The translations under genes and the position numbers were made by a program. Source: an uncultured Collinsella sp. (GTDB lineage Bacteria; Actinomycetota; Coriobacteriia; Coriobacteriales; Coriobacteriaceae). From it: a DNA stretch of 55,039 bases. The notes below the pieces were generated by a model. That model did no database searches. It saw only the letters and a program-made list of their open reading frames with translations, and was not told where the DNA came from. The stretch is taken from contig URNM01000001.1 of NCBI GenBank assembly GCA_900549185.1, positions 1-55,039 on the forward strand. Reading direction: 5' to 3'. Positions 1 through 55,039 of this stretch are shown here, in pieces; position 1 is the stretch's first letter; every line of letters begins with the position of its first letter.

Positions 1-594
1 CTGATGAAGGGTGATGAGGGAATCCGTTGTTTCGAGTTGCTTCGCTATCGCCCTTTGTTCCGGGATTTTTGGGCACCAAATAGGCATCTCGAAAAACGTT
101 GCATCGGAGATTGAAAACCTGTCAGACCTCGCCCCCGAATTGCCTTCGAGGAACATGAAATCATGCCACCTGGACGTTTTGAAATAGTGCTCTAAGTAGG
201 TTTTGTCCACGCTCTCATCTACCGAAAAAACTGTATACAGCGGGGACATGACACCCGCTCTGTTCAGGCGGTTTCTATTGATCGGACCGCAAGGCGCCGT
301 TACAGAAATCCTTGGGTTGTAGACGAAGTTGTCTGGTTGAACTACATAGTAACCACTGATATTCGCGTCGTTGGTAATGTCATGGTCGAAGTAGTCGAGC
401 TGGCTGATGACGCCTTGCTCTGCAGAATTTGTAAACGTCTCCGAAAGACCGCTGTCAGCGTTCTTGGTGGTTATCTTCTTGCTGAATTCACCAAGCTTAC
501 GCTGTTCCCAAGTTGAAACGAGGGGGCGCATGGTCGCATGCGTCCCCTCAGATAGACAAACTTTCGATTTCGCCTGTTCAAAAAAGCCGCTCAT
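1..594 (-). CDS. hsdS: Type I restriction-modification specificity subunit, partial (runs off window start)
   Basis: ATG at 594 overlaps the hsdR stop (ATGA). Hand translation MSGFFEQAK...STWEQRKLGEFSKK...FVYNPRIS...PEQRAIAKQLETTDSLITLHQ carries the HsdS conserved WEQRKLG and EQxxI...LITLHQ segments. Not in the ORF track. Confidence 0.9.
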   Translation of the reverse strand, partial: MSGFFEQAKSKVCLSEGTHATMRPLVSTWEQRKLGEFSKKITTKNADSGLSETFTNSAEQGVISQLDYFDHDITNDANISGYYVVQPDNFVYNPRISVTAPCGPINRNRLNRAGVMSPLYTVFSVDESVDKTYLEHYFKTSRWHDFMFLEGNSGARSDRFSISDATFFEMPIWCPKIPEQRAIAKQLETTDSLITLHQ

Positions 595-3500
595 TCGTCG
601 ATGTCGAAGCCGCCTTCCAGGATGAACTTCTTCAACAGTGCCGCCGCACGGGTGTTCACCTTGAACAGGGGAAGCGTCCTGCCTTCCTTCTGCTCAAAGA
701 AGGCCTTGGCGCGCGCCTTGTCCACCGAGTCCTTCAAATCGTCGAAGCGTCCGAACTCGTTAATGCTCGATTCCGTCAGGTCAAGCGCAGCCATGGTGGC
801 AAGAAGCCCGCCGTCTATGCCGAGCGCCTCGACGATTCGCTCGACTTGAGCGTTTTTCGCCTTGCGGGCATAGGACGTGATGTAATCCCTCAACGTCTTG
901 CCGTCTTCCAGGGCGACGTCCCCTCGCTCGACATCGTGAAGGAACAGCTCGGCGAAGCGCTGGTCATCCTGGTTTAGGGACGCGAACGATCGGTGGAGCT
1001 CCTCGCGCGCGGCGGCAAGACCCTCGTCATCCTGCTCAAGGCATTTCAGCCACTTCTCGAAGTTCGCGTTCATGTAGTCGCTGTCTATGAGCCCCGTGTC
1101 GATCTCGGTTATATGACCATCGAGCTCGTAGGGCGCTTCGGGCGCGTCGCCAGGCCCGCCCCCTCCTGCGAACAACTCCTTGTAGCGCTGCACGAGAATG
1201 AGATAGGTCCGCTCGTCGATGACCGGTTGCACGAAGAAGGACTTGCCCCTCGGCTCGCCTTCCTCCGGCTCCTCCTCAAACTCGTAGGTGTCCTGCTCCC
1301 ATGTGAAGCCCTGCACCTTCGCGGCCTCAAGGAACTCGTTGAGCTCAACGAACTCCTTGGCGAACTTGCGCCTGGCTTCCTGCGATGCGGGGAGCCTGGA
1401 GAGGTCTCCTACGCCAGCTGCTTCGAAGACCATGAGTATTTCCTGGAGGCGCGTATCCATCAACGCGATATTCTCCGGTAGCTTCTGGACGAACATATCG
1501 AGCGGGCGGTCTCCCGAATACAGCTTCACCGCCGCTTCGATATAGCCCTTCATAGTATGGGGTCGACGGTAATAGCGAATCGTGCCGAAAGGCTTGTCGG
1601 GCCCAAACAGGCGGTTCGTGCGGCTGAACGCCTGGATGATGCCCTCGTAGTGGATTACCTTGTCGAGGTAGAGAGTGTTAAGCCATTTGGAGTCGAAGCC
1701 CGTGAGCATCTGATCAACCACGATGAGCAGGTCGATGCGGGAATCCCGGTTGGTGTCGACGTTGGCGTAGGGTTTCTTGTGGGACAGACGAGCCGAGATA
1801 TCCTTCTTCATGGCGGGCCATGTGGGGATAGTGAACTCCTGGCCGTATGCCTTGTTATAGTCTTCTATGAGCTCGACCAAAGCGTCTTCCTTTACCGTGG
1901 AGCCGGCGTTGTTGTCGATGCTCGGGTCGAAAAGGGCAGTCACCTTCATCTGCGGGGCGCGCTCCTTGAAGGCTCGGTAGTAGTCGATTGCCTCTGGGAT
2001 GGAGTTTGTCGCCAAGATTGCATGGAACTTGTTGCCGTGGGAGAGCACCGGAAAGCGGCGCAGGATGTCCTCGACAACCTTTCCGTGATGCGGGGTGTCG
2101 GGCCAGTATTGGGCAGGAGTGAGGAAATCCTCGATTCCCTTGATATGGTTACCGGCACCGTCGACCATCGGCCCCATGGGAACCTTTGCCGAGTCCTTAT
2201 AGTAGTAGAAAACTTTGCTCTTTCGGTCGTCGGAAATGGCTTCGGCGACGGTTGCGGCTTTCGCCTGCTCCAGGGCAACCGCTTCGCGCACGTCATAGTC
2301 ATCGAACGTCGTCACCATGTAGGGGTCGAAGCCCAGCACATTGCCGTCGCGGATGCCGTCGGCGATGCTGTATCGGTGCAAGCATTCGCCGAACACCATG
2401 GCCGTGGTCGATCCCTTCTTCTGATTCTCGTCGAGGATTGGCGTTCCCGTGAAACCGAAGAAGAGGGCATTGGGGAAGGCACGACGTATGTCCTGGAGCA
2501 TGTCGCCGAAGGTGGATCGGTGGCATTCGTCAATGATAAATACGATACGTTTGCCAGCCAGGCGGTCGAGCTCAGCTTGGGTGATCCCCGTCTCGCCGGC
2601 CTTCAAGTTGCTCATCTTTTGGATAGAGGTGACGATAAGGCGATTCTTGGGGTCGTCACTAGCGAGCTTGGACTTGAGGACCTGCGTATTCTCAGTGCCC
2701 TGCACGTCGTCGGCGTCATCAGCGAAGGAGCGGTACTCCGAGAGCGACTGCGTGCCTAACTCGATACGATCCATGAGGAATACGACCTTGTCGGCATCAT
2801 GGGAGTCGGCGACAAGTTGGGCCGATTTAAAGCTAGTCATGGTTTTACCGGAGCCGGTGGTATGCCAGATATAGCCGCCGGGACGACCGGGCGTGCTGCT
2901 GTGCCGCGGCTCGTCCCATTTGCATCTGCGAACCTTGTCCGAGATGGCCGCGGCGGCATAGTACTGGTAGCTGCGCATGACTTTTAGGCAGCCATCCGAG
3001 CTGTCGGCCACGGTATAGAACCCAATGAGCTGATGTGCCATGGGAATGGAGAGCAGCGAAGAGGTGAAGCGCTTCCACTCGTCAGTACCGGGCTTGTCGC
3101 CCGCGCAGACGGGTTCGTTGTTGAAGTCTTCCCAGTGGAAGAAGAAGTTGGGGTTGAACGCGCCCGCTCCGGGGTTGGCGAAGTACCGCGCCTCGTCAGG
3201 GGTCATTCCTACGAAGATCTGCACCAGGCGGAAGAGTCCCGTGAACACACCTTCGTGCGCGTATTTTTCAATCTGGCCGGTTGCCTGGCTTACGGGCACG
3301 CCGCTGCGCTTAAGCTCGATATGGATGACGGGCATGCCGTTGATGAGCAGGCATAGATCACCGCGACGATCGTTAAGGATTTTGCTTTTTGCGGGATAGA
3401 TTGGCTGTTGGGCGATTTGGTAACGGCTTTGACCTGCAGCAATCTCTTGACGGTCGTAGATTTTCAGGCTGACTTCCTTGCCCAGGTGAAGGACGTCATC

Positions 3501-3791
3501 AGGGTTGTCGCGGGTGATGGCAATGGTTTTGCCGTTGATGAACCCGTTGAGCGCCAGCGGGGTCTTAAGCGTTTCGATTTGTTCGATGACCTGTGCCATC
3601 TCACCCTGCGTGAGTGGGCAGCCATTCAGGCGGTCTATGCCGGCATTGTTGTTAAACAGGATCTTCGCCCAGTTGCAGATAAGGTCCTGTTCGGTAGGGT
3701 AGCGAAGAACACCTTCTGCATCGTCCCAACCGTGCTGCTTCAACACAGCGATAACCGCTTCTTCGAACGAAGCTTCTTTATCGAAAACCAT
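591..3791 (-). CDS. hsdR: Type I restriction endonuclease subunit R
   Basis: 1066 aa; nuclease motif GDLCLLINGMPVIHIELK, Walker A HTTGSGKT, DECHRS, FTGTP, QAFSRTNR. Confidence 0.95.
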   Translation of the reverse strand: MVFDKEASFEEAVIAVLKQHGWDDAEGVLRYPTEQDLICNWAKILFNNNAGIDRLNGCPLTQGEMAQVIEQIETLKTPLALNGFINGKTIAITRDNPDDVLHLGKEVSLKIYDRQEIAAGQSRYQIAQQPIYPAKSKILNDRRGDLCLLINGMPVIHIELKRSGVPVSQATGQIEKYAHEGVFTGLFRLVQIFVGMTPDEARYFANPGAGAFNPNFFFHWEDFNNEPVCAGDKPGTDEWKRFTSSLLSIPMAHQLIGFYTVADSSDGCLKVMRSYQYYAAAAISDKVRRCKWDEPRHSSTPGRPGGYIWHTTGSGKTMTSFKSAQLVADSHDADKVVFLMDRIELGTQSLSEYRSFADDADDVQGTENTQVLKSKLASDDPKNRLIVTSIQKMSNLKAGETGITQAELDRLAGKRIVFIIDECHRSTFGDMLQDIRRAFPNALFFGFTGTPILDENQKKGSTTAMVFGECLHRYSIADGIRDGNVLGFDPYMVTTFDDYDVREAVALEQAKAATVAEAISDDRKSKVFYYYKDSAKVPMGPMVDGAGNHIKGIEDFLTPAQYWPDTPHHGKVVEDILRRFPVLSHGNKFHAILATNSIPEAIDYYRAFKERAPQMKVTALFDPSIDNNAGSTVKEDALVELIEDYNKAYGQEFTIPTWPAMKKDISARLSHKKPYANVDTNRDSRIDLLIVVDQMLTGFDSKWLNTLYLDKVIHYEGIIQAFSRTNRLFGPDKPFGTIRYYRRPHTMKGYIEAAVKLYSGDRPLDMFVQKLPENIALMDTRLQEILMVFEAAGVGDLSRLPASQEARRKFAKEFVELNEFLEAAKVQGFTWEQDTYEFEEEPEEGEPRGKSFFVQPVIDERTYLILVQRYKELFAGGGGPGDAPEAPYELDGHITEIDTGLIDSDYMNANFEKWLKCLEQDDEGLAAAREELHRSFASLNQDDQRFAELFLHDVERGDVALEDGKTLRDYITSYARKAKNAQVERIVEALGIDGGLLATMAALDLTESSINEFGRFDDLKDSVDKARAKAFFEQKEGRTLPLFKVNTRAAALLKKFILEGGFDIDE

Positions 3792-4153
3792 GGCAAAACC
3801 TATCTGCGAAATTGCAAAAAGCGTTTTTTACTTATTTCAAACATTATAGGTCCCGCAGCCATTTCCCCGGGATTGCCCGGGCCCTCTAAATTGACTGACA
3901 GGGCTTTTTGGAGCCGCTTCTGCCGCTCCGGACACCAATCAATGTCAACGGAGTAGCCCACCTCAATGGAATGTATAAAGCAAGCGCACGTTTACGCCTA
4001 AACTCATGCGACAAATTGAGCCCCGATGACTTGGATCTGAGGTCATTCCCGGGGACGCCGTAGGCAGTTGATCTGTATGCGTTAGTTCTATCAAATTGAC
4101 ATTGATAGCAGCGACCGCCCCGCACACTTCGCCCATCAGTTATAGTCGCCCCC

Positions 4154-4888
4154 CTACCTCCCCTCCGCCTTCAGCTTCAGCAGCAGGTCGCCCAGCTCGG
4201 GGCACTTGCTGGAAAGGCGCGTCTGGGGTCGCTCGCCCATCCCCCACCGCTGGCGGACTTCCTGGGCGTGCGGGCTCACACGGTAGTCCCCGTCCATCAT
4301 CTGTTTGAGTAGCTTGGCGGTCACGCGCGCATCGGCAAGGGCGCTGTGAGCGTGGCCCGTCGACTCGTCGAACTCGATGCCGAACCACGTTGCCGTATCG
4401 CTCAAAGAGACGCGCCCGTGGCTGCCAACGTCCATGATCGAGGTGTAAAACGCCTGCAGGTCGGCCCAGTCCGTAGGAAATGCGGAAAGATCGATGCGCT
4501 TTGCCTGGCACTCGGTCAAAAGCTGTCGACGGTCCGTCCCGCTCCAGCAAACTATCTGGGCGGAGTAGCGACCAATCCAATCGCCGAGCCTTTTGATAAC
4601 AGTACAGAGCGGATCGGCCATCGCAGTGTCCACGGCCGATATCCCCGTAAGCTCGCGGACGGGAAACGCAACGCCTTCGGTAAATTCCGTCTGCACAAAC
4701 TGCGAGAACTCGCCCATAACGTTGCCGTGGTAATCGAGCTTGACCGCGCCGACCTCAATAATCTCATTGCGCAGTCCACGGCGCTGGCGCTGCTTTGGCA
4801 CCGGCGCAAACTCAAAGTCCAGCACAATCTGGCGCGCAAAGTTCGTCGTATCGATAGCCGAGATACACGGCGTCTTTTCAGCTGACAC
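4154..4888 (-). CDS. DEDDh 3'-5' exonuclease (DnaQ/KapD-like)
   Basis: ExoI VLDFEF, EIIEVGAVK, ELTGIS, ExoIII AHSALADA; GTG start with GGAGAAAGG RBS. Confidence 0.85.
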   Translation of the reverse strand: MSAEKTPCISAIDTTNFARQIVLDFEFAPVPKQRQRRGLRNEIIEVGAVKLDYHGNVMGEFSQFVQTEFTEGVAFPVRELTGISAVDTAMADPLCTVIKRLGDWIGRYSAQIVCWSGTDRRQLLTECQAKRIDLSAFPTDWADLQAFYTSIMDVGSHGRVSLSDTATWFGIEFDESTGHAHSALADARVTAKLLKQMMDGDYRVSPHAQEVRQRWGMGERPQTRLSSKCPELGDLLLKLKAEGR

Positions 4889-4953
4889 GGTTATGGCCTT
4901 TCTCCGTCGCCTGCCGCCTGCTACATAGCTACATAGGCGGCTATATTGCCGTA

Positions 4954-4975
4954 AGGATAGGCGCCCGCGCGGACA
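4954..4975 (-). promoter_or_regulatory. Putative promoter TGTCCG-N10-TATCCT upstream of the exonuclease
   Basis: Same motif and spacing recur at 6100-6121; resembles the mycobacterial PafBC motif TGTCGG-N10-TANNNT. Confidence 0.5.
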
Positions 4976-5050
4976 TGAAATCGCCCAGCGCGGCCACCCG
5001 GCACCCTTGCGTAAAGCCGCGCTTTGAGATGGCCACGTCGCTGTTATTAG

Positions 5051-5064
5051 CGAACATATATTCG
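5051..5064. promoter_or_regulatory. LexA/SOS-box-like palindrome CGAACATATATTCG
   Basis: One mismatch to the Gram-positive GAAC-N4-GTTC core; overlaps the -35 region of the putative toxin promoter (extended -10 TGaTAGACT at 5082-5090). Confidence 0.45.
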
Positions 5065-5148
5065 TATTTATGACTGCAGTTTGATAGACTAGTTATTGTT
5101 GACGGCAGCTTCATGTGCCGGGCAGCGCCCTCCATGCGACGGGAGGTG

Positions 5149-5280
5149 ATGCCCATAACCGATCTGACTGATTTCGTGAAGCTCCTGACCGCTTTGGCCT
5201 CGCTCCTCACGGCGCTTATCGGGCTTACCGAGGCACTCAAGCAGCGTACGAAGCAGAAAAAGAGGGGTCGACGCCACTAA
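5149..5280 (+). CDS. Small hydrophobic peptide, candidate type I toxin (43 aa)
   Basis: MPITDLTDFVKLLTALASLLTALIGLTEALKQRTKQKKRGRRH*: hydrophobic helix plus basic tail; SD GGAGG at 5142-5146; below the ORF-track length cutoff. Confidence 0.7.
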   Translation: MPITDLTDFVKLLTALASLLTALIGLTEALKQRTKQKKRGRRH

Positions 5281-5340
5281 GGCATTGACCCCTTAATCGA
5301 AGTAACGGCGCTGCCCAGCTATCACCCTTGGGCTGCCGTC
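5257..5340 (-). ncRNA. Candidate antisense antitoxin sRNA (~85 nt)
   Basis: Minus-strand promoter TTGTTA-N17-TAGAAT (5375 to 5347); terminator stem 5263-5269/5287-5293 followed by a U-tract; overlaps the 3' end of the peptide gene. Confidence 0.6.
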
Positions 5341-5420
5341 GACCTTATTCTACCCACGGTTGCCAGGTTTAACAAATGGTTTTTCAGTCATGAAGACTCG
5401 ACGCTCGCCCGGCTCGTCCA

Positions 5421-6062
5421 CTACACCAGCCACCACTCAACATCCACGGAGCACTCGACCTCGATGGGTTCCGGATCCAGCACCGTTTCCCCAAGGCCTC
5501 CGGATGCCCCATCGGGAGCGCCCATGGCAGCGCAGTACACCCCACCATAATCCCCCGGCCGGCTGTTATACGAGATATGCTTGATGCCGCCCAGCTTAGT
5601 CCCCGCCGCCGCAGCAAGCGCCTGCGCATTACCGCGAGCGCGCTCGACAGCGCGGGCAATCAGGACGTCCTCCGCCGCGCGCTCATCCGCAAGTTCAAAT
5701 CGAATGTTCATGTCGGCATGCGATCCGCAGGTGTTGAGCGCCGTCCACACAGCCGCAAAGTCAATCGAATCGACAGGCGCGGCAACCGCGCCGTACGCAT
5801 AGTAGTCGTAGCCCACGATGGTTGCCCTTTTGCGCGTCGTCTGCGCATAGCAGGTGTACCGGCGACACGTTAACTCGTCATCTAGACCAAAGGGCGCCAG
5901 CGCAGCGGCGACCTTGGCGCGATCGGCGTTGTAATCGTCCAGGCACGCCTCCTTGGTATCAAAGCGGCCGCCAAAGCCAATGCTAAAGATCACGCGATCG
6001 GGCATGACCTTATCCTCGATCCGGGCACCAACGCTCACATAGCCGGTCTTATCCGTTGCCAT
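5421..6062 (-). CDS. SIMPL (DUF541) domain protein
   Basis: Pattern V.VGA...V.PD at the N-terminus, AVERARGNAQALAAAAGTKLGGIKHI, and P.PIEVECSVDVEW at the C-terminus; ATG 6062 with GGAAAGGA RBS. Confidence 0.8.
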   Translation of the reverse strand: MATDKTGYVSVGARIEDKVMPDRVIFSIGFGGRFDTKEACLDDYNADRAKVAAALAPFGLDDELTCRRYTCYAQTTRKRATIVGYDYYAYGAVAAPVDSIDFAAVWTALNTCGSHADMNIRFELADERAAEDVLIARAVERARGNAQALAAAAGTKLGGIKHISYNSRPGDYGGVYCAAMGAPDGASGGLGETVLDPEPIEVECSVDVEWWLV

Positions 6063-6099
6063 GACATCCGTCCTTTCCACGAATGACTACGTTGCAGTA

Positions 6100-6121
6100 A
6101 ACATAGCCGCCCGCGCGGACA
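6100..6121 (-). promoter_or_regulatory. Putative promoter TGTCCG-N10-TATGTT upstream of the SIMPL gene
   Basis: Near-duplicate of the motif at 4954-4975. Confidence 0.5.
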
Positions 6122-6152
6122 CAAAGTTGCGCGGCGGCGCCGCTGCGGGTCC

Positions 6153-6416
6153 TGGGACGCATGATCCATTTGAGGCCTCTACCGGAAAGCGAATCCCATT
6201 CTGAGCGGGGATTCTGGGACGTAGTTTCCGCATGCAGCCTCGTTGGGAAAGTTCATCCCGGTTTGGAGCCATAATCTGGAACACTGCTTCCGCCAGAGGT
6301 CCCAATCGGAAACGGCATCCCACTCTGGGGCCGAAATCTGGGACGCAGTTTCCGGTTGAGGGCTGTTCCGGAAAATGTATCCCATTCCGAGCGGCAATTC
6401 CAGGACGCAGTTTTCG
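6153..6416. repeat. Array A: 9 copies of a 16-bp motif (YGGGAYRCANTTTCCG) in alternating orientation, 14- and 16-nt spacers, 62-bp period
   Basis: Example: tgggacgcagtttccg-gttgagggctgttc-cggaaaatgtatccca-ttccgagcggcaattc. Confidence 0.9.
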
Positions 6417-6712
6417 CAGATACAAGATGACGATCCGCAGCCCTTATCGCATGCCTTCAAATATGCGATCCAGAACCACAAAACAGCAGATAGAATGCTC
6501 TTTTTCAAAAAAGTACACGTCCCGAAACTTACCAAGGCTTCATAACTAGCTACCGTTCAAGGGCGCCGATTACCGCCCACCGATTCAAACAAGAAATACG
6601 TCGCCAAAAGCAGGCCATCTACCTGCATGGTTAGATTTTGGTCAGCTTTTGGTCAGTTGAGCGGCAAGTTCCGGCTGATACGTTTTTGCTACCAAAAAGG
6701 AGGCGGTAGCTC

Positions 6713-7711
6713 ATGACCCATCGCAATGACCAACTCATCGATCAGCTGCTAACCCAAGCCGAACAAGAGGGGCGCTGTCTGATTCCCCCGAGCGCGGCGA
6801 TCCGAAAAGCGCTCCTTCGGCGCACCGGCAGCACGGTCGTCTCGCCCATGCAGGGACTGTTCGCGCGCAAAATGCGCTGGAATGAACTCGACCGGGCGCA
6901 GCGTCATTGCGAGATTATTCGCGCCCTTGCGATCATCCACCCCGATTGGACGTTCTGCTCGTTTTCGGCAGCTTGCCTGCTGGGGCTCGAGGTCTCGTGG
7001 CGGCATCTGAACGTTGTACATGTCTGCAGCTCGACAAAGCCGTCGGCTCGTCCGGGCACGCATATTCAGCGGCACCAGGTCGAGCCGGCCGGAGCAACAA
7101 ATCAAGCTGGCATATCGATAACGCCGCCCATCCAAACGGTCACAGATTGCCTGCTGCAAACTGGTTTTGCCGATGGTATGCCCATTGCCGATTCGGCGAT
7201 CTCAAAGCTTGGTCTAACGCGAGAGCGGCTGATGGGAGCAGTCGAAAAACGAGCGGGCGCTCGCAACGGTCGCGCGGTGCGCACTGCGCTCACCACGCTC
7301 CAATATGCTGACGCGCGTGCCGAGAGCGGTGGGGAATCGGTCGCTCGAGCCGTCATGATCGAAACGGGCTTTGCACCCGACCAGCTCCAATATAAGCTGA
7401 CGGACCCCTTCGATTCGACCGAGACCATGCGAACGGACTTTGCCTGGGAGCGCCAGGCGCGGGAGCTCACATTGGGAGAACTCGACGGGTTCGTCAAGTA
7501 TACCGACCAGGCCATGCTAGCCGGGCGCACCACCGCCGAGGCACTCGTTGCCGAACGACAGCGCGAGGCGCATCTATCGCTCTACGGTCACCCTCTGCTG
7601 CGCTTTACCATGAACGAGGTCCGCTCGGCAGGAATGCTCGCCAAAAAGCTGCAGACGGCAGGCATCCGGCAGACCGCGCTGCCGACATGGCTCAACGAGG
7701 TTGACCTGTAG
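6713..7711 (+). CDS. AbiEi-like N-terminal region plus DUF559/Vsr-like PD-(D/E)xK nuclease-fold protein
   Basis: WTFCSFSAACLLGL, ITPPIQTVTDC, ADARAESGGES, RTDFAW...GELDGFVKY...ERQREAHL...LLRFT; AAGGAGG RBS. Confidence 0.75.
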   Translation: MTHRNDQLIDQLLTQAEQEGRCLIPPSAAIRKALLRRTGSTVVSPMQGLFARKMRWNELDRAQRHCEIIRALAIIHPDWTFCSFSAACLLGLEVSWRHLNVVHVCSSTKPSARPGTHIQRHQVEPAGATNQAGISITPPIQTVTDCLLQTGFADGMPIADSAISKLGLTRERLMGAVEKRAGARNGRAVRTALTTLQYADARAESGGESVARAVMIETGFAPDQLQYKLTDPFDSTETMRTDFAWERQARELTLGELDGFVKYTDQAMLAGRTTAEALVAERQREAHLSLYGHPLLRFTMNEVRSAGMLAKKLQTAGIRQTALPTWLNEVDL

Positions 7712-7754
7712 GGACTGCTGAGCCACGCATTGCCGGATCGCATCCCCCCCTATC

Positions 7755-8264
7755 TGGGCCGCGTTTTCCCAACGGCCACGCCAACGGAAAGCGCGTCCCA
7801 GCCTGGACGCTCAAAACGGGATGCACTTTCCGGATGGCGGGCCTAGCGGAAAGCGTGTCCCGGAATCCCGCCTCAGAACGGGACAGACTTTCCGGATGAA
7901 GCACTCAACGGAAACGGCATCCCGGAATAGACGCTCAAACTGGGATACATTTTCCGCTGAGGTTCCATCCGGAAACCGTGTCCCACTCCGAGCGTCAATT
8001 CTGGGATGGACTTTCCGCCAGAGGGTTCAGCCGGAAACGGCATCCCACTCTGAAGCGAAATTCTGGGACGCAGTTTCCGGTTGAGGGCTGTTCCGGAAAG
8101 TGTGTCCCATTCCAGACGCGGATTCCGGGATGCACTTTCCGTTTGAAGCTCCAACCGGAAAGCACATCCCACTCTGGAGCCGAATTCCGGGATGCACTTT
8201 CCGCTAGAGGCTCAAAAGGAAAGCGCATCCCACTCTGAGCGCCAATTCCGGGATGCAGTTTCCG
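7755..8264. repeat. Array B: 17 copies of the same 16-bp motif in alternating orientation, 13-14 and 16 nt spacers, 61-62 bp period
   Basis: Example: cgggatgcactttccg-tttgaagctccaac-cggaaagcacatccca-ctctggagccgaattc. Confidence 0.95.
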
Positions 8265-8272
8265 CTCCAAAC

Positions 8273-8304
8273 AAAAGGCCCCAGCTCGCGATGGAGCTGG
8301 GGTC
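8273..8304 (-). terminator. Intrinsic terminator of the xdh operon
   Basis: aaaa-ggccccagctc...gagctggggtc hairpin. Confidence 0.65.
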
Positions 8305-8373
8305 AAAGGCGCAGCGTATGCAGTTGATGCTGAGCGCGAACAGCCCGTCAGTAATGACCGTCCGCGCTCTACC

Positions 8374-11151
8374 CTACCCGCGGTGACGGGCGCGGCTGTA
8401 CGGCGTATCCACCATGGGCAGATCCGGACGCAGCTTGCCGTCGAATGCGCGATAGGCGTTCTGCACGGCGGGCGCCGTGGGGATCGTTGCGATCTCGCCG
8501 ATGCCCTTGCCGCCGTATGCCACGGGCAACAGTTCGTCCTTCTCCACGTAGATGGCGTGGATATCCGGAATCTCGGGCGCGCGGAACAGCCCGAGCGTGC
8601 CGTACCTTGCCTGGGGCACGCAGTCCTTGAGCGGCCAATCCTCGGTAAGCGCATAGCCCATACCCATGAGCACGCCGCCTTCGATCTGACCCTGGATGGA
8701 GATGGGATTGACCACCTTGCCGGAATCGTGCGCGGCATAGACCTCGCTCACGCGGCCGTCGTCGTCCAAAATGACCACATGCGTGGCAAAGCCGTAGCAG
8801 ATGTGGCTCTTGGGGTTGGGAACGTCGGCGCCCAGCTTGTCGGTCGGCTCCAGGTACACGTAGCCAAACTCGCATCCCTCGAGCGCCTTGATAGCGGCCG
8901 CGGGATCCTGAGGATGCATACCCTGGCCGGCAACGAGTTCCTGTGTGCGCAGCTGGTAGGCGCGACCGTCGTCGTACTCGATCTTGACACCATCACCATG
9001 GGCACTCACAGGAGCATCGGGTGCATGCTTGCCGGCCTCGACGTCAAGCATGGCATCGCGCAGCAGGAAGGCGGCACCGCGCACGGCCTCGCCGGTTACG
9101 ACCGTCTGACGCGAGCCAGACGTGGTGCCGGAGTCGGGAGCGTTCTCGGTGGAGCACTCGCCATTGGCAATGCAGCTCAGCGGCAGACCGCACGCCTCGG
9201 CAACGTCCTGCAAAAAGACGGTGTTGCAGCCCTGGCCGATGTCGGACGTGGCGGCATAGACCACGGCGCGGCCATCCTCGACGCGAATCTTGCAGCGGCC
9301 GGCATCGGGCAGGCCCACGCCCACACCGGCGTTCTTCATGGCGCAGGCGATACCGGCGTGTCCGGGATGCGCGTAGTAGGCATCCTTGACCTCGAGCAGC
9401 GTCTCCTTAAGCGCCGTGGAGCAGTCGGCAATCTGGCCGTTGGGCAGAACCTCGCCCGGCTCGATGGCGTTACGGTAGCGAATCTCCCACGGATCCAGGC
9501 CGACTTTCTCGGCCAGCAGGTCGATCAGGCTCTCGAGCGCAAACTCGGACTGGCACACGCCAAAGCCTCGGTACGCGCCGGCGGGCGGGTTGTTGGTGTA
9601 GTAGCCAAAGCCGCGGATGTCGGTGTTCTGGTACTTGTAAGGGCCAACGGCATGCGTGCAGGCGCGCTCGAGCACCGGACCGCACAGCGACGCGTAGGCG
9701 CCGGTGTCAAAGTTGATCTCGCAGTCCAGACCGGTAAAGTTGCCCTCGGCGTCGCAACCCAGCGTAAAGGTGCCGTCCATGGCATGACGCTTGGGATGGA
9801 AGGCAAGCGACTCGGCACGCGTGAGCTTGCACTTCACGGGACGCTGGAACTTGTATGCGGCGAGCGCAGCCAGGTGCTGGATGGACACGTCTTCCTTGCC
9901 GCCAAAGCCGCCGCCCACGAGCATGGTCTCGACGACCACGCGCTCGGGTTCGTTATCCCAGCCAAACATGTGGGCACACTCTTTGCGCGTATCGTAGGCA
10001 CCTTGATCGGTCGACTGCACCTTGACGCCGTTCTTGTACGGGAAGGCGACGGCGCACTCGGGCTCCAAGAAGGCATGCTCGGTAAAGGGCGTGGCAAAGC
10101 GCTGCGTCACGGTAAACGCGCTTTCGGCCAACGCCTTGGCGGCGTCGCCGCGCGTCACGTGACGGCTCTGGCACACGTTGTCCTTGAGCTCCACCGTGTT
10201 GCCAAAGGCAAAGAAGCTGTCGTGCAGGCGCGGGGCGTCGGCAGCCCTGGCTTCGACAATGTTACGCACGGGCTCTAGCGGCTCGTAATCAATCTTTACG
10301 AGCTTCTTGGCCTTCTCGAGCGTCGCCTCGTCCTCGGCAACCACCAGCACGATGGCATCGCCCACGCAGCGGGTGATGTCGCCCTGGGCGATCATGACGT
10401 CCCAGTCCTGGATAAGGTGGCCGACCTGGTTGACCGGCACGTCCTCGGCGCGCAGGATGCCAACCACACCGGGTAGGGCCTCGGCCTTGGAGGTATCGAT
10501 GGAGAGCACGCGGGCACGCGGATACTTGGAGCGCACGGCGCTGGCGTAGGTCAGGCCCGGCTGATCGAGCTCGTCGATGTCGTCGGGATACTTGCCCTCG
10601 CCGAGCACCTTCTTGCGCACGTCGATACGGAAGGCGCGCTTGCCCACGCCGTAGTCATCGCCGCGCTCCAGATCCTCGTCGATCTGCTTTTCGCCACGGA
10701 GCACCGCAGCTGCCAGCGAGATGCCCTCGATAATCTTCTTGTAGCCGGTGCAACGGCAGACATTGCCGCGGATGGCGTACTTGATCTGCTCCTCGGTAGG
10801 CTCGGGATCCTCGGCGATGAGCGCTGCACCCGCCATGACCATACCGGGGATACAAAAGCCGCACTGCACGGCGCCCACGGCGCCAAAGGCGTACACAAAC
10901 GCCTCGCGCACGTTCTCGGGCAGGCCCTCGACAGTCACGATGTCGCGGCCGGCGGCAAGGGCGGTGGTCAGCACGCACGCCTTGACGGCCGCACCGTCCA
11001 CATGGATGGTGCAGGTGCCGCAGGCGCCCTCGGAGCAGCCGTCCTTGGCGGAGTGAATGTGCAGGTCGTCGCGCAGATAGCGCAGCAGCGGTTTGTTTTG
11101 GGTCGTCGTGTGCTCGACGCCGTTAACGGTAAAAGTGAATTCCTGTGCCAT
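8374..11151 (-). CDS. xdh: Xanthine dehydrogenase, fused 2Fe-2S and molybdopterin subunit (selenium-dependent type)
   Basis: GCSEGACGTC, QCGFCIPG, CRCTGY, GGGFGGK, AYRGFG, GQIEGG, GKGIGE. Confidence 0.9.
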   Translation of the reverse strand: MAQEFTFTVNGVEHTTTQNKPLLRYLRDDLHIHSAKDGCSEGACGTCTIHVDGAAVKACVLTTALAAGRDIVTVEGLPENVREAFVYAFGAVGAVQCGFCIPGMVMAGAALIAEDPEPTEEQIKYAIRGNVCRCTGYKKIIEGISLAAAVLRGEKQIDEDLERGDDYGVGKRAFRIDVRKKVLGEGKYPDDIDELDQPGLTYASAVRSKYPRARVLSIDTSKAEALPGVVGILRAEDVPVNQVGHLIQDWDVMIAQGDITRCVGDAIVLVVAEDEATLEKAKKLVKIDYEPLEPVRNIVEARAADAPRLHDSFFAFGNTVELKDNVCQSRHVTRGDAAKALAESAFTVTQRFATPFTEHAFLEPECAVAFPYKNGVKVQSTDQGAYDTRKECAHMFGWDNEPERVVVETMLVGGGFGGKEDVSIQHLAALAAYKFQRPVKCKLTRAESLAFHPKRHAMDGTFTLGCDAEGNFTGLDCEINFDTGAYASLCGPVLERACTHAVGPYKYQNTDIRGFGYYTNNPPAGAYRGFGVCQSEFALESLIDLLAEKVGLDPWEIRYRNAIEPGEVLPNGQIADCSTALKETLLEVKDAYYAHPGHAGIACAMKNAGVGVGLPDAGRCKIRVEDGRAVVYAATSDIGQGCNTVFLQDVAEACGLPLSCIANGECSTENAPDSGTTSGSRQTVVTGEAVRGAAFLLRDAMLDVEAGKHAPDAPVSAHGDGVKIEYDDGRAYQLRTQELVAGQGMHPQDPAAAIKALEGCEFGYVYLEPTDKLGADVPNPKSHICYGFATHVVILDDDGRVSEVYAAHDSGKVVNPISIQGQIEGGVLMGMGYALTEDWPLKDCVPQARYGTLGLFRAPEIPDIHAIYVEKDELLPVAYGGKGIGEIATIPTAPAVQNAYRAFDGKLRPDLPMVDTPYSRARHRG

Positions 11152-11163
11152 GGTGATTCCCCT

Positions 11164-11643
11164 CTACACGCCGGCGGCGATACCGGTGCGGTCGTGGATG
11201 GCGCCATGCGGGCAGACGACGGCGCACATGCCGCACGACAGGCAGTCCGTGCCGTCGATATGGGCGCAGTTGTCCTCGATGCGGATAGCGCCGGCAGGGC
11301 ACTTTTTGGCGCACATGCCGCAACCGATGCAGCTGGTGTCGCAGATCTTGCGCGCAATGGCGCCCTTATCGGTGTTGTTGCAGCGCACCAGGATGTTCTG
11401 GTAGCCGGGAACGAAGGCAATCACGCGCTGCGGGCACGCCATGCCGCACAGGCCACAGCCCGTGCACTTGGAGCGGTCCACACGGGCGACGCCGTCGACC
11501 AGCGCGATGGCACCGTGGGGGCAGGCCGTAACGCAGGCGCCACAGCCAATGCAGCCTTCGCTGCAGCGGGCGTCGCCGCCTGCGGAAGCACAGCCGCTTC
11601 CGCAGGCAACGTAGGCCACGTGATGTTGAATGGATTTGGCCAT
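11164..11643 (-). CDS. 4Fe-4S polyferredoxin (RnfB C-terminal-like)
   Basis: Four CxxCxxCxxxCP motifs. Confidence 0.85.
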   Translation of the reverse strand: MAKSIQHHVAYVACGSGCASAGGDARCSEGCIGCGACVTACPHGAIALVDGVARVDRSKCTGCGLCGMACPQRVIAFVPGYQNILVRCNNTDKGAIARKICDTSCIGCGMCAKKCPAGAIRIEDNCAHIDGTDCLSCGMCAVVCPHGAIHDRTGIAAGV

Positions 11644-11654
11644 AAGAGACTCGC

Positions 11655-14654
11655 CTATTTCTTAAGAAGGTACGAATAGTTGTCGCGCACGGCCCTGATG
11701 GTCAGGCGGACGGCCTCGGGCAGACCGGTGTTGACGGCATCGACCGAGACGGTGCGGACCGTGCCGGCGACGCGGACCTTAAAGTGGTCCTCGTCCACGG
11801 CCAGGAAGCCCTCGTTCTCGGAGTTCTCCATGTCCTGCTCGCTCCAGAACAGGGTGAGCTTGTCCTTGTAGGGACGACCCTCCTGGTAGGGGCAGAACAC
11901 GGCGCAGTTACCGCACTCGTTGCACATGCCGTCGACATGGACGACCTGATGCTTGGCCAGGCCCGGCACCTTAATTGCCACGTTGGCGCGGTTGGGGCAC
12001 ACGTCGCAGCAGACCTCGCACACCGAGCCGCAGCCCAGGCAGCGGGTCTTGGTGCAGTTGCGCTTGTCGCGGCACAGCGACCCCTTGCGCTCGTAGCAGG
12101 TATCCTCGCGGCCGGCCTGCTCGTTGCAGTCGGCGTACTTGTTAAAGTCCACGCCGGCGATGGCACGGGCGACCTCGGCGGCGTCGGCGATAGCCTCGAC
12201 CACGGTGGCAGGACCGCGACGGCAGTCGCCCGCAGCCCAGACGCCCTCAACGCCGGTGGAGGTGGCGGCAAGACGGCCGCGACGGTCGTGCTCGACGCCC
12301 GCGGCATCGTACAGGCTGGCATCGATGCCCTCGCCCACGGCGCAGATCACCGTGGTGGCGGAAAGCTCGACAGTCTCGCCCGTGGCGACGGGGCTGCGAC
12401 GGCCGCTTGCATCCGGCTCGCCGAGCTCCATAACGTCGCAGGTCAGCACGGAGCCGTTGAGCGCCTTGGGCGCCAGCAGCTCGCAGAACTCAACGCCGTC
12501 GGCAAGAGCAAGATCGAGCTCTTCCTCGTCGGCGGGCATCTGCTTCTTGGTACGGCGATACACCAGGCGCACGTTCTTCACGCCGGCCAGGCGCTTGGCC
12601 ACGCGGGCCGCGTCCATGGCGGTGTTGCCGGCGCCAATGACCACGACGTCCTCGCCCAGCTCGAGTTTCTCGCCCTTCTTGGCGGCCTCGAGGAACTCCA
12701 GCACATCGAGCTCGGCACCCTCGCCCAAGCCCGCAGAGCCGGGCATCCAGGCACCGGTGGCCACGACCACGTCAGTAAAGCCTTGAGCCTTGAGTTCGTC
12801 GATGGAATCAACGCGAGCGTTGAGCTGCACCTTGGCGCCAAAGGCCAGGCAGAGCTCGGCATCGTGGGAGATATCGTCGCTCGCGATACGGAACTCGGGG
12901 ATCACGTGACGGACCACGCCGCCGAGAGAATCGCGGGCCTCGAAGATGGTGACGGGCACGCCGGCACGCGTCAGGAAGAACGCGGTCGCCAGGCCGGCCG
13001 GACCGCCGCCGATAACGGCAACGTTGCGCTCACCGTCATTGGCGATAGCCTGGGCGCGCAGCTTGGGCAGCACAGCTGCCATGGCCTCGCGGGCGGCCTT
13101 GAGCTTGCTGGCTCGAATCTGGGCGCCCTCGGGCTCGTAGAACGCACGCTCGCAGGCACGGCCGCACGGATGCGGGCAGATGGTGCCGGTAATGAACGGC
13201 AGGGCGTTACGCTCGATGATGATGTTAAGCGCGTCCTCGTAGCGACCCTCGTCAACAGCCGCCAGATAGGCGGGAATATCCTGCTGGATGGGGCAGCTCG
13301 TGCGGCACGGCGTGGTAAAGCAGTCGGAAAGCGGGCTCTTGCCGGCGACCTTACGGTCGGGCAGCGGGCGCAGCGGCTTCTTGTAGAGCGGGTTGGTGAG
13401 TGAGTCGGTCTGGATCGCAGTCACGGCCTCGAGAGAGACGCCCGCGAACGGCTTACCATCCAGGTCGGTAAACTCGCCTGCCATCTGGCTAAAGCGCTCG
13501 TAGCCACCGGGCTTGAGCACGTCGGTCGCCAAGGTAACGGGCCAAATGCCGGCATCGTACAGAGCACGGATGTTGTAGACCGTGGCGCCGCCGGAGTAGC
13601 TGATGCGCAGCTTGCCATCAAACTGCTCGGTAATGCGGCGGGCAGCCTCGATGGTCAGCGAGAACAGCGAACGGCCGGACATGTACATCTCGGCAGAGGG
13701 CAGCTCGTTCCTCGTCACGTCGACGGGGAACGTGTTGGTCAGCTTGACGCCAAACTCCAGGCCGTGCTCGGCGCACAGGGCAATCAGGCGCTCGAACATG
13801 GGCACGGCGTCGGCCCACTGCAGGTCCTCGCGGAAGTGCGTGTCATCGAAGACGATGTAGTCAAAGCCCAGCTCGTTCAGACGCTGGCGGGCAAACTCAT
13901 AGCCCAGCAGCGTGGGGTTGCACTTGATGTAGGTGTTGAGGCCCTTCTCGGTGATCAGATAGGTCGCGATGCGCTCGATCTCGGCCGGCGGGCAGCCGTG
14001 CAGGGTAGACTCGGTGATGGAGTTGGAGACGCGTGCCGGGATGGACTCGACGAACGCGGCGTCGACATGCTCAAACTTGTCCAGGTTGACGAGCGCCCAT
14101 GCGCGGCACTCGTTCCAGACGTCGGAGCCGCTGGCGTCCTTCATGCCCTCGATGTAGGCGTCGACCTTGGGGCTCTTGATGCCCTCCAGGTCATAGCCCA
14201 CCGACATGTTGAAGACAAAGCCGTCCGGGCTGCCCAGGCCGTACTCGCGAGCGATCAGGTGGCAGGCGAACCATGCCTTCACGTACTCGGCAAAAGCCTG
14301 CGAAACCTCGAGCTCGGTCGACCACTCGCAGTTGTAGCACTCGTCCTGCGCCACGATGCAGGGCTTGTTGACGCACTTGGAGAGCTCCTCGCCGTCCATA
14401 ACCTGAACGGTCTTGAGCTCAAAGAAGCGGGAACCGGCCACATAAGAGGCCACGATGTTCTGGGCAAGCTGCGTGTTGGGACCGGCGGCCGGGCCAAACG
14501 GAGTCTCGATGCGCTCGTCAAAAATGGGAAGCGCACCCTCCTGGTTGGTCGTGACCATCTTGCGCACGCCAAAGACGGCGCCCTGAGTCTTGTGCTCCTC
14601 GATGATCCAGTTCATCAGCTGCGAAAACGGGATCGGCCTCATGATGTCGCTCAT
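11655..14654 (-). CDS. ygfK: YgfK Fe-S/FAD oxidoreductase (putative selenate reductase subunit)
   Basis: MSDIMRPIPF start with GAGGAG RBS; GPAAGPNTQLAQNI, GGGPAG, GAGNTAMD, CNECGNC. Confidence 0.9.
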   Translation of the reverse strand: MSDIMRPIPFSQLMNWIIEEHKTQGAVFGVRKMVTTNQEGALPIFDERIETPFGPAAGPNTQLAQNIVASYVAGSRFFELKTVQVMDGEELSKCVNKPCIVAQDECYNCEWSTELEVSQAFAEYVKAWFACHLIAREYGLGSPDGFVFNMSVGYDLEGIKSPKVDAYIEGMKDASGSDVWNECRAWALVNLDKFEHVDAAFVESIPARVSNSITESTLHGCPPAEIERIATYLITEKGLNTYIKCNPTLLGYEFARQRLNELGFDYIVFDDTHFREDLQWADAVPMFERLIALCAEHGLEFGVKLTNTFPVDVTRNELPSAEMYMSGRSLFSLTIEAARRITEQFDGKLRISYSGGATVYNIRALYDAGIWPVTLATDVLKPGGYERFSQMAGEFTDLDGKPFAGVSLEAVTAIQTDSLTNPLYKKPLRPLPDRKVAGKSPLSDCFTTPCRTSCPIQQDIPAYLAAVDEGRYEDALNIIIERNALPFITGTICPHPCGRACERAFYEPEGAQIRASKLKAAREAMAAVLPKLRAQAIANDGERNVAVIGGGPAGLATAFFLTRAGVPVTIFEARDSLGGVVRHVIPEFRIASDDISHDAELCLAFGAKVQLNARVDSIDELKAQGFTDVVVATGAWMPGSAGLGEGAELDVLEFLEAAKKGEKLELGEDVVVIGAGNTAMDAARVAKRLAGVKNVRLVYRRTKKQMPADEEELDLALADGVEFCELLAPKALNGSVLTCDVMELGEPDASGRRSPVATGETVELSATTVICAVGEGIDASLYDAAGVEHDRRGRLAATSTGVEGVWAAGDCRRGPATVVEAIADAAEVARAIAGVDFNKYADCNEQAGREDTCYERKGSLCRDKRNCTKTRCLGCGSVCEVCCDVCPNRANVAIKVPGLAKHQVVHVDGMCNECGNCAVFCPYQEGRPYKDKLTLFWSEQDMENSENEGFLAVDEDHFKVRVAGTVRTVSVDAVNTGLPEAVRLTIRAVRDNYSYLLKK

Positions 14655-14803
14655 AATGAGCTCCTCTCTGTAACGCCCGGCGAGACCGCGCGACGGGCGC
14701 AAATACGGTGTAGCGCTAGCACAGCGCCGGCGACCCCGCGGAGGCCGCCTATGCGCGCGCCGGATGCGGCGAAACACCCGACGCGCGTGAATCTACTTGT
14801 GAA

Positions 14804-16159
14804 TTAGTAGGCGCGATCGTTAAGCGTGCTCCAGAGCTTCTTGGACTCGGCCATGGTCCACGCGTTGATCTTTTCCTCATCAATGCCAACGAACTCGCGA
14901 TCCTTGTACAGGACGCGGCCGTTGATGATGGTGGTGCGGCAGTTTTTGCCCATCATGCCAAAGAGCATGTGACCGTCGACGTTCTCCTCGCTCAGCGGCG
15001 TAAAGGGCTTGTAGTCCATAACGATAACGTCGGCGGCAGCGCCGGCCTCGAGCACACCGAGCTTGCGATCGAAGTACTTGCTCGCCATCTTGGCGTTGTT
15101 CTCGAACAGCATGGTCATGGCCTCACACCAGCCCACGTTGGGCATGGCGGCGTTGTGACGCTGAATGATCAGGAAGACCTTAAGGCTCTCGAGCATATCG
15201 TGGGTGTAGGCGTCGGTGCCCATGCACACGGGGATGCCACGACGGAAGAACTCGAGCACGGGGGCGCAGCCCACGGCGTTGCCCATATTGGATTCGGGGT
15301 TGTTGACCAGCCAAGTGCCGGACTCCTTGACGATATCCATCTCGGCAGGCGTCACGTGGATGCAGTGGCCCAGCATGGTGTCGGGGCCCAGCAGGTTGTG
15401 CTGCAGCAGGCGCTCGATGGGGCTGATACCACCGCGGTTGAGGCGGGAATCCCACACGTCGTTCATGCCCTCGCACACATGGATGTGGAAGCCGGTCAGG
15501 CCGTTGTTGGCCTCGGCCATCTTATCCATGGTCTCGTCCGAAAGCGTAAAGGTAGCATGTCCGCCAAACATGGCGGCGATCATGTGGTTGTCGTTATCGC
15601 GACGCTCCTTGGCGGCCCACTGGGCAAATTCGGCGTTCTCGGCAATGGCCTGGTCGCACTTTTCCTGGCCGCGGCGATCGGAGACCTCGTAGCACAGGCA
15701 CGAACGCATGCCCAGCTCCTGAGCTGCATCCTTAATGGTAAAGAGGCTTCCCGGGATCTCGCAGAAGCTCGCATGGTGATCGAAGATCGTGGTGACGCCA
15801 TCGCGGATGGAGTCCAAAATCGTGGCATAGGCGCTGGCCTTGGTGCCGTCGAGCGTCAGGTTATCGTCGATCTTCCACCACTGCTGCTCAAGATTCTCCA
15901 GGAAGTTGGTGGGGTTGCAGCCCTTAATGGCAAGGCCGCGGGCCAGACCCGAGTAGATGTGGGTGTGGCAGTTGATGAGTCCAGGCATGATGAGGTTGCC
16001 CCGGGCATCGACGTACTCGGCATCCGGGTACTTGGCCTTGAGCTCGCGCTCGGGGCCCACTTCGACGATCGTATCTCCGTCAATGGCGACCGCACCGTTT
16101 GGAATGAATGGGGTCTGAGCGTTGCGGGTAAAGACGGAACCGTTAGCGACCAGAAGCAT
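14804..16159 (-). CDS. ssnA: SsnA-type amidohydrolase
   Basis: PGLINCHTHIYS, FHIHVCEG, NPESNMGN, GTD. Confidence 0.88.
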   Translation of the reverse strand: MLLVANGSVFTRNAQTPFIPNGAVAIDGDTIVEVGPERELKAKYPDAEYVDARGNLIMPGLINCHTHIYSGLARGLAIKGCNPTNFLENLEQQWWKIDDNLTLDGTKASAYATILDSIRDGVTTIFDHHASFCEIPGSLFTIKDAAQELGMRSCLCYEVSDRRGQEKCDQAIAENAEFAQWAAKERRDNDNHMIAAMFGGHATFTLSDETMDKMAEANNGLTGFHIHVCEGMNDVWDSRLNRGGISPIERLLQHNLLGPDTMLGHCIHVTPAEMDIVKESGTWLVNNPESNMGNAVGCAPVLEFFRRGIPVCMGTDAYTHDMLESLKVFLIIQRHNAAMPNVGWCEAMTMLFENNAKMASKYFDRKLGVLEAGAAADVIVMDYKPFTPLSEENVDGHMLFGMMGKNCRTTIINGRVLYKDREFVGIDEEKINAWTMAESKKLWSTLNDRAY

Positions 16160-16354
16160 GGATGCTCCCTTCAACATCAGAGGCGGGGTTTGACACCTCT
16201 GACATGGCGGAGTGCGAAGCGCCGGCCTACACCGGAAACGGGCCCTCTCCCGTCAACGCTTCACCAAAGGGACAAGCCCTTTGAAGTGCGGCTTGGCGCC
16301 GCATGGCGTCGGCGGACGAGGCGATGCGTCCGCCGACGAATAGCACCGAATTGG

Positions 16355-17749
16355 TTACTTCTTGCTCTCGGGCAAGACCAGATCCACGGCAGCGTCCTTG
16401 GCAGCATCGATGTGCTGAGCCACGACCGGCGTCTGCGGAAGGATCAGGTTAAGGACAATGGCCATGATGGCGGTGGGGGTTACGGCATTGGAGCCGATGA
16501 CGGTGGACACCCAGGCGGGCATACCCTCGCCGGCAAGGCAACCGCTGGCCATCCAGATACCCAGGCCAAAGACGACGGAGGTGCCGACGATAGTGGTAGT
16601 GCGCTGCGTGAGGCCCTCGCGGGTGAACATGCGCACGCCGTTCATGGTGATGGTGCCAAAGACGCCGACGGTCGCGCCGCCGATGACGGGCTGCGGGATA
16701 GCGGAAAGGACGGCAGAGAGCTGCGGGAACAGGCCGGCGATGGCAAAGACGGCCGCGATGATCACAAAGACCCACTTGTTGACGACCTTGTTGGAGCAGA
16801 TGATGCCCACGTTCTGGCCAAGGGCGCTGGTGGGAAGACCGCCCAGCAGGCCGCCGACCATAGAGGTGAGGCCCTGGGACACGATAGCGCCGGAGAGCTC
16901 GCGCTCGGTGGGCATACGGTCGATGGAGCCCAGGCAGGCGGCGGAGACGTCACCGATAACCTGGATGGCAACCATGGGGAACACGACGGCGAGGGTAATG
17001 CAGACCTCGGGATCAAACTCGAGCGCGTAGGGCATGAGCTTGGGAAGGGCGAAGACCTGAGCGGTGGCGACGCTGGAGAAGTCGATCATGCCAAAGGGGA
17101 TGGAGACGATCATGCCAACGATCATGCCAAAGAACACGGATCCCAGCTTGAGCGTGCCCTTGCCAAAGTTGGCGAGCGCAAAGACCACGGCGAAGGTGAT
17201 AAGAGCGACGCACCAGGCCTGCGGGGTGCCCCACAGCGGCGTACCCATACCGCCGGCCATATACTTGACGGCCGTGGGATACAGCGAAACGCCGATGGAG
17301 AAGATGACCGTACCGGTCACGACGGGCGGGAACAGCCACTTGATCTTGCTGTAGGCCAGACCAAAGAGGACCGCGACGGCGCCGCCGACGATCTCGCCAC
17401 CCAGCAGCGCACCAAAGCTAAAGCCCGAGGCACCCATGGCCTGCAGGGCCGGCAGGAACGCGAACGAAACGCCCATGACGATGGGCAGGCCGCCGCCGAT
17501 GCGACGGAAGGGAGCGAAGGCCTGAAGGGCCGTGTCGATCGCCGAAAGAATGAGCGCGACCTGGATGATGTCGGTACTCTGCTGGCTATTAAAGCCGTAG
17601 ACGCCGGCCATGATGACCGCCGGGGTAATGATGCCGGCAAACGATGCCAGTACGTGCTGAAGGGCACACGGGATCATTTCCTTAACGGGAGGCATGCCTT
17701 CGCGAGTGAACAGGGCTTCAGTGCCGTTCGTAACCGTCTCCTGGGTCAT
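16355..17749 (-). CDS. NCS2 nucleobase (xanthine/urate) permease
   Basis: LQHVLA, GVSFAF, FPPVVTG, QNVG signature, P.PVIGG. Confidence 0.9.
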   Translation of the reverse strand: MTQETVTNGTEALFTREGMPPVKEMIPCALQHVLASFAGIITPAVIMAGVYGFNSQQSTDIIQVALILSAIDTALQAFAPFRRIGGGLPIVMGVSFAFLPALQAMGASGFSFGALLGGEIVGGAVAVLFGLAYSKIKWLFPPVVTGTVIFSIGVSLYPTAVKYMAGGMGTPLWGTPQAWCVALITFAVVFALANFGKGTLKLGSVFFGMIVGMIVSIPFGMIDFSSVATAQVFALPKLMPYALEFDPEVCITLAVVFPMVAIQVIGDVSAACLGSIDRMPTERELSGAIVSQGLTSMVGGLLGGLPTSALGQNVGIICSNKVVNKWVFVIIAAVFAIAGLFPQLSAVLSAIPQPVIGGATVGVFGTITMNGVRMFTREGLTQRTTTIVGTSVVFGLGIWMASGCLAGEGMPAWVSTVIGSNAVTPTAIMAIVLNLILPQTPVVAQHIDAAKDAAVDLVLPESKK

Positions 17750-18101
17750 TTGACCACCAATCCTCGAAGTAGTTGTTTTCGCATCTAACGCTCTATTGTG
17801 ACGCAGTGCGGGGTTGAGGTTGTGCCTTCATTGCATATCGTATTAAAGATGATTCTCATTCTCAATAATAATTTTTTGTTATCAGACTATTCTTCAGCTG
17901 AAATAACGCATTTCCGCAGGTCAGGAAAGTGTCTGGTCAAAATAACATCTAACTTTTCTTTTGGTCAACCGTTTACCGCTAAATTCCTACCGTTCGTCTG
18001 CATTACGCAATGTACCTGCGGATATACGAGATGATGGGCAACGTGTTACCATGAGAAAAAATTGTTATGAACATTTCCGATTTCACCCAAAGGAGTTGCC
18101 C

Positions 18102-18758
18102 GTGAACGAGACCGTACGTCGCTTTTTGCCGATGGTCGATTTTCTGGAGCAGATACTCGGCAAAAACAGCGAAATCGTGCTGCACGATTTCTCGGATCCC
18201 GACCACGCCATCGTCGATATTCGCAACGGCATCGTAAGCGGCCGCAAGGTCGGCGGTCCCGCCACCGATCTGGCACTCAAGATCATGCACGACGCCAAGT
18301 ATCGCGACCTGCCGTTTATTACGGGCTACGAGGGGCGCGGTGCCGGCGGCAAGACGTTGGAGTCAGCGACGTACTTTATCCACGAGAATGACGAGATCGT
18401 CGGTATGCTCTGCGTCAACACCGACCTCTCGACCGTGCGCTCCATCAACGCCATGGCGCAGCAGCTCATGGCGTGCTTCGACGCGGCGCCGACGCGCACG
18501 GAGCCCGCCCCTATCGAGGTCGAAAGCCTTTCGGAGTCTACACAGGAGCTCATCGACCGCAGCATTGCCGAGTTGCTGAGCACGCGCGGGCTGGATGTAG
18601 CATCGCTTGGTCAAAGCGACCGCGTGGACGTCATTCGCCACCTCAACGGCAACGGGGTGTTCATGCTCAAGGGCGCCGTGGCCTGCGCCGCCACCGCGCT
18701 GGGCATCTCGGAGCCCAGCGTCTACCGCTACCTGCAAAAAGTCCGCAAGGAGGGCTAA
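18102..18758 (+). CDS. YheO-like PAS plus HTH transcriptional regulator
   Basis: EIVLHDF, SGRKVGGPATD, GMLCVN, GVFMLKGAV...LGISEPSVYRYL; GTG start with AAGGAG. Confidence 0.88.
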   Translation: MNETVRRFLPMVDFLEQILGKNSEIVLHDFSDPDHAIVDIRNGIVSGRKVGGPATDLALKIMHDAKYRDLPFITGYEGRGAGGKTLESATYFIHENDEIVGMLCVNTDLSTVRSINAMAQQLMACFDAAPTRTEPAPIEVESLSESTQELIDRSIAELLSTRGLDVASLGQSDRVDVIRHLNGNGVFMLKGAVACAATALGISEPSVYRYLQKVRKEG

Positions 18759-18770
18759 ACGTTATCCCTT

Positions 18771-18798
18771 GGGGACGGAGGGAAACGGATCATTTTTG
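18771..18798 (+). repeat. REP-like element GGGGACGGAGGGAAACGGATCATTTT
   Basis: Further copies at 19456-19481 (inverted) and 19502-19527. Confidence 0.8.
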
Positions 18799-18812
18799 TC
18801 GCATCGCTTGAC

Positions 18813-18847
18813 AAAAGACCCTGCAGCTCGCACTGCAGGGTCTTTTT
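18813..18847. terminator. Bidirectional terminator
   Basis: aaaagaccctgcag-ctcgca-ctgcagggtctttt between convergent genes. Confidence 0.85.
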
Positions 18848-18876
18848 GCATGTCATGTTTAGTTGTTGCCAACGCC

Positions 18877-19254
18877 TTAGAGAGCGGCGACGACCTCGAT
18901 CTCGACCAGACCGCCAGCCGGAAGGGCGGCAACCTGAAATGCGCTGCGCGCGGGGAACGGAGCCTCGAACTTGGAGGCGTAGATCTCGTTCACGGCAGCG
19001 AAGTCGGCGATGTCGGCCAGGTAGACCGTGGTCTTGACGACATCGGCAAAGGTGGCGCCGGCAGCGGTCAGCAGGGCCTCGACGTTAGCAAGGGACTGCT
19101 TAGCCTGGGCCTCGACGCCCTCGGGCATCTTGCCGGTTGCAGGGTCGATGCCCAGCTGGCCGGACAGGAACACCATGTTGCCGGTCTGGATGCCGGGGGA
19201 ATACGGGCCGATGGCTGCAGGTGCGTTATCGGAAGACACGACGGTCTTGCTCAT
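18877..19254 (-). CDS. ridA: RidA family enamine/imine deaminase
   Basis: APAAIGPYS, SGQL, FPARS, LVEIE; MSKTVV start with AAGGAG. Confidence 0.92.
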   Translation of the reverse strand: MSKTVVSSDNAPAAIGPYSPGIQTGNMVFLSGQLGIDPATGKMPEGVEAQAKQSLANVEALLTAAGATFADVVKTTVYLADIADFAAVNEIYASKFEAPFPARSAFQVAALPAGGLVEIEVVAAL

Positions 19255-19455
19255 GTTTATCTCCTTACGATTAGTTGAGAGAGCGTGAGCGCGGCGTTCA
19301 CACCGGGAGGCACAATTCGGTCTGAACACCGCGCTTGATTTGGGATAGTACCCAAGGTTCCCGCGCGATGCAAGATTATTATCACCTTGCGAGAATATTT
19401 TATCGCCCAACGGCGCCTGTCGGCCGCTGAACGGCACGACCGGACGGTGAAGCTC

Positions 19456-19527
19456 AAAATGATCCGTTTCCCTCCGTCCCCAGCGGATCAGGCGGTCCAT
19501 GGGGGACGGAGGGAAACGGATCATTTT
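19456..19527. repeat. REP doublet (26-bp inverted pair with 20-nt spacer)
   Basis: aaaatgatccgtttccctccgtcccc...ggggacggagggaaacggatcatttt. Confidence 0.85.
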
Positions 19528-19633
19528 TGCTGCAAGGGCTGCTGAAGACTTTATCCTGCTTGGGCCACAGGGCTCGTCCGCCGCAACAGCGCCACTATAC
19601 TTTTGAGTATCTGAGCATTTTGAAAGGCAGGAT

Positions 19634-22126
19634 ATGACCGCAATCGCCAGTCGAACCACCAACCGCAGACCCGAGCTCTTGGCCCCCGCCGGAGGCCCGG
19701 AGCCCTTTGCCGCCGCACTCGCTGCCGGGGCAGACGCCATCTACTGCGGCATGGGCAGCTTCAACGCCCGCCGCAAGGCCACCAACTTTACCGACGAGGC
19801 CTTTGAGCAGGCCTGCTGTGCTGCACACCTGGCCGGGTCGCGCGTCTACGTCACGGTCAACATCGTCATCAAGCAGTCCGAGATGGGCGATGCGCTGCAA
19901 CTCATCCATCGCTGCTCCACGCTGGGCGCCGACGCCTTTATCATCCAGGACTGGGGCCTGTTCTTTGAGGTCAAGCGCACGATGCCCGGCATCGAGACGC
20001 ACATCTCAACCCAGGCGAACATCCACGACGACCGTGGAACCCTTTGGTGCCGCGAGCAGGGCGCCGACCGCGTGACCCTCTCGCGCGAGCTCTCCATTGA
20101 CGAGATCGCTGCCATCCACGACGCCGCACCCGATGTGGACCTTGAGGTCTTTAGCCATGGCGCCATCTGCTTTTGCTACTCGGGCCTGTGCCTGCTTTCG
20201 AGCTTTGCCATGGCGGGCCGCTCGGCCAACCGTGGCATGTGCGCCCAGCCCTGCCGCCTGCCTTACGAGCTGATCGACGAGAACGGTCGCGTGCTCTCCC
20301 TTGCCGGTCGCGAGCGCGCGCTGTGCCCGCGCGACACCAACACTTCGCAGCTTGTTCGCCGTCTGTATGACGCCGGCGCCGCATCGCTCAAGCTCGAGGG
20401 CCGCATGAAGGCCCCCGATTACGTGTATTCCATCGTCGACGTGTATCGTCACGAAATTGACGACATGCTATCCGGAGCCACCGTTGCCAAGGACGAGGAA
20501 GCCGCCCGCCAGCGTCAGCTCAAGCGCTGCTTCAACCGCGACTTTACGCACGCTTATCAGGACGGCACCTCGGGCGACGAGATGATGAGCTATGAGCGTT
20601 CCAACAACCGCGGCCAGATCGTTGGCACGGTGCTGGGCAGCCGTCTGGCCAACCGCGACGTGCGTGGGCTCAAACCCGACGACCGCCGTCGCCGCGCCGC
20701 CATCGCCCGCATTGAGCTGTTTGAGCCCGTGGGCAAGGGCGACCTGCTGGAGCTTCGCCACGATAACGAGTTTGATCAGTTCCTGACCACCATTGCCGCC
20801 GATGATGCCGCCGCCGGTGACATCATTGAGTGCCGCGTGCCCCGCAGCATGCCCGAGGGCTGCCGCGTCCGCGTGATTCGCAGTCAGCGTGCCATTGACG
20901 CCGCCGGCGCCGCGCTCAAGCGCGATGTGCTGCGCCGCCGCGCCGTAGATGTGTCCGTCGTGGCGCGTCTGGGCAAGCCGTTTACCGTTACGCTCACCTG
21001 CTGCGACGACCCCGCGCTCATCGCCACCGCCACGGGCTTCACCGTCGAGGCCGCCAAGACCCGCGCCGTCGAGGCGGCAGACCTGGTTGAGCATGTGGGC
21101 CGCATGGGCTCCTCGCCCTTTGAGGCTGCGAGCTTTGATGTGACGCTCGATGAGGGCTGCGGCATGGGGTTCTCCGCTGTGCACAAGGTGCGCGCTGCCG
21201 CCTGCAAGGCGCTGGAGGAGGCCATTCTGGCACCGTATGAGAAGCGTGCGAAAACGCTCGAGATTCCGGGGCTCGACAAATGTACGCACGCCATACCCGA
21301 GCATTACCGCGATGAGCCGCAGATCTGCGCCACCGTCACCTCGCTCGAGGCCGTCGAGGCAGCCCGCGCGGAGGGTGCAACGCGCCTCTACATGACCACC
21401 GACGTGCTCGAGGCTGTCGGACTCTCCCCTGCCGATGCATTTGAGCAGGGTATCGTGCCCGTACTCGACGAGGTCTGCCGTGCTGTTGACCACGAGCGCG
21501 TTGACCCCTGGATCAATGCCGGAGCCACCGTCGCCGTCGGCAATATCTCCGAGCTCGCCGTAGCCGCGCAGACCGGCGCCACGGCCGAGATTCGCTCTTG
21601 CCTGCCGGTGCACAACACGCCCTGCATGGAGGCGCTTGCCGAGCGTGGAGCCGGTGCGTTTTGGCTCTCGCCCGAGATCACGCTCGACGAGATTGTCTCG
21701 CTCGGCGCCGCCGCGCCCGCGGCTCTGGGCATCACCGTCTTTGGCCGCCCGCGCGTTATGACAAGCGAGCACTGCATTCTGCAGGTTGCCAACGGCTGCA
21801 TCCACGATTGCGCCAACTGCCGCCTGCGCGCCCGCAAGCTCTCGCTCAAGAATATCGACGGAAAGGTCATGCCTGTCCGCACCGATATCCACGGCCGCTC
21901 TCGCCTGTACGATGCCCATCCCATCGACCTCACGCCGCAGGTCCCTCAGCTGCTCGATGCCGGCGTGCGTCGTCTCATGGTGGACGGAACGCTGCTCGAG
22001 ACGGATGAGGTGGGCCGCGCCGTCGCCCGCGTTCGTCGCGCCGTCGAGGCCGCGCAAGCCGGCCGCAAGCCCGCCGCCCGCCTACGCGGGGCGACCTCGG
22101 GCTGCATGTTTGTGGGAATCAGCTAA
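19634..22126 (+). CDS. Peptidase U32 family protein, long form (RlhA-like rRNA hydroxylation)
   Basis: PELLAPAG, AGADAIY, HGAICFCYSGLC, SANRGMCAQPCR, LKLEGRMK. Confidence 0.88.
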   Translation: MTAIASRTTNRRPELLAPAGGPEPFAAALAAGADAIYCGMGSFNARRKATNFTDEAFEQACCAAHLAGSRVYVTVNIVIKQSEMGDALQLIHRCSTLGADAFIIQDWGLFFEVKRTMPGIETHISTQANIHDDRGTLWCREQGADRVTLSRELSIDEIAAIHDAAPDVDLEVFSHGAICFCYSGLCLLSSFAMAGRSANRGMCAQPCRLPYELIDENGRVLSLAGRERALCPRDTNTSQLVRRLYDAGAASLKLEGRMKAPDYVYSIVDVYRHEIDDMLSGATVAKDEEAARQRQLKRCFNRDFTHAYQDGTSGDEMMSYERSNNRGQIVGTVLGSRLANRDVRGLKPDDRRRRAAIARIELFEPVGKGDLLELRHDNEFDQFLTTIAADDAAAGDIIECRVPRSMPEGCRVRVIRSQRAIDAAGAALKRDVLRRRAVDVSVVARLGKPFTVTLTCCDDPALIATATGFTVEAAKTRAVEAADLVEHVGRMGSSPFEAASFDVTLDEGCGMGFSAVHKVRAAACKALEEAILAPYEKRAKTLEIPGLDKCTHAIPEHYRDEPQICATVTSLEAVEAARAEGATRLYMTTDVLEAVGLSPADAFEQGIVPVLDEVCRAVDHERVDPWINAGATVAVGNISELAVAAQTGATAEIRSCLPVHNTPCMEALAERGAGAFWLSPEITLDEIVSLGAAAPAALGITVFGRPRVMTSEHCILQVANGCIHDCANCRLRARKLSLKNIDGKVMPVRTDIHGRSRLYDAHPIDLTPQVPQLLDAGVRRLMVDGTLLETDEVGRAVARVRRAVEAAQAGRKPAARLRGATSGCMFVGIS

Positions 22127-22141
22127 CCGAAAGGCTTACAC

Positions 22142-22801
22142 GTGAACGAAGAACCTCAAGTCCTCTACTGCGACGCCTGGCTCATGGCCATCGACAAGCC
22201 CGCCGGCATGATCGTCCACGGCGACGGCACCGGCGAGCGCACGCTTACCGACTACGCCAGCGACCTGCTGTTGGCGATGGGCGACGGCTTTGCCGCAACC
22301 GACATGCAGCCGCTCAACCGCCTGGACCGTGACACCACCGGCGTGGTGCTGTTTTCGCTCGACAAGCAGACGCAGCCCGCCTTTGACCAGATGGTCATCG
22401 ACCACGTTTTCGAAAAGCACTACCTGGCGCTCGCCGAGGGCAAGATCGACTGGAACGAGAAGCTCATCGACAAGCCCATCGCCCGCGACCGTCACGACAG
22501 CCGCAAGATGCGCGTCGGCGCCAGTGGCAAGCCGTCTCAAACGCGCGTGAAGGTGCTCAAGCGTCTTAAGAGCCGTCGTGGCCTGCCCACGCGCTCGTAT
22601 ATCGATGTCGAGCTGCTCACCGGCCGCAAACACCAGATCCGCGTGCATCTGGCGAGCGAGCGTCATCCCCTGGTGGGCGACGAGCTCTACGGCACGCCGC
22701 GTCCCTGCGGCCTGATGCTCCATGCCCACAGCGTGTCCTTTACGCATCCCGTAACCGGCGAGCACATCCACATCGAAGCCCCCTGCCCCTGGGAGCCCTA
22801 A
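22142..22801 (+). CDS. RluA family pseudouridine synthase
   Basis: DKPAG, NRLDRDTTG, TGRKHQIRVH, LVGDELYG, LHA. Confidence 0.92.
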   Translation: MNEEPQVLYCDAWLMAIDKPAGMIVHGDGTGERTLTDYASDLLLAMGDGFAATDMQPLNRLDRDTTGVVLFSLDKQTQPAFDQMVIDHVFEKHYLALAEGKIDWNEKLIDKPIARDRHDSRKMRVGASGKPSQTRVKVLKRLKSRRGLPTRSYIDVELLTGRKHQIRVHLASERHPLVGDELYGTPRPCGLMLHAHSVSFTHPVTGEHIHIEAPCPWEP

Positions 22802-22832
22802 ACCACCACAATGGGGACAGGCACCTTTGTGG
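22802..22832 (+). repeat. REP-like hairpin ACCACCACAATGGGGACAGGCACCTTTGTGG (copy 1)
   Basis: Identical direct copy at 23173-23203. Confidence 0.8.
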
Positions 22833-22869
22833 TGGTTTTGCCGCAATGGCTCAGCCGCGATCCCAAAAC

Positions 22870-23087
22870 GTCTCGATCCGTAACAGTTAGAACCCTTTTT
22901 CCGGTCTATCTGTTACAGATCGAGACATTCGAATCCCCCTTAAGGGAAAATCTCAATCTGTAACAACAACTCGGCAAAATCACCCCAAGATGTTACAGAT
23001 TGAGACAAAGGGACGGCGCGGTTCGGAAGTATCTCAATCTGTAACATCTAACCCACTTTTAACGGTCTAGTTGTTACAGACTTAGAC
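22870..23087. repeat. Array C: 6 copies of a 16-bp motif RTCTCRATCTGTAACA in alternating orientation, 23-25 nt spacers, 80-81 bp period
   Basis: Copies start at 22870, 22911, 22950, 22991, 23031, 23072. Confidence 0.9.
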
Positions 23088-23104
23088 AAAACCGGCAGAC
23101 AACG

Positions 23105-23140
23105 AAAGCGGCAACGCCCGTAATGGACGTTGCCGCTTTT
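23105..23140. terminator. Terminator-like hairpin between convergent genes
   Basis: aaagcggcaacg...cgttgccgctttt. Confidence 0.65.
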
Positions 23141-23172
23141 CTATTGAGAAAACTACTCGGTTTTCGTTACTT

Positions 23173-23203
23173 ACCACCACAATGGGGACAGGCACCTTTG
23201 TGG
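23173..23203 (+). repeat. REP-like hairpin (copy 2)
   Basis: 31-bp identity to 22802-22832. Confidence 0.8.
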
Positions 23204-23232
23204 CGGCTTTGGCCTTGTCCTGTCCCCTGTCG

Positions 23233-23979
23233 CTAGGCCGTGATGACGTTATCCATCGCCCGATACTTGGCGGGGACCTCACCTGCGGTAATAATCGTTG
23301 CGTCGCGGAAGTCCGCGAACTTAACGGGCGCCACCATGCCGAATTTGCTGGCGTCCGAGATTACGAAGCGTTTGGCGGTATGGCGCATCGAGATACGCTT
23401 GACCTGCGCTTCCTCGATATCCGGTGTGGTGAGACCTTGCTCGGCGGCGATGCCATTGGAACCCCAAAAGCCGCAGTTGAAGTTATAGCGGTCCAGGGTT
23501 GCCAAGGCATCGGGGCCAACGAGTGCTTCGGTCTCGGGCTTGAGCTCGCCGCCTAGCACCACGGTGCGCATGCCGCGCAGAGCGAGGTGCTGAGCATGGA
23601 GCACAGAATCGGTCACATAGGTGACGCCGTCGAGATGCGGAAGATGCTCGATGAGCTTGAGGGTCGTGGAGCCCGAATCGATATACACAAAGCTATCGGG
23701 CTCCACCAGGGCCGCAGCACGGGCGCAGATGCGCTCCTTGTCATCGTTATGGAGATCGCTGCGCTCGTTGATCGTCAGGTCGCGCGTCACGTGCGCGCGC
23801 TCCAGACTCGTCGCGCCTCCGTGCACCTTGGCGATACGGTGTGCGCGGTCGAGCGTCTGCAAGTCGCGCCGAATGGTGGACGGTGTCACGCCCAGGGCTT
23901 CAGCAAGCTCCGGTACGGTAACCGAGCCGGCCTGCTGCACCATCGACACGATTGCGTTGAGCCTATCTTCCGCAAGCAT
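23233..23979 (-). CDS. DeoR/GlpR family regulator (FruR-like)
   Basis: STIRRDL...KVHGGA, YIDSGST, GLTTPD, DASKFG. Confidence 0.92.
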   Translation of the reverse strand: MLAEDRLNAIVSMVQQAGSVTVPELAEALGVTPSTIRRDLQTLDRAHRIAKVHGGATSLERAHVTRDLTINERSDLHNDDKERICARAAALVEPDSFVYIDSGSTTLKLIEHLPHLDGVTYVTDSVLHAQHLALRGMRTVVLGGELKPETEALVGPDALATLDRYNFNCGFWGSNGIAAEQGLTTPDIEEAQVKRISMRHTAKRFVISDASKFGMVAPVKFADFRDATIITAGEVPAKYRAMDNVITA

Positions 23980-23982
23980 CGC

Positions 23983-25065
23983 TTACTCCTCCTCGGGGTA
24001 CACGACTCCCCAGTCGGCGCGAAGCTTGGTCATAAGCTCCATAACATCAGAAGCATAGCCCAGCAGCTCGCGCTTCGAATCATCGCCGGCAACGGCCTTC
24101 TCCAGGTCGGCCATCTCGTAGCACAGTGCGTAGGCTTCGGTGCCAGCGTGGACCTCCTCACGGTGACCGTCCGCAGTCCACACGATGGTCGCATGGTCGG
24201 CGCGCGGATACTCGTTGACCTCGATATAGCACTTATCGAAACTGATGACCGAGCGCTTGGGCTGCTTGGAGTGGAGCGTAAGACTCACCACGCCCAGCTG
24301 CTGCTCGGCGTTACGGCAGACAATGCCGCCCGCAACGTCGACACCGGTCTCACAGGTGTTGCCCAGAGACACGACCTCGGCGGGTTGGCTGGCCATAAAC
24401 AGGCGCATGACGGAGAGCGCATACACGCCAATGTCGAGCATGGCGCCGCCGGCAAGACTACGGTTGTAGAAACGATTGGTCAGGTCGCCGTACTCCTTAT
24501 AGCTGCCAAAGTTGAGCTGGGCAAGGTTCATGCGGCCAAAGTCTCCCGCGTCCATGCGACGGCGCAGCTCCTGATATAGCGGCATGTGGAGCACCGTGGT
24601 GGCGTCCATAAGGACCACGTTGTGCTCGTCGGCGATGGCACGGGCCTCGTCGAGCTCGGCAGAGTTAAGGGTAATGGCCTTCTCACAGAGCACGTGCTTG
24701 CTGGCGGCGAGCGCGGCACGCAGATAGGTGATATGCGTGTTGTGCGGCGTGGTGATATAGACGGCGTCGATGTCCGGATCGGCATAGAGGTCCTCAACCG
24801 TTTCGTACACCTTCTCGACGCCATACTGCTCGGCAAAAGCCTGGGCCTTGGACAGCGTACGGTTGGCGACACCCGCGAGCTTGCGGCCGGCAAGGGCGAG
24901 AGACTGGGCCATCTGGTTGGCGATAACGCCGCAACCGACCACAGCCCAGCGAAGCTCGGGTGCCGTAAAGATATCATCGGGGAACGGCTGATCCTGGACC
25001 GAGGCAAACGCCGCCTTTGCGGCTGTCTCGGCGTCGAGCGGAGCCTGTTTGGAATCTGCCATCAT
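23983..25065 (-). CDS. Gfo/Idh/MocA family oxidoreductase
   Basis: VVGCGVIA, DAVYITTPHNTH, KHVLCEK, GGAMLDIGVY. Confidence 0.9.
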   Translation of the reverse strand: MMADSKQAPLDAETAAKAAFASVQDQPFPDDIFTAPELRWAVVGCGVIANQMAQSLALAGRKLAGVANRTLSKAQAFAEQYGVEKVYETVEDLYADPDIDAVYITTPHNTHITYLRAALAASKHVLCEKAITLNSAELDEARAIADEHNVVLMDATTVLHMPLYQELRRRMDAGDFGRMNLAQLNFGSYKEYGDLTNRFYNRSLAGGAMLDIGVYALSVMRLFMASQPAEVVSLGNTCETGVDVAGGIVCRNAEQQLGVVSLTLHSKQPKRSVISFDKCYIEVNEYPRADHATIVWTADGHREEVHAGTEAYALCYEMADLEKAVAGDDSKRELLGYASDVMELMTKLRADWGVVYPEEE

Positions 25066-25507
25066 GTGCCTCCTGAGTCATCGAAGGTTCTTCATTTCCA
25101 ACAGCCTTATATTCGCACGATTACGCGCGCATTTGCTTGTATTTGCGTGTTTATTTGTTTATCGGTCATTATTTAACCATAGTTAGCAGATGTTTGCGCG
25201 GCTATGCGCATTATCGCGCAAGACTCCGCGCGTAAATGCGCATACGACGATTCTTACGAAACATAAAGAGGCGGAACACCAAAGCCTAAGAGAGAGCGGG
25301 CTGTATTACTCCACCCCTCTGAGAAGGCATCAGGTATCAATGAACCGCCCCGAACTACCGGCACATAGGGACTATACCCAGCTGCCGGCACTTGAAGGGA
25401 CTGTCCCCATGTGACGCTTTAGTGGCAAGGCTGTCCCCGTCAACTAGCCGTTTAAGAACGTCCCCAACGACTACTCATTTAAGTCTGTCCCCAATGAGTG
25501 GGGATAG

Positions 25508-25541
25508 AAAAAGGCCCGGGTGCCGTGGCATCCGGGCCTTT
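25508..25541 (-). terminator. Terminator after rplX
   Basis: aaaaaggcccgg...ccgggccttt. Confidence 0.85.
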
Positions 25542-25567
25542 GCTAGCAACTTGATGTTGCGGGCAGC

Positions 25568-25873
25568 TTAGAACTTGTGGCCGCACTTCTTGCAGACGCG
25601 CAGCTTGTTCTTGCCGTCCTTCTCGTGACCGACGCGGGTAACCTTACCGCACTCGGGGCAAACGAGATTGACGTTGGAGGCGTCGATGGGAGCCTCCTGC
25701 GAAACGATGCCGCCCTGCTGGTTGGCAGCGTTGGGCTTGACGGCCTTCTTGACGACCGAAACGCCCTCGACAACGACCTTGTTCTCGGCGGGGAGAGCAC
25801 GCAGGACAACGCCCTGCTTGCCGCGATCCTTACCAGAGAGAACCTGGACCTTATCGCCCTTCTTGATATACAT
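25568..25873 (-). CDS. rplX: 50S ribosomal protein L24
   Basis: [28 protein letters not shown]. Confidence 0.97.
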
Positions 25874-25886
25874 ATATCTCCCCTAA

Positions 25887-26255
25887 CTACAGGGTCTCGG
25901 GAGCGAGCGAGACGATCTTCATGTACTTCTTGTCACGAAGCTCGCGAGCGACGGGCCCGAAGATACGGGTGCCGACGGGCGAACCATCGTTGTTGATGAC
26001 AACGCAGGCGTTCTCATCAAAGCGAATGTAGGAGCCATCCTTGCGGCGGATCTCCTTAACGGTGCGAACGACGACGCAACGGACAACGTCCTTCTTCTTG
26101 ACGTTGGCGCCAGGGGTAGCCTCCTGGACAGCACCGATGAACACATCGCCGATGCCTGCATAACGACGCTTGGAACCGCCAAGCACCTTGATGCAGCGAA
26201 TCTTGCGAGCGCCGGAGTTGTCGGCGACGTTCAGCATGGTTTGCATCTGAATCAT
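25887..26255 (-). CDS. rplN: 50S ribosomal protein L14
   Basis: [20 protein letters not shown]. Confidence 0.98.
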
Positions 26256-26373
26256 GGTAGATGTTCCTCCGAACTAAGAACCGAAGAGAGGTGCGCAGCC
26301 TTTATGCGGCCCGTGGTATGCAAGCCAGGCATACGCACATCTTCGGAAACGTACAAGTCGTAAGAGCGACTGC

Positions 26374-26634
26374 TTATTTAGCGCGCTCGACGACCTCGAT
26401 GAGGCGCCAACGCTTCATCTTGGACATAGGACGGGTCTCCATAACGCGGACGGTGTCGCCCACGCCAGCCGTGCACTCCTCGTCGTGAGCGTGCAGCTTC
26501 TTGGAGCTGGTCATCATCTTGCCGTACTTGGGGTGACGCTTACGCTCGGTGATGGTGACAACAATGGTCTTGGCACCGGAGACGGAGGTAACGACACCCG
26601 TACGGACCTTACGCGAGTTACGCGAATCAGTCAT
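26374..26634 (-). CDS. rpsQ: 30S ribosomal protein S17
   Basis: HPKYGK, HAHDE, ETRPMSK. Confidence 0.97.
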   Translation of the reverse strand: MTDSRNSRKVRTGVVTSVSGAKTIVVTITERKRHPKYGKMMTSSKKLHAHDEECTAGVGDTVRVMETRPMSKMKRWRLIEVVERAK

Positions 26635-26650
26635 GTTCTCTCCTTAGGTC

Positions 26651-26866
26651 CTACTCGGCGACAGCGGACTTCTCCGCTGCGATCTCACGGGCGCGCTGCT
26701 CCGTGAGGACGCGAGCGATGTCCTTCTTCACGGTGTTGACGCGAGCGGTGTTGTCCAGCTGGCTGGTGGCCATCTGGAAACGAAGGTTAAAGAGCTCGGC
26801 GCGCATTTCCTTCAGCTTCTCAACGAGCTGAGCGTCCGAGAGCTCACGAATCTCTGCGGGCTTCAT
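26651..26866 (-). CDS. rpmC: 50S ribosomal protein L29
   Basis: ELFNLRFQ, KKDIARVLT. Confidence 0.97.
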   Translation of the reverse strand: MKPAEIRELSDAQLVEKLKEMRAELFNLRFQMATSQLDNTARVNTVKKDIARVLTEQRAREIAAEKSAVAE

Positions 26867-27369
26867 TAGTTCTCCTCCTTGGCGGCGGCGGCGTCCTCAG
26901 CAGCCCACTTGGCCTCGAGAGCGGCCTCCTCAGCCATCTCCTTCTCGATGCGCTGCTCAGCGTTCTTGGCAGCAACAATCTTGGTCTTGATGGGAAGCTT
27001 GTGCTGTGCAAGACGCAGAGCCTCGCGAGCGACCTCCTCGGGCACGCCCTTGACCTCGAACATGATGCGGCCGGGCTTGACGACGGCCACCCACTCCTCG
27101 GGGTTACCCTTACCAGAACCCATGCGAGTCTCGGCAGGCTTCTTGGTGATGGGCTTATCGGGGAAGATCGTGATGTAGACACGACCGCCACGCTTCATGT
27201 AGCGGGTCATGGCAATACGAGCGGCCTCGATCTGACGGTTGGTGATCCAATGGGCCTCGAGAGCCTGGATACCAAACTCGCCGAAATGCAGCTCGGTATT
27301 ACCCTTGGCCTGGCCCTTCATGGAGCCACGCTGCACCTTGCGGTGAAGAATACGCTTAGGGGCAAGCAC
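26866..27369 (-). CDS. rplP: 50S ribosomal protein L16
   Basis: [21 protein letters not shown] start. Confidence 0.97.
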
Positions 27370-28079
27370 TACTGACCCCTCCTCTCGGAGTTACGACGAC
27401 GAGGACGGGAAGAGCCCTCGAGTGCAGGGTTGGGAACAGGCTGGCCCGGGAGCTTCTCGCCCAGGTAGATCCAGACCTTCACGCCGCAAGCGCCCATGGT
27501 GGTGCTGGCGACAGCCGTGCCGTAGTCGATCTTGGCACGGAGGGTGTGCAGAGGCACACGACCCTCGCGGTACCACTCACGACGGCCCATCTCGGCACCG
27601 CCGAGACGACCGGAGCACTGGATACGGATGCCCTTAGCGCCGGCCTTGCGGGCGGACTGGACAGCCTTGCGCATAGCGCGACGGAAGGCAACGCGGCCCT
27701 CGAGCTGCTCGGCGATAGACTGAGCAACGAGGTTGGCGTCGAGCTCGGGGCGCTTGATCTCGACAACGTCGACGGAGAGCTGGCCCTTGGAGACGCCAGC
27801 GACCTTCTCGAGCTCGGTGCGGAGGGTATCGATCTCGGCACCCTTCTTACCGATGACAACGCCGGGGCGAGCGGTGAGGATAATGACCTTCACCTTGTCG
27901 CCAGCGCGCTCGATCTCGACGCGGGAGACAGCTGCGCGGGAAAGACGCTTCTCGAGGTACTTGCGAATCTCGAGATCGTTACCGAGGGTCTTAGCGTAAT
28001 CCTTCTCTGCGAACCAGCGGGAGCGCCAGTTCTCGGTGATGCCAAGACGGAAGCCGGTGGGGTAGACTTTCTGACCCAT
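27369..28079 (-). CDS. rpsC: 30S ribosomal protein S3
   Basis: [22 protein letters not shown]. Confidence 0.98.
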
Positions 28080-28085
28080 ACAGCT

Positions 28086-28457
28086 TTACGCCTCCTTTCG
28101 AGGAGCAACGACGACGGTGATGTGGGAAGTACGCTTCAGAATGCGAGAAGCGGAACCCTTGGCGCGGGGACGGATGCGCTTAAGCGTCGGACCCTCGTCA
28201 ACATAGGCAGCGGCGACAACCAGGTTGTCGGCACGCAGACCGTTGTTGTTCTCGGCGTTCGCAACGGCGGAACGGAGAACCTTCTCGACATCCACGGCGA
28301 CGGCGCGGTCGCAGAAGTGGAGGATGTCGAAGGCCTGAGCGACAGGCTTGCGGCGGATCAGATCGACCACCAGGCGGGCCTTGCTGGGGGAAACACGCAC
28401 GTACTTAGCGACGGCGCGAACCTCGGTGGCCTCAGTTTCAATAGACTTAGTTGCCAT
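28086..28457 (-). CDS. rplV: 50S ribosomal protein L22
   Basis: [21 protein letters not shown]. Confidence 0.97.
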
Positions 28458-28471
28458 TTACGGTTAACCCC

Positions 28472-28732
28472 CTATTTGGCCTTGTGGCCACGGAACGTAC
28501 GAGTCGGCGCGAACTCGCCGAGCTTGTGACCAACCATGGACTCGGTAACATACACGGGCACATGCTTGCGGCCGTCGTGGACGGCGATGGTGTGACCAAC
28601 CATCTCGGGGAAGATGGTGGACGCGCGGGACCAGGTCTTCACGACGTCCTTCTTGCCAGCCTCGTTCATCGCGGTGATACGCGAGAGAAGGCGAGTCTCC
28701 ACGAACGGGCCCTTTTTGAGACTTCTGCTCAT
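28472..28732 (-). CDS. rpsS: 30S ribosomal protein S19
   Basis: [22 protein letters not shown]. Confidence 0.98.
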
Positions 28733-28764
28733 AAGTGCTTTCTCCTAAAACTCGGTATCCGAAA

Positions 28765-29595
28765 TTACTTCTTACGGCGACGAATGATGTGCTGGTTCGA
28801 GACCTTCTTCTTCTTGCGCGTACGAAGGCCCTTCGTCGGCTTACCCCAGGGGGTAACGGAGGGACGACCAGAGGTGTGGTTCTTGCCCTCGCCACCGCCG
28901 TGCGGGTGGTCGACAGGGTTCATGACGGTACCGCGGACGGTCGGGCGCACGTTCATGTGACGCTTACGGCCGGCCTTGCCGATGACGATGTTGGAGTGAT
29001 CGGCGTTTCCGACCTCACCGACGGTGGCGCGGCAGGTAACGAGGATGCGGCGCATCTCGGAGGAAGGCATACGGACGATAGCGTACTTGCCCTCCTTACC
29101 CATCAGCTGGCAGGAGTTACCGGCGGAACGGGCGATAGCAGCGCCCTTGCCCGGCTGGAACTCGACGGCGTGGATGAGCGTACCGACGGGGATGTCGGCG
29201 AGGGGCAGAGCGTTGCCCGGCTTGATGTCGGCGTCAGAACCGGACATGATGGTCTGACCGACCTCGAGGCCCTTGGGGGCCAGGATGTAGCGCTTCTCAC
29301 CGTCAGCGTAGTGCAGCAGAGCGATGCGAGCGGAACGGTTCGGATCGTACTCGATCGTGGCAACCTTGGCGGGCACGCCGTCCTTGTTGCGCTTGAAGTC
29401 GATCACGCGGTAACGACGCTTCACGCCGCCGCCCTGGTGGCGGGTGGTGATGCGGCCGTTGTTGTTACGACCGGCCTTCTTGGGCAGGGGCTCGAGAAGA
29501 GACTTCTCGGGCTTGGTGCAGGTGATCTCGGAGAAGTCGGAGATCGTCTGCCAACGCCTACCAGCGGAGGTCGGCTTAAGGTGCTTTACAGCCAT
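28765..29595 (-). CDS. rplB: 50S ribosomal protein L2
   Basis: [26 protein letters not shown]; start MAVKHLK. Confidence 0.98.
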
Positions 29596-29774
29596 TACAA
29601 TCCCTTTCAATAGGAATCCGTTAGCCATCGCAGACAGGGATTCGAGGTTCTGCCTCGGGTGCGATGACACCGGACGTATACACGGTTCCGGGCGTGTCCA
29701 TTTTATACGCCCAAAACCTTGAGCTCCCGCCTCCCCTATTTGGGAGGCATGAGCTCACTCAACAGCAGCGAGTC

Positions 29775-30062
29775 TTAGGCCTGGTTGCCAAAGACCTCGA
29801 TGGTGTCGCCCTCGGCCAGCGTGACGATGGCCTTCTTCCAAGAACGGGTCTTGCCGGCGACATAGCGCACGCGCTTGGTCTTGGGCTTGACCGTCAGGGT
29901 GTTCACGCGAACGACCTTGACGCCGAAGATATCCTCGACAGCGTCCTTGATCTGATACTTGTTAGCATCCTTGGCGACCTCGAACGTGTACTTGTTCAGC
30001 TCCATGCCGGAGAAGGAACGCTCGGACACGATCGGACGGATGATGATCTCGTGGGCGGTCAT
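29775..30062 (-). CDS. rplW: 50S ribosomal protein L23
   Basis: PIVSER, KYTFEV, WKKAIVTL. Confidence 0.97.
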   Translation of the reverse strand: MTAHEIIIRPIVSERSFSGMELNKYTFEVAKDANKYQIKDAVEDIFGVKVVRVNTLTVKPKTKRVRYVAGKTRSWKKAIVTLAEGDTIEVFGNQA

Positions 30063-30689
30063 TTATGCAAGCACCTCCCCGAAGTGAGCGGCGATGTCGG
30101 CGGGCATCAGCACAGCGTTGTTGTTGACGAGATCGTAGGTGTTGGCCTCGTCGGCAGTGATGATGAACGTCTTGGGAATGTTGCGGAACGACAGGTAGGC
30201 GTTGATGTCCTCATCGCGAACGATGATGGTCAGACGCTTGCCCTCAAGGCCGAGAGCCTTGAGCATGGCGACGGCAGCCTTGGTGGAAGGCTTCTCGAAG
30301 CCGTAGTCGTCGACGAGCACGAGCTCGCCATCGGCCAGCTTGGCGGACAGCGCGGAGCGCATAGCCAGCTTGACCTCCTTGTTGTTCATACGCTTAGCGT
30401 AGGAACGGGGCTTGGGGGCGAAGACAACGCCACCGTGACGCCACTGGGCAGCACGGATGGAACCCTGACGGGCACGGCCGGTGCCCTTCTGACGCCAAGG
30501 CTTCTTGCCGCCACCGGAAACCTCAGAGCGACCCTTAGCAGACTGGGTGCCCTGACGCCAAGAGGCCATCTGGCACTTGACGATGTGGTGCATAACGTGG
30601 ATGTTCGGCTCGATGCCGTACACCTCAGCGGCGAGCTCGGCCTCGGCGACCTTCTTGCCCTCGCTGTTCTTTACTTCAAACTTTGCCAT
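30063..30689 (-). CDS. rplD: 50S ribosomal protein L4
   Basis: KPWRQKGTGRARQGS. Confidence 0.98.
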   Translation of the reverse strand: MAKFEVKNSEGKKVAEAELAAEVYGIEPNIHVMHHIVKCQMASWRQGTQSAKGRSEVSGGGKKPWRQKGTGRARQGSIRAAQWRHGGVVFAPKPRSYAKRMNNKEVKLAMRSALSAKLADGELVLVDDYGFEKPSTKAAVAMLKALGLEGKRLTIIVRDEDINAYLSFRNIPKTFIITADEANTYDLVNNNAVLMPADIAAHFGEVLA

Positions 30690-30735
30690 TTAAGTGTTCT
30701 CCTTGGTATGACGCTGGGCTAAATGGGCTGGGCCC

Positions 30736-31356
30736 TTAGGCCATACGGATGGCGACGAGACCATTCTTGGCACCCGGGACAGCGCCCTTGACCAAGATGA
30801 GGTTCTGCTCGGCATCGATGCGGACAACGGAAAGGTTCTTGACGGTAACGCGCTCGTTACCCATGTGACCGGCCATCTTGACGCCCTTGAGGACGCGCGC
30901 AGGATAGGCGCACTGACCGATAGAACCGGGGTGACGCTGGAAGTGAGAACCATGCGTCATAGGACCGCGGCGCTGACCCCAGCGCTTGATGCGACCCTGG
31001 AAGCCCTTACCCTTGGAGGTACCGATGACGTCGACCTTCTCGACATCAGCGAAATCAGCGACGGTGACGACCTCGCCGACCTTGTGCTCCTCGCCGTTCT
31101 CGACGCGGACCTCACGAAGGAAGCGGACAGGCTCGACGCCGGCCTTGGCGAAGTGACCAGCCATGGGCTTGTTCACGTTCTTGGCCTTGATGTCGCCGAA
31201 ACCGATCTGGACGGCGTCATAGCCGTCGGTTGCCTGAGTTTTAACCTGCGAGACAGCGCAGGGGCCAGCCTGGATGACCGTGACGGGAACGACGTTGTCG
31301 TCCTCGTCCCAAACCTGGGTCATGCCAATCTTGCGGCCGAGAATCATGCTGATCAA
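30736..31356 (-). CDS. rplC: 50S ribosomal protein L3
   Basis: [25 protein letters not shown] start. Confidence 0.97.
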
Positions 31357-31614
31357 GATATGATCCCAACTCTCGCGTGGTCTTGGGACAATGCGTACAC
31401 CACCGAGCGTACGCCCCTAGAGGACCACTACTTACACGACGTGCTCCCCAGCCTTGTATTTCGCCCGGACTACCTGACAACCCTATTAAGCAGGCATTTT
31501 GTCCAGCCAGAATACTCCCCTGGTTTCACACAGCTGTTTAGTATACACGGCTGCGGGCGTATCCATCGAGATTCATATTTCACTCACATTGTTTACGCAG
31601 GTAAAGTGCATGGA

Positions 31615-31769
31615 GTCTCCCGAGCTTGGCAGAGGGGCGGCGAAATATATTAAGTTTGCTGCTCTACAGTCCTGCGCAAGACGGAAAGCACATTAAGTGC
31701 TTTCCTTTGCGTGCGGAACTCGCGACAAACTTAATATATTTCGCCGCCCCTCTGCCAAGCTCGGGAGAC
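31615..31769. repeat. 155-bp palindromic element (44-bp perfect arms, inner hairpin around CACATTAAGTG)
   Basis: Arms at 31615-31658 and 31726-31769; core shared with 48886-49038. Confidence 0.9.
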
Positions 31770-31805
31770 GATACGTTGATGTCTGCTTAACTCTGCTCGC
31801 TCAGG

Positions 31806-32432
31806 CTAATGACTTTGTTGGGGGTCCACTATTTGCTGGAGGGTGAACTTGCATTGGGACGGTTCGCCTTCTGCTTGTGGCTTTGCCTCATCGAAATCGA
31901 AGATCATGATGGCGCAGTTGGGGAGTTTTGTTGGGAGCTCGAAGCCCTCTGGGGCTGCGGCCTTGATAAATTGGCGGCTGGCGCTGCCGTGGCTTACTGC
32001 TAGGAGGGTTTCGATGCCCTCGGCGCTCATGAGATTGGTGAGGGTGTCTACCATGCGCTCTTGCAGTGCCTGGCTTCCTTCTCCTCCGTAAGGGACCAAG
32101 TCCTCGCCGGGTTCCCAGACATCGGTGGGCAGAGCGTCGTGGGGGCCTTCTTCGAAGGTGCCGTAGCAGCGCTCGATAATGCCTTCGCAGGGCTCGACTG
32201 CTGCGTCCGGGCCAAGGAGTTCGGTTGCGACGAGCTGAGCCGTGTCCATGGCTCGGCCTAAGGGCGAAGAGACCACTTTGTCGGGGACAACGTCGTGGCC
32301 CTTGAGCCATGCGGCTGCCATCCCGGCTTGCTGACGGCCCAAATCGGTGAGCGGTGAATCACAGCGACCCTGGACGAGCTTTTTAACGTTGAATTCTGTC
32401 TGGCCGTGGCGGAGTAGATATAGACGCTTCAT
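31806..32432 (-). CDS. Histidine phosphatase (phosphoglycerate mutase) family protein
   Basis: LLRHGQT, SSPLGRAMDTA, AVSHG. Confidence 0.92.
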   Translation of the reverse strand: MKRLYLLRHGQTEFNVKKLVQGRCDSPLTDLGRQQAGMAAAWLKGHDVVPDKVVSSPLGRAMDTAQLVATELLGPDAAVEPCEGIIERCYGTFEEGPHDALPTDVWEPGEDLVPYGGEGSQALQERMVDTLTNLMSAEGIETLLAVSHGSASRQFIKAAAPEGFELPTKLPNCAIMIFDFDEAKPQAEGEPSQCKFTLQQIVDPQQSH

Positions 32433-32471
32433 ATTCTCCCCTTCTGTATAACTTGCTTTGCAGGCGCAACC

Positions 32472-33626
32472 CTACTCGTGGGTATGGCCTACGTAGTCTT
32501 CGTCGATCGTAATCTTGGCAATCGACTTGGGGTATTCCGATTCGACTCGTTGTGCCAGCGCGTGCTTTACGTCTTCGGCACTCATCTGCAGATCTGAGGG
32601 ACGCACGCAGTCAAAGATCACGTTGGTGTGCGTGGGGCCCGGCACGCAACGCAGATCATGAATCGAAAGGCGGCTATCGATCTCTTGGGCCATAGCGTTG
32701 ATGCGCAGGCGCATGCTCGCCACATTCGAATCGTCAGTCACGATGGGATCGTAATGGAGCGTGACGATCATGCCGTCCTCGTCCCTAAACGACTGCTCGA
32801 TGTTATCGAGCGTGTCGTGACTTTCCAGCGGGCTGGCCTCGGCCGCCATCTCGGCGTGCGCACTTGCAAACTTCCTGCCTGGGCCGTAGTCGTGAACCAT
32901 TAGGTCATGAACACCCAAAACGCCGGGGTAGCTCATGATCTTGTCTCGGATGTGCTTGACCAACTTGGGATCGGGTGCCTGACCCAAAAGCGGGCTCACC
33001 GTATCCTGGATGAGCTCAAAGCCGCTCCAGCCAATATAGGCACCAACGGCAAGGCCGACCCATGCGTCAAGATTGATGTGCGTCACCTGCGAAACAATTG
33101 CGCACGCCAGCACGGCGCCCGTGGCAAGAACATCGTTCTTGGAATCCTGGGCAGTCGCATGCAGTGTCTCGGACTCGATACGGTCGCCGAGCTTTTGGTT
33201 GAGCGCCGCCATCCACAGCTTAACAACCATCGAAAGCGCCAGGACTGCCACCAGGGCAAGCGAGAACTCGACAGGTTCGGGGTGGATGATGCGCTCAAAC
33301 GAGGACTTCACCAGTTCAAGGCCAATGAGAAGCACGAGCGCCGCCACGACAAGACCCGAGAGGTACTCGTAGCGACCATGGCCGTATGGATGCTCGGGGT
33401 CGGCGGGCTTGCTCGCCAGCTTAAAGCCCAGCACGCTCACGATATTCGAGCTGGCATCGGACAGGTTGTTCATGGCATCCGCCACAATCGAAACCGATCC
33501 CGAAACCACACCAATTGCGCCCTTCGCAGCACAAAGCGCAACATTGGCGAGAATACACACCACGCCCGTCAACGTGCCCACGCGCGCACGGTCGCCCTGC
33601 GCACGTTTAACAATCCACTCGACCAT
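32472..33626 (-). CDS. Cation diffusion facilitator (CDF) transporter
   Basis: ADAMNNLSD, PADPEHPYGHGRYEY, HDLMVHDYGPG. Confidence 0.92.
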   Translation of the reverse strand: MVEWIVKRAQGDRARVGTLTGVVCILANVALCAAKGAIGVVSGSVSIVADAMNNLSDASSNIVSVLGFKLASKPADPEHPYGHGRYEYLSGLVVAALVLLIGLELVKSSFERIIHPEPVEFSLALVAVLALSMVVKLWMAALNQKLGDRIESETLHATAQDSKNDVLATGAVLACAIVSQVTHINLDAWVGLAVGAYIGWSGFELIQDTVSPLLGQAPDPKLVKHIRDKIMSYPGVLGVHDLMVHDYGPGRKFASAHAEMAAEASPLESHDTLDNIEQSFRDEDGMIVTLHYDPIVTDDSNVASMRLRINAMAQEIDSRLSIHDLRCVPGPTHTNVIFDCVRPSDLQMSAEDVKHALAQRVESEYPKSIAKITIDEDYVGHTHE

Positions 33627-33776
33627 CTACATCCGCCCCCACGGTACTACCTATATATCTATTGCTCAAACGGATTGTAGTGTAGCCACTTTGTCTCCCA
33701 GATACAAAGAGGCCGCAGCCCGCACGGGCCACGGCCTTGGAGCATGACAAAAGAATCGTCCTTTTGTCGCACAGGT

Positions 33777-34991
33777 TTATGCGCTTACTTCAGCAGTGCT
33801 CGCCACTGTTTCGGGCGAATCGGCTCCGTCCTCCGTCGCCTGTTCCTTCGTCGGCACCACACCAAAGCAGTAGCTCAGCGCCGCAGACACCGCAAATGCC
33901 GTGCCGCCGGCAGCGCAGCACCACAGCAGGTTCGAGATGCCGCCCGTGGCAAAGCCAATGACCATGAGGACATTCGTCATGCCGATGGTATAGGCCGTAA
34001 CGTGGCCCACGGCCGCAACAAGGCCTCCGACGGCGCCGCCAATGGCCATGCACGTCAGGCACCTGCCATATTTAAAGCCGCAACCGTACAGCGCCGGCTC
34101 GCTTACGCCACCAAGCACACCCGAGATCGAATAGCCCAGCATGAGCGCCTTCTCGTCCTTATCCGCAACGCGGAGCGACGCGCCAAAGGGCATGCCCCAA
34201 ACGGCGAACGTCGCCATCGTCGCGGCGATCAGGATGCACGAATCCGTTCCCACACTCATGAACTGCGCGTAGGCAAGCGATAGGACAACGTTGCTGACGC
34301 CGGCGATCTTTAGGAACTCCCAGCCCGCGGCAAGCCCCATGAGCGTGAGCAGCGACACGATGCCACCGGAATTGCCAAGCATAAACATAAGCTGGCCCAA
34401 CAGCATGCCCAGATAGCTGCCCGCCGGCGCCGTAATACACAGCGAAACCGGAACCATGACAAGCATGGTCGCAAACGGAACGAACGAAAACGCCACGGCC
34501 TTAGGGATAACGCGCTGAAAGAAACACTCCACTCGCCATAGCACGGGCACCGAGATGAGAACCGGAATAACAGTCGTCGTGTAATCGTTGACCGGCGCGG
34601 GAAGCAGACCATACACGGAAGTCATCGATGCCCCCGTCGTCGATGCGGCATCGACGAGCTTAAGCAGATCGGGCGCAATCAATACGCCGCCCAGCATCAT
34701 GCCTAGCTGCTCCGAGCAACCGAGCTGGCGGGCGGCCGCCCAACCAAGATAAATGGGCAAAAAGTAGTAGCCGGCGTTATAGAGCCAACTGTAGAACAGG
34801 CGATAGATTTCGGAATCGGCAGACCACAGGCCCAGCATACCTTCGCCCATAATGACGGCGACGGTGCGGAACAACGCCGCGCAGACAATAAACGGCAGCG
34901 CCGACATCATGCTTTTGGACAGATAGTCCACCACGGCCATGGCGTTTGATGAAACCGTCGTTGTAAACGAGGTGTTAGAAACTTGTGACAC
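33777..34991 (-). CDS. PTS EIIC domain protein (sucrose/beta-glucoside type), no EIIB or EIIA
   Basis: YYFLPIYLG, YTTTVIP, GGVSEPALYG; probable GTG start at 34991 after GAAAGG (ORF open to 35036). Confidence 0.75.
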   Translation of the reverse strand: MSQVSNTSFTTTVSSNAMAVVDYLSKSMMSALPFIVCAALFRTVAVIMGEGMLGLWSADSEIYRLFYSWLYNAGYYFLPIYLGWAAARQLGCSEQLGMMLGGVLIAPDLLKLVDAASTTGASMTSVYGLLPAPVNDYTTTVIPVLISVPVLWRVECFFQRVIPKAVAFSFVPFATMLVMVPVSLCITAPAGSYLGMLLGQLMFMLGNSGGIVSLLTLMGLAAGWEFLKIAGVSNVVLSLAYAQFMSVGTDSCILIAATMATFAVWGMPFGASLRVADKDEKALMLGYSISGVLGGVSEPALYGCGFKYGRCLTCMAIGGAVGGLVAAVGHVTAYTIGMTNVLMVIGFATGGISNLLWCCAAGGTAFAVSAALSYCFGVVPTKEQATEDGADSPETVASTAEVSA

Positions 34992-35032
34992 AGGAACGCC
35001 TTTCCCAATGTGACATGCGAGCTTTCCCTTTG

Positions 35033-36743
35033 TCACATCGTGCGGTACTGACCGATTGCGCGGTACTTTTCGTAACGGAGGTTTGTGAGGATCGCGTCGT
35101 CGAGCCGCCCAAGTGTATCGAAGGCATCAAATGCCGAGGACATGACGGCACCGGCGATCTCCTCATGCGACAGGCCCCTATCGTCAACAATGCCGTCGAT
35201 GATGCCGAGCGCCAACAGGTCGGGAGCCGTGAGCTTAAGCGCCTCGGCGGCCTCATCCGCGCGCTCGGTATCCTTCCACAGGATCGACGCACAGGCCTCG
35301 GGGCTCACGACCGAATAGGCCGAGCTCGAGAGCATCAGGATGCGGTCGGCCACAGATAGCGCCAGCGCACCACCAGAGCCGCCCTCGCCTGTCACCACCG
35401 AGACAATCGGCGTCTTGAGGCCGCTCATCTCCATGAGATTCTGGGCAATCGCCTCGCCCTGGCCGCGTTCCTCGGCACCGATGCCGCAAAACGCGCCCGA
35501 AGTATCGACCAGGCACAGAACCGGTCGCCCAAACTTTTCGGCCTGGCGCATCAGGCGACGCGCTTTGCGGTAGCCCTCGGGATGCGCCATGCCAAAGTTG
35601 CGGCGCATACGCTCTTTGGTCGTGGTGCCGCGCTCGATGGCGATGACCGTTACGGGACGTCCGTCTTTCCAGCCAATGCCAGCCACCACGGCGGCGTCGT
35701 CGCCAAAGTAACGGTCGCCGTGCAGCTCCACAAATCCATCCAGGCCCAGCGAGATCATCTCACCCGCCGTGGCGCGGTCTGCCGAGCGGGTCTGCTTGAC
35801 GATCTCGAGCGCGGTTTTTGGTGCCGCCGAGCGCTTAAACAAGTGTCCCAGCTTTTTGCCGCGGCGACCCGTATGCACGATTTCATGCGGAGCCCCCAGG
35901 CCGGGCGCGTGCCCTTCGTGCAGTGCCAGCAGCTCGCCCACCGTGAGCGCAATCTCGCCACGCGGAACAACTGCATCGCAAAAGCCGTGCTCCAGCAAAA
36001 ACTCGGAGCGCTGGAATCCCTTGGGCAGGCGCTTGTGCATGTTCTGCTCGATCACGCGCGGGCCGGCAAATGCCGTCAGGGCATCGGGCTCGGCCAGGAT
36101 AATATCGCCCTCCATGGCAAAGCTCGCGGTTACACCTCCGGTCGTGGGATCGGTGAGCACCGTGATATACAGGCCGCCCGCCTCGCTATGGCGCCTAACC
36201 GCCGCAGAAATCTTGGCCATCTGCATAAGCGATGTCACGCCCTCTTGCATGCGCGCACCGCCCGAAACGGTAAAGCCGACAACTGGCAATCCAAGCTCGG
36301 TCGCTCGCTCAAATGTGCGACAGATCTTCTCGCCCACCACGGAACCCATCGAGCCCATCATAAAGTTGGCGTCCATAAAGAAGAGCGCCGTATCGCAACC
36401 GCAGATTATGCCTCTGCCGCACACAACGGCATCGCGCTCGCCCGAACGCTCGCTCACGCTCTTGAGCTTGTCGGCATAGCCGGGAAACAAGAGGAAATCC
36501 TCCGACGCCAGATTGGCATCCCATTCCTCAAACGTGCCCTCGTCGACCGTCATGCGCATACGGTCGCGCCCGCTCACGCGAAAGTGCTTGCCGCAACGAG
36601 GGCAGACCTCGAGGTTGTCGTGCAGGCGCGCCTCATCGATCACACGGCGGCACTCCGGGCACTTGATAAACACGTGGCGCGCGGGAAACTCGGCGCACGA
36701 CTCGGTCATCGGCCCCTCGAGGACGTTGACCGTCTTCGCTTTT

Positions 36744-36757
<14 letters not shown>
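35033..36757 (-). CDS. accDA: Fused acetyl-CoA carboxylase carboxyltransferase beta-alpha
   Basis: Zn finger CPEC...CPRC, MGSMG, SGGARMQEG, PTTGGV (AccD) followed by ELHGDR, PEGYRKA, GEGGSGGAL (AccA). Confidence 0.93.
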
Positions 36758-38087
<1,330 letters not shown>

Positions 38088-38097
38088 GAAGCCTTCC

Positions 38098-38520
38098 TTA
38101 ACTTTCGTGCATGAGTGCAAAAGACATGTCGGCGCGGCAACAGACCTCACCGTTGACGCTTGCAGTACCCGTCGCAAAGCGGAACGGCCCGCGCGCACGC
38201 GTGATGGAGCACACCAGATCAACCGTATCGCCCGGGCGCACCGGACGCTTAAAGCGCACCTTGTCCAGACTCGTGTAGAACGGCGTCGCGCCGCGCGCCT
38301 CCTCATCGCCCATCAGCAACACGCAGCAGTTTTGGGCGAGCATCTCGCACTGGATCACGCCGGGGACCACCGGGTTTCCCGGAAAATGCCCCTGCAAAAA
38401 GTATTCGTCGCCCGTAATCATGATCTTGCCGTGAGCCTCGTCGCCCACCAGCTCGGCTTCGTCGAGCAAAAGCATCGGCTCGCGATGCGGTAACAGCTTC
38501 TTGAGCTCTTCTTTGTTCAT
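38098..38520 (-). CDS. fabZ: 3-hydroxyacyl-ACP dehydratase
   Basis: LPHREPMLLLD, GHFPGNPVVPGV. Confidence 0.93.
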   Translation of the reverse strand: MNKEELKKLLPHREPMLLLDEAELVGDEAHGKIMITGDEYFLQGHFPGNPVVPGVIQCEMLAQNCCVLLMGDEEARGATPFYTSLDKVRFKRPVRPGDTVDLVCSITRARGPFRFATGTASVNGEVCCRADMSFALMHES

Positions 38521-38529
38521 GGATATCAC

Positions 38530-39003
38530 CTATCCGATCCTCATGAGGCAGCTGCCAAACTCCACGAGGTCGCCGTCGGCCACGCAGATCTCGAGCACCT
38601 CGCCATCCGCCTCTGCCGTCACCTCGTTGAGAACCTTCATGGCCTCGATGATGCAAAGGGCCTCGCCAGCCTTGACCTTGGAGCCCACGTGCACAAACGG
38701 TTCGTCGCCCGACGCCGGGGCAGCATAGAAAACGCCGACCATGGGAGCGGTCACCTCGGTGCCCTTGGGCTCCGGTGCGGCGGCAGGTGTCTGCGCGGCG
38801 GGCTCCGGTGCGGCAGGCGCGACAGTGGGAGCTGCAACTGGAGCGGCCATAGCGCTCGGCATGGGCATGGGCACGGCAACCGGCTGTGCGGCGCTCGCGC
38901 GCTCGAGTTCGACCGCGGTGCCATCGGGCTCCTCAACGCGCACGCGCGTGAGGCCGCGGTCCTCCATCACATCGGCTATCTCGGCAAGTCTTTTGGAATC
39001 CAT
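38530..39003 (-). CDS. accB: Biotin carboxyl carrier protein
   Basis: Pro/Ala-rich linker, APMVGVFY, IIEAMK. Confidence 0.93.
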   Translation of the reverse strand: MDSKRLAEIADVMEDRGLTRVRVEEPDGTAVELERASAAQPVAVPMPMPSAMAAPVAAPTVAPAAPEPAAQTPAAAPEPKGTEVTAPMVGVFYAAPASGDEPFVHVGSKVKAGEALCIIEAMKVLNEVTAEADGEVLEICVADGDLVEFGSCLMRIG

Positions 39004-39006
39004 GCT

Positions 39007-40257
39007 CTAGCTCCTCGTATATCTACGCAGCGCGATGGCGGCGTTGTGCCCGCCAAAGCCTAGGTTGGTCGAAAGCGCCCAGGTAAGGTCGGCGCGAACT
39101 GCGCGATTGGGCGTGTAGTCAAGATCGCAGGCGGGATCGGGCGTGCGGTAGTTAATGGTCGGCGGCACCACGCCCTGCTCGAGCGCCATGGCGCAGGCCA
39201 TGACCTCGATGGCGCCCGTGGCACCGATCATGTGGCCGGTCATCGACTTAGTCGACGAGACGTGCGCGGCGCGCGCCGCGTCCTCGCCGAGCGCACGCTT
39301 AATGCCCGCCGTCTCGGACGAATCGTTGAGCTTGGTCGATGTGCCGTGGGCATTGATGTAGAGACCCTCGGAAGGCTTGACGTCGCCCTCGGTCACCGCC
39401 AGCGATATCGCGCGGGCAATGCCGGCAGCCTCGGGATCAGGACTCGTGATGTGATAGGCATCATCGGTGTTGCCGTAGCCCACGACCTCGGCATAAATGT
39501 GCGCACCGCGCGCCTGCGCATGTTCCATGCTCTCGAGTACCAGCACGCAGGCGCCCTCGCCCATCACAAAGCCGTCGCGGTCTGCATCGAACGGACGGCA
39601 GGCCGTCGCGGGATCGGGATTGGTGGTCAATGCGCGGCAGGACGTAAAGCCCGCAACGGCATCGGGGATAATTGCGGCCTCGGCGCCGCCCGCGAGGATC
39701 GCGTCGGCATAGCCGTGCTTGATGGCGCGGAACGCCTCGCCCACCGCATGGGCCGAGGTTGCGCACGCGGTCACCACGGGCAGGGTCGGGCCCTTTGCCT
39801 TGTGGCGGATTGCGATATTGCCCGATGCCATGTTGGGGATCATCATCGCGATCATATAGGGCGATGCGCGGCGGGGCCCACGTTCGGCAATCGTATGGAC
39901 GTTGTCGACGAGCGTCGTCATGCCGCCCACGCCCGAGCCCACGTAGACGCCCAGGCGCTCGCGATCGATGGCGCCTTCGACATCAAAGCCCGCATCGTGC
40001 ATGGCTTCGTCCGAAGCCGCCATCGCAAACTGAACGCAGGGGTCGAGATGCTTGGCGTCACGCTTGCCAAAGTATTCGTTGCCGTCAAAGCCCTTGACCT
40101 CGGCTGCCACCTTGACGGCAAACGCATCGGTATCGAAGTGCGTGATCGGGCCGATGCCGCACGTGCCGGCGCACATAGCCGCCCAGGTGGCAAGCGCAGT
40201 GTTGCCGAGCGGCGACACGGCACCGATACCGGTGATTGCAACTCTCTGTTCCATCAT
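39007..40257 (-). CDS. fabF: Beta-ketoacyl-ACP synthase II
   Basis: TACAT, INAHGTST, KSMTGH, GFGGHN. Confidence 0.95.
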   Translation of the reverse strand: MMEQRVAITGIGAVSPLGNTALATWAAMCAGTCGIGPITHFDTDAFAVKVAAEVKGFDGNEYFGKRDAKHLDPCVQFAMAASDEAMHDAGFDVEGAIDRERLGVYVGSGVGGMTTLVDNVHTIAERGPRRASPYMIAMMIPNMASGNIAIRHKAKGPTLPVVTACATSAHAVGEAFRAIKHGYADAILAGGAEAAIIPDAVAGFTSCRALTTNPDPATACRPFDADRDGFVMGEGACVLVLESMEHAQARGAHIYAEVVGYGNTDDAYHITSPDPEAAGIARAISLAVTEGDVKPSEGLYINAHGTSTKLNDSSETAGIKRALGEDAARAAHVSSTKSMTGHMIGATGAIEVMACAMALEQGVVPPTINYRTPDPACDLDYTPNRAVRADLTWALSTNLGFGGHNAAIALRRYTRS

Positions 40258-40293
40258 GGTCTCCTCATCCAAACCGTTCTTCGGCCCTGGTTT

Positions 40294-41067
40294 CTACATC
40301 GCCATTCCGCCGTCGACGCGTACGACCTCGCCCGTAATGTAGGCAGCCGCATCGCTCGCCAAAAAGCGCACCACGCCGGCCACTTCCTCGGGGCGCGCCA
40401 TGCGCTTTAGGGGAATCTGCTCCTCGGTTGCCGTGCGAACCTTCTCCGAGAGCTTTGCCGTCATATCCGTCTCGACAAACCCGGGTGCGACCGCGTTCAC
40501 TCGTACGCCGCGGGGCGCAAGCTCGCGCGCTACCGCCTTGGTCAGGCCGATGACGCCCGCCTTGGAGGCAGCGTAGTTGGCCTGCCCGGCATTGCCCATC
40601 AGGCCCACGACCGAGCTCATGTTGACGACGCAGCCGCCGCGCTGGCGCATAAAGGTCTTGGTGAGAGCGCGCGTCGTGTTAAACGTTCCCTTGAGATTGA
40701 CATCGAGCACGCGGTCGAAGGCATCGTCACCCATACGCATGAGCAGGCCGTCGCGCGTGATGCCGGCGTTGTTGACGAGCGCCCAAATGGAGCCAAAGTC
40801 GTTGAGGACCGCTTCCACGCACGCATTGACGGCAGCGGGGTCTGCCACGTCGCATTGATATGCGCGCGCCGTGGCGCCAGCCGCCTCGCAGGCTCCGCAT
40901 GTCTCGCGCGCGGCATCGACGCTACCGGCATAGACGACGGCAATATCAAAGCCGTCCTCCGCCAAGCCAACCGCACAAGCGCGGCCGATTCCCCGTGAGC
41001 CGCCCGTGACCAGTGCCACACGGCGTGAGTCGTTGCGCTCGAGCGCGCCGTTGTTCAAGTTGCCCAT
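40294..41067 (-). CDS. fabG: 3-oxoacyl-ACP reductase
   Basis: TGGSRGIG, NNAGITRD, YAASKAG. Confidence 0.95.
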   Translation of the reverse strand: MGNLNNGALERNDSRRVALVTGGSRGIGRACAVGLAEDGFDIAVVYAGSVDAARETCGACEAAGATARAYQCDVADPAAVNACVEAVLNDFGSIWALVNNAGITRDGLLMRMGDDAFDRVLDVNLKGTFNTTRALTKTFMRQRGGCVVNMSSVVGLMGNAGQANYAASKAGVIGLTKAVARELAPRGVRVNAVAPGFVETDMTAKLSEKVRTATEEQIPLKRMARPEEVAGVVRFLASDAAAYITGEVVRVDGGMAM

Positions 41068-41097
41068 GTCATTCCTTTCGGGTTACAGCCCTGTGGG

Positions 41098-42024
41098 CTA
41101 TGCGAGCTCATCGGCAATAGCTGCGACCTGCTCGGCCGTTTCGCACGAATAAACGCGAACGTCGCTCAGCGTACGCTTGACCAGGCCCGACAGTGTTTTG
41201 CCAGGACCGACCTCAATAAACGTGTCGATGCCCTGATCCTGCAGAGTATGCAGCGTGTCGACCCAGCGCACGGGATGGCTCACCTGGTTGGCCAAGACAT
41301 CCGATGCTGCTCGCGGGTCCGCCGGATAGGGCACCGCCGTCATGTTTGCCATGACCGGAATCAGCAGCGGAGACGGCGCGTGGCCGGCTTGGATATACGT
41401 CGCCAGTCCCTCAGTCGCCTCGGCCATATAGGGGCTATGGAATGCACCCGACACCGCGACCTTCATGGCCCGGCCGCCAGCCTCTTTTACTAGGACGTCG
41501 AGCTCCTGCAGCGCCTCGGGCGCTCCGGCAACAACCGTCTGCTGCGGACTGTTGTAGTTGACCGGCCAGCAATCCTCGCAGGCCTGTTTTGCCAAGCCCT
41601 CGACTTGCGCCGCATCGAGCTTGATGACGGCGCGCATGCCGCCCGGATGGCGCTCGGCAGCCGCGGCCATCAGCGCCGCGCGCTCGCACACGAGCTCAAA
41701 GCCCGCTCGCGTATCGAACGCCCCCGCAAAGGTGAGCGCGGCGACCTCGCCTAGCGAGAATCCCGCACAGGCGGCAGGTACCACGCCGCGCTCACGCAGG
41801 GCGGCAGCCGCTGCTAGGTCGTGAACGAACACGCACGGCTGCGTGTTCTCGGTCTGCGAGAGCTCCTCCTTGGAGGCACTCCGGCATTGCTCGCTGGTCC
41901 CCGGGCGCACCTCGTCGGCAATGGCGAACACCTCGGCGGCCGCCGGCGATGTCTCGATCAGATCGACGCCCATCGCGGGGTGTTGGGCACCCTGGCCGGC
42001 AAACAGAAACGCTACGCTACCCAT
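41098..42024 (-). CDS. fabD: Malonyl-CoA:ACP transacylase
   Basis: FAGQGAQ, GFSLGE, SGAFHS, EVGPG. Confidence 0.93.
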   Translation of the reverse strand: MGSVAFLFAGQGAQHPAMGVDLIETSPAAAEVFAIADEVRPGTSEQCRSASKEELSQTENTQPCVFVHDLAAAAALRERGVVPAACAGFSLGEVAALTFAGAFDTRAGFELVCERAALMAAAAERHPGGMRAVIKLDAAQVEGLAKQACEDCWPVNYNSPQQTVVAGAPEALQELDVLVKEAGGRAMKVAVSGAFHSPYMAEATEGLATYIQAGHAPSPLLIPVMANMTAVPYPADPRAASDVLANQVSHPVRWVDTLHTLQDQGIDTFIEVGPGKTLSGLVKRTLSDVRVYSCETAEQVAAIADELA

Positions 42025-42956
42025 GCGCACGCACCCTTCAGGACGCGCTCGGCGCCATCGACCAGATCGTCAACGATTTCACGTGCGCTCTGGCGCTCGC
42101 TAACCATGCCGGCAATCTGTCCACACAAAAACGAACCCTCTTCGTAATTACCGTCCTTGGCGGCCTTGCGAAGGGCGCCCGTGCCCATGGCCCCGAGCTC
42201 CTCGACGCTTGCGCCCGCCGCCTCGCTCTTAGCGTAGGCGTTGGTAAAGGGGCTCTTGAGGGCACGCACCGGGTGTCCCGTCGAGCGGCCGGTCGCACGC
42301 GTCGAGGTGTCGTTGGCCTTCAGGACCATCTCCTTGTACTGCTCCGATACGGTGCACTCGTCTGCGATCAGAAAGCGCGTACCCACCTGCACGCCGGCGG
42401 CGCCCAGCATAAAGGCGGCCGCCATGCCGCGGCCGTCGGCAATACCGCCGGCAGCCACGACGGGAATGTCGACCGCATCGACGACCTGCGGCACCAGTGC
42501 CATCGTCGAGGTCTCGCCAATATGGCCGCCCGATTCGGTGCCCTCGGCAACAACCGCCGTGGCCCCACGACGCGCCACGAGGCGCGCCAGCGCCACCGAG
42601 GCAACGACCGGGATGACCTTGATGCCCGCCTCGTTCCACGCCTTCATGTACTTGGTGGGATTGCCGGCACCCGTCACGACGACCGGTACTCGCTCGTCAA
42701 TCACAACCTGGGCGACCTCGTCGGCGAACGGGCTCATGAGCATGACGTTGACGCCAAAGGGCTTATCCGTCCTGGCGCGCAGCTTATGAATCTGGTCGCG
42801 AAGCCAGTTGGCGTCGGCGTTCATGGCCGCGATGATGCCTAAGCCACCCGCCTCGGACACTGCGGACGCCAGCGAGGCATCGGCAATCCAGGCCATACCG
42901 CCCTGGAACACGGGCTTTTCGATGCCGAGCAGATCGCAGAGAGGAGTCTTGAGCAT
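42012..42956 (-). CDS. fabK: Enoyl-ACP reductase FabK
   Basis: QGGMAW, EGTESGGH, AAGGIADG, GQIAG; located in the FASII operon. Confidence 0.92.
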   Translation of the reverse strand: MLKTPLCDLLGIEKPVFQGGMAWIADASLASAVSEAGGLGIIAAMNADANWLRDQIHKLRARTDKPFGVNVMLMSPFADEVAQVVIDERVPVVVTGAGNPTKYMKAWNEAGIKVIPVVASVALARLVARRGATAVVAEGTESGGHIGETSTMALVPQVVDAVDIPVVAAGGIADGRGMAAAFMLGAAGVQVGTRFLIADECTVSEQYKEMVLKANDTSTRATGRSTGHPVRALKSPFTNAYAKSEAAGASVEELGAMGTGALRKAAKDGNYEEGSFLCGQIAGMVSERQSAREIVDDLVDGAERVLKGACAWVA

Positions 42957-42958
42957 CT

Positions 42959-43195
42959 CTACTTCTCCAATGCCGCCTCGACCGTATCGGCGAACTCGCC
43001 GACCGTCTTGGGGTTCTCCTCGGTATCGAGCTGGATGCCAAACTCGTCCTCGACGGCGACGAGGATCTCGACGGTGCCCAGGCTGTCGAGACCAATCTCC
43101 TCGAGCGTGGACTCGGGCTTCATCTCGACGTCGTCAAGGCCGGCGGTCTCGCGGATAACGTCGCAAACGCGCTCGAAGGTCTTCTGATCTGCCAT
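42959..43195 (-). CDS. acpP: Acyl carrier protein
   Basis: GLDSL phosphopantetheine site; acidic, 78 aa. Confidence 0.92.
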   Translation of the reverse strand: MADQKTFERVCDVIRETAGLDDVEMKPESTLEEIGLDSLGTVEILVAVEDEFGIQLDTEENPKTVGEFADTVEAALEK

Positions 43196-43246
43196 GGTAG
43201 TTCTCCTTTGGTTGTGCCCTAGGGCGTTTTTATTTCCTATGTGCGA

Positions 43247-44206
43247 CTACTTCCAACGAAGCAGATAGCCACCTATATCCAGACCGGCGCCAAATCCAAC
43301 CAAGGCGATGGTGTCGCCTGTGTGAAGTGCACCGGCGTTTGCCAGCCGGTCGAGGGCAAGCGGAATGCATGCGCTCGAAATGTTGCCGGTCTCGCGCAAC
43401 GTGCGAACCACGCGCTCGTCCGGCACGCCCAGGCGCTTGACCGCCTGGCTCAGGATTCGTTCGTTAGCCTGATGGAATACAAAATGATCGATGTCTTCGA
43501 CCAAAATGCCCGCATCGATCGCAAGCTTATGGACCGTGTCGCAGATGGCGTTGACGCCGAACTTGAACACGCGGCGGCCATTCATGGACAGCACGCTCGC
43601 GCTATCTGCGGAAGCCTTAAACGGCGAGGTACCGACCAGACCGGGAACGCGCAACGTCTCGACGTCGGGCGCCGTCGAAAGCTCAACGGCAAGGGGGTTG
43701 TCTCCCCCAGCTTCAATCACTGCGGCGCCTGCCCCATCGCCAAAAAGCACGCAGGTGGCACGGTCGGTCCAGTCGAGCGCGCGCGTCATCTGCTCGGCAG
43801 CAACAACAAGCACGCGCTCGGCACGGCTGCGGGCGATATAGCCCTCGGCGACATCGAGCGCAAATACGAAGCCGGCACAAGCCGCCGAGACATCGAAGGC
43901 AGGGCACGTCGCGCCCAGGCGCTCAGCAACGGCACACGCCTCAGCGGGAACAAGGTGGTCACCCGTCGTCGTCGAGCAGACGATCAGATCCAGCTGGCTC
44001 GCGTCGATTCCGGACACCTGGAGTGCCCGCTCGCTCGCCGCTACGGCAAGGTCGTCAAGTGACTCGGTGGTGCAGACGTGGCGGCTCTTGATACCTGTGC
44101 GAGTAAAAATCCACTCATCCGAGGTATCGAGGAACTCAGACAGCTCGTCATTGGAAACACTGCGCTCAGGAAGTGCCGAACCTGTTCCAAGAATCGTGAA
44201 GCCCAT
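43247..44206 (-). CDS. fabH: Beta-ketoacyl-ACP synthase III
   Basis: AACAGF, LFGDGAGA, HQAN, GNISSA, GFGAGL. Confidence 0.95.
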   Translation of the reverse strand: MGFTILGTGSALPERSVSNDELSEFLDTSDEWIFTRTGIKSRHVCTTESLDDLAVAASERALQVSGIDASQLDLIVCSTTTGDHLVPAEACAVAERLGATCPAFDVSAACAGFVFALDVAEGYIARSRAERVLVVAAEQMTRALDWTDRATCVLFGDGAGAAVIEAGGDNPLAVELSTAPDVETLRVPGLVGTSPFKASADSASVLSMNGRRVFKFGVNAICDTVHKLAIDAGILVEDIDHFVFHQANERILSQAVKRLGVPDERVVRTLRETGNISSACIPLALDRLANAGALHTGDTIALVGFGAGLDIGGYLLRWK

Positions 44207-44223
44207 CACTAACCTCCTTTGAG

Positions 44224-44289
44224 TTGTTGACGTGTTTACATCGACCAAGAGAGGATAACGCATTTCAGTCTTTGTTGACGTGTTAACAT
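44224..44289. promoter_or_regulatory. Two operator-like copies of TTGTTGACGTGTT(T/A)ACAT in the fabH/birA divergent region
   Basis: Copies at 44224-44241 and 44272-44289, one mismatch; each is an imperfect palindrome TGTTGAC-GT-GTTAACA. Confidence 0.7.
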
Positions 44290-44382
44290 TAAATTGTCCA
44301 AATGCGACAAAGGCTTCACATTGTGTCTATCTCTCGACACCATTGCGTCATTCACTTATTCAATAAGGAGGTAGCAGCCGCT

Positions 44383-45159
44383 ATGGATGCCCAATTAACG
44401 ATTGTCGACGTAACCGGATCGACCAACGATGACCTGCTCAAGGCAGGAAAACAGGGAGCGCCGCACGGCACAGGACTTGCCGCCCGGGCTCAGACAGCAG
44501 GACGCGGTCGGCGCGGGCACAAGTGGGACTCAACCGTCGGCAACCTATTGCTTTCGATTGTCCTGCGCCCATGCGTTAATCCTGCAAAGTTCTCTGGTCT
44601 TGCCGCCGTCAGCGGCCTAGCGGTGCTCGAGGCACTCGAAAAACAGGGTCTTGCAAACGAGATTGGCCTCAAATGGCCCAACGACCTGGTCGCGCGTGGA
44701 CGCAAACTCGGCGGCATTCTGGTCGAGGCCGCACGCGATAACGAAGGCAAACCTTTCGCCGTCTGCGGCATTGGCGTCAATGTGAACTATGCGCCCCAAG
44801 AGGTGCCCAATGGCGGCCTGCCGGCAATCGGTCTCTCGGATCTCAACGAGAGCGTTCCCGCCGTCGATGTGCTACTCAAAGAGGTCTATCACACGGTCGT
44901 GAACGCTGTAGATGCGTGGGCAGGGCGTCTCAACGCCATGGAAGAAGACGCCGGACCACTCGCGCCCGTCCACGGCGAATATGTCGCTCACCTCAATTGG
45001 ATTGGGGAAACCGTTATCGCCCGCTCACCTGCTGGAGATGAGCTGGCACGTGGCATCTTTAAAACCGTCGATGCCTTTGGTCGCGCGTGCATCGAAACGG
45101 AAGGCGGCTTACGATCCTTCCATTTTGAGGAGGCATCTCTGCGTCCCTTAAGCGAATAG
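44383..45159 (+). CDS. birA: Biotin-protein ligase (no HTH domain)
   Basis: STND, QTAGRGRRG, KWPND, KLGGILVE; AAGGAGG RBS. Confidence 0.93.
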   Translation: MDAQLTIVDVTGSTNDDLLKAGKQGAPHGTGLAARAQTAGRGRRGHKWDSTVGNLLLSIVLRPCVNPAKFSGLAAVSGLAVLEALEKQGLANEIGLKWPNDLVARGRKLGGILVEAARDNEGKPFAVCGIGVNVNYAPQEVPNGGLPAIGLSDLNESVPAVDVLLKEVYHTVVNAVDAWAGRLNAMEEDAGPLAPVHGEYVAHLNWIGETVIARSPAGDELARGIFKTVDAFGRACIETEGGLRSFHFEEASLRPLSE

Positions 45160-45217
45160 GGCGCCGCAGCCACCCACTCGGCAGCATTACCCAGCAGTCC
45201 AAACCATTATTCAAAAC

Positions 45218-45253
45218 AAAAGAGCCCCGCTACCAAAATGGCAGCGGGGCTCT
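45218..45253. terminator. Terminator after rpsJ, convergent with birA
   Basis: aaaagagccccgct...agcggggctct. Confidence 0.8.
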
Positions 45254-45274
45254 GTAAGCTATGAGCGATATCGC

Positions 45275-45583
45275 TTAGAGCTTGATGTCGATGTCGACGC
45301 CAGCGGGAAGGTCGAGACGCATGAGCGAATCAACGGTGCCCGAGGTGGGGTCGAGGATGTCGATGAGGCGCTTGTGGGTGCGCATCTCGAACTGCTCACG
45401 GGAGTCCTTGTTCACGTGCGGCGAGCGGATAACCGTGTACAGGTTGCGCTCGGTGGGCAGAGGGACAGGACCGGAAACGCGAGCGCCGGTCTTCTGAGCG
45501 GTCTCAACGATGAGCTTCGCGGACTGATCGACGACCTCGTGATCATAGCCCTTGAGGCGAATGCGGATCTTCTGGGTAGCCAA
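45275..45583 (-). CDS. rpsJ: 30S ribosomal protein S10
   Basis: [29 protein letters not shown] start with GGAGG. Confidence 0.97.
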
Positions 45584-45643
45584 CTTAAACCTCCAAAGAG
45601 TGCGAGAGATGTTCTCGCGGATTACGTAACAGGGAGCTCGAAC

Positions 45644-47743
45644 TTAGGCGTTCTTGCTCATGACCTCGTCCACGATGGACTTGGGCGCGGGCTCATAAGA
45701 GTCGAACTGCATCGTGTAGGATGCACGGCCCTGGGTCTGGGAGCGAAGGTCGGTAGCGTAACCGAACATCTCGCCCAGCGGCACCTTGGCACGGATGAGC
45801 TTGCTGTTCCTGCGATCCTCCATGCCCTCGATCTTGCCGCGGCGACCGGAGAGGTTGCCCATAACGTCGCCCATGTACTGCTCGGGGGTCTCGACCTCGA
45901 CAGCCATGATCGGCTCGAGCAGCTGCGGATCGGACTTCTTGAGGGCGTCCTTGATAGCCATGGAACCAGCGATCTTGAAGGCGGCCTCGGAGGAGTCGAC
46001 CTCGTGGTAAGAACCGTCGAACAGGGTGACCTTAACGTCGAGGACCGGGAAGCCGGCGATAACACCGGTGTTCAGGGCCTCCTGGATGCCCTTGTCGATG
46101 GACGGGATGTACTCCTTGGGCACGACGCCGCCGACGATAGCGTTGACGAACTCGTAGCCGAAGCCCTCCTCCATCTTCTCGAGCTTGATGACGGCGTGGC
46201 CGTACTGACCGCGACCGCCGGACTGACGGACAAACTTGCCCTCAGCCTTCTCGACGTCGTGACCAGCGGTCTCGCGGTAGGCAACCTGGGGCTTACCAAC
46301 GTTAGCGTCAACCTTGAACTCGCGGAGCAGACGGTCGACGATGATCTCGAGGTGCAGCTCGCCCATGCCGGCGATGATGGTCTGGCCGGTCTCGTGGTTG
46401 GTGGACACCTGGAAGGTCGGGTCCTCCTCGGCGAGCTTGGTCAGAGCCAGGGACATCTTGTCCTGCTCGGCCTTGGTCTTGGGCTCGATGGCAACGTCGA
46501 TAACGGGCTTAGCGAACTCAATCTTCTCGAGGACGATCTCCTTGCCCTCTTCGCACAGGGTGTCACCGGTGGTGGAGTTCTTGAAGCCGACGCAAGCGAC
46601 GATGTCGCCGGCGGCAGCGTCGTCACGGTCGATACGCTCGGCGGCGTTCATCTCGAGGATGCGGCCGAGGCGCTCGCGCTGACCGTTGGAAGCGTTGACC
46701 ACGTAGGAGCCGGACTCGGCGCGGCCGGAGTAAACGCGGACATAGGTGAGCTTACCGACGAACGGGTCGGTCATGATCTTGAAGACCAGGCCGGAGAAGG
46801 GCTCGTCGAAGGAAGGATGACGCTGGATCTCCTCGCCGGTGTCCGGATCGGTACCGGTGACGGCCTCGACGTCGAGCGGGCTGGGCAGGTAGTCGACGAC
46901 AGCGTCAAGCAGCTCCTGAACGCCCTTGTTCTTGTAAGCGGAGCCCACGAAGACGAGGTTGAGCTCGTTGGCCAGAACACCCTTGCGCAGAGCAGCCTTG
47001 AGCTCCTCGACGGTGAAGTCCTCCTCCATGAGGATCTTCTCCATGAGCTCGTCGTCAAAGCTGGCAGCAGCGTCGAGGAGCTCCTCGCGCTTGGTGGCAG
47101 CGATGTCGGCAAACTCAGCCGGAATCTCGTCCATCGGCTCGGGGTAGGTCATGCCCTTCTCGTCGGCCTTGAAGTCCCATGCAGTCATGGTGACCAGGTC
47201 GATGACGCCCCAGAAGTTGTCCTCGGCGCCCATCGGGACCTGAGCGGCCACGGCGTTGGCGTCGAGACGATCCTTCATGGTCTCGATAGCGTTGAAGAAG
47301 TCAGCGCCCACGCGGTCATACTTGTTGATGAAGGCGATGCGGGGGACGTTGAAGGTAGAAGCCTGACGCCAAACGGTCTCAGACTGGGGCTGAACGCCGG
47401 CAACGGCGTCGAAGACGGCGACAGCGCCATCGAGGACGCGCAGGCAGCGCTCGACCTCGGCGGTGAAGTCAACGTGGCCCGGGGTGTCGATGATCTGGAT
47501 GCGGTAGTCCTTACCGTCCTTGTTCCAGAAGCACGTGGTAGCAGCGGAGGTAATGGTTACGCCGCGCTCCTGCTCCTGAACCATCCAGTCCATGGTGGCA
47601 GCGCCCTCATGGACCTCACCGATCTTGTGGGTCTTACCGGTGTAGTAAAGAATACGCTCGGTCGTGGTGGTCTTACCAGCATCGATGTGGGCCATGATGC
47701 CGATGTTACGGGTATCGGAAAGCTTGTACTTAGGCTTAGCCAT
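45644..47743 (-). CDS. fusA: Elongation factor G
   Basis: [28 protein letters not shown]. Confidence 0.98.
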
Positions 47744-47762
47744 GTTAGTTCCTTACCTTAAC

Positions 47763-48236
47763 TTACCAACGATAGTGAGAGAACGCGCGGTTGGCCTCGG
47801 CCATCTTGAAGACGTCCTCACGCTTCTTGACGGAAGCGCCCAGGCCGTTGGAAGCGTCGAGGATCTCGTTGGCGAGACGCTCGGCCATGGTCTTCTCCTT
47901 GCGAGCGCGGGAGAAGTTGACGATCCAGCGGATACCCAGAGCGGTGGAACGACGGGAGTTGACCTCCATCGGGACCTGATAGGTAGCGCCACCGACACGC
48001 TTGGGCTTAACCTCGAGCGTGGGCTTGACGTTGTCCATAGCCTTCTTGAAGGTAGCGAGAGCGTCGCCACCCTCGGACTTCTCGGCAACGATCTCGAAAG
48101 CGGTGTAAACGATGCGCTCAGCGGTGGCCTTCTTGCCGTCAAGAAGGACCTTGTTGATGAGCTGAGTCACCAGGCGGTTGTTGTAAACGGCGTCAGGCTG
48201 AACCTCACGACGATTAGCTGCTGCACGACGCGGCAT
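47763..48236 (-). CDS. rpsG: 30S ribosomal protein S7
   Basis: [22 protein letters not shown]. Confidence 0.98.
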
Positions 48237-48309
48237 GTGAAATCTCCTTAAGTGTCTACCGTGCGGCGCTTAGGCGGCACACGGCGAAAGTATCAAAACG
48301 TTATCTGGC

Positions 48310-48687
48310 TTATTTGGCCTTGGGGCGCTTAGCACCGTACTTGGAACGGGCCTGCATACGGTTCTGGACCGGAGCAGCGTCGTAGGCGCCACGGATGACG
48401 TGATAACGGACACCAGGGAGGTCACGGACACGACCGCCGCGGACGAGCACGATGGAGTGCTCCTGCAGGTTGTGGCCCTCACCCGGGATGTAAGCAGTAA
48501 CTTCGATGCCGTTGACGAGGCGAACACGGGCAACCTTACGAAGAGCCGAGTTCGGCTTCTTGGGGCTCGTGGTGAAGACGCGGGTGCACACGCCGCGCTT
48601 CTGGGAGTTGTGCTGCAGAGCAGCGTTCTTGGACTTCTTGGGCACGGAACGACGGCCCTGGCGAACCAGCTGGTTAATAGTAGGCAA
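48310..48687 (-). CDS. rpsL: 30S ribosomal protein S12
   Basis: [29 protein letters not shown] start. Confidence 0.98.
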
Positions 48688-48885
48688 AGCGTACTCCTTC
48701 TCGAATGATTCCAGCTTTCTGTAAAGTGCAACGGCTTGAATCGAGGGGTCAGCATCCCCCTACGAAACACGCAGTTCGATAGGATACGTGGCGTTAGCTG
48801 TGCCGTCAACAGACCACGCCGCCGGGCGTATCCCAAAATTGGCATATTTCCGCAAACCCTACACAAAAGGGATCCCCTCCTGTGC

Positions 48886-49038
48886 GCATGTCGGATTCCC
48901 GGACCGGGCGGCCTGCGGTTTAAGTTTGCTGCTCTACAGTCCTGGCTCGCACGGAGGCCACATTAAGTGGCCTCCGGCTCGTGCGGAACTCGCGACAAGC
49001 TTAAACCGCAGGCCGCCCGGTCCGGGAATCCGACATGC
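48886..49038. repeat. 153-bp palindromic element (43-bp arms), same core as 31615-31769
   Basis: Arms at 48886-48928 and 48996-49038 (one G-T pair). Confidence 0.9.
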
Positions 49039-49054
49039 TCGTCGAGGCAACGCT

Positions 49055-49092
49055 ACCTGTCAAAAAGGGACAGGTTTATTTTGGTCGGTTTT
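49055..49092 (+). repeat. REP-like element containing GGGACAGG
   Basis: Inverted copy (38 bp, 2 mismatches) at 50868-50905. Confidence 0.8.
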
Positions 49093-49197
49093 ATCTGGGG
49101 ACACGTCGCTCTTCACTCTGATTCGCATCCATTTGCCACGTTCTTCCGAGAATCAGACAAATAGCGTTCAATCTAACCGTCCATATAACGCAAAATA

Positions 49198-49224
49198 GGC
49201 CGCTTCCCCCTGTGGGAAGCGGCC
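49198..49224 (-). terminator. Hairpin after the anti-sigma gene
   Basis: ggccgcttccc-cctgt-gggaagcggcc. Confidence 0.65.
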
Positions 49225-49231
49225 CTCAATC

Positions 49232-50308
49232 TTACGAATAGACGATGGTAAAGGGTTCCGACGTTTCGGCGCCCCCTGTTGAAGTGCACCTCGTGCCCTC
49301 AAGCGTTACTGAGACCACTTGGTCGACATCAATCAACTTCGTTGGCACCCAGATGCTCTCTCCGCTATTGCGCGCATAAGAAAAATATAAGTTGAACACC
49401 CCTGCGTCGTCATCTTCGATAATCTGCTCAGATCCATCCTTGTAGCTGACGGTCAGCTTATTATCAACTGCTTCATAGCCCAAATCATCGATGTGCGTCT
49501 GGATGGAAAACGGGCTAATCTCAAGAGGTGAGTCACCGGAGCGGAGTTCCTTTGTATCGACGTACGCTCCAACGCTAAACTCGGGCGTCGATGCCTCGAA
49601 CGGCTTCGCATCCTCGCCTTCGCCCTCGGTCCACGAGATATTCCAGGTGACCGCATGTTGAAAACCTCGCTCGCGATCCATAGAAGCAAAGTACATCGTG
49701 CCATTAATGACAGTATCGCTTGATGTGTCCTTATCAATGGTGCAACGTGTGTCAGCCCATTCCTCGCCGAAGTTCATGCTGGGTGTACCGATGCCTTGTT
49801 CTTCTTCACCATAGAGAACAAGTTCGCCTGTCTCTGCTGCCGGCTTGTAGTAGTTAACGCCATTTGGATTGGACAACGTAAACGTCACGGCTCCGCAGCC
49901 GTTTTGGTCAATAGCCATCTCATGGATATCAAGCGTATAGCCGTTACCCTCGACGGACAGATTAACCTCCTGGACTGCACCCTCCAGGCTTTGGGGCGCG
50001 ATGCCATCACCAAACTCTCTGGTGTAGGTATATTTAGTCCCCGATGAGCCACTGTTGGTCCAGGTAATGGAATCCCCATTGCCGTGGTTTCCCCAGGCTG
50101 AGGCAAAATAGCTGGAATTGACAACGGCGTAGGCGACCCCTCCGGTCGCCAACACTCCGGCAAGACATCCGATTACGGCAACATACAGAGGTTTCGCGTG
50201 ACCCTTTCGACGAAGCGGCTTTCCAGCCGCAGCATCAATAACACGGTCGGCAAGATCGCTATCGGCTTGGATGGACTCGAAGGCCTGCTTGATTTGATTG
50301 GATTTCAC
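49232..50308 (-). CDS. Putative membrane-anchored anti-sigma factor
   Basis: Overlaps the end of the ECF gene; short basic N-terminus, one TM segment (LYVAVIGCLAGVLATGGVAYAVV), acidic extracellular domain. Confidence 0.7.
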   Translation of the reverse strand: MKSNQIKQAFESIQADSDLADRVIDAAAGKPLRRKGHAKPLYVAVIGCLAGVLATGGVAYAVVNSSYFASAWGNHGNGDSITWTNSGSSGTKYTYTREFGDGIAPQSLEGAVQEVNLSVEGNGYTLDIHEMAIDQNGCGAVTFTLSNPNGVNYYKPAAETGELVLYGEEEQGIGTPSMNFGEEWADTRCTIDKDTSSDTVINGTMYFASMDRERGFQHAVTWNISWTEGEGEDAKPFEASTPEFSVGAYVDTKELRSGDSPLEISPFSIQTHIDDLGYEAVDNKLTVSYKDGSEQIIEDDDAGVFNLYFSYARNSGESIWVPTKLIDVDQVVSVTLEGTRCTSTGGAETSEPFTIVYS

Positions 50309-50777
50309 GGTCGCCCTCCTCTAGGATGAATTTGAGCTTCGATCGACCACGAGCTAAACGCGTTCGAGCGGTCGCGGCTGGCACATGCAGTAACTCGGCA
50401 ATCTCTGAGGTCGAAAAGCCCAGATAGTAATAGAGCACGATGGGAACACGGAATCGCTCCGGAAGTCGCATAACGTCTGACAGGACCGCCTTGGACTCCT
50501 CCTGCGCCGTCGAAAGCGAATCGGCCAGGTTCTCAATATCCTCCACACGCCTCCATGGCTTTCGAAAGAGCGATTTGCATTCATTGATCGTGACCCGGAT
50601 AAGCCAGCGGCGAAGATGTTCCCGACTTTCAAAGTGTCCATCGCTTTTGAGCAACTTAAGAAAGACGTCTTGTGCAACATCGTCGGCATCGGCGCGATCG
50701 CGCAGGTACGTCAATGCGATTCGAAACACGACATCCCGGTGATCTTCGACCGCCTGTCTAAAAGCTTGTTCTTCCAT
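50259..50777 (-). CDS. ECF RNA polymerase sigma factor
   Basis: DADDVAQDVFLK, WLIRVTIN, LP...R.PIVL.Y, TRLARGR; GGAGG RBS. Confidence 0.92.
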   Translation of the reverse strand: MEEQAFRQAVEDHRDVVFRIALTYLRDRADADDVAQDVFLKLLKSDGHFESREHLRRWLIRVTINECKSLFRKPWRRVEDIENLADSLSTAQEESKAVLSDVMRLPERFRVPIVLYYYLGFSTSEIAELLHVPAATARTRLARGRSKLKFILEEGDREIQSNQAGLRVHPSR

Positions 50778-50827
50778 AATCACCTCCCGGTGACGTTAAT
50801 GATTCTTGATGAGGCCCTCACCATAGA

Positions 50828-50854
50828 TACGCTCTTGCCGGACGAAATGTTTCA
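50828..50854 (-). promoter_or_regulatory. ECF-type autoregulatory promoter TGAAAC-N17-CGTA
   Basis: Typical ECF AAC (-35) and CGT (-10) elements about 50 nt upstream of the sigma start. Confidence 0.65.
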
Positions 50855-50867
50855 AATTCAAGCAGGA

Positions 50868-50905
50868 AAAACCTACCAAAATAAACCTGTCCCTTTTTGG
50901 CAGGT
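50868..50905 (-). repeat. REP-like element (inverted partner of 49055-49092)
   Basis: aaaacctaccaaaataaacctgtccctttttggcaggt. Confidence 0.8.
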
Positions 50906-50915
50906 TTTCTTCAAC

Positions 50916-50952
50916 AAAAAAGACCCGCTTCCCTGTTGGGAAGCGGGTCTTT
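50916..50952 (-). terminator. rpoC terminator
   Basis: aaaaaagacccgcttccc...gggaagcgggtcttt. Confidence 0.88.
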
Positions 50953-50978
50953 GGAAGGGCGGTTAACGTACTAGGAAA

Positions 50979-55039
<4,061 letters not shown>

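Follow-up and report, generated by a model that had tools for sequence, protein, structure and literature searches.

What role does a gene for a 332-residue nuclease-like protein play between two regular arrays of alternating inverted motifs, and do gene and arrays belong together? The question is raised by the window, a stretch of 55,039 nucleotides from an uncultured Collinsella sp. whose genome is here called G000. The gene (6713..7711, + strand), re-found as an open reading frame and supported by its predicted fold and conservation, follows a ribosome-binding site, AAGGAGG, assigned by sequence reading (6697..6703, + strand). Array A (6153..6416) lies upstream, ending 296 nt before the gene start, and array B (7755..8264) downstream; neither is assigned a strand. 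The interval between array A and the gene holds a direct-repeat box with an 11-nt period and the core TTTGGTCAG (6628..6656, + strand), a putative competence/recombination regulon site; no sigma-70 site was found. The locus is flanked by a SIMPL gene, which is divergent, and by an xdh-type gene, which is convergent and ends in a terminator-like hairpin (8279..8302, - strand) that forms the fixed right border of the locus. The xdh-side neighbour is retained in the orthologue loci that have enough flank. On the best explanation of the locus, the gene would encode a REP-associated nuclease that is inherited vertically and has no relation to RAYTs, and arrays A and B would both belong to its cognate palindrome family.

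The array architecture described in the original prediction was reproduced. At up to three mismatches, array A contains 9 and array B 17 motifs with strictly alternating strands; the motif steps of 32 and 29-30 nt leave spacers of 16 and 13-14 nt, respectively, and give a period of 61-62 nt. The repeat family, designated R1, is BIME/REPIN-like, and its motif contains two almost invariant blocks, GGG and TTTCC, separated by six variable bases. At no more than two mismatches the motif matches the window 23 times, always within arrays A and B (100 shuffles: mean 1.02, maximum 4 matches). The spacers are indeed constant in length, but their variation in sequence, also noted earlier, is that of degenerate copies of one consensus: the long-spacer consensus reaches 14.3 and 17.9 bits versus 2.6 and 1.7 in controls, with 44 distinct long spacers across the genome. 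A CRISPR/TIGR-like guide array was rejected on the alternating inverted motifs and this spacer consensus (14-18 bits versus about 2 in controls). Neighbouring motif pairs are also predicted to form hairpins, all five pairs that were folded as DNA giving them with z-scores of -3.3 to -7.4. The 38-nt identity between the arrays (6337-6374 and 8062-8099) is exact and cannot be extended; an A/B identity of at least 31 nt occurs in just 3 of 74 orthologue loci. The window also holds a gene-free array of another family, R3 (22871..23045, no strand assigned; 5 motifs, 80-81 nt period), the same family that brackets a paralogue of the nuclease gene on contig C52.

Pairing within the arrays was analysed through the variable core bases, which pair between neighbouring arms about half the time without a consistent excess. 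For the long-loop type, pairing is at the chance level; for the short-loop type it is above chance in the window's genome (2.75 versus 2.38) and below chance in the orthologue loci (2.42 versus 2.62). As these results are at odds, core pairing does not settle whether a duplex or a hairpin is recognised. Taken with the spacer consensus, they speak against guide RNAs and also against an RNA stem under conservation.

The protein, which had no Pfam match and for which NCBIfam and PDB sequence searches gave nothing useful, was modelled with AlphaFold2 (pLDDT 94.4). Two parts are predicted: (i) residues 4-200, a winged helix followed by an AbiEi-like second domain, aligned with AbiEi 6y8q (Z 10.6, rmsd 7.1, 177 aligned); and (ii) residues 203-319 approximately, a Vsr/EDxHD/DUF559-like nuclease domain, aligned with the I-Bth0305I domain 3r3p (Z 9.9, rmsd 2.8, 94 aligned), Vsr 1cw0 (Z 8.8, rmsd 2.9, 105 aligned) and 3hrl (Z 8.7, rmsd 2.8, 88 aligned). 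Foldseek ranked Rv2827c (1zel, E 9.7e-4) and AbiEi at the top, PADLOC returned a weak AbiEi match, and the distant homologues passing the cut-offs included three of nine with DUF559 and four with AbiEi_4. The nuclease fold proposed from the conserved motifs is thereby borne out in the model, together with the AbiEi fold. Eight residues are invariant in 132 diverse homologues (E208, S209, R212, D242, E256, G259, K262 and R284), D258 is nearly so, and E208, D242, E256, D258 and K262 are kept in 78 of 78 orthologues; the conserved residues of the Vsr-type domain are candidates for a catalytic role. Alignment mapping places K262 at the position of a histidine in distant homologues. Vsr and EDxHD enzymes use a histidine at the active site (PMC3239194, available part), which in the window protein appears to be replaced by lysine. 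Judging from a dN/dS of 0.13-0.14 (78 in-register orthologues of 80), the nuclease gene is under purifying selection.

Genome-wide, R1 gives 96 hits arranged in 13 clusters and 13 singletons, versus 19 hits and no cluster in the shuffled genome, and 11 of the 13 clusters have no nuclease gene nearby. The same genome encodes three paralogues of the window protein (identity 38, 38 and 25%), making four paralogous nuclease genes, and a more distant fifth Vsr-like gene. Each paralogue is flanked by a different palindrome, the R5 family brackets the fifth gene, and every family is also dispersed. The families R1 to R5 form 13, 4, 16, 24 and 6 clusters (those of R5 being pairs), none of the four families tested forms a cluster in the shuffled genome, and 0 of 57 clusters lie inside ORFs of at least 200 aa. 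The upstream R2 flank ends at a contig end in G000 and is present in orthologues. Two Y1_Tnp genes occur elsewhere than at the window locus; the RAYT-type one has its own, sixth repeat family, and a role for the genome's RAYT in serving R1 was therefore ruled out. Each of these dispersed families brackets exactly one nuclease gene of this type, and a partnership of gene and repeat is very likely. Scatter of the motif across the genome had been named in advance as evidence against such a partnership; the scatter is real, but it does not refute the pairing, as REP systems show the same pattern. The view of gene and arrays as one self-contained unit has to be given up, given the 11 further gene-free arrays and six genomes in which the gene was not found but 32-59 motif hits are kept.

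Beyond this genome, homologues were identified in 36 of 151 genomes of the phylum (a tally that includes one match in the unpublished genome G148, used for no other result), in all 22 genomes of the own family, and with 11-13 matches in each of four genomes of genus g76; the protein family comprises 3,819 representatives at 50% identity. A repeat shared between the upstream and downstream flanks, with a score higher than that of 99% of 2,162 cross pairs, was found at 30 of 47 distant loci and at 5 of 300 ordinary ORFs. These 47 loci include the window locus and are what is left of 50 after removal of three, because the ORF was mis-assigned in two of them and the flank was short in the third. 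Among Coriobacteriia the proportion is 30 of 37, so that 17 distant and 7 Coriobacteriia homologues have no shared flanking repeat, and many homologues are flanked by single palindromes instead of arrays. The repeat changes with the protein clade: it is common to 32 of 32 ordered Coriobacteriia pairs at 70% protein identity or more, to 1 of 12 pairs at 50-70% and to less than 1% of pairs below 40%. Since kin are not independent, all these counts serve as descriptions and not as probabilities. Repeat-bracketed homologues and a repeat that follows the clade agree with the earlier suggestion of a non-HUH analogue of RAYT/REPIN/BIME systems. Matching records are nearly absent from plasmids (1 of 72,556) and phages (1 of 50,697).

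REPtrons, which consist of RAYT/TnpA-REP genes with REP, REPIN and BIME repeats (PMC5581495, PMC8266576, available parts), are the closest known systems. As in these, a chromosomal, vertically inherited, low-copy gene is bracketed by cognate palindromes that also occur in many other intergenic places, the divergence of the enzyme goes along with that of its repeat, the arrays alternate in the manner of BIMEs, an IS is inserted between arrays, and, as described for RAYTs in the available part of PMC5581495, the gene is nearly absent from plasmids and phages. The enzyme differs, being an AbiEi and Vsr-like PD-(D/E)XK protein in place of a Y1 HUH tyrosine transposase, and its gene carries the competence-gene box, which is lacking from the Y1 genes of the same genome. 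The locus works like a REPtron, yet it is not one, as the HUH domain is absent. The type IV antitoxins AbiEi and Rv2827c share the fold of residues 4-200 and an association with inverted repeats (PMC7319586, available part). Unlike these, the window protein has an extra nuclease domain, and its repeats are not confined to one promoter but flank the gene on either side and recur genome-wide. The AbiE type IV toxin-antitoxin system was ruled out: as the original prediction had stated, there is no AbiEii partner, the neighbours being the SIMPL and xdh-type genes with no adjacent DUF1814 nucleotidyltransferase toxin in an operon.

I-Bth0305I, Vsr and DUF559 proteins share the fold of residues 203-319, the conserved acidic residues and the fusion of a DNA-binding domain to a Vsr-like domain (PMC3239194, PMC3424549, available parts). 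In contrast to I-Bth0305I and Vsr, the window gene has no intron, intein or methyltransferase partner, and has a lysine at the histidine position. A homing endonuclease was rejected for a free-standing gene with repeats on both sides and a gene-less allele that holds one short array; classical double-strand-break homing does not fit either, because the gene-bearing allele keeps its target repeats and 11 further sites carry them too. Stem-loop families of actinobacterial genomes (PMC2267715) are likewise dispersed palindromes of high-GC bacteria to which no enzyme is assigned. In the available part of that source no partner gene is named.

The behaviour of the arrays was followed in relatives, where a scan of genome contigs returned close Collinsella orthologues only (89-94% identity). 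Over 74 orthologue loci, array A has 2-12 and array B 7-21 motifs, and arrays are present on both sides in 66 of the 70 loci with enough flank. Of 18 genomes of the same genus, 16 have 19-65 R1 hits and 2 have none; the 12 genomes examined from other families never exceed 3 hits. Six genomes without a detected clade-1 gene (82-99% complete) retain 32-59 R1 hits, a number that matches gene-bearing genomes, and a short-term dependence of the repeats on the gene is therefore not seen. Gene-less sites in relatives, which the original prediction had proposed to look for as empty sites, do exist but are not bare: each of the four that were read (two with a contig end nearby) has a single array of 3-6 motifs at the position of the nuclease gene, as expected of recombination between arrays A and B. 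With 20 R1 and 20 R4 loci fetched and only the mappable ones counted, 8 of 10 R1 and 8 of 11 R4 dispersed loci are common to relatives, which indicates that new insertions are rare; the shared sites vary by whole units. Arrays thus gain or lose whole units and can be present or absent at orthologous sites. At one gene-free site compared in 21 genomes, R1 forms an array of 5-6 motifs in 8, has 2 motifs in 1 and is missing in 12, and at another dispersed site R4 is present in 1 of 21 genomes; these differences are unpolarised, so gain and loss are not distinguished. Direct repeats to the left and right of 13 R1, 16 R3 and 24 R4 clusters are not longer than in shuffled sequence, giving no sign of target-site duplication.

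The box upstream of the gene, which did not figure in the original prediction, is shared with competence and recombination genes. It was first noticed at 6628-6656 by comparing the leaders of the paralogues. A first matrix, built from 13 seed sites, picked out 15 loci of at least 21 bits (shuffle maximum 13.9); three of these, at comEA-comEC, prmC and the R5 gene, had not been among the seed sites. The box precedes recA, yraN-comM-dprA, rpsF-ssb and the Flp-pilus gene cpaB, and also an rmuC-containing gene run, a pilin-like adhesin gene and an HTH-WYL gene. A second matrix was retrained on six non-nuclease sites only, which were originally found with the nuclease-containing seed, so that its test is not fully independent; with it the window-gene site scores 32.7 bits, the genome's best after the six training sites, and the genes on C175, C186 and C92 score 20-22. 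A score of at least 12 is reached by 77 of 79 orthologues and by 14 of 1,767 ordinary ORFs. All 8 clade-3 loci have the box at a distance of one gene upstream, and both Y1 (RAYT-like) genes are without it. With the G000 matrix, a score of 12 is not reached by many of the other paralogues in Coriobacteriia.

Other lineages have other motifs at comparable positions. In G142, of another genus, a different motif, chosen by eye from the sites, has nine exact sites, at recA, comEA, three of five paralogues, cpaB, prmC and two positions without an assigned gene. Of the four exact sites unseen beforehand, two precede cpaB and prmC, as in G000; at one mismatch the motif is not enriched (79 versus 88 in the control). 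In high-GC genomes, 15 of 22 homologues have a DnaA-box-like motif no more than 120 nt upstream, versus 2 of 120 other ORFs, and in windows of 300-500 nt the motif stands before 8 of 9 comEA, yraN and recA genes; over all 39 non-Coriobacteriia loci it was found at 17. The two paralogues of G114 showed no upstream motif in common. Transformation of Micrococcus luteus requires Flp pili and cpaB (PMC8467076, available part), and the HTH_17 regulator that adjoins cpaB there was not found here. On the evidence of these upstream signals, the nuclease gene is probably co-regulated with the competence and recombination genes, although the presence of the box before the HTH-WYL gene, prmC and the pilin-like adhesin gene means that the regulon may be a DNA-damage one.

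The explanation we favour, with a confidence that stops slightly short of even, is a domesticated repeat-associated nickase, expressed with the competence and recombination genes, whose substrate would be its own repeats when these are single-stranded or part of a heteroduplex. Since AbiEi binds inverted repeats (PMC7319586, available part), the AbiEi module is proposed to bind R1, where it would read the invariant blocks GGG and TTTCC, about one helical turn apart. The gene would be switched on together with comEA-comEC, dprA, comM, recA and ssb. The enzyme would be unlikely to cut plain duplex and would more probably nick a repeat that is single-stranded, extruded as a cruciform or forms a loop in a heteroduplex of donor and recipient DNA; nicking of such transient forms only is proposed because 13 target arrays lie in the cell's own chromosome. 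Vsr is a heteroduplex nickase, and nicking of this kind is in keeping with that. Repair or strand invasion from the nick could then alter the unit number, and the nick could also let repeat-bearing and gene-bearing alleles be copied, by which the family would be maintained.

A broader version of this explanation is conceivable but doubtful: throughout the phylum, AbiEi-Vsr nucleases would nick incoming or heteroduplex DNA at private palindromes, repeat-bearing alleles would win, and the repeats would be selfish passengers of transformation. If this were true, such a non-transposase "conversion drive" would account for the orphan families of palindromic repeats in Actinomycetota, and the shared boxes would expose an unknown actinobacterial competence regulon. 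In that reading the nucleases are wired into each lineage's own competence regulon.

Among the rival explanations, an unlikely one makes the partnership serve the host. The repeats would be marks of self-DNA, comparable to uptake sequences or Chi, a competence-induced protein would bind or nick them to start, bound or favour conspecific recombination, and their spread would be a by-product. The fixed chromosomal position, purifying selection and near absence from plasmids and phages agree with this, as do the presence of the gene in 22 of 22 genomes of the family, the box common to the gene and the uptake genes, and the restriction of the repeats to a single species complex (they occur in 16 of the 18 genomes of the genus and give no more than 3 hits in any of the 12 genomes of other families). 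Uptake sequences, however, number in the thousands, and some 60 clusters per genome are sparse for such a mark. Loss of individual paralogues is frequent, selfish diversification better explains why a genome has four or five systems in parallel (11-13 in g76), and a host mark has no need to bracket the gene with its own repeat.

It is likewise improbable, to a similar degree, that the protein mobilises the repeats in the manner of a RAYT, cutting and joining single-stranded hairpins when DNA is replicated or damaged; the box would then mark a damage or ssDNA regulon (WYL- or DnaA-dependent) and not competence. Against this, PD-(D/E)XK hydrolases are not known to have covalent strand-transfer chemistry. 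The box does stand before recA, rpsF-ssb, the rmuC gene run and the HTH-WYL gene, but it stands likewise before the uptake genes comEA-comEC, comM-dprA and cpaB. The high-GC motif is similar to a DnaA box; against the damage regulon, neither RecA-NDp nor SOS box patterns were found in any of the 32 upstream regions read. Folding of the repeats as DNA hairpins with central mismatches, like the REPs of E. coli (PMC8266576, available part), would also suit a mobiliser.

A catalytically quiet AbiEi-like regulator or nucleoid protein, with the arrays serving as operators or as terminator-side repeats whose variation comes from slippage and ordinary recombination, has little probability. It draws on the binding of AbiEi and Rv2827c to inverted repeats in their own promoters (PMC7319586, available part), on the lysine in place of the Vsr histidine, on the persistence of arrays in gene-less genomes, and on the sufficiency of recombination alone for changes in unit number. 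It conflicts with acidic site residues that are invariant in the 132 diverse homologues and the 78 orthologues, with arrays that occupy both sides of the gene, array A stopping 296 nt before the start, with the lack of a toxin beside the gene, and with paralogues that each have a dispersed family of their own. Finally, the array-derived RNA system once entertained for this locus, in which array transcripts would be cut into guide or structural RNAs used by the protein, has constant spacer lengths and hairpin potential in its favour but is very improbable, since the spacers share a consensus, the variable core has no consistent arm covariation, strand symmetry is strict, 11 arrays are gene-free, many homologues have single palindromes, and Rfam returned only sub-threshold miRNA matches, none at the gathering level.

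The preferred reading, a nickase expressed with competence genes, bears on how short repeats spread. The spread of REP-type repeats is poorly understood, and HUH RAYTs are the only enzyme class tied to REPs in the available parts of the literature surveyed; the present family, with 3,819 representatives at 50% identity, is a second, unrelated one with REPtron architecture. No description of the gene/repeat pairing or of the box was found in the literature searched, as far as available; supplements of PMC2267715 and PMC3733652 might contain the repeat families described here, and a word search of the available part of PMC3733652 gave no mention of these taxa. Nor was an earlier description of the competence link found there. 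What is new here is a competence/recombination-gene box in the leader of a repeat-bracketed nuclease gene, and the system would become categorically new if transformation-coupled nicking holds. Because the nuclease genes share an upstream signal with DNA-uptake genes, an undescribed route by which short repeats spread during DNA uptake is suggested. The shared box ties repeat dynamics to natural transformation and is a candidate for the cis-element through which Actinomycetota control competence; the available part of PMC12849477 states that their competence regulator is unidentified. Many toxin-less proteins labelled "AbiEi antitoxin" thereby receive a testable function, for which up to five natural enzyme/repeat pairs per genome, and 11-13 genes in one genus, offer built-in specificity controls.

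Two further points concern variation of the arrays. Contigs from three sequencing runs carry unit-number variants only. In G000 no cross-family cluster pairs lie within 300 nt of each other among the 68 clusters; across strains, one site collects three repeat families.

A more distant gene with its own palindrome was identified in the same Collinsella genome as the window (G000). This gene of 377 aa (contig C92, 3687-4817; locus L216) carries a weak MTES_1575 (Vsr-like) domain, and its product bears only a distant likeness to the window protein, the 332-aa AbiEi and Vsr-like product (hhalign probability 8.6%). A long palindrome of its own lies on both sides of the gene and occurs as 6 pairs across the genome. 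Upstream of it stands the box, the direct-repeat site with an 11-nt period that also precedes the window gene and competence and recombination genes.

Two further genes were found behind the box in G000. The first, located immediately 3' of it, encodes an HTH-WYL-like protein of 261 aa (C40, 1-250; L340-L344) and is a candidate for either the regulator of the putative regulon or one of its members. The second is a short ORF (C87, 1226-1519; L208) without a Pfam match, which reads like a lone fragment of a Vsr-type domain. In another genome, G152 (sites L253-L257), one motif is common to comEA and two paralogues, and the same motif also lies upstream of genes for a DUF222 protein, an HTH protein and an M23 peptidase.

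The intergenic site orthologous to C22 8843-8889 of G000 (L286-L306) is a repeat hotspot. Its contents differ by strain: RAYT-type repeats, arrays of R1 (the palindrome family of the window gene) nested within RAYT-type repeats, or a unit of R2, the family of a paralogue. Additional palindrome families were noted at L187 and L309-L323, one of them a variant of R4, another paralogue's family. Elements of about 150 nt, with both termini resembling tRNA gene ends and adjoining tRNA-type repeats (L167, L183, L196), are present in relatives and missing at the corresponding site of G000.

Two Y1_Tnp genes are encoded in G000. The one on C86 (L332) has its own repeat on both sides and is a RAYT-type locus in Coriobacteriia; no flanking repeat of this kind was seen at the one on C2 (L333). 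A Mutator-family transposase gene is flanked by two R1 arrays (C34, 6807-8727; L221), as if it had been inserted into a single array; the region spans 6.7 kb in G000 versus 439 nt in one relative.

Among relatives, the left flank of the window locus is variable, while the side of the convergent xdh-type gene is fixed. Upstream of the locus lie an exonuclease-family gene and a gene that, as read from its sequence, may be labelled type I restriction R-subunit-like (window 591-3791).
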